Shown here piece after piece: positions 1 to 48,142 of a DNA stretch of 48,142 nt (position 1 is its first letter; the number at the start of each line of letters is the position of its first letter). Below the pieces are notes generated by a model. That model had not been told where the DNA came from, did not search any database, and worked only from the letters and a program-made list of their open reading frames with translations. A program made the position numbers and the translations under genes. The DNA lies in NCBI GenBank assembly GCA_001820785.1, contig MHQW01000043.1:24931-73072 (forward strand), in the 5' to 3' direction. Origin of the DNA: Candidatus Sungbacteria bacterium RIFCSPLOWO2_02_FULL_51_17 (lineage in GTDB: Bacteria > Patescibacteriota > Minisyncoccia > Sungbacterales > GWA2-42-14).

Positions 1-921
1 GTATCGGTCAACGCCAAGCACCTTCATGGCGCTTTCAACGGGCGTGCCCTTTATTTTTGACTGAAGAAGGATCAGCGCCTCAACCGGATCTTTCGCCCTG
101 AACTCTTTTGCGTTCTCATATACTGCGTACATACTCGCAAGAAGCGAGGGATACGTTGAGAACACAAATGTGTATCCGAACGACTGAAGCTCTCGGAGCG
201 TCATGGGGTGCTCTTCCGCGGGCCAGAAAAACGACGGTGACAGGTTGAACGAAAGTCCGAGCGTCGGCATACATGCCTTCATCCCTTCGGCAAATGCTTT
301 AGCGCTTTCCCTGGACGGCGTAGGAAACTCGCACCACACAGAGTCAGCCCCCGCCCTTGCGTAAGCAAGTCCGCGGCGAAGTGCCTCATCAATGTCTCCG
401 CCGACTCGCGGGTCCTTTTTAGCGCCGGCGGCGCTAAACGCGTCGGTGCGCGCGATAACAACACGGCTGTAATCAACGCGATCTCGCGTGTCCAAGGCCG
501 CACGAAGTTTGCCGAGAAATTCCTCCATCGGCAACACTTCTTTGCCGGCAATGTGTCCGCATCGCTTGGGATATTTCTGATCCTCAATGTGAATGCCCGC
601 AACATTGGTTTTTGTAAGCATATCGGTAACCGTGCGAATGACATTATGGGTTGAGCCATAGCCGTCATCAATGTCGGCGACCGCAGGCAGATCGGTCGCT
701 TCAGCAACGTACATCATCGCCTGAAGCATTTCGGTCCCGCCGATAATGCCGTAGTCGGGCCGCCCGCGAAGTGCTGCGGCGGCATATCCTCCGAGATACA
801 AACACTCATGCCCGGCAAGCTTTGCGATCATCGCGTCCATCGCGCTTGAAACACCGAGCGCAAAGACGCCTTTGGACATGAGCGTTCGCAGTTTTGCGCC
901 CCTGCCATTCGTCTGTTCCAT
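1..921 (-). CDS. Isocitrate lyase/PEP mutase family enzyme (methylisocitrate lyase-like), 3' end runs off the window
   Basis: Not in the ORF track; translated by hand from ATG 921: MEQTNGRGAKLRTLMSKG...PAVADIDDGYGS...AGIHIEDQKYPKRCGHIAGKEV...VIARTDA. Carries the DxDxGYG, IEDQ, KRCGH and ARTDA family motifs. Confidence 0.88.
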   Translation of the reverse strand, partial: MEQTNGRGAKLRTLMSKGVFALGVSSAMDAMIAKLAGHECLYLGGYAAAALRGRPDYGIIGGTEMLQAMMYVAEATDLPAVADIDDGYGSTHNVIRTVTDMLTKTNVAGIHIEDQKYPKRCGHIAGKEVLPMEEFLGKLRAALDTRDRVDYSRVVIARTDAFSAAGAKKDPRVGGDIDEALRRGLAYARAGADSVWCEFPTPSRESAKAFAEGMKACMPTLGLSFNLSPSFFWPAEEHPMTLRELQSFGYTFVFSTYPSLLASMYAVYENAKEFRAKDPVEALILLQSKIKGTPVESAMKVLGVDRY

Positions 922-949
922 GATGTTGTTGTAAAAGAAAACTTTACCT

Positions 950-978
950 ATCGTATACCAAAAATCCACGCCGGTCAA
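950..978 (-). promoter_or_regulatory. Sigma70-type promoter for the lyase gene
   Basis: TTGACC-17 nt-TACGAT on the minus strand. Confidence 0.5.
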
Positions 979-992
979 AACAAAAACCCCGA

Positions 993-2081
993 TCACTCGG
1001 GGGCTCCTTCGGCGGCAGGCCGCTCAAAGAATGGAACAACTCTTTCACATCCGAAAATTAGAATCAACAGCACCGCCACGAACACGCCCATGCCGGCAAG
1101 TCCGAAAAGATGAAAAACCTTCGCCGATACAAACGCCACAAAGCCACAGACGGGGAAGGTAAGGATCCACGCCCACACAATGTGGGACACGGTGTTCCAC
1201 CGCACGAACTTCACTCTTTTGGCAAGACCGACACCGATGATGGATGTGCCGATCGTGTGCGTCGTTGAAAGCGGCACCCCCAACCACGAGGCAAAAATGA
1301 TGGTGGATGCCGCAGAGGCCTCTGCGGAAAACCCTTGATAGGTCTCAAGCTTCACCATGCGATCTCCCATCGTGCGAATGATGCGCATGCCGCCAAGAGA
1401 TGTTCCGAGTCCCATAACAACGGCACACAGCAGTACCACCCAGAACGGGACCGCAAAGGTGGTCATGGCCCCGCCCAGAAGAAGCGCCAGGGAGAACGCT
1501 CCCATGAACTTCTGGCCATCGTTGGACCCATGGCTGAACGCCATAAAAGCGGCCGAGCATATCTGTATGATCCCGAAGTTCTTCCGACACCAGCTTGCCG
1601 GGGAAGAAGAAAACAGGATCTGGACGATCTTTGCGATAAGATAGCCGCCGCATGTTCCCAAGATCGTTGAAAAAAGAAGGCCAATGAGGACCTTAGACCA
1701 TCCGCCCCACAGAAGGACGCCGGGGCCCACCGCAAGGCCGGCGCCGGAAAGGCCGGCGATAAGTGCATGCGACTCGCTCGTGGGAATGCCGAAGCGCCAC
1801 GCAAAGACGCTCCATGAGATGATGGCGATCATGGCCGCCGCCACCGTTATGAGGTCAACCGCCTCGGGTCGTATGATTCCCTTGCCAATGGTGGATGCTA
1901 CCGCGGTGCCCGAAAATGCGCCTGCGGTGTTCAGAAGCGTTGCAAGAATGACGGCGGTGCGTGGAGAAAGGGTTCGCGTTGATACGACAGTTGCGATCGC
2001 GTTCGGCGCATCGGTCCACCCGTTTACAAACTCCGCGGCAAGGATCAGCATGAGCACCCCGGCGAGGAGATAGAATTCCAC
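993..2081 (-). CDS. pit: PiT family inorganic phosphate transporter
   Basis: NGWTDAPNAIATVV, GIPTSESHALI, SHGSNDGQK and PLSTTH signature motifs; polytopic membrane protein. Confidence 0.95.
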   Translation of the reverse strand: MEFYLLAGVLMLILAAEFVNGWTDAPNAIATVVSTRTLSPRTAVILATLLNTAGAFSGTAVASTIGKGIIRPEAVDLITVAAAMIAIISWSVFAWRFGIPTSESHALIAGLSGAGLAVGPGVLLWGGWSKVLIGLLFSTILGTCGGYLIAKIVQILFSSSPASWCRKNFGIIQICSAAFMAFSHGSNDGQKFMGAFSLALLLGGAMTTFAVPFWVVLLCAVVMGLGTSLGGMRIIRTMGDRMVKLETYQGFSAEASAASTIIFASWLGVPLSTTHTIGTSIIGVGLAKRVKFVRWNTVSHIVWAWILTFPVCGFVAFVSAKVFHLFGLAGMGVFVAVLLILIFGCERVVPFFERPAAEGAPE

Positions 2082-2090
2082 CCTCCCCTC

Positions 2091-2762
2091 CTATGAGTGC
2101 TTCATGAGAATTTGATCGGCTACGTTCGCGCAATCCTCGGCCTTGTCCGTCACGATCTCAAGAAGATTGTAGATGTCAGCCCAGGCAAGATACAACGGCA
2201 GGTCTATGGTCTGGGCCCCGAGACGCCCAAAAATGCCGCGCCGCGCCTCTTCTTTGATCTCGTCGCCCATGTTCTCAAGACGGTGGATCTCAATGCAAAG
2301 CTCTCGTATCGCATCGGCGTTTTTCCGCGGATGCTTCAGCAGGCGACAGATCTGAACAAGGGCCTTGGTGCCGTCAAGAATGGTCGCGGATAACCGCTGT
2401 GCCTCCGGCGTTGACACCTGCAACTCGTACACCGTCGCAAATGCCTTTGACGCCTTATAGATATAGTCCACAACGTCGTCCAGTGCCTGTGTCAACGCGC
2501 GAATATCTTCCTTGTCAATGGGCGTGATAAACTCGGTGTTTATCCGCCGCATGACGGCATGCGTTATGACATCTGCCTCATGTTCCTTCTCCTTGATGCT
2601 CGCGGGGATCGCGGAAATGAGGTGCGCCCCCGACGCGGGCTCACCGGAAGCCGCAGCGTCTAAAAGGCGCTTTAAAAGGTCGGCGGCGGCGTGCACAATG
2701 TTCGCATGACTCTCAAAAAGCTCAAAAAACGAGGGTTGCCGCTTCTGCCACGGCCAGACCAT
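2091..2762 (-). CDS. DUF47 family (PhoU-like) phosphate transport regulator
   Basis: EHEAD...FITPIDKEDI...LDDVVD and ENMGDE...DKAED motifs; standard position upstream of pit. Confidence 0.92.
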   Translation of the reverse strand: MVWPWQKRQPSFFELFESHANIVHAAADLLKRLLDAAASGEPASGAHLISAIPASIKEKEHEADVITHAVMRRINTEFITPIDKEDIRALTQALDDVVDYIYKASKAFATVYELQVSTPEAQRLSATILDGTKALVQICRLLKHPRKNADAIRELCIEIHRLENMGDEIKEEARRGIFGRLGAQTIDLPLYLAWADIYNLLEIVTDKAEDCANVADQILMKHS

Positions 2763-2853
2763 ACGGCTCCTTTCGAGGTTGGTGGTTAGTGAATACTGTC
2801 AATGGACTCGGATACTATAATAGCACATATATGATAAAAATCAAGTGCCCGTG

Positions 2854-2882
2854 TTGATTTGTGGCCAAAAATCATGTAGTAT
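2854..2882 (+). promoter_or_regulatory. Sigma70-type promoter of the tRNA locus
   Basis: TTGATT-17 nt-TAGTAT; predicted start ~2889, immediately before the outer tRNA-like copy at 2892. Confidence 0.55.
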
Positions 2883-2969
2883 GGCGTCATCGCACCCATG
2901 GCTCAATTGGGTCTAAAGCAATGGGATTGCTTTTAGACGGGCTTCTCCAGGTTATGTACTCCTCTTTTT

Positions 2970-3042
2970 GCACCCATAGCTCAGTTGGTAGAGCAGCTCC
3001 CTCTTAAGGAGATTGTCGCAGGTTCGAATCCTGCTGGGTGCA
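2970..3042 (+). tRNA. tRNA-Lys(CTT), CCA not encoded
   Basis: Acceptor GCACCCA/TGGGTGC, D arm GCTC-AGTTGGTA-GAGC, anticodon loop CT-CTT-AA, T arm GCAGG-TTCGAAT-CCTGC. Confidence 0.96.
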
Positions 3043-3090
3043 AAAAGAGGAGTACTGCAATAGGGGCCCTGGAAGAGAGGGCTCCCTCTT

Positions 3091-3120
3091 TCAGCCAGTG
3101 GCTGATCCGCCTCCGGCGGA
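3091..3120. repeat. 30-bp double-hairpin palindromic insert
   Basis: TCAGCCA-G-TGGCTGA followed by TCCGCC-TCC-GGCGGA, placed exactly between CTT and AA of the outer copy's anticodon loop. Confidence 0.7.
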
Positions 3121-3397
3121 AAGGAGATTGTCACTGGATCGCTGCCCAATAGGCAGGAATCCTGCTGGGCGCGCAAAAATCATTTTTATAATAAATACCA
3201 ACATCTATGAAACACCAAGAAAGGTTTGCCAACTCAAAAGATACATTTAAAGACATACAAAAGTTTCATGAGCTTTTCGTGTTATTGCAATCGGGCGGAC
3301 TCGGCGAGTAATACTAAGTTGCCCATGAAGAGGTAGCGAGGCTGGCACCTTCCAGCCCCTAAAAGACATTCGGCGATGGGCGTACGCTCAAATACAT

Positions 3398-4702
3398 ATG
3401 GAAAATTTTGAGAAGGAATACGATAAGCTTGCTCCGCAAAAAATGCGCGCATCGCGCTTGATGGCAGAGTCGGACGATACCGCTGCCCCACCTTCTGATG
3501 CCGGAGCTGCTGCTGCCGAAAAAAATTATTCTGTCTCTTCAGAATTCCAAGAATATGTAAGGGGTCATCCCCCAATACAAAGGGTGTTTTCGCCTGAAAA
3601 TGAGCTGGCAAAAATACGGCGACTACCGAAAAACGAACAACGAGCGGCCCTCATCACCTTCAAAGAATTGCTGGCACGACAGCGGACCGCGTGGGCCGCG
3701 TGTCGCGTGTTTATTGAAAAGAGCATTGAGGCAAATAATGGCATTCCCAAAAAGGAGCTCTTGAATTTGGCAAGGCGGTTTGGAGACCAATACGGTTTTA
3801 CGAACGAACAGCGAAAAACAGCCGAGCGCCTTATTGATGGTTACTATAAGTACCGATACCGGGCGCTCCAGATGAGACGGCGGTTCCCCGATGACAAAAA
3901 GCTCATAAAAAAAATACTAGGAATGGACCCTGAAGAGATCGGGCAAGTAGACATTACGGTCGGACCGATGACCATAGATCTTACAGTAGGCGGGGCTAGT
4001 ATGAAAAAAATATATGAAAAGACGGGGGGCGCACAGGTGTCAGGATTTCAGTATGGAGGATTTGCGTGGCATACGGCCGGCAGAAATCCAATATTTTATA
4101 CCGTCATAAATCAGGACCAAGAAACAAGAGGGGCATTTGACGATCTCACTGGCGAGGAAACCAGAAGACACGAGCATGAACACCAAAAAAATGAACTTTT
4201 TAGAAGCGTGTTTAAGCAAGAAGCTCAACGGGAGGGAACATGGGGCGCGCTTCAACTTGATTTAAAATTTTTAAAATATTATGATGAGAGCGATCCCGAC
4301 ATTACAAAGGCGTTGTTTGAATCATACATGCGCGCTGAAATGACTAACGCTCTTGACTCTGCAAAGGACGAAATAACCGCCACTCTTACTACGATGAGCG
4401 TTTCTGCGCTACAATATAGGTTGGATGATCTTTTTTTTGGAGAACATGGGCCGTGCGATTACCTCGGACCCATGCGTGAGTGGGGTACAAAAGAAAAGAA
4501 TGGCACATATCGAGACCTCGTAGAAAAAATACTGGTCAAAGAATACCGCGCCATCATTGAAAAAGCTGTCGCGTCATATGGCGAGCTCATAAAAACACGA
4601 GCGTACACTTTCCAGGAAGCAACCGCACTTTTGACCGATAAGCCGCTTCCAGAATGGCCAAAGGCCTTACAAAGATTTTTGGAACAAAAAAATGTGAGAT
4701 GA
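3398..4702 (+). CDS. Hypothetical protein with an HExxH (HEHEH) motif
   Basis: 434-aa ORF; RRHEHEHQKN, with a later KDE that may supply a third ligand; no family recognised. Confidence 0.75.
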   Translation: MENFEKEYDKLAPQKMRASRLMAESDDTAAPPSDAGAAAAEKNYSVSSEFQEYVRGHPPIQRVFSPENELAKIRRLPKNEQRAALITFKELLARQRTAWAACRVFIEKSIEANNGIPKKELLNLARRFGDQYGFTNEQRKTAERLIDGYYKYRYRALQMRRRFPDDKKLIKKILGMDPEEIGQVDITVGPMTIDLTVGGASMKKIYEKTGGAQVSGFQYGGFAWHTAGRNPIFYTVINQDQETRGAFDDLTGEETRRHEHEHQKNELFRSVFKQEAQREGTWGALQLDLKFLKYYDESDPDITKALFESYMRAEMTNALDSAKDEITATLTTMSVSALQYRLDDLFFGEHGPCDYLGPMREWGTKEKNGTYRDLVEKILVKEYRAIIEKAVASYGELIKTRAYTFQEATALLTDKPLPEWPKALQRFLEQKNVR

Positions 4703-4802
4703 TGTGCCACCTTCTAAAAACGGCTTTTGCCAGTTCTGATGCGCTACGGAAGATGTCGCTACCAGCGCCCGCCACGCACCGGGAATGTGTTCGCGCATGG
4801 GC

Positions 4803-5171
4803 TCAAGAATGCCGAACTGCCTGATCTCCAGTTTTTTTCAAGCTCCACGGGATCCCGCAGAAGATGAATGAGTTCTTTTCGCTCTTGGGAAGTTTTTCCG
4901 CCCACTCCCGCGCGTGTTCTGCTACTAATGGACATGCGGTATCATGCCAGCGTTCAGTCACGGCATGTTTTGCCACATCAAAAAAATTTTCCACCGACAC
5001 AAGGTCAGAAGAAAGTTCCGGCCACCCGTCGCTTTGTATGGACGCCTCAAGACGGGCGCGGATCTCGCGCCCGAATTTCACGTACCCCGGAAGCCCTTCG
5101 CCGTCGCGAAGCACATCCATGCGGTTTGCCCTGTCGGGCGAAAAATGTTCGCCAAATCGCAGAGTAGCCAT
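4803..5171 (-). CDS. Hypothetical protein
   Basis: 122-aa ORF starting 5 nt after the upstream gene on the same strand. Confidence 0.6.
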   Translation of the reverse strand: MATLRFGEHFSPDRANRMDVLRDGEGLPGYVKFGREIRARLEASIQSDGWPELSSDLVSVENFFDVAKHAVTERWHDTACPLVAEHAREWAEKLPKSEKNSFIFCGIPWSLKKTGDQAVRHS

Positions 5172-5176
5172 GCTAA

Positions 5177-5941
5177 TTAATATACAACGACCATGAGCTT
5201 GTTTTGATTGATGCCGCTCGCCGACTGATCCCAGTCGGCGAGCGCTTGATAAAGAAGATTCTGGTCATACCGAAACCCATTACCAAATCGGGTTCCCGGC
5301 TCATTCGTGATGAATGTATTATCGCGATCGTCGTACCCTTTGACAAGAACTGTATGATACACGGGCCCTGGCGACATAAAATACTGGTTCCGCAATTCAC
5401 GACCGGCAAGCGGCAAAATGACCGCGCGATACCGCAATATCTCTTTTTTTACATCCTCCGGCGACCTCACGGGTTTCACTACAGCAACGACCCCATAGCG
5501 ATCCGTAAGCGTTTCGGCGATCTCTCGGGCACCAATATCTTTGTGGTATCCGAAGCGGGAAAGTTCATATCGCATGAGAAAAAGCATCTCGTCTCGAGCG
5601 CGCGCGGGGAGAATGGGAGACAGGGTCTCGGCGCGCACAAATGCTGCCGCCATGACGATAATCGCCTCCTCGCAAAAATCCTGCCAGGGCTGGGCCCAAT
5701 TCCCGAAAGGCGCCTGCGAGGTAAACGGAACCAAAAGTGAAAACGCATCGGGAAGCGTTGCCGGACCCTCCGACACCTCCCGCCACGAGAGATCGCGCAT
5801 AGCAGGCACTCGTACCGGTTCTCTCATTGCTCCAAAACCCGATGCACCAAGGGCGCTCCAGCCGATAAAGACAACTAAAAAAATAGCTAGCTCTCCCGCG
5901 ACGAATACTGCCCCTAACGCAATTATTTTTACCATTCTCAT
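5177..5941 (-). CDS. Membrane-anchored C39-like cysteine peptidase
   Basis: N-terminal TM; VPFTSQAP...WQDFCEEA (Cys), YHTVLVKGYD (His), ITNEPGT; ATGA overlap with the xer stop codon. Confidence 0.8.
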   Translation of the reverse strand: MRMVKIIALGAVFVAGELAIFLVVFIGWSALGASGFGAMREPVRVPAMRDLSWREVSEGPATLPDAFSLLVPFTSQAPFGNWAQPWQDFCEEAIIVMAAAFVRAETLSPILPARARDEMLFLMRYELSRFGYHKDIGAREIAETLTDRYGVVAVVKPVRSPEDVKKEILRYRAVILPLAGRELRNQYFMSPGPVYHTVLVKGYDDRDNTFITNEPGTRFGNGFRYDQNLLYQALADWDQSASGINQNKLMVVVY

Positions 5942-6846
5942 TTTTTTCGCGAAGTCCCGTGGAACTTGTGGTGTATATCTCGCAAGCTCCGGTCCGTGAT
6001 GTGAGTATAAATTTGGGTCGTTGTAATATTTGCATGTCCCAAGAGGGCCTGTACCGAGCGAAGATCCGCCCCATTTCGTAAAAGATCCGTTGCGAAAGAG
6101 TGCCGAAGCTTATGGGGTGTCACTTCTTTCGTAATGCCTGCCGCAATGGCGTGTTTTTTTATCATTCGCTGTACCGAGCGCGGGGTAAGCCGCGTCGGGT
6201 CCTTTTTATCCTGCGCCCGCACGGAGACAAACATCGCCTCGTCCACATCGTCGCGCTTTTTCAGATACTCCGTCAGCGCCGTCTTTGCGGCATCCGACAG
6301 AAACACCACGCGTATCTTATCACCCTTTCCCTTCACTGAAAACTCGTCGCGCGAAAGATTGACCGACATGCGGTTAAGGGCGCAAAGCTCCGAGACGCGA
6401 AGTCCCGTGGAAAAAAAAAGTTCAAGCATTGCTCTGTCGCGAAGTCCCGAAAGTGTTGTCGCACCGGAAACCCGAAGAAGCCGTTCAAGCTCGTCTCCCT
6501 CAAGAAAGCTCACTTCATGGGAGGGCATTTTTCCAAGCTCAATTTTTTCCGCGGCAAGCGTTTTTACATCGCGCCGGGAAAGAAATTTTAAAAAATTCCG
6601 AAGCGCTATTAAGTGATAGGCCTGGGTCTGTTTTTTTAATGCGGCACCCCCCTCTCCCGCGCCCCGGTTCAGATGCAGACGGTATTTTCGGACAACCTCG
6701 TCCGTTATATCCGCGGGATTTCGCGCGCCCGAAAATGTCAAAAACCGAAGAAGGTATCTGTCGTAATTTTCTATGGTTTTCAGCGCACGGCCCTTCTCTA
6801 TTTCAAGATACTCAAGGTATTCTTTTTGTAACTCTTGGAGTGTCAT
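5938..6846 (-). CDS. xerC: XerC/XerD family tyrosine recombinase
   Basis: TGLRVSEL, KGKGDKIR, TPHKLRHSFAT and LLGHANITTTQIYTH catalytic motifs; XerC vs XerD not resolvable by eye. Confidence 0.93.
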   Translation of the reverse strand: MTLQELQKEYLEYLEIEKGRALKTIENYDRYLLRFLTFSGARNPADITDEVVRKYRLHLNRGAGEGGAALKKQTQAYHLIALRNFLKFLSRRDVKTLAAEKIELGKMPSHEVSFLEGDELERLLRVSGATTLSGLRDRAMLELFFSTGLRVSELCALNRMSVNLSRDEFSVKGKGDKIRVVFLSDAAKTALTEYLKKRDDVDEAMFVSVRAQDKKDPTRLTPRSVQRMIKKHAIAAGITKEVTPHKLRHSFATDLLRNGADLRSVQALLGHANITTTQIYTHITDRSLRDIHHKFHGTSRKK

Positions 6847-6946
6847 ACCGTCAGTATATCACGAACGTCGCACAATATCATCAGGGCTCTTCCCGTCGTA
6901 AATCATAGGTTTTGTAAGGGTTTTTGCATGAAAAGACCCACCGCCC

Positions 6947-6975
6947 TTGCATGGCAAAGCGTTTTTTGCTATAAT
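6947..6975 (+). promoter_or_regulatory. Sigma70 promoter of rpsO (leaderless geometry)
   Basis: TTGCAT-17 nt-TATAAT with a TGn extension; ATG codons at 6980 and 6983. Confidence 0.7.
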
Positions 6976-6982
6976 CGCCATG

Positions 6983-7249
6983 ATGTTAAACACAAAACAG
7001 AAATCTAAAATCATTGAGAAGCATCGGTCGCATGCGACCGATTCCGGGTCCGCCGAGATACAGATAGCGATATTGTCGGAAGAAATACGGCGACTCGCGT
7101 TGCATCTCAAAAAACACGCGAAAGACAACCATTCGCGACGCGGTCTTTTGGGCATGGTGGCGCGCCGGCGCAAACTTCTGGACTACCTTGCCCGCACGAA
7201 CGCCAGAAAATACAACAATCTTGTCAAGAAGCTGGGACTCAAAAAGTAA
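6983..7249 (+). CDS. rpsO: 30S ribosomal protein S15
   Basis: DSGSAEIQIAILS...HLKKHAKDNHSRRGLLGMVARRRKLLDYL; start moved downstream of the promoter (6980 or 6983). Confidence 0.97.
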   Translation: MLNTKQKSKIIEKHRSHATDSGSAEIQIAILSEEIRRLALHLKKHAKDNHSRRGLLGMVARRRKLLDYLARTNARKYNNLVKKLGLKK

Positions 7250-7324
7250 ATTTCTCTCTCGTCTTCATGGCAACTTACAACAATACCGTTGTAAGTTGTT
7301 TCTTCTAAATACAGCATCACATCT

Positions 7325-7843
7325 ATGAGCGTTATAAAACACAAAAGCCAGCGCGTCGCCGTTTTCATGGACGTGCAAAACATGTATCACTCGGCGAAAA
7401 ATCTATTTCATGCCCGTGTGAACTTTAAAGAGATCCTCAAGGCAGCCGTTGCCGGCCGCCAGCTTATCCGAGCGATAGCGTACGTCATTAAAACAGAATC
7501 CGGAGAAGAAAAGAATTTTTTTGAGGCGCTCACCAGCATGGGCGTTGAGACCAAGGTAAAAGACCTCCAAATATTCGCGGGCGGCACCAAAAAGGCCGAC
7601 TGGGATGTCGGCATGGCGATTGACGCGATATTCCTCGCTGAAAAAGTTGATGCCATCGTGCTCGTCACCGGAGACGGCGATTTCGTCCCCTTGGTAGAAT
7701 ACCTAAAAGGTGGAAGGGCACAGGCAGAGGTCATTGCGTTCGGGCGTTCCGCGTCACAGCGCCTCAAAGAGGCGGCCGACGACTTCATTGACCTGGGAGA
7801 AGATCCGCGGTACTTGTTAAAGGCCCGAAGAGCGCAGGAATAA
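7325..7843 (+). CDS. NYN domain (LabA/DUF88) protein
   Basis: VFMDVQN, KADWDVGMAID, LVTGDGDFVP and ADDFIDL motifs. Confidence 0.92.
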   Translation: MSVIKHKSQRVAVFMDVQNMYHSAKNLFHARVNFKEILKAAVAGRQLIRAIAYVIKTESGEEKNFFEALTSMGVETKVKDLQIFAGGTKKADWDVGMAIDAIFLAEKVDAIVLVTGDGDFVPLVEYLKGGRAQAEVIAFGRSASQRLKEAADDFIDLGEDPRYLLKARRAQE

Positions 7844-7844
7844 A

Positions 7845-7980
7845 GGTTCATTAACTACAACGGTCGCAAGACACCCATGAAGCGCTGTGCGCTCCCCGGG
7901 TCCTTTCGGCCTTAATTTAGAACCTCGCCTTCAGACATCGAGACTACCTGTATACGCTAGTCTTTCGTCTGTGGGTGAGG
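7845..7980 (+). promoter_or_regulatory. Structured pnp leader (two long hairpins)
   Basis: AGGTTC...GAACCT stem enclosing a branched palindrome, then CTCGCC-TTCAGAC...GTCTG-TGGGTGAG. Confidence 0.4.
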
Positions 7981-7996
7981 GATCTCGCAAGAAAAA

Positions 7997-10168
7997 ATGA
8001 AAAAGGAATCATACTCCCTTGAGATTGGTCATGACAAGTTCACGGTGGAAATAACACCGCTGGCAGAACAAGCCCATGGCCGGGTACTCGTCAGATATGG
8101 AGACACGATGGTGCTCGCGACCGTCGTCATGGCAAAAAAACCCCGCGAAGGCGGTACATATTTTCCGTTAATGGTTGACTATGAGGAAAAGTTTTACGCG
8201 GCAGGAAAGATCCTTGGCTCGCGCTTTATCAAGCGCGAAACCCGCCCGTCGGAAGAGGCGGTGCTTGTCGGGCGTTTCATTGACCGCTCTATCCGCCCCC
8301 GCTTTAACCTTCGCATCAGAAACGACGTGCAGGTCATTGTAACGGTCCTTTCCATTGATGAAAAAAATGATCCCGATGTCGCCTCACTTCTGGCCGCATC
8401 TCTTGCCCTGTCGCTCTCGCACATTCCATGGGCGGGTCCCGTTGCGGGTGTTCGGGTAGGAAAAATTGACGGAAAGCTTGTCGTCAACCCGACGTTTGAA
8501 GACAGAAAAAATTCCCTGGTTGACTGTATCGTCTCCGGGACCGAATCAAAAATAAACATGATAGAGGCGGGCGCACAGGAAATACCCGAGGCCGAATTGG
8601 TAGGGGCGCTAGAACTTGCGCACACGGAGATAAAACGGATCATCCAATTCCAAAAACCTATCATTGCGGCTCACGGCGCAAAAAAAGCTCAACTCATTCT
8701 TGCAGAAGTTCCGGCCGACCTTGGCAAATCCTTAAAAAAGCACTTCCGGGAGCGCCTGGAGCATGCCCTGTTTGAGCGCGATAAAACGATCCGGCAAGAA
8801 AAAGTAGACGGCCTGAAAGAAGAGTGGATGACATTCGCAAAACAAGAGCACGGCGACATTTTTTCAAGCGCCGATGCCGACTATATATTTGAAGAAGAGG
8901 TGAACGATATCGTTCACAAAAAATTGCTTGAAAAAGGCGAGCGTCCCGATGGACGAAAACACGACGAGTTGCGCGAGCTTTCCGCGGAGGTCGGCCTCCT
9001 GCCGCGCGTGCACGGCTCCGCACTTTTTGTCCGCGGCCAAACACAGGCGCTTTCCGCATTAACGCTCGGAGCGCCCGGAGAAGAACAGCTTATTGAGGGC
9101 ATGGAGGTCCGCACCAAACGACGCTTTATGCATCACTATAACTTCCCGCCGTACTCCGTAGGAGAGGTTCGCCCCATGCGTGGCCCCGGACGCCGCGAGA
9201 TAGGCCATGGTGCGCTTGCCGAACGATCACTTGCCCCCATCATCCCTTCTAAAGACGAGTTTCCGTATACTATCCGCCTTGTATCAGAGATCCTTTCGTC
9301 AAACGGCTCGTCATCCATGGCCTCCGTTTGCGGCTCGGTACTTGCCCTTATGGACGCCGGAGTCCCGATAAAAAAACCGGCGGCGGGTATCGCCATGGGG
9401 CTCATGATGAACGGAGACGACTACAAAGTACTGACTGACATTCAAGGGCCGGAAGATCACCACGGCGATATGGATTTTAAAGCGGCCGGCACGAAAGACG
9501 GTATTACTGGCATTCAAATGGATGTAAAAATAGAGGGCGTTACGATTGATATCATCCGCGACACGCTCGCACAGGCGCGCGAAGCCCGCATGAAGATACT
9601 TGAGTGCATGCTTCAAACCCTTCCAGCTCCGCGGCCGGAACTCTCGCCCCTTGCTCCCCGTGTTGTTATCATCAAAATAAATCCGGAGAAGATCGGAGCG
9701 CTCATCGGCCCCGGCGGCAAGATCATCAACGGCCTTATAGAGCTCTACGGCGTCACTATAGACATTGATGATGACGGCTCGGTGTTCGTCACATCAACCG
9801 ATGCTGAAATGATGGAGCGCGCGGTCGCCGATATCAAAAAGATCACCAAGGAGATAAAACCGGGCGAACTACTTGAGGGACGCGTAAGCAGGATTTTCGG
9901 GTTCGGCGCAATGGTTGAGGTCGCCCCCAAACAGGATGGACTCATTCATATATCGGAACTTGCCCCGTGGAGAGTGGACCGCGTAGAAGACATAGTAAAC
10001 CTCGGAGACGCGGTACAGGTCATCGTAAAGGACATTGACGACCAGGGACGGGTGAATCTTTCGCTAAAGGATGTCCCGGGAAGATACTCGCCGGAAGACA
10101 TTCAGCGAGGAAAAACGCTTGCCGCAGAACGGCAATCCCGTCCGCCCCGCTCTCCCCGCCGATTCTAG
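7997..10168 (+). CDS. pnp: Polyribonucleotide nucleotidyltransferase (PNPase)
   Basis: FMHHYNFPPYSVGE, RREIGHGALAER, SNGSSSMASVC and GDMDFK; C-terminal KH and S1 domains. Confidence 0.98.
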   Translation: MKKESYSLEIGHDKFTVEITPLAEQAHGRVLVRYGDTMVLATVVMAKKPREGGTYFPLMVDYEEKFYAAGKILGSRFIKRETRPSEEAVLVGRFIDRSIRPRFNLRIRNDVQVIVTVLSIDEKNDPDVASLLAASLALSLSHIPWAGPVAGVRVGKIDGKLVVNPTFEDRKNSLVDCIVSGTESKINMIEAGAQEIPEAELVGALELAHTEIKRIIQFQKPIIAAHGAKKAQLILAEVPADLGKSLKKHFRERLEHALFERDKTIRQEKVDGLKEEWMTFAKQEHGDIFSSADADYIFEEEVNDIVHKKLLEKGERPDGRKHDELRELSAEVGLLPRVHGSALFVRGQTQALSALTLGAPGEEQLIEGMEVRTKRRFMHHYNFPPYSVGEVRPMRGPGRREIGHGALAERSLAPIIPSKDEFPYTIRLVSEILSSNGSSSMASVCGSVLALMDAGVPIKKPAAGIAMGLMMNGDDYKVLTDIQGPEDHHGDMDFKAAGTKDGITGIQMDVKIEGVTIDIIRDTLAQAREARMKILECMLQTLPAPRPELSPLAPRVVIIKINPEKIGALIGPGGKIINGLIELYGVTIDIDDDGSVFVTSTDAEMMERAVADIKKITKEIKPGELLEGRVSRIFGFGAMVEVAPKQDGLIHISELAPWRVDRVEDIVNLGDAVQVIVKDIDDQGRVNLSLKDVPGRYSPEDIQRGKTLAAERQSRPPRSPRRF

Positions 10169-10176
10169 CAAGCATA

Positions 10177-10204
10177 AGCCCGCCCTCCGGCGGGTTTTTG
10201 TTTT
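10177..10204 (+). terminator. Intrinsic terminator after pnp
   Basis: AGCCCGCC-CTCC-GGCGGGTT followed by a T-tract. Confidence 0.8.
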
Positions 10205-10290
10205 CTCGGCATTGTTCCGAAGTATTGGATTTTTAAGCAAATTCGCTTAAAATCAAGGGGTGCGGTTAGGCTCAGTAAACGCATGCCCAT

Positions 10291-11160
10291 ATGGACCCGC
10301 TTACCAACCACAAGCCCGAAGAGACCAAGACAGATCCCCAGAAACATGAGGCGACTTTGCGTACGATGAAAACGGACGTGGCAACGTTCATACAAAAGGA
10401 AAGGCCCTCTCTTATCAGCATGGTCTCGCGACAAGAAGACGCGCCGCTCCTGGAGCGAAAGACGGCCGCGCGTCCCAGCGCCCTGTCGCTCCTTGCAACG
10501 TTTCTCATTATTGCGATCTTCGGCATGCTTGGATACACGGGCTACTTGTATTATCAGGCAACACGGGTCATCGTTGAACCGGGCCCGGGAACCACAAAAT
10601 TCTTTTCTACCGATAAAAAGGTTTCACATACGGTACAGCAAGATCGCGCGTCCCTCCTAAAAGTGCTTCAGGAGGAATCAACCGAGCGCGAACGCGATGG
10701 GCTCGTCAAAGAGCTTTCGCTCTCGCTTGAAAGTGCTGTTATCACACGAACACTTACCCCGCATCAATTTTTTTCGCTTCTTGCCATAAAAACTCCAAAG
10801 GGATTTCTGGATGAACTTGACGTAGAGTTCCTTCCGTTCCTGTTTTATACGAAAGGAGAAACGTACTTCGGTGCGGTGGCGCGCGCAAAAAACACCGATG
10901 CCGCTTTCGCAAAACTTCTTGAATGGGAGGTCTCCATCCAAAAAGACCTAAAGCCCCTTCTCTTCAACAGAGAAGCAGAGGTGACCATACCGCTTTTTGA
11001 AGACAAGACGTATAAGAATGTCCACTACCGCTTTGTACAACTTTCCAACGAGACCGACTTTGGCATCGGGTATTTCGTGTTCCCCACAAAATCGTTCGTT
11101 ATCATCGGAACATCCGAGGAAGAGCTTCGGGTCGTGATAAACCGGCTTTTTGAGGCGTAA
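10291..11160 (+). CDS. Hypothetical single-pass membrane protein
   Basis: 289 aa; LRTMKTD N-terminal motif; one TM segment. Confidence 0.8.
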   Translation: MDPLTNHKPEETKTDPQKHEATLRTMKTDVATFIQKERPSLISMVSRQEDAPLLERKTAARPSALSLLATFLIIAIFGMLGYTGYLYYQATRVIVEPGPGTTKFFSTDKKVSHTVQQDRASLLKVLQEESTERERDGLVKELSLSLESAVITRTLTPHQFFSLLAIKTPKGFLDELDVEFLPFLFYTKGETYFGAVARAKNTDAAFAKLLEWEVSIQKDLKPLLFNREAEVTIPLFEDKTYKNVHYRFVQLSNETDFGIGYFVFPTKSFVIIGTSEEELRVVINRLFEA

Positions 11161-11234
11161 TAGTCATATAACTACACACCGGGCGGCATGCGATGCGTAT
11201 CGCCCCGCACCCCCTCCCCGTGTCTACTCTTATT

Positions 11235-11603
11235 ATGGATCAGTCAACACTTTCAGAATTAAAAAAGAAGTTGCTTGCCGAAAAAGCGCTCCTGGAGGCA
11301 GAGCTTTCATCGTTTGCCAAAAAAGACCCGGAAAGTAGAACCGACTGGGAAACACCGACCCCCGATGTTGGACAAGGAGAGGAGAGTGTTCCGCCGGACG
11401 ATCTTGCCGATAAATTTGAGGAGTATGAAAACCTGGTCTCGCGCGAGCAACCCCTTGAGACACGACTAAACGAGGTAACGAGAGCTCTTTCCCGCATAGA
11501 AGAGGGCGGGTACGGCACATGCCGGGTCTGCAAAAAACCCATCCCGCAGGAACGGCTTGAGGCAAACCCTGCGGCAATGACTGATATGGAGCATGCGGAA
11601 TAA
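11235..11603 (+). CDS. DksA/TraR family protein (variant zinc finger)
   Basis: Coiled coil with DDLAD tip; ALSRIEEGGYGTCRVCKKPIPQERLEANP; start placed at MDQSTL. Confidence 0.88.
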   Translation: MDQSTLSELKKKLLAEKALLEAELSSFAKKDPESRTDWETPTPDVGQGEESVPPDDLADKFEEYENLVSREQPLETRLNEVTRALSRIEEGGYGTCRVCKKPIPQERLEANPAAMTDMEHAE

Positions 11604-11626
11604 GCTCTGCCATCACTTGGAATATC

Positions 11627-11659
11627 AAAACCGCACGGAAAACCGTGCGGCGCTTTTTT
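11627..11659. terminator. Bidirectional terminator
   Basis: AAAA-CCGCACGG-AAAA-CCGTGCGG-CGCTTTTTT between convergent genes. Confidence 0.7.
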
Positions 11660-11674
11660 ATGCTTTGTCTTTGT

Positions 11675-11995
11675 TTACTTTTTTCTTAACCACAACACAA
11701 AATCTATATATCCAACACCAACGAGAGCCGCGATCGCCCCTGCCACAATAACGATAAAAATGTTGTGGGCTAGAATGCCCGCCCCCACCAGAACCAACCA
11801 CAACCCCGTCTCAATCGTCTTGAAGTAGTTCTTCGGAAGAAGGTTCGGCTTCCTTACAAAGATCACGAGAACAGCAACCATGAGCACAAGGGCCACCCGC
11901 GCAACATCCATATAAAACGGACCCTGACCAATAGATAGGGCAATAAGGAGAAAAATGAAGCCCCAGAAAAACAGAAAAAGATTGTCAAGAAGCAT
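11675..11995 (-). CDS. Small multi-TM hypothetical protein
   Basis: About 4 TM segments. Start moved to ATG 11995 (GGAG upstream) because a TTGACA-17-TACAGT promoter ends right at the track's GTG. Confidence 0.7.
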   Translation of the reverse strand: MLLDNLFLFFWGFIFLLIALSIGQGPFYMDVARVALVLMVAVLVIFVRKPNLLPKNYFKTIETGLWLVLVGAGILAHNIFIVIVAGAIAALVGVGYIDFVLWLRKK

Positions 11996-12068
11996 GTGCT
12001 TTCTCCGCTCTGTTTGGTGTTCCACACTGTATCATGCCACACAGCGCGTGTCAACCCTTCACGCCTTT

Positions 12069-12100
12069 TTGACATGTATTGCGGCCATCTGCTACGAATA
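12069..12100 (+). promoter_or_regulatory. comM promoter with CIN-box-like TACGAATA
   Basis: TTGACA-18 nt-TACGAATA, ending 4 nt before ATG 12105. Confidence 0.55.
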
Positions 12101-12104
12101 CGCC

Positions 12105-13631
12105 ATGATAAAGCTTCTCTCGGCGCAAGTCGTAGGGCTTGACGCAAAACCGATAGACATTGAGGTTGACATATCCCCCGGACTGCATATTTTTTCTATT
12201 GTCGGCCTTGCCGACAAAGAAATTCAGGAGTCACGCGAGCGCGTGGGGTCCGCCATCCGCCACATCGGTGCGCGTCCGCCCCACAAAAAATCACAGCGCG
12301 TCATCATCAATCTGTCGCCCGCCGATCTTAAAAAAGAAGGGCCGGCATTTGACCTACCCATCGCATTGGGTTTTCTTTTGTCATCGGAGCAGGCGCGCTT
12401 TGATCCTGCAGAAAAAATGTTCGTGGGAGAATTGGGTCTTGATGGCGCGATCAAAAAAGTATCGGGAGTACTGCCCATCACAATCCTTGCCCGCGCGCTT
12501 GGCGTGCGAGAGCTCTATATCCCTAAGGGCAACGGCGAAGAGGCGTCGCTGGTGGACGGCGTCACCATTTTTGAGACCGCCTCGCTTTCGGAACTTCTTG
12601 ACGTGCTTGAGGGAAGAACTGTGTACGAGCCGGTCCGCCCGCACGCTACCATGCGCGCCGAGAACACTCCTGCAGAAACGGACTTCTCGCATATTCGCGG
12701 ACAAGAAACGGCAAAACGCGCAGCTCTTATTGCCGCTGCCGGGAACCATAATATGTTCATGGAGGGGCCGCCTGGCACCGGCAAAACGCTTCTTGCAAAA
12801 ACACTTGCGACCATACTGCCTGCGATGGCGGATGAGGAGGTCATTGAGGTCACAAAAATATACAGCGTTGCGGGAGAGCTGAAAGAAAAAGGACGCCCCG
12901 TGACATCGCGGCCGTTTCGCGCGCCACACCACTCCGCCTCTCCCGTTTCTATCACGGGCGGGGGGTCCACCATCCGCCCGGGAGAAATTACGATGGCCCA
13001 CCGAGGGGTACTATTCCTGGACGAGCTTCCCGAATTCCAGCGCTCGGTGCTGGAGGCGCTCCGCCAGCCGTTGGAAAACCGCGAGATCACCGTTGCAAGA
13101 GCCCAGGGAGCGGCGACGTTTCCCGCCGACTTCATGCTGGTTGCCGCAATGAACCCATGCCCATGCGGAAATTACGGAAACACCAAAAAAGAGTGTGTGT
13201 GCGCCCCGGGAGCCATCTCAAAATACCGAAGAAAAATTTCCGGTCCTCTTTTGGATAGAATTGACCTATGCATTAACGTACCGAATGTGGAGTACGAAAA
13301 ATTGGAAGAACCGGCAACAACCGGCGAAACATCAGCGGACATCCGCGCGCGTGTTGAGGCGGCCCGAACCGTTCAGCGTACCCGATTTTCTGGCGAACGG
13401 ATACAAACCAATAGCCAGATGTCCACCGCGCTCATAAAAAAATATTGCCCGCTCTCAGAATCCTCAAAAGTCCTCCTTGAGACCGCCTACAACCAGTATG
13501 GATTTTCCCCGCGCGCATACTTTCGCATTATTAAAGTCGCCCGCACCATCGCCGATCTTGCCGGAGCCCGCGCGATAGAAGACCCGCACGTCCTTGAAGC
13601 ACTGCAGTATCGGCCAAAAGCAGAGGTGTAA
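12105..13631 (+). CDS. comM: ComM/YifB Mg-chelatase-like AAA+ ATPase (competence helicase)
   Basis: IVGLADKEIQESRER, NLSPADLKKEG, GPPGTGKT, RAPHH, LFLDELPEF, AAMNPCPCG, SGPLLDRID; start placed at MIKLLSA. Confidence 0.95.
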   Translation: MIKLLSAQVVGLDAKPIDIEVDISPGLHIFSIVGLADKEIQESRERVGSAIRHIGARPPHKKSQRVIINLSPADLKKEGPAFDLPIALGFLLSSEQARFDPAEKMFVGELGLDGAIKKVSGVLPITILARALGVRELYIPKGNGEEASLVDGVTIFETASLSELLDVLEGRTVYEPVRPHATMRAENTPAETDFSHIRGQETAKRAALIAAAGNHNMFMEGPPGTGKTLLAKTLATILPAMADEEVIEVTKIYSVAGELKEKGRPVTSRPFRAPHHSASPVSITGGGSTIRPGEITMAHRGVLFLDELPEFQRSVLEALRQPLENREITVARAQGAATFPADFMLVAAMNPCPCGNYGNTKKECVCAPGAISKYRRKISGPLLDRIDLCINVPNVEYEKLEEPATTGETSADIRARVEAARTVQRTRFSGERIQTNSQMSTALIKKYCPLSESSKVLLETAYNQYGFSPRAYFRIIKVARTIADLAGARAIEDPHVLEALQYRPKAEV

Positions 13632-13668
13632 TGAGATAAGAAGCGCGGCATGCGCTTTAGGATACACA

Positions 13669-13702
13669 TAAAAATAAGGGCCCCTTCGGGCTTTATTTTT
13701 TA
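13669..13702. terminator. Bidirectional terminator
   Basis: AAAAATAAGGGCCC-CTTC-GGGCTTTATTTTT between convergent genes. Confidence 0.7.
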
Positions 13703-13736
13703 ACTGCAATCTTACATCCTACAGCTTACACCTATA

Positions 13737-14933
13737 CTAGAACGGATTTTTCGCGCCGCGAATTTCAAAATGAACGTGACATCCCGTTGAATTTCCTGTT
13801 GAACCGACAAGCGCTATGGTCATTCCTTGTGGGACCTTATTGCCGGACGCGACGAAGATCTCCTTGAGATGCCCATAGAGCGTTTGCGTGCCGTTGGAGT
13901 GGGCAATGACAACGTATTTTCCATATCCACCGTTCCATCCGGTTGATTTTGCGATAAGAACGGTGCCGGCAGCGGAGGCCGCGACCGGTGTTCCGCAAGA
14001 GATAGCAAGGTCAACGCCATTGGACCCGTGAAGTCCGTGAGGATTTGCCTTGGTCGCACGAGCGTTCCGTCCACCTATGATAGGACGCATATAATACCCG
14101 CTTATTTCAAGAGGGCCCGCATATTTTTTGGTCGTCACCGACGCCGGAATCGTCTTCGGCACTACGGGCGGAGGAAGTTCACCGTCCGGAATAATAATGG
14201 TGGTGCCGCTCTGAAGCGTTGTGCCCGGCGCGAGCCCGTTAAAGGCCAGAATGTCTCCCGCATCCCCACCGAACCGTTTTGCTATCGCCTCTATGGCGTC
14301 CCCCTTTTTCACCTCGTACTGAATGCCCGAGACGGGAAGAATGATGAGGATGTCGCCCGGTTTGATGGCGCTCGGACGCGCAATGTCGTTTGCCCACAGA
14401 AGCGTGTTGAGGGTGATGCCAAATGAACTCGCAATACCTGATGCCGTATCTCCGGGTTTTACCGTATATACATAGATCTGGTCAGTAACGATCCCTCCCT
14501 GCATAACGCCGATGGGATTTGCCGCACCCATGAGCGCGTTCTCATCAGTAAAAGCAAGCTCTCCGGAGGCAACGCCGACTGTTGCTGTATAGTCAACCGC
14601 CCGAGGAATCGGATAAATAACCGGGTCTGCGGATGCGGCCTGCGTCCCGCTTATAACGGCAGCCATTGATATGATCTCGGTGCTCTCGTCCCCAATAAAA
14701 AAATTGAGGACTGAGGAGAAGAATCCCGCATGGGCCTGAGCCGGAGTCCCCAAAATCAGTGAAAAAAGGCAGAAAAGCACATAAAAAACAAACAGCTTCC
14801 TTTGGAAAAGAAGCGTCAACGCTAGTGTTTTTGAGTTTTTCCCCTGGCCGCCTCCTTCTACAGGCAATCGCTCCCGGTCTTGGGGGGTAGTAAAATGGCT
14901 AATATGTCTTATGCGTCCGGGGCCTAAAACCAT
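13737..14933 (-). CDS. LysM x2 plus M23 peptidase (cell-wall endopeptidase)
   Basis: YTVKPGDT and YEVKKGD LysM repeats; HxxxGVD, YGHL and STGCHVHFE M23 motifs; start codon uncertain. Confidence 0.92.
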   Translation of the reverse strand: MVLGPGRIRHISHFTTPQDRERLPVEGGGQGKNSKTLALTLLFQRKLFVFYVLFCLFSLILGTPAQAHAGFFSSVLNFFIGDESTEIISMAAVISGTQAASADPVIYPIPRAVDYTATVGVASGELAFTDENALMGAANPIGVMQGGIVTDQIYVYTVKPGDTASGIASSFGITLNTLLWANDIARPSAIKPGDILIILPVSGIQYEVKKGDAIEAIAKRFGGDAGDILAFNGLAPGTTLQSGTTIIIPDGELPPPVVPKTIPASVTTKKYAGPLEISGYYMRPIIGGRNARATKANPHGLHGSNGVDLAISCGTPVAASAAGTVLIAKSTGWNGGYGKYVVIAHSNGTQTLYGHLKEIFVASGNKVPQGMTIALVGSTGNSTGCHVHFEIRGAKNPF

Positions 14934-15194
14934 GCTTTTCTAAAAAAGCATCAATTTAAGCCATTTTTTCGGAATTACCGTCAGGAAACCGAACACCCTC
15001 CCATTGTACAGAATCCCAAATTTGGAAGGCAAGGGCCTTGTCCACACCCCGTGGGCAACCGAACGAACAATAAAAAAACGCTCAGCCGCAAAACAAAACA
15101 GGGGTACGCCGTGTTAGCGCCCTCACACAATGACAATGCGCTGAATATTTTGGCGCCTTGAGTTTTTACCGGTGAACCGTAAGATAGAAAGGCC

Positions 15195-17201
15195 GTGAAC
15201 CACATTCTTGAGGGTCTAAATGAACAACAGCAGAAGGCGGTGCTCACAGCCAAGGGCCCCGTTTTAATATTTGCCGGCGCCGGCTCCGGAAAGACAAAGT
15301 GCCTTACCCATCGCATCGCCCACCTTATCGCAACCGGTGTACCACCCGAACGGATATTGGCCGTAACATTCACCAATAAGGCCGCAAGCGAGATGAAAGA
15401 GCGTGTCGGCACACTACTGAGCGCCGCAAGCAACGGGCAAAAGCCCCGCACACCGTATGCCATGAACCGGATGCCGTGGATAGGAACGTTTCATTCGTTT
15501 TGCGTATTCATTCTCCGCGAAGAGGCGCCCAAGATCGGCTTTACAAAGTACTTTTCCATTTTTGACGATGATGACAGCATTTCGCTTATCAAAGAACTTC
15601 TCAAAGAGATGAATATAAGCTCAAAGCAATTTCCCGCCGCCATGATGCGAAACGCCATCTCGGGCTTAAAAAATGAGCTTATCTCGCCGGATACCTACGA
15701 CGGCAAGAACTCGCCTGACCCATTCCCAAAAACACTCTGGCGCCTTTATGAGCGTTATCAAAAAGGGCTTGCCGACGCGAATGCGTTTGATTTTGACGAC
15801 CTCATCATGAAGACCGTTCTCTTGTTTCGCGAACACCCGGCAACGCTTCTTCGCTGGCAAGAACAGTTCCAATACATTCATATTGACGAGTTTCAAGACA
15901 CAAATGCCTCCCAATACGAGCTCTCGCGGCTTCTTGCGGGCCTCCACAAAAATATTTTTGTCATCGGAGACGACGCCCAATCAATTTACTCGTGGCGCGG
16001 CGCCGATTTCCGTAATATTCTCAACTTTGAAAAGGACTGGCCGGGAGCAACCACTATTCTTCTGGAAGAGAATTACCGATCCACCCAGCCGATCCTGAAC
16101 GCCGCAAATCACGTGATAGCGCATAACACCCGCCAGAAAAAAAAGTGGCTCTCCACACAAAAGGCCGGAGGCGAAAACCCGCACGCGGTCATTGTGCCGA
16201 ACGAACGGCATGAGGCGGAGTACATCGCGGAACACATACATGAACGCGCAAAACGGGGCGAAGAGCTGTCGCAATTCGTGGTGCTCTACCGCACCAACGC
16301 CCAGTCGCGCGCGATAGAAGAACAACTTATTGAACGCGGCCTGCCGTACAAAATCGTGGGCGGCGTGAAATTTTACGAACGAAAAGAGGTCAGAGACCTT
16401 CTCGGGTATCTGCGTCTTTCGGTAAATCCCCAAGACCTTGCAAGCATCAAGCGCATCATCAACGTGCCCGCGCGCGGCATCGGAAAAATGACCTTGTTAA
16501 AATACATGAGTCATCCCGTAACCGAGACCGGCGCGCGTGATACTGCGCACATGAGCATCTCCGAAAGAAGGCGCGTAGAACAATTTGAGAGAGTGGTGCG
16601 AGACATGCGAGAGGCATCACTGCAAAAAATTCCGTCACGCCTCATAGAATTTCTTATCAACCGCATCAACTATGAGCAGTACCTTGAGGACTCCATGATG
16701 GACGCGGAAAACCGCATTGAAAATATTAAGGAGTTCGCGGGACTTGCAAAAAAATACGATGAGCTGCCGCTCCCTGCGGGTCTCGTAAAACTTTTGGAAG
16801 ATGTAGCGCTCCTTGCCGACGCCGACGCAGTAGACGAGCGGGCGGGCGCGGTGCACCTCATGACGGTGCACGCCGCAAAGGGGCTTGAGTTCCCCGTGGT
16901 CTTCATTGCGGGGCTTGAAGAGGGCGTTTTCCCCCATTCTAAAGCCCTTTTTGACCAATCAGCGCTTGAGGAGGAGCGACGGCTTTTCTACGTCGGCATC
17001 ACACGCGCAAAAGAATTGCTCTATCTCCTCTGCGCACACCGCCGGCTCTTGTGGGGCGAGACGTCAATAAATCCTCCGTCGCGTTTTCTGAAAGAGATTC
17101 CGGACGAATTTCTTCAGCATGAGGACTATGTGGGAGAGTACGGCAACTCGTACGCCGACGAAAAAAGCAGTGATGAAAACGAGAATATTCTTATAGAGTA
17201 G
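15195..17201 (+). CDS. pcrA: UvrD/PcrA ATP-dependent DNA helicase
   Basis: AGAGSGKT, TFTNKAA, IDEFQDTN, GDDAQSIYSWRGA, NYRST, TVHAAKGLEF, EERRLFYVGITRA. Confidence 0.97.
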   Translation: MNHILEGLNEQQQKAVLTAKGPVLIFAGAGSGKTKCLTHRIAHLIATGVPPERILAVTFTNKAASEMKERVGTLLSAASNGQKPRTPYAMNRMPWIGTFHSFCVFILREEAPKIGFTKYFSIFDDDDSISLIKELLKEMNISSKQFPAAMMRNAISGLKNELISPDTYDGKNSPDPFPKTLWRLYERYQKGLADANAFDFDDLIMKTVLLFREHPATLLRWQEQFQYIHIDEFQDTNASQYELSRLLAGLHKNIFVIGDDAQSIYSWRGADFRNILNFEKDWPGATTILLEENYRSTQPILNAANHVIAHNTRQKKKWLSTQKAGGENPHAVIVPNERHEAEYIAEHIHERAKRGEELSQFVVLYRTNAQSRAIEEQLIERGLPYKIVGGVKFYERKEVRDLLGYLRLSVNPQDLASIKRIINVPARGIGKMTLLKYMSHPVTETGARDTAHMSISERRRVEQFERVVRDMREASLQKIPSRLIEFLINRINYEQYLEDSMMDAENRIENIKEFAGLAKKYDELPLPAGLVKLLEDVALLADADAVDERAGAVHLMTVHAAKGLEFPVVFIAGLEEGVFPHSKALFDQSALEEERRLFYVGITRAKELLYLLCAHRRLLWGETSINPPSRFLKEIPDEFLQHEDYVGEYGNSYADEKSSDENENILIE

Positions 17202-17256
17202 CGGCGGGCGCTCCGAACAGCGCAGAAACACATCTTCGCGCGTATTGCGTATGCGT

Positions 17257-18111
17257 ATGAAAAACGAACATAAAAAAACCCCCACCGCGCACGACATTCA
17301 CCCCAACAAGCTCATGGGGCAGCATTTTTTGGTTTCAAAAACGGTATTAGAAAAAATTCTTATGGCCGCAGAACTTTCAAAGAACGATACGGTGCTAGAG
17401 GTCGGCCCCGGACTCGGCGCGCTTACGCTTGAACTTTCGCGGCGGACGGAGCGCGTTATCGCCGTTGAAAAGGACCGCACGCTTGCGGCCGCTCTTAAAA
17501 AAATATTGGCAGAACACGGGCGCACAAACGTATCTGTCGTAGAAAAAGATCTTCTCCGCATACCGGTGAACGAGTTGGTCCGTGGCCCATATAAAATAGT
17601 CGCGAACCTTCCATACTACCTTACCTCGCGTTTTTTACGGATGTTCATTGCAGACACCGTGGCGCGACCGGAAGAGATCGTGGTGGTGATACAGCGCGAA
17701 GTCGCGGAACGCGTCGTCGCGCAACCGCCGGAAATGGGACTCTTGTCGCTTTCTGTCCAGACATTCGGAACACCGCAGATCATCTCGTTCATACCGGCAG
17801 ACGCTTTTTCTCCGCCGCCAAAAGTAGAATCGGCGATCCTGCGAATAACCGACATTTCTCCACGTTTTTTCCTTGCGCACGCGCTGGATGAAAAAAAGTT
17901 TTTCTCGCTGGCACGCACCGCATTCCAGCAAAAAAGAAAAATGCTGGCAAACTCACTTGCGCTCCTGTGCGAAGGAAAGGCGGCCGCCGAAAAAATTCTC
18001 GCCGCCGCACACATTCCAGGGGGAGCGCGCCCGCAAGAACTATCGCTTGATGACTGGGCGCGGCTTTGCACGGCGTTGCCCGCATCCCATCAGCCCCAAT
18101 CCGCCCCCTGA
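17257..18111 (+). CDS. rsmA: 16S rRNA dimethyladenosine transferase
   Basis: GQHFL, LEVGPGLGALT, ANLPYYLTS, QREVAER, FSPPPKVES. Confidence 0.96.
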   Translation: MKNEHKKTPTAHDIHPNKLMGQHFLVSKTVLEKILMAAELSKNDTVLEVGPGLGALTLELSRRTERVIAVEKDRTLAAALKKILAEHGRTNVSVVEKDLLRIPVNELVRGPYKIVANLPYYLTSRFLRMFIADTVARPEEIVVVIQREVAERVVAQPPEMGLLSLSVQTFGTPQIISFIPADAFSPPPKVESAILRITDISPRFFLAHALDEKKFFSLARTAFQQKRKMLANSLALLCEGKAAAEKILAAAHIPGGARPQELSLDDWARLCTALPASHQPQSAP

Positions 18112-18137
18112 TGCCTACCATCTCCATGTGCCAACAC

Positions 18138-18251
18138 AAACCCCGCCCGTAAAAGGCGGGGTTTACTTTATTTCACATGACGCGTTTCCCAATATCACAA
18201 AACGATATTTCATGCTCTGTACATACAGCCCGCCTTTTACGGGCGGGGTTT
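18138..18251. mobile_element. REPIN/MITE-like element, copy 1 (114 bp)
   Basis: Perfect 23-bp terminal inverted repeat AAACCCCGCCCGTAAAAGGCGGG; second copy at 41096-41210. Confidence 0.7.
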
Positions 18252-18265
18252 CGCACAAAAAAGCA

Positions 18266-19327
18266 TCAACCGCATCCGCATATGCCGGTACCGAGCGGGT
18301 TCGTGAATTGATCCCATACGGCGTTTGGATAGGCCGCACAAATCAAGTTAAGGCACCCATCCGGGATGTCACAAGCGGCAGAAAACGGTCCGCAATCCTC
18401 AACAAACACGACGCTAACCCCAACGTACTTCCAGCCACAGTTGCAACAATACACCCAGCCATTGAAACCATAGACGGGGTACATGGGGTTAAGGTCCTTG
18501 TAACAATCCGGTTTTGTGTTCCAGGACGGCGTCCAGTCGTTTGATGCCATCGCGACCTCGGGAACTGCAAGCACATATTTTAAGCCGTCAAGAATATCGG
18601 CGATTAATGAGCCGCTCTCTTTCTTGTAGATTAGCCGTTGTGCCCCAGGAAGAACAATATCACTGACACCAACCGCCCCACCCTCCAGTGCCGCACGCTC
18701 CCTTTTAACGATCTCGGGTAAAAGCTCGTTCAGACCGCGTTCCAAAGACGCAACATCGTTTTCGTCAACAGCTCCTCGGGAACGGGCAAATCCGAAGATT
18801 CTGTTCAATGTTTTGTACACCTCCGCGTCCGTATTGAGAGGACTCCGCTCCGAATCTGCCACATATCCTTCAGAAACCATAAGATTTTCAACCTTTTTTA
18901 ACCCTTCGCGATACGCGGGAGGCCAAAGCCGGTCAAAAACCTCGGCTTCACTAAGCCGAGTCCCGGGCTTGGTTGCAAAATATTCCATAAATAAGCTTCC
19001 CTTTTGCCTATCTACTATGCGAAACACTATCGGCGCGATATCGGCAATCTTTGGTGTCTCGTATATTGGCTCCGGGGCTGTTTCCCCTTGAATACGCGTA
19101 GTTGCCTTTGGCATACTTTTTCCACCATCACCAGCAAACACGAGACCTTTTTGCTGTTCAATCTGGCTTAGCACCGCCGAACCACCACCCTCACCGCCCC
19201 CAACCAGAGAAGTCGCCCCCCTTGGCCCCGCACTACCGTTGTCAGATACAAAAAAGAGGTTCCCAAGAACAACAAGGGCAAAAACAGCAAGTAGAGCAAA
19301 AAATGCTATCAATCGTTTCTTTGTCAT
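18266..19327 (-). CDS. Exported protein with a cysteine-rich C-terminal domain
   Basis: MTKKR plus TM anchor; 10 Cys in the last ~80 aa, ending GICGCG; TATAAT 9 nt upstream of ATG 19327. Confidence 0.8.
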   Translation of the reverse strand: MTKKRLIAFFALLAVFALVVLGNLFFVSDNGSAGPRGATSLVGGGEGGGSAVLSQIEQQKGLVFAGDGGKSMPKATTRIQGETAPEPIYETPKIADIAPIVFRIVDRQKGSLFMEYFATKPGTRLSEAEVFDRLWPPAYREGLKKVENLMVSEGYVADSERSPLNTDAEVYKTLNRIFGFARSRGAVDENDVASLERGLNELLPEIVKRERAALEGGAVGVSDIVLPGAQRLIYKKESGSLIADILDGLKYVLAVPEVAMASNDWTPSWNTKPDCYKDLNPMYPVYGFNGWVYCCNCGWKYVGVSVVFVEDCGPFSAACDIPDGCLNLICAAYPNAVWDQFTNPLGTGICGCG

Positions 19328-19413
19328 AGTGCTTTCATTATACAGTTCTTTAAAATATTTGAAACAGCGCGCTGTCCAAAGACGGTTTTTTGCCATCCGC
19401 CCACAACCCCCCG

Positions 19414-19422
19414 TTATCCACA
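19414..19422 (+). promoter_or_regulatory. Perfect DnaA box
   Basis: TTATCCACA in the divergent intergenic region at the head of the T4SS-like locus. Confidence 0.45.
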
Positions 19423-19465
19423 GGATTGTAACGGGTCTTGCACAGGGAAAGAGTATAATAAAGAA

Positions 19466-20512
19466 GTGAAATCCGTGGCGACCCTACTGAAAAGATCAAT
19501 ATACGCAAGGGCCACCCTTGCCCTTTTTGCCATTACCGCTGTGGGAGGCGCTGTGTTCCTCCTGCTTTTACCAACACCAGAAGAGCGGCTTCAGAAAGCG
19601 CTGGAAGAAAAGGTGGTCTTGAGCGATGAGGAAAAAAAATTGGTGTCAGCACGACTGGAAGAACTAAGCGGAGATGCCGATAGCGACGGCCTAAAGGACT
19701 GGGAAGAACTGATATACAAGACCGACAAGGACAATCCGGACACAGACGGCGACGGGGCTAAAGACGGGGAAGAGGTTCGTGCTGGAAGGAACCCGCTTAA
19801 AACAGGACCGAACGACGACATTCTTGGAACACTTTCGGACGAAACCGCCAAAGAATCAGCCGATGCTGCGCGTCCGATCTCAAACAAAATTGCAGATATT
19901 CTGTTGCAAGACCAGGCGTTTGCGGCGGCCCTCACCAATGGCCCCGAATCACTCACTGACGAAGACGTTGCCCGACTCGCAGAGCGTGTGTATGCGGCGC
20001 GCCCTAATATCGGCGAATCCGTGGACAGCGCCGCCCTGTGGCATCCGATAAAAATCATTACCGACAACTCACCGCTTGCGATAAAAAATTACTTCAACGC
20101 CCTGGGAGCAATCCTTATCAAATACCTGTCCGGCCCTGCCGAAGAGGATTCGCTTGCGATCATTGAGCGCGCGCTAGCAAAAAACAACCTTGCAGAACTT
20201 TACGCGCTCAACTCAAAGGTGGAACTTCTTGACCGAAGCATCGCCGCATTACAAAACGTTCCCACCCCTTCTTCGCTCGTTGATTTTCAAAAAAAAGAAC
20301 TGTTGCTTTTTGCGAAAACAAAAAATGAGCTGGCAGCACTTGCGAAAGCCGAGGAAGACCCGGCCGTCATGATATTTCTTGTCCCAGAGGTCCTAAAGTT
20401 AAAAAAGGAGGCAGGCAACTTCCATCGCGAGCTGATAGCGTGGCTTGCCGGACGATCAATAATGTTCAGCAATGAGGAGGGCGGGGTCTTCTTCAATAAA
20501 GAACAGGGATAA
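19466..20512 (+). CDS. Membrane-anchored protein with thrombospondin type 3-like Ca-binding repeats
   Basis: DADSDGLKDWEE...DNPDTDGDGAKDGEEV...NPL; N-terminal TM. Confidence 0.85.
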   Translation: MKSVATLLKRSIYARATLALFAITAVGGAVFLLLLPTPEERLQKALEEKVVLSDEEKKLVSARLEELSGDADSDGLKDWEELIYKTDKDNPDTDGDGAKDGEEVRAGRNPLKTGPNDDILGTLSDETAKESADAARPISNKIADILLQDQAFAAALTNGPESLTDEDVARLAERVYAARPNIGESVDSAALWHPIKIITDNSPLAIKNYFNALGAILIKYLSGPAEEDSLAIIERALAKNNLAELYALNSKVELLDRSIAALQNVPTPSSLVDFQKKELLLFAKTKNELAALAKAEEDPAVMIFLVPEVLKLKKEAGNFHRELIAWLAGRSIMFSNEEGGVFFNKEQG

Positions 20513-21388
20513 ATGTCTATTTTTTCAAAAAAAACTTCACCAATTATTTCGTCTCTTATCCTCGGGGCGTTCGTCCTGGGCCTTTTGTTCCCGTTGTCCA
20601 TTCCCCGCGAGACACAAGCGTCTGTCCCACAACATTGCAGCTTAGTAGATGACCTTTGCACCAAAGAGGTGTCCGCGCGCCTTTCTTCTCTAAGCTGGGA
20701 CGCCCTTATTGGTTCCATTTTCTCCTGGGACGCGCTTTCAACTATGGCAGCAAAGGCCTTTATCAAGATCCTGCGCGAAATCGTTATAACATATATCAGA
20801 ACAGGGAGGTTTCAGAAACCCACGTTTGTGCTCAACTACATGCTTGATCCGCAGATGATGGCGGAAAACGCGGCGCGAATATTTTTATCAGACCTCACTG
20901 GACTCAATTTTTGTTCAAACGTGGGAGATGTAAGCAGAAATCTTTCTTTTTCGCTCAACCTCTCCCTTTCGCTGGAATGCTCACTTGCAAATAAAAATGA
21001 TTTCAATCGGATACTGACCGACTACATCCGCCGTCCGGAAACCGTCACTCCACGGGACTATTACTTATGGCTTCAGAGAGAGAATGATTACACTCACTCC
21101 GTCATTACCGCCGAATCAAAAAAACTTGAGGCCGAAGCCCGGGCGCTCATCGGTCGCGCCGCGGAAACCATAACGGGCGATGGCTTTCTTGGCATCCGCG
21201 ACCCCGCAACGGGCAAGGTAAAAACACCGGGTGAGATCGTCGCGGAACCCCTACGCCAGACGATCGCCTCGGACTATCGCGGCGTGGACATTGCCGATGA
21301 ACTGTCTGATGCGGTGGCGGCCGTAATAAACGTCATTTTTTCAACAGTACTGGAGAAAATAATCAATGGAGCTACATCGCTCATTTAA
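20513..21388 (+). CDS. Exported hypothetical protein of the T4SS-like locus
   Basis: Signal peptide ending PRETQA; GDGFLG...VKTPG motif; abuts the upstream stop codon. Confidence 0.8.
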   Translation: MSIFSKKTSPIISSLILGAFVLGLLFPLSIPRETQASVPQHCSLVDDLCTKEVSARLSSLSWDALIGSIFSWDALSTMAAKAFIKILREIVITYIRTGRFQKPTFVLNYMLDPQMMAENAARIFLSDLTGLNFCSNVGDVSRNLSFSLNLSLSLECSLANKNDFNRILTDYIRRPETVTPRDYYLWLQRENDYTHSVITAESKKLEAEARALIGRAAETITGDGFLGIRDPATGKVKTPGEIVAEPLRQTIASDYRGVDIADELSDAVAAVINVIFSTVLEKIINGATSLI

Positions 21389-21514
21389 CCCCACAATGAA
21401 CGCTTCCTGCAAAACACACTTGCAAAGACCGTTGTGTTACAGAAAACAGCATCCTCGGATCTTGTCTGATCTCTGCTCACACCAAAGAATGTAGTCATCG
21501 TTTACTCGCATCGC

Positions 21515-23863
21515 ATGTTTACAACCTGCCTTACAACGCAAAAATTTGTCGCAACCGCTCTTCTTCTGTCGGTTGCGCTTGGCGTCTTCCAGCCGCTTTC
21601 AGCGTTCGCAGAACCGGTAGGAGTTGAGTTTGGCGGTTCCGATCCGGGGGTCTCTGCAACCACCGATTATACCGCCCTCCAAAAGGATTCGGGGAACTGG
21701 AAAGCAAGCGAGATAAGCGCAAGCGCCAAAACCGGCCAAGGACAGAACTATAACACCTCCTGCTGGGGCGTCCTCTATGCGTTTGTGTGTGGTGGCATGT
21801 TACTGGTAGAGGCAATACTGGATTCGCTTGGGTGGATTCTCACCAGTATCGCCGAATACCTTTTCTTCTATGCAATTGAGGTAAACTTTTCTTCTTTTGA
21901 CCAGTCCGCGAAGGATTTTACCCAAATAGGCGTTCTTGGTTGGCGAGTTACGCGGGATGTGGCAAACATGTTCTTTGTGTTTATTCTGCTGTGGATCGCG
22001 CTTGCAACGATATTCAACTTCGGGCAATACACCGCCAAACAAACACTTCCGAAACTTATTATCGCGGCCCTCTTGATTAATTTCAGCTTGCCCATTGCCT
22101 CAATTGTCATCACAGGAACCAACTATCTTGCCGGCATATTCATTGCAGACCTTCAAAGGCAGGGCGGTCCGCGCGATATCATCTCAAAAATGGGCCTGGA
22201 CGGTGACCGGATCACAAAACAGGTCGGTACCACACGCCCGCCCGGCGGGGGAGGAGACACCAGTCAGCAAAAAGTTGACGCCGCCCTCCTAAAAACAGAA
22301 ACCTATGTGGACTCAAACGGAAACACCGTCACGGTTGACGCAACAGGGTGCCAGGCTCAGGCGCCCGCTAGCGACCCAGCAAACTTTATGAAAAGAATGA
22401 AGGCGTGCGCAGCCGTAGATCTTACTATCCGCGAAAACTTATCGGCGGTGTATAATGCCCAAAATGGGGCAGGAACGGTTGGCGCGATCGGCCAGCGCGT
22501 TATGGTTAAAATGATCGCCTACCCCATTGCAACCTTCGTCCTTTTCGCAGGAGCAATCTTTCTTATGATCCGGCTCGTTTCCCTTACGTTCATCATCATC
22601 CTTGCCCCAATGGCATTCCTTTTTATGGTGCTTCCTTCTACCCAGCAATACTACAGCCAGTGGTGGGATCGGCTCGTCAAATGGTCGTTTTTCTTCCCGG
22701 CTTTTTCCTTCTTTTTCTGGCTATCGCTCAAGGTGCTTGGCCTCATTACCCAGACCACCGATGTTGGCATCGGACCCCAGGTTGCTCAATTGATAATCGG
22801 CGCCATGATGATGATAGCGTCGTTGACAGTCGCGCAACAAATGGGCATCTCTGCCGCAGGCACCGTTAATGGGTGGGGCAGGAGAATGGCATACGGTTCC
22901 GGAAGATGGGCACGCAGAACGTCATACCGAAAGACCGTCGGCTCAAAGCCAGTCCAGGCGGGACTAGAAAAAGTGCGAAGTGCCGCGGTAAGTGCAGGAG
23001 CTCCAATGTGGGTAAGAAGAAACCTTGCAAAGGTCACCGCCGAGTCCGAGCGTCTGGGCAAGATCTCAACCGAGAAGAAGTATGGATATCTCAAGAACCT
23101 CAAACCGGAAGATCGCGGCAAGGAACTCAACTTTGCCAAGAAGGCCGATATGGAGGTGTTCAATAAGATGAGCGCACGAGACCAGCAAGAGGCGGTGAAC
23201 GGCCTTACCGCAGAAAAACAGGTGCAGGCATTCCACTCTGCACAGGCCCACGGCATGGGCAACCTCATTCTCAACGCAACGAACAACCCCGAGGTCATCG
23301 TGAACATTGAAAAGCCGGGCCTGCAAAATGCCAACCCCGTTGAATTTAGGAAACAAATAGTGAAGGAGGTTCAGCAAATGGCAAATGCAAATAAACTCGG
23401 AGATATATCACCCGAGTTCATTCGGAGCGAGCACTTCACGAACTGGATGGCGAGCGCAAAACAAGAAGAGATAGAGCAACTCTTCAAATCATCAGAAAAA
23501 GACGTGCGAAATGCTTTTGCAGATACGATTCAAAGCACCTATGACCAGGCACAAGAAATGGGAGCGGCCGCGGCCGCTATGGCGCCAGTCGCTGATCGTG
23601 ACCGAATATTTGACCAGGCATTCCAGCGCGATCTTGGTACCCGCATGTCTGCGGAGGTCAACCAATACCTTACGACATCTCCACACTTCCAGACGGTTAT
23701 GATGGGAGGTGCGCCCGTACTAAAACAGCGACGAACCGCCGATGAGGAACTACTAAGATTAATCAGAGCGGGAGGGCCCGCCGCCGCAGGTGGCACAACC
23801 CCCGCCACACCAGCAGCCCCGGCCGCGCCCCCCGCCGGCACTCCCCCGGGTGGCACACCGTAA
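21515..23863 (+). CDS. VirB6/TrbL-like polytopic membrane protein with a long C-terminal tail
   Basis: GWRVTRDVANMFFVFIL...LPKLIIAALLINFSL and R..L..IIILAPMAFL...WW..L..FFP; Ala/Pro-rich end; gene context. Confidence 0.78.
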   Translation: MFTTCLTTQKFVATALLLSVALGVFQPLSAFAEPVGVEFGGSDPGVSATTDYTALQKDSGNWKASEISASAKTGQGQNYNTSCWGVLYAFVCGGMLLVEAILDSLGWILTSIAEYLFFYAIEVNFSSFDQSAKDFTQIGVLGWRVTRDVANMFFVFILLWIALATIFNFGQYTAKQTLPKLIIAALLINFSLPIASIVITGTNYLAGIFIADLQRQGGPRDIISKMGLDGDRITKQVGTTRPPGGGGDTSQQKVDAALLKTETYVDSNGNTVTVDATGCQAQAPASDPANFMKRMKACAAVDLTIRENLSAVYNAQNGAGTVGAIGQRVMVKMIAYPIATFVLFAGAIFLMIRLVSLTFIIILAPMAFLFMVLPSTQQYYSQWWDRLVKWSFFFPAFSFFFWLSLKVLGLITQTTDVGIGPQVAQLIIGAMMMIASLTVAQQMGISAAGTVNGWGRRMAYGSGRWARRTSYRKTVGSKPVQAGLEKVRSAAVSAGAPMWVRRNLAKVTAESERLGKISTEKKYGYLKNLKPEDRGKELNFAKKADMEVFNKMSARDQQEAVNGLTAEKQVQAFHSAQAHGMGNLILNATNNPEVIVNIEKPGLQNANPVEFRKQIVKEVQQMANANKLGDISPEFIRSEHFTNWMASAKQEEIEQLFKSSEKDVRNAFADTIQSTYDQAQEMGAAAAAMAPVADRDRIFDQAFQRDLGTRMSAEVNQYLTTSPHFQTVMMGGAPVLKQRRTADEELLRLIRAGGPAAAGGTTPATPAAPAAPPAGTPPGGTP

Positions 23864-23913
23864 TAATGAGAGATCCGTTTTTCCGCGCGTGAGATAATAC
23901 AAAAAGAGACACC

Positions 23914-24987
23914 ATGGAACCCGTAGACACAAAAAAAATTCAAGATGAGGCGGTTCAGCGCTTCAACACCCTGCCCCAGGATGTAAAAGACGCAATGATG
24001 AGCGTTTCTACAAGTGAGATCATTTACGAAACGGGGCGGAAGTTCGGGCTGAACATAGAAAAAACAGGGCTCCTTGCAAAACAGGTTGGCTTTGTCATGC
24101 TCGGCATGCTTCCTGCCCGCGATTTTATCCGCGACATGATAAAAATCCTTGGCGTAGACCCGAAGACCGCACAAGGCCTTGCCGCCGACATCAATCACCG
24201 GATATTCCTCCCCATTCGCGAGAATCTGAAAAAGATCCATGGCGTCGCGTTCAACGAAGATGTCTCGCGACAACCACAAGACATGCCTCAAAAACCTCTT
24301 GACGCGCCACAAGCGTCCGTGACGCCCCACACACCGCACACACAAGAGGCGTCAACCTTGAGGCCCGTCTCTGCTTCCCACGCCCCCGCCGCACCAGAAG
24401 CGATCCTTCCGAAACCGGAGACGCAACCCGCTCCGACTACCCAGCAATTCCAAGCGCCCCCTCCTCAAAAGATCGGAGAAGCAAAATCTGGGCTGGCGCA
24501 ACCACCGATTGCACCGAAACCGCCCGCATTAAGTTCCCTCCAAAAAGATATTGAAAGAGTTCTTGCGCCACTGGAAGATGCCCGGCCGACCATTCGCGTT
24601 CCGGCGCCCGAACGACCCGAAGAAGCGCCGCCCATCCACGCGGTCCCCGCTCAACAAAGAACATCGGCATCACCCCAACCGGATAAAGTCGCGTTCCCAC
24701 AATCAAGCACCACCCAGACAACTCCGAAACCCTTATTTTCTTCCTCGCCCGCCATCTTCCCTTCAGCAACAGAAAAACAGAAAGAGCCGGTAATCACAAA
24801 ACCGGAAGAGCGGGCAATCGCTGCTCCTTCGCTGCCCCCCCCAACCGGAGAGGCGCCAAAGATCAAACAGCCCATCGCAAGCGCCCTCTCGCAGGTCTTA
24901 CAGCCAAAGGCGGAAGGCGCGTTGCATGACCGCATTAAGGACCGGAGCAGCTATAAAGCAGACCCGTATCGTGAACCGGTAGAATAG
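23914..24987 (+). CDS. Pro-rich protein with a helical N-domain and C-terminal DPYREP motif
   Basis: RFNTLPQDVKDAM...IFLPIRENLKK, a ~230-aa P/A/Q-rich linker, then YKADPYREPVE. Confidence 0.85.
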   Translation: MEPVDTKKIQDEAVQRFNTLPQDVKDAMMSVSTSEIIYETGRKFGLNIEKTGLLAKQVGFVMLGMLPARDFIRDMIKILGVDPKTAQGLAADINHRIFLPIRENLKKIHGVAFNEDVSRQPQDMPQKPLDAPQASVTPHTPHTQEASTLRPVSASHAPAAPEAILPKPETQPAPTTQQFQAPPPQKIGEAKSGLAQPPIAPKPPALSSLQKDIERVLAPLEDARPTIRVPAPERPEEAPPIHAVPAQQRTSASPQPDKVAFPQSSTTQTTPKPLFSSSPAIFPSATEKQKEPVITKPEERAIAAPSLPPPTGEAPKIKQPIASALSQVLQPKAEGALHDRIKDRSSYKADPYREPVE

Positions 24988-25195
24988 GGGTTGGCCGCAA
25001 GACGCCATCACAAAAAATTCCGCTGGGTACGCTTTTGTACCCGGTACCCAAAATGACATTTTTCTTTTTGTGTCCTTTTGGGTGCCACGCACCGCCGAGC
25101 AGCAGGGGCACCCGTTCCGGCTTGTTTTTGCTTACGAAATGGACTCTCCCCACTATTTAGCCGCACCACAAGCGCCAGACGGATAAGAGAACATC

Positions 25196-25603
25196 ATGCA
25201 ACAATACCAGGTACCACAATTCATTATGATAGAAGACAAGATCATCGGCCCGCTTACCCTAAAGCAGTTCTTCTATCTGTTGGGAGGGGGCGGCGCTCTT
25301 ATCATTGCCTATGCGTTCCTAAATTTCATTTTTTTCGTGATCGTCGGAATTCCCATAGGCGCGCTCACCGCCGCGATGGCATTCCTCAAAATACAAGAGC
25401 GCCCCTTTCCACAGATGATCGTAAATGTCATCAACTTCTACACAAAGCCCCGCTTATATGTATGGAAAAACCTGCCACCGGCAAAAAAGAAGCGGGAAAG
25501 CGCGCAGGTGCCGGTAACAGCAATCCCTCGCATGAGCGAGAGCAAATTGTCGGAGCTTGCCTGGTCGCTTGATATTCACGAAAAAGTTAAACGAGAAGAA
25601 TAG
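25196..25603 (+). CDS. PrgI family (VirB3-like) protein
   Basis: QYQVPQFIMIEDKIIGPLTLKQF, two TM segments, ERPF, KPRLYVW. Confidence 0.88.
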   Translation: MQQYQVPQFIMIEDKIIGPLTLKQFFYLLGGGGALIIAYAFLNFIFFVIVGIPIGALTAAMAFLKIQERPFPQMIVNVINFYTKPRLYVWKNLPPAKKKRESAQVPVTAIPRMSESKLSELAWSLDIHEKVKREE

Positions 25604-25611
25604 TACCTTCC

Positions 25612-26307
25612 ATGCCCCTTCCAAAACAGGAACAATCGGTGAAAGCAAAATCCGCGCAAGCAGCGCAGGACTTTTTAGCCGTTGATACCATTCGCGACGG
25701 CATCATAACCCTTAAAAACGGGGGCCTGCGAAAGATCCTTATGACTTCGTCGCTTAATTTCGCGCTAAAGTCCGCCGATGAGCAGGATGCTATTATTTTT
25801 CAATATCAGAACTTCATCAACGCCGTTGATTTCTCGCTTCAATTCGTCGTACAGTCCCGAAAACTGAATATCACCCCGTACCTTCAAATACTCAAGGAGC
25901 GGGAAAAAGAGGAGGCGAACGACTTATTAAAGGTGCAAATATCGGAATATCGCGAGTTCATACGCTCGTTCGTAGAACTTTCAAACGTAGTATCAAAGGC
26001 CTTCTATATCGTCATTCCGTTCAACCCCACACTGATGTCTGGCAAAGGAGGTCTTTTTGGCGGCATGGGAGGGAAAAAACGGACAGAAGAGGAAAATTTT
26101 CTTGAGTACAAAACACAGATAGACCAGCGGGTGGATGCGGTGTCGCTCGGTCTTATCCGCTTCGGCATACGAACAGCGCCGCTTAACACGGAGGAGCTTA
26201 TTGAACTCTTCTATGGACTCTACAATCCGGGAGAGTTGGGTAAAGAGAAACCGATATCGCAGGAAACCGTCGCGAATCTTGAGAGTGCGCAGGATGCCCT
26301 GCGGTAA
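25612..26307 (+). CDS. VirB4/TraC N-terminal-like accessory protein
   Basis: SLNFALKSADEQDAII...FYIVIPF...LNTEELIELFY; lies between prgI-like and virB4-like genes. Confidence 0.75.
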   Translation: MPLPKQEQSVKAKSAQAAQDFLAVDTIRDGIITLKNGGLRKILMTSSLNFALKSADEQDAIIFQYQNFINAVDFSLQFVVQSRKLNITPYLQILKEREKEEANDLLKVQISEYREFIRSFVELSNVVSKAFYIVIPFNPTLMSGKGGLFGGMGGKKRTEEENFLEYKTQIDQRVDAVSLGLIRFGIRTAPLNTEELIELFYGLYNPGELGKEKPISQETVANLESAQDALR

Positions 26308-26338
26308 CGACCTTGGCAGTAGTGCCTGAAGAACAACT

Positions 26339-28171
26339 ATGGGACTTTTTTCCACCTTATTTAAAAAAGAAGAAAAACTGGAAGAAGATATTCTTTCAGT
26401 ATTTCCACAGGAAATCTATCGCTCGGGCGAGCTTTCGCTTATAGACGTCATATCGCCCGCGGCCCTTGAGATCAATCCGAGCTTCATACGCCTCGGAGAA
26501 AAATTTGCACGCACTATTTTCGTCTTCTCCTACCCGCGCTATCTTCACACAAATTGGTTCTCCCCCATCATTAATCTGGACATTGTATTTGACATCTCTA
26601 TCTTCGTCCACCCCGTAGACACGGCCGACATGCTCCGCCAGTTGAGAAAACAGGTTGCCCGCGTTGAGTCACAGATACGGACCCGCGAGGACAAGGGGTT
26701 CGTGCGGGACCCCATTCTTGATACGGCCCTTCGCGATCTTGAAGACCTTCGCGACAAGTTGCAGCAAGCGACCGAAAAGCTCTTTAACTTCGGGCTCTAC
26801 CTTACCGTGTTCGGAGATAATGAGGAAGAGCTGAACAAGAACGAAAGCCATATAAAATCTATCTTGGAGGCAAAGATTGTCTACTCAAAACCGGCCCTGT
26901 TCCAGCAGGCGGAAGGGTTTAATGCGACCCTTCCGATAAACGATGATCAGCTTTTAATACATAACTATCTTAACTCTTCCCCCGTCTCCAGCACCTTTCC
27001 ATTCGTTTCTTTTGACCTCACGTCAAACAAGGGGATCCTCTACGGCATCAATCGACACAATAACAGCTTGATCCTTTTTGACCGTTTTTCTTTGCAAAAC
27101 GCGAATTCGGTAATGTTTGCCGTATCGGGCGCTGGAAAATCATATATGATGAAGCTGGAGATATTGCGCTCACTCATGTTCGGCATTGATGTCATTGTTA
27201 TAGACCCCGAACGCGAATACGAGTTCCTGTCGCAGGCGGTGGGGGGCGCATATTTCAACATTTCCCTCACATCTACCCACCACATTAATCCTTTTGACCT
27301 CCCTCCCGCGCGCGAAGACGAGTCCCCCGCAGATGTCCTTCGCTCCACAATCGTCAACCTCATCGGCCTTTTCCGGATCATGCTGGGGGGGCTCACCCCC
27401 GAAGAGGACTCTATTCTTGACCGCGCAATCACCGAAACGTATGCCTCGCGTGACATCAATCCGGAATCGGATTTTTCACGGATACGAGCGCCGCTTCTTT
27501 CCGACCTTGCGCTGGTGCTTGCAAGCACCGAGGGCGGTGAAGGCCTGGCGACGCGTCTAAAAAAGTATACCGAGGGAACCTGGGCGGGTTTTTTGAACCA
27601 GCCGTCAAACCTTGATATGCGAAATCGCCTCGTGGTGTTCAGCGTCCGCGACATGGAAGAAGAGCTGCGGCCGGTCGCCATGTACATCATTCTTCACTTT
27701 GTCTGGAACACCATCCGGGCACAGCTCAAAAAACGGCTTTTGGTGGTTGACGAGGCCTGGTGGCTTATGCGCCACGAAGACGGGGCGTCGTTCCTCTATG
27801 GCATCGCGAAGCGCGCGCGAAAATATTATCTGGGGCTTGCGACCATCACCCAAGACGTTGCGGACTTCATGACGTCGCCTTACGGCAAACCGATCGTGAC
27901 AAACTCTTCAATGCAAATATTGTTGAAGCAGTCCCCAGCGACGATCGCGTCGGTTGTAGAAACGTTCAACCTGACCGAGGAAGAAAAGTTTCTTCTGCTT
28001 GAGTCAGACGTCGGAGAGGGTATTTTTTTCGCAGGCCTCAAGCATGTTGCGGTCAAAGTCGTCGGATCATACACCGAGGACCAGATCATTACATCGGACC
28101 CGTCACAGTTATTGCTTATTAAAAAGGCAAAAGAGGAGTTTCAAAATCAGAATCAGGCGCCTGGCCGATAG
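26339..28171 (+). CDS. virB4: VirB4/TraC family ATPase
   Basis: Walker A AVSGAGKS, VIDPEREY, INPFD, Walker B LLVVDEAW, KRARKY, ITQD. Confidence 0.92.
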   Translation: MGLFSTLFKKEEKLEEDILSVFPQEIYRSGELSLIDVISPAALEINPSFIRLGEKFARTIFVFSYPRYLHTNWFSPIINLDIVFDISIFVHPVDTADMLRQLRKQVARVESQIRTREDKGFVRDPILDTALRDLEDLRDKLQQATEKLFNFGLYLTVFGDNEEELNKNESHIKSILEAKIVYSKPALFQQAEGFNATLPINDDQLLIHNYLNSSPVSSTFPFVSFDLTSNKGILYGINRHNNSLILFDRFSLQNANSVMFAVSGAGKSYMMKLEILRSLMFGIDVIVIDPEREYEFLSQAVGGAYFNISLTSTHHINPFDLPPAREDESPADVLRSTIVNLIGLFRIMLGGLTPEEDSILDRAITETYASRDINPESDFSRIRAPLLSDLALVLASTEGGEGLATRLKKYTEGTWAGFLNQPSNLDMRNRLVVFSVRDMEEELRPVAMYIILHFVWNTIRAQLKKRLLVVDEAWWLMRHEDGASFLYGIAKRARKYYLGLATITQDVADFMTSPYGKPIVTNSSMQILLKQSPATIASVVETFNLTEEEKFLLLESDVGEGIFFAGLKHVAVKVVGSYTEDQIITSDPSQLLLIKKAKEEFQNQNQAPGR

Positions 28172-28218
28172 TTCGCGGCCAGATCGGGCAGTGATACTTG
28201 CTAATACCACACATTAGT

Positions 28219-28833
28219 ATGGAAGACACGGTAAACGCAATTGAAGAAGCGCGCGCACGACGACTTGCATGGGAGCAGGCCGAGGATGCGCGCATCGCCG
28301 AGGAAGAAGAGGAGAACGAAGATGCTGACGCGGAAGACGACACTGATGAGGAGCTTGACCGTGATGAAGCAGATGAGAGCCCGTCTTTCGGCGTGGCGGA
28401 CCGCTCAAGAAAGGGGCCGCGAATTAGCTTTGTGGAGGGAACTCTCCTGCTGTTAGCAGCGCTCGCGATAGATGCGGCACAATTTCTCCTTGCGCTGGTG
28501 GTTGTTGGGGTTGTGTTCAATGGTATAATAGACATAGCGGCCTGGCTTGCTTTTTACCTCTTTTTTAAAGCAAAGGGCTTGTCCTTCGGCCTCTCGTTCA
28601 AGAACATGCTAAAGGGCGGAGCCGGAGGGATCATGAAAAATCCGCTCGCCATATCAACATTTGCCGCCATGATAGAATTCATCCCATTTATTGGCTCCCT
28701 TCCCGCATGGACCCTGGCGATCGTGCTTTCTCTCGGGGTTGAGTATGCCCAGTGGCTTGCATCAAAAGCACTGGGGAAAAAACTTCTATCTCTTCTGGAA
28801 GGGAAAAAATCCGTCGCAACCGCAGCTAATTAA
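28219..28833 (+). CDS. Membrane protein with an acidic N-terminus
   Basis: E/D-rich N-terminal region followed by TM segments; EFIPFIGSLPAWT motif. Confidence 0.8.
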   Translation: MEDTVNAIEEARARRLAWEQAEDARIAEEEEENEDADAEDDTDEELDRDEADESPSFGVADRSRKGPRISFVEGTLLLLAALAIDAAQFLLALVVVGVVFNGIIDIAAWLAFYLFFKAKGLSFGLSFKNMLKGGAGGIMKNPLAISTFAAMIEFIPFIGSLPAWTLAIVLSLGVEYAQWLASKALGKKLLSLLEGKKSVATAAN

Positions 28834-28836
28834 TAC

Positions 28837-30153
28837 ATGCGCACCATGGGACAAAAAATGGCGTTCGCCTATATGGTTCTAGTATCCGTCGGCCTTCTCA
28901 CCATCCTGCTCTGGGGGTCTGTTGTGCGCGCCGCCACAGCGCCAGAGTTTGACATAACCATAACCCCGAGCCAGGTCGTAACCCCGAACACGTCCGTAAT
29001 ATTTCAGGTTGTTCCAAAAAACTTTTTTTCTGCGTCAACAACATTTTCCTGGTTCGTAGGGACAAAATCCTCGCCCGCCCTCTCCGGTGTCGGCAAATCA
29101 TCTTATACCTTCAAGACGACTGGCTTTCTCGGCGCCTTCCCAATAACGGTGCGCGTCGCCCCTGAAGGACTTGCCTTAGGGGAACGCGTTTCGGGAGTTA
29201 TTGTCATGCCAGACGACACTATTACTGACGGCCCCGCCATTCCCGGGGGGGGGCTGGATTTCGGCTCCGTGAAATCAAACTTCACCATAACCGCCGTTCC
29301 GCAAAATCCGCATGCTGGGGAATCGGTTGAGTTATCTATTGAGACATTTGCGTTTGATTCACGCTCCGCTCGTTTCACCTGGCGTGTGGACGGAAAAACA
29401 CAAAAGGACGCATCCGGCCTCGGCAAGACGGATTATTCGTTTGTCGCGGGCGCGGCGGGGACCACACACTCTGTGCGCGTTGATGTGGTAACACCGGAAG
29501 GGATCGCCAACTCAAAAACCCTCACAGTGCCCGTGGTAGACCTTGCGTTTTACTGGTGGTCAAACACCAGCATTCCCCTGTGGTACAAGGGGAAGGCGCT
29601 CCCCACAAAGGGATCGTCTGTCAGCGTTATGGCTCTTACCAATGGACAGCCAATCAGCGCATACAACTGGAGCATAAATAATAATCCGTCTTTCAAAAGC
29701 ACCTTGCGCGTATTCACCTATGTTCCACAGCTAACCGGCCTTAGGGATAACATATCTCTTGAGATCTTGAATAGTGCAAAAAACCTTAAAAAAGAGCGGG
29801 GGGTGACCATCGTCCCGACAGAAATGGCCGTTCATATATATGCAACGGGCCCGCTAGAAGGGACTGTGTTCACCGAGGCGCTCTCTGCTTTCACCGGGAG
29901 CTCACATTCTTCATATGACCTCATTGCAGAACCGTTTTTCTTTATAGAGGGCTCGCCAAAGGACCTCGCGTATGTGTGGACAGTTGGAGACAAAACGGTC
30001 ACAGAGGAAACAGACAGAGAAAAAAAGCGTGTGTTAACAGTGAAAACGGAGGACCCGACAAGCGGCCCCGTGATCGCTTCGGTGAGAGTGGAGTCCACAA
30101 GCCCTCGAAGTGCGCCGATTACAGTGCCCTTTTCAATAGGTGTCCGTAACTAG
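28837..30153 (+). CDS. Exported multi-Ig/PKD-like domain protein
   Basis: Signal peptide (VVRA); repeated beta modules FSWFV..SGVGKSSYTF and FTWRV..SGLGKTDYSF; PLWYKGKALP. Confidence 0.8.
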   Translation: MRTMGQKMAFAYMVLVSVGLLTILLWGSVVRAATAPEFDITITPSQVVTPNTSVIFQVVPKNFFSASTTFSWFVGTKSSPALSGVGKSSYTFKTTGFLGAFPITVRVAPEGLALGERVSGVIVMPDDTITDGPAIPGGGLDFGSVKSNFTITAVPQNPHAGESVELSIETFAFDSRSARFTWRVDGKTQKDASGLGKTDYSFVAGAAGTTHSVRVDVVTPEGIANSKTLTVPVVDLAFYWWSNTSIPLWYKGKALPTKGSSVSVMALTNGQPISAYNWSINNNPSFKSTLRVFTYVPQLTGLRDNISLEILNSAKNLKKERGVTIVPTEMAVHIYATGPLEGTVFTEALSAFTGSSHSSYDLIAEPFFFIEGSPKDLAYVWTVGDKTVTEETDREKKRVLTVKTEDPTSGPVIASVRVESTSPRSAPITVPFSIGVRN

Positions 30154-30164
30154 CCAATATCTTT

Positions 30165-30560
30165 ATGAAGGCATTCATTTCTGTCCTCTTATTCCTCATT
30201 CTCATCATATCACCCCTGTCTTCGCTGGCGGTAGAGGTGGTCGTGGGCGGAAACACAAGTGGGTTTAGCACGCCCCCCGGCACCATCGGATCATGTAACT
30301 ACTCTGATCCTACAAGTTATTTTGATTGTCTATACAAATTCCTTTTCCTTATGGTGGGTCTGTCGGCATTCGGCGCCATTGTCTATGGAGGAACGCAGTA
30401 TGTTTTTGCCGCCGGCAATCCGTCACAGATCGGAACCGCTAAACAATGGATCTATAATGGTATTTTTGGTCTTCTTCTTGCTGGAGCGTCCTACCTGATA
30501 CTTAATACCATAAACTCGGACCTCGTAAAATCGTTCAACCTTAATTTGAGCAACTATTAG
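30165..30560 (+). CDS. VirB2/TrbC-like pilin
   Basis: Signal peptide, then AIVYGGTQYVFAAGNPSQIGTAKQWIYNGIFGLLL...ILNTIN (two TM segments flanking a GN...AK motif). Confidence 0.85.
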   Translation: MKAFISVLLFLILIISPLSSLAVEVVVGGNTSGFSTPPGTIGSCNYSDPTSYFDCLYKFLFLMVGLSAFGAIVYGGTQYVFAAGNPSQIGTAKQWIYNGIFGLLLAGASYLILNTINSDLVKSFNLNLSNY

Positions 30561-30564
30561 CATT

Positions 30565-31785
30565 ATGGAAAAAAAATGGCTTCTTATTCTTTCCGCTCTC
30601 CTTGTCCTTCTTATTATCGGAGGCCTGTTCTTTTTCTTTTTTTCCGGAAAAAGCAATCCACTAAACGATGCCGGCGATGATGGGAGCATCGGCCTTCTTC
30701 GCTTCCTGGGACTTTCTGGAAACAAGGACATAGACACCGACGGCAGTCCACCCCCCTCCCCCACACCGGGGCCTGGCACAACCCCCGATGGACCCGGTGA
30801 CGGCACCGGACAAAAAGAGGCGCGCCTCATACAAATCACCACGAAGGGCGTTATCGGCCCTGCGCTTACTAAAGACGGAGCCGGGATCTCATACTATGTC
30901 CGCGCGGGCGGCAACCTGGAAGAGATGGCGCTGGACGGAAAAAATGTCCGCATTGTTTCTCCCCTCACCATCCTCGGCATGTTTGATGTGTTGTGGAGCC
31001 CGACACGAACCAAAAGCGTCCTTTCCTACGCCGATGATGATCTGGCAAAACGCTTCATATCAGAACCAGGAGGAGGATCTCCCGTGGTGTTCCTTCCGCA
31101 GGCGCTCACGGCGACCGCGTGGTCTCCGGACGGTACGTCTTTGGCATATTTTCTCCCGCAAGGAACAGCAAACACCAATCTCGTTGTTGCCTCGCATGAC
31201 GGCAAAAACCCAAAGGTGGTCTACTCCACACCAATTCCTGACCTTACCCTCTTTTGGCCAACAAAAACGACCATTCTCCTTCCTTCGCGTCCATCGGGGA
31301 TCGCTCCGGGCGTCCTGTTTAGCTTTAACACAAACACCAAGGCCGCAACCGTTGTCTTGGATTCTGCATACGGCCTGACCATCCTCCCGTCTCCAAAAGG
31401 AACCGCCATGCTGTATGCCGTCACAAATGACCGAGGGCGCGACCCCTCACTATTTCTTGCAAACATAACGGGAGAGAGCGCAACGAAGGTCTCGGTCACA
31501 ACCCTTCCGGAAAAATGTGTGTTTACGACAAATGAGTTCTTTGCGTATTGCGCTATTCCAAAAAACATCGCCTCTTTCTCTATTCTGCCCGATGACTGGT
31601 ACATGGGCGTGGGCTTTTTTGAGGACCGACTTATCAAAATAGACACCAAAACGCTTGCAACGGAAACGGTTTTTGACGAGCGGTCGTTTGATATGACAAA
31701 TATGTTCCTTTCGTCAGACGAACAACACCTCTTTTTCCAGGACAAACACGACAACACGCTCTGGCGGCTTCGCATCGTGCCCTGA
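30565..31785 (+). CDS. Membrane-anchored beta-propeller (TolB-like) protein
   Basis: TM, Pro/Gly linker, repeated WSP/WSPDG motifs, TLPEKCVF...YCAIP...PDDWYMG. Confidence 0.82.
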   Translation: MEKKWLLILSALLVLLIIGGLFFFFFSGKSNPLNDAGDDGSIGLLRFLGLSGNKDIDTDGSPPPSPTPGPGTTPDGPGDGTGQKEARLIQITTKGVIGPALTKDGAGISYYVRAGGNLEEMALDGKNVRIVSPLTILGMFDVLWSPTRTKSVLSYADDDLAKRFISEPGGGSPVVFLPQALTATAWSPDGTSLAYFLPQGTANTNLVVASHDGKNPKVVYSTPIPDLTLFWPTKTTILLPSRPSGIAPGVLFSFNTNTKAATVVLDSAYGLTILPSPKGTAMLYAVTNDRGRDPSLFLANITGESATKVSVTTLPEKCVFTTNEFFAYCAIPKNIASFSILPDDWYMGVGFFEDRLIKIDTKTLATETVFDERSFDMTNMFLSSDEQHLFFQDKHDNTLWRLRIVP

Positions 31786-31793
31786 TCGTGACA

Positions 31794-31829
31794 CATAACA
31801 ATACCCCGCGAGCGCGGGGTATTGTTATG
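31794..31829. terminator. Bidirectional terminator ending the T4SS-like locus and the jag operon
   Basis: Perfect 16-bp inverted repeat CATAACAATACCCCGC/GCGGGGTATTGTTATG. Confidence 0.75.
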
Positions 31830-32292
31830 GATAGGGTTTTATGACAACGGTCCGCTCCGGATCTTGCCCGACCGACTCGGTCGTAATATCGGGGTATTCC
31901 GCAAGCGCCATGTGTACGACCAGCCGTTCGTGCGGCCGCATGGCTCGCATTTTTATTTCTTTTCTGTACAAACGAACCTTTTTTGCAATGGTCTTCACTT
32001 CTTCTTTCAGCTCGTCGGCTTGTGCCGCGCGGTATCCGTTGATATCAAGAAAAAAACGGGGTACGGCCTCCATTTCCTTTGCTAAAAGTTTTTTCACAAT
32101 ATGCTCAAGCGCTATCAGATTCTGTCCGCGCTCCCCGATAAGAAGACGGGCGTCGGCGGTCGCAATAGCAACAGTGGATGCGTCCGAACGCGCCGACTCC
32201 GTGATGGTGACATCACCCTCAACGCCGAGGCGCGCGAGTACATCCTTGGTTTTTTCTTTGACTTTTTCCATGCCTTTATGTGGAGATGCCAT
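31825..32292 (-). CDS. jag: Jag/KhpB-like RNA-binding protein (KH plus R3H, no Jag-N domain)
   Basis: LLIGERGQNLIALEH, LDINGYR, MRPHERLVVH...TESVG..PER; start 32292 or 32271. Confidence 0.9.
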   Translation of the reverse strand: MASPHKGMEKVKEKTKDVLARLGVEGDVTITESARSDASTVAIATADARLLIGERGQNLIALEHIVKKLLAKEMEAVPRFFLDINGYRAAQADELKEEVKTIAKKVRLYRKEIKMRAMRPHERLVVHMALAEYPDITTESVGQDPERTVVIKPYP

Positions 32293-32312
32293 CGCGCCGA
32301 GGCGAACACCGG

Positions 32313-33056
32313 CTACTTTCCCGCGCCGCTCGTCACGGGCACGCGAATCGGCAAGTATTTGTCTATAATTATCTGCTGAACTATAGCAAATACATTCAGT
32401 GTTGTCCAGTAGAGCGGGAGGGCCGCGGGAAGCGAAAAGGACCATATGGTAATAACGGCCGGAAGAAAATATTTCATTTGCACGGCCATAATGTGAGAAA
32501 TATCCTTTTGTGCTCCACCGCCCACGGCACCCGGCTGAGGCATGAGGTGGGCCTGAATGAGCTGTGTGGCTCCCGCCAGAAGGCCGAGAACATAGCTCTT
32601 TTGCGCAAGGTCAACAATGCCGAACGAAAGCGTGTTGATCTGGCCGGGGTCGCTGATAAAGTAGTATAACAGTCCGGGGCTGACCGCGCCGATGTGCCGA
32701 AAAAATACTTGGTACAGTGCTATGAGGAACGGCAATTGCAAAAGAAGCGGAAGACACCCCGTAAGCGGGTTTGCCTTGTGTTCGCTATAGAGCCCCATCA
32801 TCTGCCGTGCTTGTTCTTCTTTATTATCTTTGTGTTTTTCCTGAATCTCTTTGATCTTTGGCTGGAGAGCGGTCATGATCTTCTGCGCTTTCATGGCTTT
32901 GTAGGTCAGCGGCAGCGTTATCAAGCGTATGAGAAGGGTAAGTAGAACGATAGAAAGACCAAGGTCATGCGGGGGGACACCATTATATATAACGATAAGC
33001 CCGTTAAAAATTGGGCGGTAAAATATTTCGTTATAGAAAAGCGCTAATATGTTCAT
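32313..33056 (-). CDS. yidC: Membrane protein insertase YidC (short form)
   Basis: GLSIVLLTLLIR, LQPKIKEIQEK, NPLTGCLP.LLQLP, LPAALPLYW. Confidence 0.95.
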   Translation of the reverse strand: MNILALFYNEIFYRPIFNGLIVIYNGVPPHDLGLSIVLLTLLIRLITLPLTYKAMKAQKIMTALQPKIKEIQEKHKDNKEEQARQMMGLYSEHKANPLTGCLPLLLQLPFLIALYQVFFRHIGAVSPGLLYYFISDPGQINTLSFGIVDLAQKSYVLGLLAGATQLIQAHLMPQPGAVGGGAQKDISHIMAVQMKYFLPAVITIWSFSLPAALPLYWTTLNVFAIVQQIIIDKYLPIRVPVTSGAGK

Positions 33057-33070
33057 ATGTTTTTGCTATA

Positions 33071-33298
33071 CTATGTAACGGGATCAAATCCGCCGGGAAA
33101 AAGAGGGTTACATCGCAGAACCCTCAAAAACCCTGCCCAGAGGCCTCGCGCGACCCCGCGTGCTCGTACCGCCTCGGCTGTATATGCGGAACAGCTAGGA
33201 TGATACCGGCACCGACCGCCAAGCACGGATAGCACGCCGTGATCCGGGGATATGGTTCTCTGATATAAAAAAATGAGAAAAAGAGCCGTGTGTTTCAT
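33071..33298 (-). CDS. yidD: Membrane protein insertion efficiency factor
   Basis: [24 protein letters not shown]...GGFDPV. Confidence 0.95.
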
Positions 33299-33303
33299 GT
33301 GTG

Positions 33304-33666
33304 TTAGTGAATACTATGTACGAATACCTCAAATTCCTGGTACAGCTTTTTTGCCATCACTCTTCCCGCTCTTTCGTCCATTGATACTATGATGTCGGCA
33401 GTGGGATGCCCTTTGTACTGTTTTCTAAACCACTCCATCGTTCTTCGTTTTAGGCGATTTCGTATGACGCTTTTTTTGCTTACTGACTTCGGGACCATAA
33501 CGGCAAGCCGCAGGCCGCCCACCCCATCTCTTTTTCGTATGTAGAACTTCCCCGCGCAGAAATCTACCCGCCGAATCGGGTGAGGTTTTTTGCCGACACC
33601 CTGGCGCCGCGAGAAAAACTCTTGTATATCCGCCCGGGTAAATCGTTGATTGGAAGAAAGGGCCAT
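33304..33666 (-). CDS. rnpA: Ribonuclease P protein component
   Basis: [23 protein letters not shown] (RNR motif); lies between rpmH and yidD. Confidence 0.9.
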
Positions 33667-33695
33667 ATGAAGATTAAGGTAAAGAAAAGACGCCT

Positions 33696-33830
33696 CTACA
33701 AGGCGATCCTTTTCCTCCCTTTTTGGCGGCGTCTCTGCAATACTCTTCGTCCGCCAGAACTTGCCATGCGCTTACGAAACCCGTGTGTTTTTCTCCTTTT
33801 TCTCTTCTTTGGTTGGTATGTTATTGACAT
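33696..33830 (-). CDS. rpmH: 50S ribosomal protein L34
   Basis: Below the ORF-track cut-off; translated by hand as [44 protein letters not shown]. Confidence 0.97.
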
Positions 33831-33838
33831 ATACACAT

Positions 33839-33866
33839 AGTATAAGCACTTCGTCTATTTTTTCAA
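33839..33866 (-). promoter_or_regulatory. rpmH promoter
   Basis: TTGAAA-16 nt-TATACT, 8 nt before the ATG. Confidence 0.6.
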
Positions 33867-34307
33867 CCACGTCTGCGGCAAGCGAAATACGGGTTTTGTA
33901 GTCATTCTTGCCATTTCTTTTTCTGTTTTGCTTCTCTCCAAAATTCTTTCTTTTTTTCCTTTATGTGCTGCAAGCTCGCTCTCTGGGCCTCCTATTTAAA
34001 ACGACATGATACGAGTGGCCAGTGTCGCTTTTGTTTTTCCTTTGTTTTTCACCTTTTTCTTTTTCCCTGCTGTCACACAATACTATGCCCTATATTTCTT
34101 TTTTGTAAACTTCTTTTCCTATTCCAGTTCTGCAACGATACATATGCACATGATTTTCACACCTTATGCAGTTGCCCCTGTTTTGTAGAAGAACGCTAAC
34201 AAGAATATAATACATCTCGTAGTGGCACCACACATTAAAAATTTTTTTATTCTCCCGTCTTTTTTTGAATTCAACTATGCCGGCGGAATATCAACTCATC
34301 CATCACC

Positions 34308-35684
34308 ATGCCTGAACTCAACACATTGTGGCAATCGGTCCTCGGAGAACTTGAGGCGTCCATACCCCGAGCCAGCTTCATCACATGGTTCAAAGACACC
34401 AATATTTCAGATATGAAAGAGGGGTGTGTTACCGTTTCGGTCCCCAATGGGTTTGCTAAAGAGTGGATACAAAATAAATATCACAAACAAGTTCTTCGGT
34501 TTCTTCGAATCCTCTCTCATGAGATAAAAGATGTTGCATACGTTATAGGCGCCCCCACTACCTCCGGCGCGTATTTACAGGCGAAGGCACAAAAAAAGCG
34601 GCCTCTTTTCGTGCCCAAGGAATCGGATCAGCTTGATTTTAAGGAACTCAATGTAAACCCGGACACCAACCTTAATCCTCGTTATACATTTGATACCTTT
34701 ATCGTCGGCTCTTTTAATGAACTTGCTCACGCGGCGGCACGCTCAGTGGTAAAAAACCTTGGTAGGGACTTTAACCCTCTTTTTATCCATGGAAAGGTTG
34801 GCGTCGGCAAGACCCACCTCATTCAGGCAGTTGGCAATGCGGTAGTAAAAGAAAGCCCTCACGCAAAAGTAAAATATATTTCGTCAGAAAAGTTCATGGG
34901 AGAAATACTGGAGGCATTGCGTCGGCAAGATATGAACTCTCTGAAAGATAAATACCGGAACATAGATCTTCTTATTATGGATGACATCCAGTTCATTGCA
35001 AGAACAGAAAAGATGCAGGAGGAATTTTTCCATACTTTTAACGCCCTCTATGAGAAAAATAAGCAGATCATCATATCATCGGACCGGCCGCCTGCGGCGA
35101 TCGCAACATTGGAAGATCGCCTTCGTTCGCGATTTGAAGGCGGCATGATGGCGGACATCGGAGAGCCCGACTACGAGACCCGCCTGACAATACTTCGCTT
35201 AAAGTGCGACGAAAAAAAGATCGCTATGGCCCAGGATATCCTTGAATACATAGCGGCACAAATTAAAAATAACATCCGCGAACTGGAAGGCGCATTAAAT
35301 AGGGTTATTTTGACGAGCCAAATGAGTCCCGTTCCTCCAACAATAGATGATGTAAAAAACATCATCCAACAGATCATTTATTCGCCAAAGAAATTCACAT
35401 CACCTAAAAAAGTTATTAAAGCGGTCGCTGATTTTTATGAGTTGAGTGAACGGGAACTTATTAACCGCTCACGAAAAAAGGAAGTTGTTCGCCCGCGACA
35501 GATGGCAATGTACCTTCTCCGGGAAGAGTTAAAATGCTCATTCCCATTCATCGGAGAAAAGATGGGAAAAAAGGACCATACTACCGCCATACACGCATAC
35601 AAAAAGATTAGTGGAGATCTTAAGCGCGATGCCGATCTGGAAAGTGAAATGCGTGTTATCAAGGAACGAATGTATATAGCGTGA
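34308..35684 (+). CDS. dnaA: Chromosomal replication initiator DnaA
   Basis: LNPRYTFDTF, NPLFIHGKVGVGKTHL, DDIQF, QEEFFHTFN, RLRSRF, NIRELEGAL, KDHTTAIHA. Confidence 0.99.
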   Translation: MPELNTLWQSVLGELEASIPRASFITWFKDTNISDMKEGCVTVSVPNGFAKEWIQNKYHKQVLRFLRILSHEIKDVAYVIGAPTTSGAYLQAKAQKKRPLFVPKESDQLDFKELNVNPDTNLNPRYTFDTFIVGSFNELAHAAARSVVKNLGRDFNPLFIHGKVGVGKTHLIQAVGNAVVKESPHAKVKYISSEKFMGEILEALRRQDMNSLKDKYRNIDLLIMDDIQFIARTEKMQEEFFHTFNALYEKNKQIIISSDRPPAAIATLEDRLRSRFEGGMMADIGEPDYETRLTILRLKCDEKKIAMAQDILEYIAAQIKNNIRELEGALNRVILTSQMSPVPPTIDDVKNIIQQIIYSPKKFTSPKKVIKAVADFYELSERELINRSRKKEVVRPRQMAMYLLREELKCSFPFIGEKMGKKDHTTAIHAYKKISGDLKRDADLESEMRVIKERMYIA

Positions 35685-35909
35685 TCCTGTGTATAATCTC
35701 TGTATCGCGGCGTACACAAAAGCTGAATAGTTCCATGCATAATCTCTTGGTGGCGGTATAAGAAAAAAGTAATAGTAAAAATAATTTTTTTCTGTTCCGT
35801 TTGTGCACACGTTCTCTTATTAGATACCAGAACGTGAAATTGCCTAAATACAGGTACTCCAGCTCGGTATCCACATATTCTTTGTTGCTAATAATAATAA
35901 GTTTCTTAA
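35685..35909. other. Probable replication origin (oriC)
   Basis: dnaA-dnaN spacer with TGTGTATAA (35688, consensus box on the reverse strand), TTGTGCACA (35800) and GTATCCACA (35867), followed by CTAATAATAATAA (DnaA-trio-like). AT-rich; the + strand appears to shift from C-rich to G/T-rich around here. Confidence 0.72.
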
Positions 35910-37001
35910 ATGAAAATATCTTGCATTAAGAACGACCTTACCGAAGCAGTATTAAAAGCGGAGCGGTTCATAGGAAAAAATCTTACACTTCCTATACTAA
36001 TGAACATTCTGCTTGAGGCAGGGGACAAGACAATCACGGTCACGGCTACAAATCTTGAGATGGGTATCCGGGAGCGTGTTCCCTGTAAAAAAGGGTCTGA
36101 TGGCGCCGTGAGTATTCCTGCACGCATATTTAGTAGTGTTCTTCAAAGTGTTCAGGATGATATTATTTCGCTTGAGGAAAAGAATGCTACGTTATCGCTT
36201 TCTTCCGATTCGTCTCACTATGTCATACATGGAGTTGTAGCAAAAGAGTTTCCTATTCTTCCTTCTATCGCACACGGCGTAGAGACGTCATTACCTATTG
36301 AAGCGTTCACATCGGCAATAACTCAAGTATTGCCGGCAGTATCATTGTCGGATATTAAACCAGAATTATCAGGTGTATATGTTTCCTGTGACGGTGGTAT
36401 TGTAAAAGTTGCCGCCACCGACTCCTTTCGCCTTGCGGAACGGACATTATTTCTCAAAGAAGAGAAGAAAGCGCCGTTCTCATTCATTCTTCCTCAAAGA
36501 ACTGCGCATGAGATTGTGCGATGCTTTTCCGGTGAAGGAGATGTTGATATTGTGTTTGGAGATAATCAGGTCTCTTTCTCTTCCGGTCCGCTGTTTATTA
36601 TTTCACGCCTTATAGATGGAGCGTATCCTGATTACCAACAGATCATCCCAAAAAACTTTTCTTCTTACATACACATAGGGAAGAATGATCTTATTAGTGC
36701 GGTAAAAGGAGCCGCCGTTGTATCAAGCCGTCTTAACGATGTGACGATCGGATTTGATGAAGATAAGGTAGAAGTTATGTCGGTGAATCCGGAGGTCGGG
36801 AAAACAAATATCACGAAAAAGGCAAAGGTAAATAGTGTCGGCAAGATAAGTTTTAATTACCGGTATCTGCTGGATGGTATTGATGTTATTACAGGAAACA
36901 AGGTGTCAATAGGGCTTCAAAACGAGAATAGTGCCGTCCTAATACAGGGTACCGAAGATCAGTCGTTCTTATATGTCCTTATGCCAATCCGCGCGATGTA
37001 A
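35910..37001 (+). CDS. dnaN: DNA polymerase III beta clamp
   Basis: LPILMNILL, ATNLEMG, AATDSFRLA, SRLIDGAYPDY, YVLMPIR. Confidence 0.98.
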   Translation: MKISCIKNDLTEAVLKAERFIGKNLTLPILMNILLEAGDKTITVTATNLEMGIRERVPCKKGSDGAVSIPARIFSSVLQSVQDDIISLEEKNATLSLSSDSSHYVIHGVVAKEFPILPSIAHGVETSLPIEAFTSAITQVLPAVSLSDIKPELSGVYVSCDGGIVKVAATDSFRLAERTLFLKEEKKAPFSFILPQRTAHEIVRCFSGEGDVDIVFGDNQVSFSSGPLFIISRLIDGAYPDYQQIIPKNFSSYIHIGKNDLISAVKGAAVVSSRLNDVTIGFDEDKVEVMSVNPEVGKTNITKKAKVNSVGKISFNYRYLLDGIDVITGNKVSIGLQNENSAVLIQGTEDQSFLYVLMPIRAM

Positions 37002-37011
37002 TTCGTTAACT

Positions 37012-37040
37012 AAAAAAGCGCCAGAAAATGGTGCTTTTTG
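37012..37040. terminator. Bidirectional terminator
   Basis: AAAAAGCGCCA-GAAAA-TGGTGCTTTTT between convergent genes. Confidence 0.65.
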
Positions 37041-37069
37041 TATAAGCAGAACACACAGAATAACAGCAT

Positions 37070-39586
37070 TTAGGATGGAGATATAAATTTTTCCTCTGGG
37101 ATGATAAGCGCGTTTCTATTTCCCATAACATCATATACCACCACCTCAACAGCAGGGTGTGCTTCTAACACTTCGCTTGTTGGAATAGATACGTGGATGA
37201 CTCCTTGCTGGGGGAATGAAAAGGTTTCAGTGACCTCATCATTGCGGAATACATCTATCTGTTTTATCTGAAACGGAGATAGGACGACAATATCAAAAAG
37301 GTAGGATGATGCGTTTTGGGTAAACGAGGTAAGGGAAATACGCGGCTTATTCTGTTCGGTGTGAATGTTATCGTATTCTTTCGGCAGTGTGTCCGGAGAA
37401 AGCGCTATGCGGCCCGAAGAAAGAAACCATGATTGGAACGAATCCTCCCAATTTTTGAATTGAGGGTCATCTCGCGGATCTATGGGTGATGGTCCAAGAG
37501 GATCACTTTTTTTGATCCAATACAATATTGTGTGGGGTTGTCCGACCGCGATCTCTTTAATAAACTCTTTTGGTGTGTATTCGGTCGCACGTTTTTTTGA
37601 TGCGGTGTCAATTTTTACCACAGTATCTCCTTCCCAAAGTCCTCGTAGTATTGGTTTTTCCGGCGGCGATACGTCCGGGGAAGGAAAGCTTTCGGGGAGC
37701 ATTTTTTTAAGGGCAACATCCATAAAGGAACGCCACATAGGGGCGGCGGCAAGAACACCCGACCCCTTCTGTTGTATGGGTGTATTGTCGTTGTTTCCTA
37801 CCCATATGCCGACAGCAATGGAGGGTGTATACCCTACCGTCCATGCATCTCGGTACTCTTGGCTTGTGCCGGTTTTTGCCGCAACCTGGTGGTCAGGGAA
37901 AAAAAGCGACGAGTTCGGGCGAAATACCGGAATGCGCGCAGTGTTATCCGACAGAACACCATTAAGTGTTCTTACGACATTTGTGTCTATGACGGCTTTT
38001 GAAACGACCCTTCTTTCCTCAAGGGTTGTTCCTCTTCTTTCTACTTTTAGTATGAAAGAAGGGGGGACGCGGATGCCGTCGTTAGCAAATACGCCATAGG
38101 CGCTCACCATATCAAGAAGGCGGACCTCTGCACATCCAAGAACCAATGCAAGGCCGCAGCGTTCTGCGTCTTGTAGTGTGCTGATGCCAACATCTTCCGC
38201 GGTGGTAATAGTATTCTTAACACCAGTAAGGTATAAGAGTTTTACTGAGGGAACATTGAGTGATTGGGCGATTGATTGGCGAAGAGATACGGGGCCTCGG
38301 AAGGTTTCATCATAGTTCTGGGGATGATAGCACTCATCTTCCGATATTCCGGCGCGCTGTGGCTTTCCGTCATGCGCACACGAGGGGTTGAATTCCGTCG
38401 GTACGTCAAAAAGGGTGGTCTCGGGCGTATAGCCAAGCTTGAAAGCCGCTGCGTAGACGAATGGCTTGAATGAAGAGCCCGGCTGGCGAAGGGCAGTCGC
38501 AACATTATAGTTTCCGTCATGTTCAAGGTCAAAGTAATCGTATGAGCCAACAAGCGTAAGTATCTCCCCGGTCTTGGGATCAATGGCAACGAGAGCCGCG
38601 TTTTCTGCCGCTATGAGTTTTTTATTTAATTCAACGCCTTCTTTAATGATCCGTTCCGCTTCAAGTTGGAGGTCTATGTCTATGGTCGTGGTAACTTCAA
38701 GCCCGCCCGATTCCACCAACTCTTCACCATACGTTTGATTCAAATACTCGCGCGCCATCATAACAAGGTGCGGCGCCTGAATATTTTGTTTTGGGTTCAA
38801 AAAATGTAGTTCCTCATCTCTCGCAACTTTTTCCTCCTCTTTGGTGATGTAGCCGAGCTTGTGCATGCGCTCCAATATAGCATTTTTTCTCACCATAAGT
38901 TCGGCGGCGTGGTTTCCATAAGGAGAATAATAGGTGGTGCCTTTTGGCAGGGACGTAAGAAGGGCGGCTTCCGCAAGAGTAAGATCTTTCGCCGACTTTC
39001 CAAAAAATGTCTTTGATGCTGCCTCTATCCCATATGCGTTGGAACCGTATGGTATCTTATTAAGGTAGAGTTCAAGAATATAGTCCTTTGAATAGCGCGA
39101 TTCCAGTCGGAGGGCGAGAATGAGTTCCTTTATTTTTCTCGTAAATGTGCGTTCGTCGCCTAAAAATGACTTTTTTACCAGCTGTTGAGTTATAGTTGAT
39201 CCGCCCTGGGACAAGGATCCCGTGGTGATATCCACCCAAAGCGCCCGAAGAATTCCACGGAAATCAAAACCCTTGTGGTTGTAAAAATCACTGTCCTCTA
39301 TGGCGATGGTTGCATGTTTTACTGCATCGGGTATCTCCCGGAACGGAATGACCGTTCTTTTTTCCTCGCCATGAATGTCGTAGAGGACATGTGTTTTTGT
39401 TCTGTCATATATTTTGGTTGACTCAACGACCTCCTGTGCGCTTATTTTTGACGGGTCGGGAAGGGTATATACGATGACCGAAACAAGGATTCCCGCGGAT
39501 ATGAAAAACAGCACCAGAAACGCGGTGGCAAAAAGAAACAGGCGGCGGGCAAAGCTTTCTCTTCTGCTTTTTTTGTGGAAAAACAT
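37070..39586 (-). CDS. Class A penicillin-binding protein (PBP1A family)
   Basis: Glycosyltransferase motifs EDSDFYNHKG, GGSTITQQLVK, RKIKE; transpeptidase motifs SSFK, SLN, KTGT; C-terminal extension. Confidence 0.96.
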   Translation of the reverse strand: MFFHKKSRRESFARRLFLFATAFLVLFFISAGILVSVIVYTLPDPSKISAQEVVESTKIYDRTKTHVLYDIHGEEKRTVIPFREIPDAVKHATIAIEDSDFYNHKGFDFRGILRALWVDITTGSLSQGGSTITQQLVKKSFLGDERTFTRKIKELILALRLESRYSKDYILELYLNKIPYGSNAYGIEAASKTFFGKSAKDLTLAEAALLTSLPKGTTYYSPYGNHAAELMVRKNAILERMHKLGYITKEEEKVARDEELHFLNPKQNIQAPHLVMMAREYLNQTYGEELVESGGLEVTTTIDIDLQLEAERIIKEGVELNKKLIAAENAALVAIDPKTGEILTLVGSYDYFDLEHDGNYNVATALRQPGSSFKPFVYAAAFKLGYTPETTLFDVPTEFNPSCAHDGKPQRAGISEDECYHPQNYDETFRGPVSLRQSIAQSLNVPSVKLLYLTGVKNTITTAEDVGISTLQDAERCGLALVLGCAEVRLLDMVSAYGVFANDGIRVPPSFILKVERRGTTLEERRVVSKAVIDTNVVRTLNGVLSDNTARIPVFRPNSSLFFPDHQVAAKTGTSQEYRDAWTVGYTPSIAVGIWVGNNDNTPIQQKGSGVLAAAPMWRSFMDVALKKMLPESFPSPDVSPPEKPILRGLWEGDTVVKIDTASKKRATEYTPKEFIKEIAVGQPHTILYWIKKSDPLGPSPIDPRDDPQFKNWEDSFQSWFLSSGRIALSPDTLPKEYDNIHTEQNKPRISLTSFTQNASSYLFDIVVLSPFQIKQIDVFRNDEVTETFSFPQQGVIHVSIPTSEVLEAHPAVEVVVYDVMGNRNALIIPEEKFISPS

Positions 39587-39739
39587 ACTAGTAAAGGTGA
39601 TGGCGTGGAAAAATGCTTTGTAATTCTAACAAAAGTAGCGGGAATCTTCAACGGAGGAACAGTGCTTTTCGTTAGCGCGCGAGTGGCTTTATAAAACATG
39701 TTGTGGTGTGCCTCGGTTGGGTGGTATGCTTTTAGTGAT

Positions 39740-41092
39740 ATGGGAAACAAAAAAAATGGTATTATAACAGATCCGGACGCGATCAATAAGATACTGCGGC
39801 GAGGGGTTGCCGTAGATGCCCTACCATCATGGGGAGCTCTTTATGGCGTTTTAACGTCAGGGAAGCGGTTAAGGATATATACGGGGGCGGATCCGACGGC
39901 AGACACGCTTCATTTGAGTCATGCAAAAAACTTTATGCTTTTAGAAGAGCTTCGGGGACTCGGCCACGAAGTCATTTTATTGGTTGGGGATTTTACCGCG
40001 CGAATCGGCGATCCTACGGGCAGGGGCGAGGCGCGAAAACAGCTTACCCAAAAGGAAGTAAAGGAAAACGTAAAAAAGTGGCTTTTGCAGATCCGGCCGT
40101 TGATGAAGTTTGATGACAAAAAGAATCCGCCGAAGGTGCTATACAACAGCGCGTGGCTTTCTCGGCTCTCATTTCAAGAAGCGCTCTCATTGGCGTCAAA
40201 CTTTACTGTGCAGCAAATGCTGGAGCGCGACATGTTCCGACGCCGCGTTTACGGAGAGTGGCGGTGTAAGAAGTGCAACTACCCAAACGCATTTGAACAA
40301 AACATTTTGGACAGAACCGCACAATCTCAAGAGTGCCAAAAGTGCCATCAGAAATTTCTCAAAAACGAAATAGTATCTAGCGGAGACGGGGGCAACAAAA
40401 GGCCTATCTACCTCCATGAGTTTTTGTATCCCCTCATGCAAGGGTATGACAGCGTTGCGATGGACGTTGATATAGAGCTTTGCGGCAGGGATCAGACATT
40501 CAATGCGCTTGCTGGGAGAACACTCATGCGGCGTCTTAAAGATAAAGAAAAGTACATTCTTGTGGCAAATCTTATGGAGAATCCCAAAACGGGAGAGCTT
40601 ATGTCAAAAAGCCGGGGAACAGGAGTGTTTTTATCGGCGTCACCTGGGGAGATGTACGGTGCCATTATGGCCCAGCCCGACGAAATGATAGAAACGCTCT
40701 TCATCAACTGCACACGGATCCCGCTAGAGGAAAAAGACGGCATTATGAGGATGGGACCGCGAAACGCAAAGGCCCGCGTGGCGCGCGAGATCGTGAAAGT
40801 ATTCTACGGAGAAAAAAAGGCGCAAGAGGCGGAGGCGGGGTTCACACAACTTTTTTCTAGGAAGGATTACACCGGAGACCTTCCTGAGATACGGGTGGCG
40901 CCGGGAAGCACCGTTGCCGACGTGGTGTTGCAGACACACAAGGTGCCGTCGCGATCCGAGGCGCGTCGCCTTGCAGCCGCCGGCGCTATAAAGCTTGACG
41001 AGGAGGCGCTTTCCGATATTGCGCAAAAAATGCCGGTACGAGCGGGAGCGGTACTACGGATAGGAAAAAAACACATCTATCGTGTCAAGTAA
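39740..41092 (+). CDS. tyrS: Tyrosyl-tRNA synthetase with an inserted CxxC...CxxC module
   Basis: GADPTADTLHLSH, GDFTARIGDPTG, EFLYPLMQGYDS, GRDQTFN, LMSKS, C-terminal S4 domain; start placed at MGNKK. Confidence 0.96.
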   Translation: MGNKKNGIITDPDAINKILRRGVAVDALPSWGALYGVLTSGKRLRIYTGADPTADTLHLSHAKNFMLLEELRGLGHEVILLVGDFTARIGDPTGRGEARKQLTQKEVKENVKKWLLQIRPLMKFDDKKNPPKVLYNSAWLSRLSFQEALSLASNFTVQQMLERDMFRRRVYGEWRCKKCNYPNAFEQNILDRTAQSQECQKCHQKFLKNEIVSSGDGGNKRPIYLHEFLYPLMQGYDSVAMDVDIELCGRDQTFNALAGRTLMRRLKDKEKYILVANLMENPKTGELMSKSRGTGVFLSASPGEMYGAIMAQPDEMIETLFINCTRIPLEEKDGIMRMGPRNAKARVAREIVKVFYGEKKAQEAEAGFTQLFSRKDYTGDLPEIRVAPGSTVADVVLQTHKVPSRSEARRLAAAGAIKLDEEALSDIAQKMPVRAGAVLRIGKKHIYRVK

Positions 41093-41095
41093 AAC

Positions 41096-41210
41096 AAACC
41101 CCGCCCGTAAAAGGCGGGGGTTTGTTTTACTCTGAATGATGGGCTTCGCGGTAGCCCGGAACGATATTTTACGCGCTATACCCAAGACCCGCCTTTTACG
41201 GGCGGGGTTT
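41096..41210. mobile_element. REPIN/MITE-like element, copy 2 (115 bp)
   Basis: Same 23-bp terminal inverted repeat as 18138-18251; colinear but diverged core (AACGATATTT shared). Confidence 0.7.
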
Positions 41211-41220
41211 GTTTTGTTGA

Positions 41221-41370
41221 TCAAGAAGAGCCGTCGTCGCTTTCTTCCTCATCATCGTCGTCCTCAAGATCATCGTCAAGATCTTTCTCATCGTCGTCAT
41301 CCTCTACTTCGCTCTCGTCTTCGTCGTCTGCGAACAAGGACAGCTTTTCGTCGTAGATTGAGTCAGTCAT
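41221..41370 (-). CDS. Small, extremely acidic protein (49 aa)
   Basis: MTDSIYDEKLSLFADDEDESEVEDDDDEKDLDDDLEDDDDEEESDDGSS; own TTGCAC-16-TATAGT promoter upstream (~41454-41481). Confidence 0.6.
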   Translation of the reverse strand: MTDSIYDEKLSLFADDEDESEVEDDDDEKDLDDDLEDDDDEEESDDGSS

Positions 41371-41515
41371 CTCATTATAGATAATTAAACCCCTTACGAA
41401 CAACATCGACCTTTGATGTGTTTCTTTTCCTTTGTACCAAAAAACGTACTCCCACTATATACAGATTCGGCGTTAGTGCAAGGGCGCGGTTGTGAATATC
41501 TCTTCGTACGCGGCA

Positions 41516-41998
41516 TCAGAACGGGTCCCGGGGGATGCTGTGGGCCGCACATATCGCTACGGCAATTGCGTCGGTAATGTCATCAAGCTTTGGAATGATG
41601 GGAAACTTAAGAATAGCTCCCGTCATGGCGTGGACCTGTTTTTTGTCCGCCTTTCCGTATCCGGTCACCGCCATTTTTATCTCAAGCGGGGTATATTCGT
41701 ACACCCTAAGGCCTGAGCTTTTTCCAGTCAAGAGGATAACTCCGCGGGCCTCGGCAACCGAGATGACCGTTTTGGTGTTTTTAAAATAAAAGAGTTTCTC
41801 AACAGCAAGAACGTCCGGGGCATGTGTTTTGATGACCGCCGCAAGACCGCCTTGTATGAGAGCAAGCTTTTCCTCTTGCGGGGTGTTGGGGGTATTTACT
41901 ATTGCGTCGGCAGCTATCAGCCGAAGGGTCCCCTTGTGCCGCTCAACGACCGCATAGCCGACGATGCTTGTTCCGGGGTCTACCCCAAGTATTTTCAT
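41516..41998 (-). CDS. ruvC: Holliday junction resolvase RuvC
   Basis: ILGVDPG, AVEKLFY, AEARGV, EYTPLEIK, GYGKADKKQV, DDITDAIAVA. Confidence 0.97.
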   Translation of the reverse strand: MKILGVDPGTSIVGYAVVERHKGTLRLIAADAIVNTPNTPQEEKLALIQGGLAAVIKTHAPDVLAVEKLFYFKNTKTVISVAEARGVILLTGKSSGLRVYEYTPLEIKMAVTGYGKADKKQVHAMTGAILKFPIIPKLDDITDAIAVAICAAHSIPRDPF

Positions 41999-42048
41999 GT
42001 GAGCACACGGAGCGCCGTACTTTCTTTGGTGGTGGGCGCTCGCGAGGG

Positions 42049-42783
42049 TTATGCATATTGCAACTGGACGTTCGTATACACGTTTTGAATGTCGTCATGA
42101 TCGTCTAGCGCTTCATAGAGTGCGAGGATCTTTTGTTTGACGTGCTCGTCGGGCACTTGTATGGAGTTCTTGGAAATGCGGTCGGAGTATTCCTGCAACA
42201 CGACCAGTTTTGATCGCGCAAGCGTTTTTTTGAGCGCATCTGCCGTTGCGGGGTTGGTGTAGACGGTCACCAGATCGTCGTCTTGTTGAATGTCTGTGGC
42301 TCCCGCATCAATGAGGGAAAGCTCAAGGGCCTCCTCGTCCATCCCCTCTTCTTTTGTGAACTCAATGACAAATGTCTTTGTGAAGAGCCACTCTACGCTT
42401 CCTTGTGCCGCAAGGCGGCCGTCGTACTCGCTTAACAAATGTTTTATCTCGCTTGTCGTCCGGTTCCTGGAGTCGGTTATTCCCTCTATGAGAAACGCAC
42501 TGCCTCCCGGACCGTATGCTTCATAAAGCACCTCTTCCAAGGCCGCTTCGTTCGTTTTTCCGGTGCCGCGCGCGACGGCGCGCTCAATGTTAGACATCGG
42601 CATACCGAGAGCCCGCGCTTTTTCAACGGCGGTTCGAAGTTTTACATTGGCATCAAGGTCGGTTCCCTTCTCTTTTGCCGCAACCGAGAGCACGCGGGCC
42701 ATCTTTGAAAATGCCTTCCCCTTTTTTGCGTCGGTCAAGGCCTTCTTGTGTTTTATTTGTTTCCACTTGCTGTGTCCTGACAT
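42049..42783 (-). CDS. yebC: YebC/PmpR family protein
   Basis: MSGHSKWKQIKHKK, YEAYGPGG, TDSRNRT, DDHDDIQNVYTN. Confidence 0.97.
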   Translation of the reverse strand: MSGHSKWKQIKHKKALTDAKKGKAFSKMARVLSVAAKEKGTDLDANVKLRTAVEKARALGMPMSNIERAVARGTGKTNEAALEEVLYEAYGPGGSAFLIEGITDSRNRTTSEIKHLLSEYDGRLAAQGSVEWLFTKTFVIEFTKEEGMDEEALELSLIDAGATDIQQDDDLVTVYTNPATADALKKTLARSKLVVLQEYSDRISKNSIQVPDEHVKQKILALYEALDDHDDIQNVYTNVQLQYA

Positions 42784-42792
42784 GGTGTGCGT

Positions 42793-43329
42793 TTACGGCT
42801 TGGCCGCCTGGTGGAACTCACTATGTGTTCCGTGTTTTATGCTTGAGTATTTTAACAGCAGGTCCTTTGCCTCGTAAAAACGGGGGACCGACCGGATAAG
42901 GAACATGCCCTCTGCGGCGGTCTCTACCTTTAAATTCCCGAACTTTAAGAGCATGGCGACCATGCCGTTTATCTCTGCGGTGACGTTCTGAATGTTTTCC
43001 ATATTCATTTCCGATATGTGGCGGACAAAAAGTCCTCGCTGGTTGATGTCAATAAGGCGCTCGGTAGTGATGATCCACACATCAAGATAGTAGTCCGCCC
43101 AGAGGAGAAGCGCGTACAAAAGGAGGCCCAGGAGGTATAATGCAAGGAAAAACTTTACGATGGGGGCGATCTGGGGCGTGGAAAGGACCGGAAAGCGGTC
43201 GGATAGGGATAGAAGCAAAAGCGACGGGAGGACCAAAGCGAAAAAAATCGTTGCAAGCGGACCCATCATAACGATCCAGTGGCGGCGCAAAATGAGCACT
43301 ATCTGTTCGTTTGGCCGAAGAGAGATCAT
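42793..43329 (-). CDS. Membrane-anchored bacterial PH-domain protein
   Basis: LRRHW, two TM segments, YYLDVWIITTERLIDINQRGLF...IQNV...FGNLKVETA. Confidence 0.85.
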   Translation of the reverse strand: MISLRPNEQIVLILRRHWIVMMGPLATIFFALVLPSLLLLSLSDRFPVLSTPQIAPIVKFFLALYLLGLLLYALLLWADYYLDVWIITTERLIDINQRGLFVRHISEMNMENIQNVTAEINGMVAMLLKFGNLKVETAAEGMFLIRSVPRFYEAKDLLLKYSSIKHGTHSEFHQAAKP

Positions 43330-43333
43330 GCGA

Positions 43334-43546
43334 TTATGATGTTAGCGCGGCGTACGGAATGGTGAAGAGGAAGTATGCCGCCACGCAGAAAAAGAAGAAA
43401 GAAAGCAGGAAAAAAAGAGGCACCACAAACCGCGCCGCAGTCCATCCCGGAAAGGAGTATCGGCGCAGGTGGTAGATAACGGCAAAAGAAAAAAAGAGCC
43501 ACAAAGCGAGAAACAGGAGAAAGATCAGAAGAAAAATAATGAACAT
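43334..43546 (-). CDS. Small two-TM protein
   Basis: 70 aa with an IYHLRRYS motif; fits tightly between ruvB and the PH-domain gene. Confidence 0.7.
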   Translation of the reverse strand: MFIIFLLIFLLFLALWLFFSFAVIYHLRRYSFPGWTAARFVVPLFFLLSFFFFCVAAYFLFTIPYAALTS

Positions 43547-43552
43547 GGTGTG

Positions 43553-44557
43553 TTAAATAAGATGTCTCTGCTCCGGCTGGGAAATGCCCATGTGCTGCCA
43601 CGCAAGTGCCGTTGCAACGCGGCCCCGCGGGGTTCGTTCCAAAAAACCAACCTGCATAAGATACGGCTCATAGACGTCTTCAATGGTTTCTTCTTCCTCG
43701 GAGGTCGCGGCGGCGAGCGTTTGAACGCCCACCGGCCCTCCCTGGAATTTTTTAATGATCGCTTCAAGTATTTTCCGGTCTGTCGGTTCAAGGCCGATCC
43801 GATCTATCTCAAGCAGTTGTAAGGCCCGCGTTGCCATCTCAAGGGTCACTACGCCGTTTCCCTCAACTTCTGCATAGTCCCGCACCCTTTTGAGTAGGCG
43901 GTTCGCCACGCGAGGTGTTGAGCGCGAGGATTCTGCCACCAGGCGCCTGGCGGCGGGATCAATTGTTACTCCGAGGAGTGCTGCTGATCGGGCAATAATC
44001 TTTTCCATGTCTTCCGGCGTGTAGAAATCAAGGCGGAAAATTCCACCGAAGCGGGAGCGAAGCGGAGAGGACAGAAGGCCAATGCGCGTAGTCGCCGCTA
44101 TGAGGGTAAAAGGGGGAAGCTCCAGCTGGATCGTCCGCGCGGACGGGCCCTTGCCGATAATGATATCCAAGGTGCGCGATTCCATAGCCGGATACAGCAC
44201 TTCTTCTATGAGCTTGTTTAAGCGATGCGCCTCGTCAATGAACAGAACGTCTCCCGGCATAAGGTTCGTCAGAATGGAGGCAAGGTCTCCTACGCGCTCA
44301 ATGGCGGGCCCCGAAGTCACCCGAATATTTGCTCCCATTTCTTTTGCGATGAGAAAAGAAAGAGAGGTCTTCCCAAGGCCCGCCGGGCCGTACAGCAATA
44401 CGTGTTCTATTGACTGTCCCCTGTTTTTTGCCGCCTGAATGAGTATTTTAAGATTCTCCTTAATGGCGGGTTGTCCGATATACTCCTCCCAGCGCTGTGG
44501 GCGGAGGGAAAGGTCAAGCGACCGGTCCTCATTTTTTTGTTTTGGTTCGGTAATCAT
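43553..44557 (-). CDS. ruvB: Holliday junction branch migration ATPase RuvB
   Basis: [58 protein letters not shown]. Confidence 0.98.
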
Positions 44558-44586
44558 GGAGTGGGCACACTGCTAAGGAGCCGCTA

Positions 44587-44615
44587 TTGACAAGAATAAG
44601 TTTATTTGCTACAAT
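44587..44615 (+). promoter_or_regulatory. Near-consensus sigma70 promoter with no credible downstream CDS
   Basis: TTGACA-17 nt-TACAAT with a TGn extension. Confidence 0.7.
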
Positions 44616-44734
44616 GAATCCGATACGAGGGTACAGGAGGGGCCGCGGCCCCATTTGTTTTGCCCTTTTTCTGAAGAAGCTCGGCTGTTGTTGTGTTTGG
44701 CACCTAGAAGTGTACTATTATTGTCCGGCGAACA

Positions 44735-44920
44735 CAAAGCACGAGGCGCCTCAAAAAGCTGTGGGCAATTAAGGTGTTAAATACCTTTTTAGCCTTAATG
44801 GGGATTTTTACATGTCGGTTGGCCTGGTTTCGACTGGGCCACACCACAGAAAAGTCCTGACCTCCGAGTTCCCAAACCGGAGTAATTGCCCACAGCTTTT
44901 GGAGGTGTTTTTTGTTTGTT
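44735..44920 (+). ncRNA. Candidate structured ncRNA (6S-like architecture)
   Basis: Long closing stem, two side hairpins and a terminal stem with a TTCG loop; G-U pairs indicate the + strand. Confidence 0.55.
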
Positions 44921-44934
44921 GCTACTTCGCGCTT

Positions 44935-46596
44935 CTAGCCGATGACGCGTCGTACTTCCGCAAGGTCAGTAACGCCCCTAAGAACTTTCAACACGCCATC
45001 CTGTTTCATGGTGATCTGCCCCTGTCGTTTCATGGCTTCGCGCATTTCGGCAACGGTCGGTGATGTCTTGATGATTTTCTCCAGTTCATCGTCAACGAGG
45101 ATGATTTCAAAAACGCTGATACGGTTTTTATAGCCGAGTTCGCAGGCGGTACACCCTTTTTCATTCGCAGAAAAAATACTGATAGCGGAGAGTTCCGGCC
45201 GTGGCAGTCCCGCCGGCATATCTTCAATTGCTTGCACGATAACCGCGCGCTCGTCGGGGGTTGGTTCATGGGGGGTGCGGCAGACAGGACACAGGCGCCT
45301 GACGAGTCGTTGTGCCATGGCGACATTAATAGCGGGCGCAATGATGTTTGGTTTTACACCTATGTCAATAAGCCGCGGGATCGTTCCTGCGGCATCGTTC
45401 GTATGAAGGGTGGAGAACACCAGGTGTCCGGTAAGGGCGGCGTGAAGAGCCGTCTCCGCTGTTTCTAGATCGCGGATCTCGCCCACCAGAATAACATCGG
45501 GATCCTGGCGCAGGATTGAACGGAGGCCTGATGCGAAATCATATCCGCGCCGCACATCAATCTGCGTTTGTTCAATGCCGCGCAGGTGGTATTCAATCGG
45601 GTTTTCTAGGGTAATGATCTTCGTCTCCGGCGTATACACCTTTTTTATGAACGCATAAAGCGTGGTGGTCTTTCCGGAGCCGGTTGGTCCGGTGGTAAGG
45701 ATCATGCCGTTCGGTTTTTCCAATTCTTTTCTCATGCGCTCTTCCACCCAGGGCTGCATGCCAAGATCTTCAAGGGCCAAGCTGATCGTTTTTGGGTCCA
45801 AAAGCCGCATCACGATATTCTCACCGTCGGGACCGGGAAGCGTGGATACGCGCACCTCCAGTTCGTTGCCGGACGCGCGTATGGTAAAGCGCCCGTCTTG
45901 TCCGCGCTCTTTGATGTTGAGCAGGATCCCGGATATGAGTTTGATGCGGGAAAGAATGAATTTATACGTCGGGGCTGGCAGGAACGCGACATCGTGGAGG
46001 ACCCCATCAAGACGATAGCGGAGACGGATCGCCTCCGGCTGGGGCTCTATATGAATATCCGACGCGTTGAGCTTAAGAGCGCCGCCGATGATGAGCTCCA
46101 GGACCTCGGTAACGCTTTTGTAGATGACGGCATTAATGAGCGGAGTGATGGATTCGGGGGTGGTGATGAGGTTGCGGTAGTGTTCCAGGCGCGCCTCCGA
46201 TACGGTTATTTCTCCGGATATGCTGCCAAGGTCTTCCGGGAGAGATTTATACAGCTCCCATGCCTTTTCCAAACTGTACTGCGATACCAAAAAAAGCTTG
46301 TTCGGATTGTAGCGGTTTTGTTTCAGTTCTTCCAGTACCGCCAAGGTCTCGGGTTTCTGAGGGTTTTTAACTGCGACCTGAAGATTTTTGCCGACTTTTT
46401 GTACGACCGCAAGTCCCGCGCGCCGCGCCTTTTCTTCCGGGACTAGCTTTAGGGCGTCCGTATCTATGGGGACCGTGCCCAAATTCAAATAAGGGATCTT
46501 GTACTTTCCCGCAAGGATCTTCACCATTTCTTCCGCCTCCTGATGGCGGAGCTCTTTTATTTTCAGTTCCTGCCGTTCTTCGTCAAAGGCGACCAT
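44935..46596 (-). CDS. pilB: Type IV pilus/T2SS assembly ATPase (PilB/GspE family)
   Basis: ASDIHIEP, QDGRF, TGPTGSGKTTTLY, LRQDPDVILVGEIRD, TGHLVFSTLHTN, LCPVC...CTAC. Confidence 0.94.
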   Translation of the reverse strand: MVAFDEERQELKIKELRHQEAEEMVKILAGKYKIPYLNLGTVPIDTDALKLVPEEKARRAGLAVVQKVGKNLQVAVKNPQKPETLAVLEELKQNRYNPNKLFLVSQYSLEKAWELYKSLPEDLGSISGEITVSEARLEHYRNLITTPESITPLINAVIYKSVTEVLELIIGGALKLNASDIHIEPQPEAIRLRYRLDGVLHDVAFLPAPTYKFILSRIKLISGILLNIKERGQDGRFTIRASGNELEVRVSTLPGPDGENIVMRLLDPKTISLALEDLGMQPWVEERMRKELEKPNGMILTTGPTGSGKTTTLYAFIKKVYTPETKIITLENPIEYHLRGIEQTQIDVRRGYDFASGLRSILRQDPDVILVGEIRDLETAETALHAALTGHLVFSTLHTNDAAGTIPRLIDIGVKPNIIAPAINVAMAQRLVRRLCPVCRTPHEPTPDERAVIVQAIEDMPAGLPRPELSAISIFSANEKGCTACELGYKNRISVFEIILVDDELEKIIKTSPTVAEMREAMKRQGQITMKQDGVLKVLRGVTDLAEVRRVIG

Positions 46597-46689
46597 GAGG
46601 TTCTGGCGTTACGGAACACCTGTTTGCGCTGAGGGGATGGCGTAGGCGCTACAACGCGCCCGGGGTGCGCGCATAAAGTATACCATCGC

Positions 46690-47799
46690 TTACGAAAGCT
46701 CTCCGAGGAGTTTATGCACACGCTCTTCCGCTTCCAGAAATGTTTTTGGCGTTTTGGCGTGCAAAAAGCCGGTAGCGTGTTCTCGCAGTTCTTTGTGTTC
46801 CCGCATGCGTTCGGCGAGATCCGCGTGTATCGGGGCAAGAACGGTTTCTATCCATTTTTTTTGCGGATGTTCATATAGCGTGACAAATGCGCGAGGCGCC
46901 TGAAAGTATTCTTTGAATTTGGCAAGCACAAATGAAATGTCTTCAGGCGATGTGTTAGTCGTAAGAAAGTCGGTTGCCGGAACGAATGTCCACAACAACG
47001 ACGTCTTCTCATCAAAGCGGGATCGGATGGCGGCCCTGCCCCAGAGCTGTAGAAGCGGCAACGGAACGGTCTTGTGGCGGGCGCGAATGATAGCGTCTTT
47101 GTCCGCGCCAACCTCCAGAAGAAAGGACGCGACCTCAAGAGAAGACGGCGTGGTGCCGGCGCCACAGAAATTCTCCGTTCTCTCAATGATGCCGGCAAGA
47201 AGCCACGAGGCATCCTCCTTGCGGATGTCTGCGTCCAGCTCGTCGGTGAGAAGCTCGTAGACAAGCTCTGAGAGAGAGCTTGTACGGACGTTTACCGCAT
47301 TGATCGTTGCGAACCTGTCGTTTTTTGGCGAGATGTCTATGTTGATGATCGGGTTCTTATAAAAAAGCGGAGGATGTTCTTCAAATTCTTTTCCGAAATG
47401 CTCCGGCCCCGGAATGCCGATGGTAATAATAAGATCATACTCTATGGTGCGGGCATGGACGCGGACATCTTCTTTTTTAATCTCCGCGTTTCGCGGTGTA
47501 AGGACGATGTGCACAAACTCCGCATCTGTTTCGTAGCGGATCTGTTTGATCGGAGATGAGGCAATAGGAATGGAAAGAACGCACTCGCCCGGAGCGGCCG
47601 GTTCGCTGGTACCCGAGAGAAGGAAGTGCCATTGTTTCGGCGGCAGGACCTCTCTCGTAAACACCGCCGTTTTGCCAAGGGCTGTCAGCGCGGTTTTTAG
47701 CACGAGGCCCGCCGCAAACTCATCTATGCCGTATGACAGCGGCAGCATGACCCCGATCCGCTGTGCCTTTTGTATCAGTTGTTTTGTTTCGTTCCACAT
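46690..47799 (-). CDS. Degenerate DHH/NrnA-like protein
   Basis: YDLIITIG, PIINID, N.RFATIN.V...SSLSE, LLAGII..T.NF and LWGRA; the DHH triad is replaced by DIS. Confidence 0.8.
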   Translation of the reverse strand: MWNETKQLIQKAQRIGVMLPLSYGIDEFAAGLVLKTALTALGKTAVFTREVLPPKQWHFLLSGTSEPAAPGECVLSIPIASSPIKQIRYETDAEFVHIVLTPRNAEIKKEDVRVHARTIEYDLIITIGIPGPEHFGKEFEEHPPLFYKNPIINIDISPKNDRFATINAVNVRTSSLSELVYELLTDELDADIRKEDASWLLAGIIERTENFCGAGTTPSSLEVASFLLEVGADKDAIIRARHKTVPLPLLQLWGRAAIRSRFDEKTSLLWTFVPATDFLTTNTSPEDISFVLAKFKEYFQAPRAFVTLYEHPQKKWIETVLAPIHADLAERMREHKELREHATGFLHAKTPKTFLEAEERVHKLLGELS

Positions 47800-47845
47800 G
47801 CTGTGGTGGGCGTGACATTTTATATGATGTCTTACAAGTTATTCC

Positions 47846-47876
47846 ATTCGTAGCGTTTTCCTTGTGTGCCAGTCAA
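47846..47876 (-). promoter_or_regulatory. Promoter of the DHH-pilB operon
   Basis: TTGACT-18 nt-TACGAAT on the minus strand; same geometry as the comM promoter. Confidence 0.5.
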
Positions 47877-47981
47877 CTTTGACGTGTGCGCATCCTGCAT
47901 CCGGCGACGCTTGTCCGGTAACGGACCTTTGTCATTCTCCTGAACCTGTAGTACGGTAAAGGCACGCTCTCTTCATTGCCC

Positions 47982-48142
47982 GCCGAGATGGCTCGTGGCG
48001 CGGAAAAAGTGGCTTCGTATTCACCAACGAAAGCGGTGGCACGAACTCCAGGGACGAAGGTCCCGTGCGCGCGGACTGGACGCGGAGCGCATTGCGGTAG
48101 AGGCGACCAAAGAGCTTCTCCGCAGCCGCTTCTTTGACGCCT
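47982..48142 (+). ncRNA. tRNA-like 5' end followed by a multibranched structured insert (truncated by the window end)
   Basis: TTGTCA-17-TACGGT promoter (47929-47957); GCCGAGA-TG-GCTC; 47997-48015 pairs with 48124-48141 and encloses three hairpins. Confidence 0.35.

What the first reader, a model, noticed from the sequence alone, without database searches (positions are those of the whole stretch)
2892..3173. Russian-doll tRNA-Lys: an intact tRNA nested in the D-loop of an interrupted copy of itself
Seen directly: an outer tRNA-Lys can be read in order across the locus. Its 5' acceptor and D arm lie at 2892-2910 (17/19 identical to the inner tRNA), the anticodon arm halves at 3081-3090 and 3121-3132 (identical), a drifted T-arm 5' side at 3133-3141, and the 3' end at 3157-3172. 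Each loop (D, anticodon, T) is interrupted by a self-complementary insert. The D-loop insert (~165 nt) contains a 28-nt hairpin plus a long stem whose tip is the complete tRNA-Lys(CTT). The promoter sits right before the outer copy, suggesting it is the ancestral gene position. This is not a simple attL/attR duplication: both tRNA halves are duplicated and they surround the intact gene. Inference: palindromic elements target tRNA loops, and a tRNA-carrying hairpin cassette rescues or replaces the gene; alternatively the inserts are removed at the RNA level.
Basis: partly seen in the sequence, partly recalled or inferred. Interest (0 to 1): 0.85.

Follow-up and report, generated by a model that had tools for sequence, protein, structure and literature searches.

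The report
tRNA gene nested in disrupted copy
A working lysine tRNA gene sits on a long stem inside a broken older copy of the same gene, and this design recurs across a group of ultra-small groundwater bacteria, pointing to small structured mobile cassettes that invade tRNA genes while carrying a replacement copy.

Summary
An intact tRNA-Lys(CTT) (2970-3042) lies inside an outer tRNA-Lys whose pieces run in order from 2892 to 3173, with one self-complementary insert in each of the D, anticodon and T loops. Independent per-run assemblies support both junction sides. It is not a one-off: at least six other tRNA genes of this 1.24-Mb genome and many relatives in the same order have the same design.

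Two inserts belong to conserved families:
- **D-loop insert:** "element E", a hairpin plus a second stem. It occurs in 36 of 62 genomes of the order, shows strong covariation, and here carries the inner tRNA inside its second stem.
- **Anticodon-loop insert:** a 30-bp double-hairpin palindrome, found in 25 of 62 genomes and also in frame inside protein genes.

A relative (G035) has the same Lys cassette as the only interruption of an otherwise intact outer gene, a state with fewer inserts.

In many relatives an 80-aa GIY-YIG nuclease ORF sits between the outer 5' fragment and the inner tRNA.

The window's outer copy is decayed: after in-silico removal of the inserts, 0 of 48 junction variants are called a tRNA. 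The genome has no EndA or RtcB.

Best reading: a DNA-level invasion that brings its own replacement tRNA. The enzyme that moves it is not shown.

The parts
2892..2910 (+). Outer tRNA-Lys 5' fragment: acceptor 5' strand, D-stem 5' strand, and the D loop up to G18 G19.
   Evidence: Matches the inner gene at 17/19 (family D3). It ends at the GG where element E inserts in relatives.
2911..2938 (+). H1, the first hairpin of element E. The inner part AAGCAA..TTGCTT is conserved and the outer part of the stem covaries.
   Evidence: Covariance model R1 hits 2910-2986 at 23.5 bits, E = 0.005 and 0.003. The H1 helix is 98.7% paired, and 11 of its 12 pairs show compensatory change across 39 copies.
2939..2955 (+). 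5' side of element E stem 2 (GGGC at 2939-2942) plus spacer.
   Evidence: Read. GGGC can pair with GCCC at 3066-3069. The same position encloses a tRNA in L121, L016, L013 and L008.
2956..2969 (+). Left arm: a 14-nt extension of the inner acceptor stem.
   Evidence: Perfect 21-nt inverted repeat I1, 2956-2976 / 3035-3055.
2970..3042 (+). Inner, intact tRNA-Lys(CTT): the working gene.
   Evidence: ARAGORN. Rfam tRNA, 71.5 bits.
3043..3055 (+). Right arm, complementary to the left arm. The discriminator A3042 also pairs with T2969.
   Evidence: repeat I1.
3056..3069 (+). Spacer plus the 3' side of element E stem 2 (GCCC at 3066-3069).
   Evidence: Read. Compared with E copies that end ..GCCC-N-GGA.
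3070..3090 (+). The outer tRNA resumes: TGG (a second copy of the D-loop GG), a drifted D-stem 3' strand, the anticodon-stem 5' strand, and the loop up to T36.
   Evidence: 3081-3090 is 10/10 identical to the inner gene (family D6). Alignment of outer against inner.
3091..3120 (+). 30-bp double-hairpin palindromic element (DH), inserted between anticodon-loop positions 36 and 37.
   Evidence: One of only two such elements in this genome; the other is in the outer tRNA-Arg anticodon loop. The family occurs in 25 of 62 genomes, and the reversed-pattern control gives 0.
3121..3141 (+). Outer anticodon loop from A37, anticodon-stem 3' strand, variable loop, drifted T-stem 5' strand, and the start of the T loop.
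   Evidence: 18/21 against the inner gene (family D1). By my reading, two of the five T-stem pairs are broken.
3142..3156 (+). 15-nt hairpin (5-bp stem, 5-nt loop) inserted in the outer T loop.
   Evidence: Read. It is paired in the minimum-free-energy fold.
3157..3173 (+). Outer T-loop remainder, T-stem 3' strand, acceptor 3' strand (TGGGCGC) and discriminator.
   Evidence: 18/21 against the inner gene (family D2). C70 faces A3 of the 5' fragment, a mismatch.
2866..2875 (.). Left copy of a perfect 10-nt direct repeat that brackets the whole composite. The right copy is at 3174-3183. It may be chance.
   Evidence: family D5. The sequence is AT-rich and significance was not established.

Best explanation
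The locus is a layered record of DNA-level invasion of a tRNA gene.

**Proposed history (inferred):**
1. A resident tRNA-Lys(CTT) gene was hit in its D loop, after G18 G19. The GG is present on both sides of the insert.
2. The invader was a small structured, non-coding cassette, 'element E': hairpin H1 plus a second stem.
3. The second stem of E holds a complete tRNA-Lys on a 14-bp extension of its acceptor stem.
4. Because the cassette brings a working gene of the same identity, the hit is not lethal, and the inner gene takes over.
5. The outer copy became redundant. It then picked up a 30-bp double-hairpin palindrome in the anticodon loop (36|37), a hairpin in the T loop, and point changes.

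**Shown:**
- The anatomy of the locus.
- The family status and covariation of E and of the double hairpin.
- The recurrence of the design in this genome and this order.
- A relative with the cassette as the only insert.
- The decay of the window's outer copy.

**Inferred:**
- The direction of events (the inner gene is the incomer).
- That matching identity of cargo and target is kept by selection.
- The motor. The most likely motor is homing-type repair after cleavage by the small GIY-YIG nucleases, which in relatives sit between an outer 5' fragment and the inner tRNA. In the window locus no such ORF is present.
For: **1. Recurrence in the same genome.**
- Nested or flanked copies occur at Arg-TCT, Thr-CGT and Ser-GCT, Val-GAC and an Asn gene at a contig end, Thr-TGT, and Gln-TTG with a GIY-YIG ORF.
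- Fragments of 17 nt or more flank 9 of 33 tRNAs, against 0-2 in the controls.

**2. Inner and outer copies are diverged alleles, not fresh self-copies.**
- The Thr and Ser outer copies keep their own paired acceptor and T stems.
- By my reading, these differ from the inner stems on both sides of 6 and 5 pairs respectively.

**3. Element E.**
- It occurs in 36 of 62 genomes, with up to 17 copies per genome.
- Cells are 94% paired, against 77% in shuffles. 22 of 24 pairs show compensatory change, and 0 of 500 shuffles reach this.
- Of the 30 best loci, 25 have an intact tRNA within 500 nt. All 25 are co-oriented and none is opposite.
- Three copies in this genome, at different tRNA loci, are 81-91% alike and share a near-identical stem-2 interior.

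**4. The Lys cassette.**
- Its 35 nt of non-tRNA arms are 91-94% identical among G003 (family f1) and G016 and G035 (family f4).
- The outer copies it sits in are of different acceptor types.
- In G035 the cassette is the only interruption, and the outer copy is called tRNA-Lys(CTT) in 20 of 20 in-silico junction variants.
- G001, in the same family as the window's genome, has a plain un-nested tRNA-Lys(CTT).

**5. Same anticodon.**
- The anticodon is the same in all 9 inner/outer pairs that I read where both anticodon loops are present.
- These pairs are: window Lys; own Arg, Thr, Ser and Val; and Lys of G003, G016, G031 and G035.

**6. The window's outer copy is dead.**
- 0 of 48 junction variants are called a tRNA, while the inner gene used as control is called.

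**7. GIY-YIG link.**
- Of 62 loci with a full-length small GIY-YIG ORF, 44 have a same-strand tRNA starting -23 to +129 nt from the ORF end.
- In 19 of these the tRNA starts 10 or 11 nt before the ORF end. No locus has an opposite-strand tRNA.
- 25 have a self-fragment of 14 nt or more upstream of the ORF.
- The 8 genomes of the order with a single GIY-YIG hit have almost no E (0,1,0,0,0,0,0,0) and almost no double hairpin (0,0,0,0,0,0,2,0).
Against: - No mobilising enzyme is shown, and the window locus has no ORF.
- The 80-aa GIY-YIG proteins have only the catalytic domain, unlike characterised homing endonucleases. Their cleavage sites are unknown.
- The correlation between GIY-YIG counts and E or double-hairpin counts is modest (rho 0.36, n = 62). 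Related genomes are not independent.
- The window's arms are only about 50% like those of the G003/G016/G035 cassette, so the window cassette is not demonstrably the same mobile unit.
- The Thr, Ser and Val outer copies of this genome and the Lys outer copy of G035 are still called tRNAs once the inserts are removed in silico: 53 of 84, 78 of 266, 1376 of 2016 and 20 of 20 junction variants. For those loci an RNA-level fate is not excluded.
- No filled/empty polymorphism was seen in the four runs laid.
- No close relative exists among the genomes held; every relative is another genus. The order of events is therefore inferred, not reconstructed.
- The arm pattern of the Lys cassette was found in only 1 of 401 genomes drawn from the class. 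Any horizontal spread is therefore narrow.
Confidence: 0.6

Rival explanations
1. **RNA-level reading.** The inserts are intervening sequences removed, or tolerated, in the transcript. The outer gene is then also functional, and the inner tRNA is an 'intron-encoded' tRNA released by RNase P and RNase Z.
For: - The insert positions (D loop, anticodon loop, variable loop, T loop) are those seen in archaeal and red-algal multi-intron tRNAs (abstracts of PMC3728597 and PMC9602550, from search listings).
- E and the hairpins show compensatory change.
- The outer copies of Thr, Ser, Val and of G035 Lys are called tRNAs after in-silico removal of the inserts.
- E sits where tRNAs naturally vary in length, in the variable pockets of the D loop and in the variable loop (established tRNA knowledge, recalled).
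Against: - No EndA and no RtcB were found in a genome rated 100% complete.
- The inserts are self-contained hairpins with no exon-intron helix, so there is no bulge-helix-bulge motif.
- Rfam finds no intron or ribozyme family in the window at gathering scores, nor in six nested loci of this genome, the Lys locus among them, at E up to 5.
- The window's outer copy fails as a tRNA after removal (0 of 48 variants), and the Arg outer copy lacks a recognisable 3' end.
- The same 30-bp palindrome lies inside long open frames as a 10-codon, stop-free insert (12 of 28 copies). That fits retention in RNA, not removal.
- An intact same-anticodon copy accompanies the interrupted one in every pair read.
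Confidence: 0.1
2. **Relics of ordinary integrative elements or local duplications.** Site-specific integrases or unequal recombination left tRNA fragments on both sides of the gene. The intervening elements were later deleted, and unrelated palindromic repeats then settled in the fragments. No tRNA-carrying cassette exists.
For: - tRNA fragments left by integration are common in prokaryotes (passages of PMC9897764).
- Some loci here look tandem rather than nested. Examples: G026 Asn; Pro-TGG, where the upstream flank is duplicated too; and the tandem partial copies in L038.
Against: - The outer 5' piece ends and the outer 3' piece begins at the same D-loop GG, as one insertion predicts and two independent att relics do not.
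- The same junction, followed by the same conserved H1 hairpin, recurs at many tRNA types.
- The arms flanking the inner tRNA are complementary to each other and conserved across families. Integrase relics do not predict this.
- No integrase or element remnant lies between the pieces; the gaps are 59 and 27 nt.
Confidence: 0.12
3. **Functional expression architecture.** H1 and the leader-trailer stem form a processing or stability module for the tRNA precursor, like the processing stems of rRNA operons. The outer fragments are exapted leader and trailer.
For: - The arms and H1 are as conserved as the tRNA itself across families and covary.
- The inner tRNA has no obvious promoter of its own inside the insert (one search lists none on the + strand).
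Against: - Most tRNAs of the genome lack such stems (58 of 62).
- E also occurs without any tRNA inside it, within dead fragments and in variable loops.
- This reading does not explain why the leader and trailer are halves of a tRNA of the same anticodon.
Confidence: 0.08
4. **Assembly chimera** that joins two tRNA-Lys loci at the conserved tRNA.
For: No single independent contig spans 2995-3013. The genome is scaffolded with N runs, and one other 'fragment' (Leu-CAA on C41) borders an N run and may be a scaffolding duplicate.
Against: - The 14 nt on each side of the inner tRNA are perfectly complementary.
- Both sides are reproduced with 0 differences in three runs from three studies.
- The same design occurs in many independent assemblies.
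Confidence: 0.02

Closest known systems
Rickettsia palindromic elements (RPE) and other prokaryotic MITE- or REP-like repeats. Sources: review PMC10969869 and REP survey PMC3733652, search listings only. The RPE papers are recalled, not read here.
   Same: They are short, non-coding, structured and multi-copy, and are tolerated inside genes. The 30-bp double hairpin is found in long open frames as a stop-free 10-codon insert (12 of 28 copies) and in RNA genes.
   Different: - These elements are much shorter (30 bp and about 45-90 nt).
- Element E was found essentially only inside tRNA gene copies, at fixed loop positions.
- One form of E carries a whole tRNA gene as cargo.
- No cognate transposase was identified. 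The three Y1/HUH genes of this genome carry other hairpins on their flanks.
Free-standing GIY-YIG homing endonucleases next to tRNA genes, such as phage T4 SegB (PMC2330249, listing and start of abstract).
   Same: A GIY-YIG gene is embedded among tRNA genes and promotes inheritance of the neighbouring tRNA region. In relatives, a GIY-YIG ORF abuts an intact tRNA in 44 of 62 loci.
   Different: - The ORFs here are about 80 aa, the catalytic domain only.
- They lie inside a disrupted copy of the very tRNA that follows them.
- No activity is shown.
- The window locus has no ORF at all.
tRNA gene fragments left by integrative elements (attL/attR). Source: passages of PMC9897764; Williams 2002 is cited there.
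   Same: A partial tRNA copy lies beside a complete one, in the same orientation.
   Different: - The fragments lie on both sides and partition the gene at one point.
- They are tens of nucleotides from the intact gene, not kilobases.
- There is no integrase.
- The fragments carry conserved hairpin modules.
Archaeal and red-algal disrupted tRNA genes: multiple introns, split and permuted genes. Includes the mobile-element model for Caldiarchaeum (PMC3293823, abstract). PMC3728597 and PMC4390854 were seen in listings only.
   Same: [quoted passage not shown] A 5' fragment lies beside a complete gene, and a mobile element is proposed as the cause.
   Different: - This is a bacterial lineage without a splicing endonuclease or RtcB.
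- There is no bulge-helix-bulge motif.
- Function is kept by a nested spare copy, not by splicing.
Insertion sequences in rRNA genes of CPR bacteria (PMC11270868, passages).
   Same: - They occur in the same broad group of bacteria.
- Many are short ORF-less inserts at the tips or bases of stem-loops.
- The GIY-YIG proteins there lie in inserts that are not introns.
   Different: That paper does not mention tRNA (0 occurrences). In rRNA no spare gene is nested inside the insert.

Membership tests
Protein-spliced tRNA introns (bulge-helix-bulge / EndA type) | A bulge-helix-bulge motif formed between exon and intron at both splice sites. | tested here: not met
   All three inserts are self-contained hairpins. 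The fold shows no exon-intron helix at the junctions.
Protein-spliced tRNA introns (bulge-helix-bulge / EndA type) | A splicing endonuclease and an RtcB-type ligase encoded in the genome. | tested here: not met
   PF01974 gives 0 hits and PF01139 gives 0 hits in a genome rated 100% complete. The positive controls responded.
Protein-spliced tRNA introns (bulge-helix-bulge / EndA type) | The joined exons give a functional tRNA. | tested here: not met
   Window outer copy: 0 of 48 in-silico junction variants are called by ARAGORN. The feature is met for other loci: Thr, Ser, Val and G035 Lys.
Group I intron in a bacterial tRNA anticodon loop | A group I ribozyme fold of about 200 nt or more in the anticodon loop. 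| tested here: not met
   The anticodon-loop insert is 30 nt. Rfam finds only tRNA in the window at gathering scores and no intron family at E up to 5 in six nested loci of this genome, the Lys locus among them.
Integrase att-site duplication at a tRNA gene | A direct repeat of the tRNA 3' part at the far end of an integrated element that encodes an integrase. | tested here: not met
   Only 27 nt (3043-3069) separate the inner gene from the resumed outer copy, and there is no ORF for an integrase. A 5' fragment is also present.
MITE- or REP-like palindromic repeat | A short, non-coding, structured sequence present in many copies per genome and across genomes. | tested here: met
   The double hairpin is in 25 of 62 genomes with up to 14 copies, and the reversed-pattern control gives 0. 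E is in 36 of 62 genomes with up to 17 copies.
MITE- or REP-like palindromic repeat | Terminal inverted repeats, a target-site duplication, and a cognate transposase. | tested here: inconclusive
   GG is present on both sides of E in the window and in several relatives. No terminal inverted repeats were seen. The Y1/HUH genes have other flanking hairpins. No transposase is linked.
Free-standing GIY-YIG homing endonuclease cassette | A GIY-YIG ORF at the locus. | tested here: not met
   No GIY-YIG ORF lies in 2850-3200. The genome's five small GIY-YIG ORFs are elsewhere. The feature is met in relatives and at the tRNA-Gln of this genome.
Free-standing GIY-YIG homing endonuclease cassette | Site-specific cleavage of the insert-free allele, followed by copying of the cassette. 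| not testable with these tools
   Needs biochemistry or population data. Only indirect support exists: a plain allele in G001 against nested alleles elsewhere.

The most novel reading that the evidence does not exclude
CPR bacteria of this order host a family of tRNA-gene-specific selfish cassettes that solve the 'do not kill the host' problem differently from introns and inteins. They do not splice themselves out; they bring a spare copy of the gene they destroy.

On this reading:
- The cassettes spread by homing, driven by minimal GIY-YIG nucleases that cut tRNA genes at extruded loops.
- They continually replace resident tRNA alleles with foreign ones.
- Each invasion leaves a shell of dead tRNA that is then colonised by further loop-seeking palindromes.
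Probability: 0.35. Interest if true: 0.9.

Novelty: new variant of a known kind. Interest (0 to 1): 0.8.

Why it matters
**If the reading holds:**
- It shows a third way for a selfish insert to sit in an essential gene, namely to carry a replacement. tRNAs are small enough for this to be cheap.
- It gives a concrete, testable route for horizontal turnover of tRNA genes in organisms with minimal genomes.
- It extends the known insert load of CPR rRNA genes to their tRNA genes.

**Practical points:**
- tRNA finders report only the inner genes and ignore the shells.
- Assemblers tend to break or scaffold at these loci.
- The 30-bp palindrome adds a 10-residue Ser/Ala/Gly-rich stretch to proteins.

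**Conserved modules:** element E and the double hairpin are conserved structured modules that match no Rfam family.

Tried and rejected
- **RNA evidence:** no RNA holder is listed for this stretch. Expression and splicing could not be tested. The four runs laid are DNA contigs.
- **Synteny.**
  - I tried to find the orthologous locus through the neighbouring DUF47 gene.
  - It matched in only 3 of 25 relatives, and in G005 it lies on another contig than that genome's tRNA-Lys(CTT).
  - All relatives held are other genera, so the order of events could not be reconstructed.
- **HUH/Y1 transposases as the motor.** Three ORFs of 231-243 aa exist. One carries other hairpins on both flanks, one carries others downstream only, and one carries none. 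None of these resembles E or the double hairpin. No support.
- **Promoter.** The scan lists no + strand site of 9/12 or better before the outer copy.
- **Known RNA families.** Rfam finds nothing but tRNA and antisense-tRNA look-alikes in six nested loci at E up to 5, or around five E copies that lack a nearby tRNA.
- **Wider spread of the Lys cassette.** The arm pattern hit 1 of 401 genomes drawn from the class. G003 and G035 were not in the draw, so this says only 'not found outside the order in that sample'.
- **Looser fragment threshold.** At 12 nt the background is high: 18 of 33 real, against 6, 10 and 10 in the controls. I rely on the 17-nt threshold.
- **Leu-CAA upstream 'fragment' on C41.** It borders an N run with identical sequence on both sides, so I treat it as a possible scaffolding artefact.
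- **Literature.**
  - Nine full-text searches (and the listing in 28) found no description of nested tRNA genes, of element E, or of GIY-YIG ORFs inside duplicated tRNA genes in CPR bacteria.
  - The library lacks most subscription journals, and supplements were closed, so prior description cannot be excluded.
- **Not tried:** structure prediction and complex prediction. No claim here rests on them.
Full report
**What is there**

The window holds one tRNA by ARAGORN, tRNA-Lys(CTT). Rfam places it at 2970-3042 with 71.5 bits.

Around it, four collinear pieces repeat the same tRNA in order:
- 2892-2910, 17/19 identical.
- 3081-3090, 10/10 identical.
- 3121-3141, 18/21 identical.
- 3157-3177, 18/21 identical.

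By reading, 3070-3080 is a drifted D-loop and D-stem 3' part (alignment). The outer copy is therefore cut three times:
- in the D loop after G18 G19, by 2911-3069;
- in the anticodon loop between positions 36 and 37, by 3091-3120;
- in the T loop, by 3142-3156.

The D-loop insert consists of:
- a 28-nt hairpin (2911-2938);
- a short GGGC...GCCC stem (2939-2942 with 3066-3069);
- inside that stem, the complete tRNA, flanked by a perfect inverted repeat that lengthens its acceptor stem by 14 bp.

The whole stretch folds far better than shuffles (z = -5.66).

Flanking genes:
- a phosphate transporter and a DUF47/PhoU-like gene on the minus strand;
- a 434-aa ORF without a Pfam match on the plus strand.

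**Is it real and more than chance?**

- In the window's own genome (1.24 Mb, 49 contigs, rated 100% complete), self-fragments of 17 nt or more flank 9 of 33 non-array tRNAs. Reversed or antisense tRNAs give none, and the flanks of other tRNAs give 0-2.
- Long extensions of the acceptor stem occur at 4 of 62 tRNAs.
- Per-run contigs from three studies reproduce 2600-2995 and 3013-3500 without a single difference.
- These contigs break only within the inner tRNA, whose words are shared by very many organisms. The perfect complementarity of the two arms ties the halves together.
- No RNA run was listed.

**It is a recurrent design**

The same genome has further cases:
- **tRNA-Arg(TCT):** nested. 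Its outer copy carries the same 30-bp double hairpin at 36|37, and the inner gene sits on a 12-bp stem.
- **tRNA-Thr(CGT) and tRNA-Ser(GCT):** nested, with D-loop inserts that start with the same kind of hairpin.
- **tRNA-Val(GAC), tRNA-Thr(TGT) and an Asn gene at a contig end**.
- **tRNA-Gln(TTG):** preceded by a GIY-YIG ORF and an outer 5' fragment.

For Thr and Ser the outer copies have their own fully paired acceptor and T stems, which differ from the inner ones on both sides of several pairs. Inner and outer are therefore diverged alleles rather than fresh self-copies.

Among loci fetched from relatives, 11 of 63 distinct tRNAs have acceptor-stem extensions of 9 pairs or more. Lys, Ala, Thr and Asn genes show 5' fragments upstream and 3' fragments downstream.

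**The inserts are members of families**

*The double hairpin.*
- The anticodon-loop insert is a 30-bp double-hairpin palindrome. With up to 2 mismatches it occurs in 25 of 62 genomes of the order, with up to 14 copies, and never in the reversed-pattern control.
- In this genome the only two copies are the two in outer anticodon loops.
- Elsewhere it lies between genes, in T loops, and inside long open frames. 12 of 28 copies lie in frames of 200 codons or more, mostly read as SAxGGSASGG.

*Element E.*
- The D-loop hairpin is helix H1 of a module I call element E. It consists of H1, a second stem whose interior varies from a tetraloop to tens of nucleotides, and a closing N-GGA.
- A covariance model built from five copies finds it in 36 of 62 genomes, with up to 17 copies. 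It also finds a weak hit in the window at 2910-2986.
- Across 39 copies, 94% of cells pair, against 77% in shuffles and 30-46% when partners are slid. 22 of 24 pairs show compensatory change. The alignment is fitted to the model, which favours it.
- E is inserted after the D-loop GG, with GG again at its 3' end, or in the variable loop.
- Of the 30 best loci, 25 have an intact tRNA within 500 nt, always co-oriented.
- Three copies in this genome, at different tRNA loci, share a near-identical interior. This argues for recent spread or gene conversion.
- Rfam has no family for E.

**The tRNA as cargo**

- In G039 (Asn), G034 (Val), G003, G016 and G035 (Lys), the intact tRNA lies on a long stem inside stem 2 of E, as in the window.
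- The 35 nt of non-tRNA arms of the Lys cassette are 91-94% identical between G003 (the window's family) and G016 and G035 (another family).
- The outer copies are of other acceptor types.
- In G035 the cassette is the sole interruption. Removing it in silico gives a tRNA-Lys(CTT) in 20 of 20 junction variants.
- G001, of the window's family, has a plain tRNA-Lys(CTT).
- The window's own outer copy fails in 0 of 48 variants. It has an A3·C70 mismatch, two broken T-stem pairs and an extra base in the D arm.
- The series runs from plain gene, to one cassette, to a cassette plus further inserts and decay. This is what a DNA-level invasion followed by neglect predicts.

**The GIY-YIG link**

- In G031, G033, G048 and G022, an 80-aa ORF with only a GIY-YIG catalytic domain lies between the outer 5' half and the inner tRNA-Lys.
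- A search of one genome per species with four such proteins returned 68 loci, mostly from MAGs titled as Patescibacteria lineages.
- Of the 62 with a full ORF, 44 have a same-strand tRNA starting -23 to +129 nt from the ORF end. In 19 of these the tRNA starts 10 or 11 nt before the ORF end.
- In the two loci of this kind that I read, the stop codon is the tRNA's own T8 A9 G10.
- None of the 62 has an opposite-strand tRNA, and 25 show an upstream self-fragment.
- Counts of GIY-YIG hits correlate only modestly with counts of E and of the double hairpin (rho about 0.36). The eight genomes with a single GIY-YIG hit have almost none of either. Related genomes are not independent.
- This makes these nucleases the best candidate motor, but nothing here shows activity, and the window locus has no such ORF.

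**What it is not**

- There is no splicing endonuclease and no RtcB.
- There is no bulge-helix-bulge motif and no intron or ribozyme family.
- There is no integrase between the pieces.
- The three HUH/Y1 genes carry other hairpins.
- The RNA-level reading stays open only for the young-looking outer copies.

**Compared with what is known**

The parts are of known kinds:
- palindromic repeats tolerated inside genes;
- free-standing GIY-YIG genes beside tRNA genes (T4 SegB, PMC2330249);
- tRNA fragments left by mobile elements (PMC9897764, PMC3293823);
- short inserts at stem-loop tips in CPR rRNA genes (PMC11270868, which does not mention tRNA).

I did not find the combination described in nine full-text searches:
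- loop-specific structured modules;
- one of which carries a complete tRNA of the same anticodon into the gene it disrupts;
- repeated over many tRNA genes and genomes.

Supplements and most subscription journals were out of reach.

**Verdict**

- I rate it a new variant of known kinds, of high interest, with the mechanism of movement still open.

Noticed in passing
G000 contigs C13:123-1887 and C28:28689-30555 (outside the window): Two arrays of 15 tRNA genes each.
- All are on one strand, and nearly all carry an encoded CCA end, unlike most other tRNAs of the genome.
- Together they cover most amino acids.
- They include the only ARAGORN-detected Phe, Trp, Gly-GCC/TCC, Ile-GAT and Val-TAC genes.
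- E-like modules lie inside both arrays (C13:1437-1504; C28 near 29556).
   Followed up: partly
Loci L135-L190 (GIY-YIG survey), e.g. L139:701-949: In 19 of 44 GIY-YIG/tRNA pairs the tRNA starts 10-11 nt before the ORF end. In the two loci of this kind that I read (L139, L174), the stop codon is the tRNA's own T8 A9 G10. RNase P cleavage of such a transcript would remove the stop codon, which might limit nuclease expression (inference).
   Followed up: partly
L031, L034, L035, L038, L039, L040, L046, L047, L049 and others (DH loci): The 30-bp double-hairpin palindrome lies inside open frames of 200-650 codons and is read as SAxGGSASGG or PPxADPPxAE. L034, L035 and L040 carry it at the same place in what looks like one gene family.
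   Followed up: partly
G000:C41:36642-36854: A small GIY-YIG ORF lies between the end of what looks like smpB and the tmRNA gene (ARAGORN tmRNA at C41:37046-37479). This suggests that tmRNA is also a target of this family.
   Followed up: no
window 2866-2875 and 3174-3183: A perfect 10-nt direct repeat brackets the whole composite. It could be a target-site duplication of the entire unit, or chance in AT-rich sequence.
   Followed up: no
G000:C42:56041-56286 and flanks; C12:16480-16824 and flanks: The Y1/HUH transposase-like ORF on C42 is flanked on both sides by copies of a 21-nt hairpin of its own. The one on C12 has hairpins downstream only. This resembles REP-associated transposases.
   Followed up: partly
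L011:1504-1578, L018:1503-1577, L167: ARAGORN calls 'tRNA-Stop(tta)' here. The L011 and L018 anticodon loops read CTTTTAA, so these are most likely tRNA-Lys(TTT) with the anticodon mis-registered by one base, not suppressors. L167 was not read.
   Followed up: partly
G000:C41:19590-19640 and other N runs: At least one scaffold gap (C41) lies directly beside a nested tRNA gene, with identical sequence on both sides of the gap. These repeats probably break assemblies and can create false 'fragments'.
   Followed up: partly
L011 (G002:C18) against L008 (G003:C2): A homologous long hairpin is inserted in the T loop of the outer tRNA-Lys. It holds an intact tRNA-Lys at its tip in G002 but only a short loop in G003. 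L011 shows three layers of tRNA-Lys copies.
   Followed up: partly
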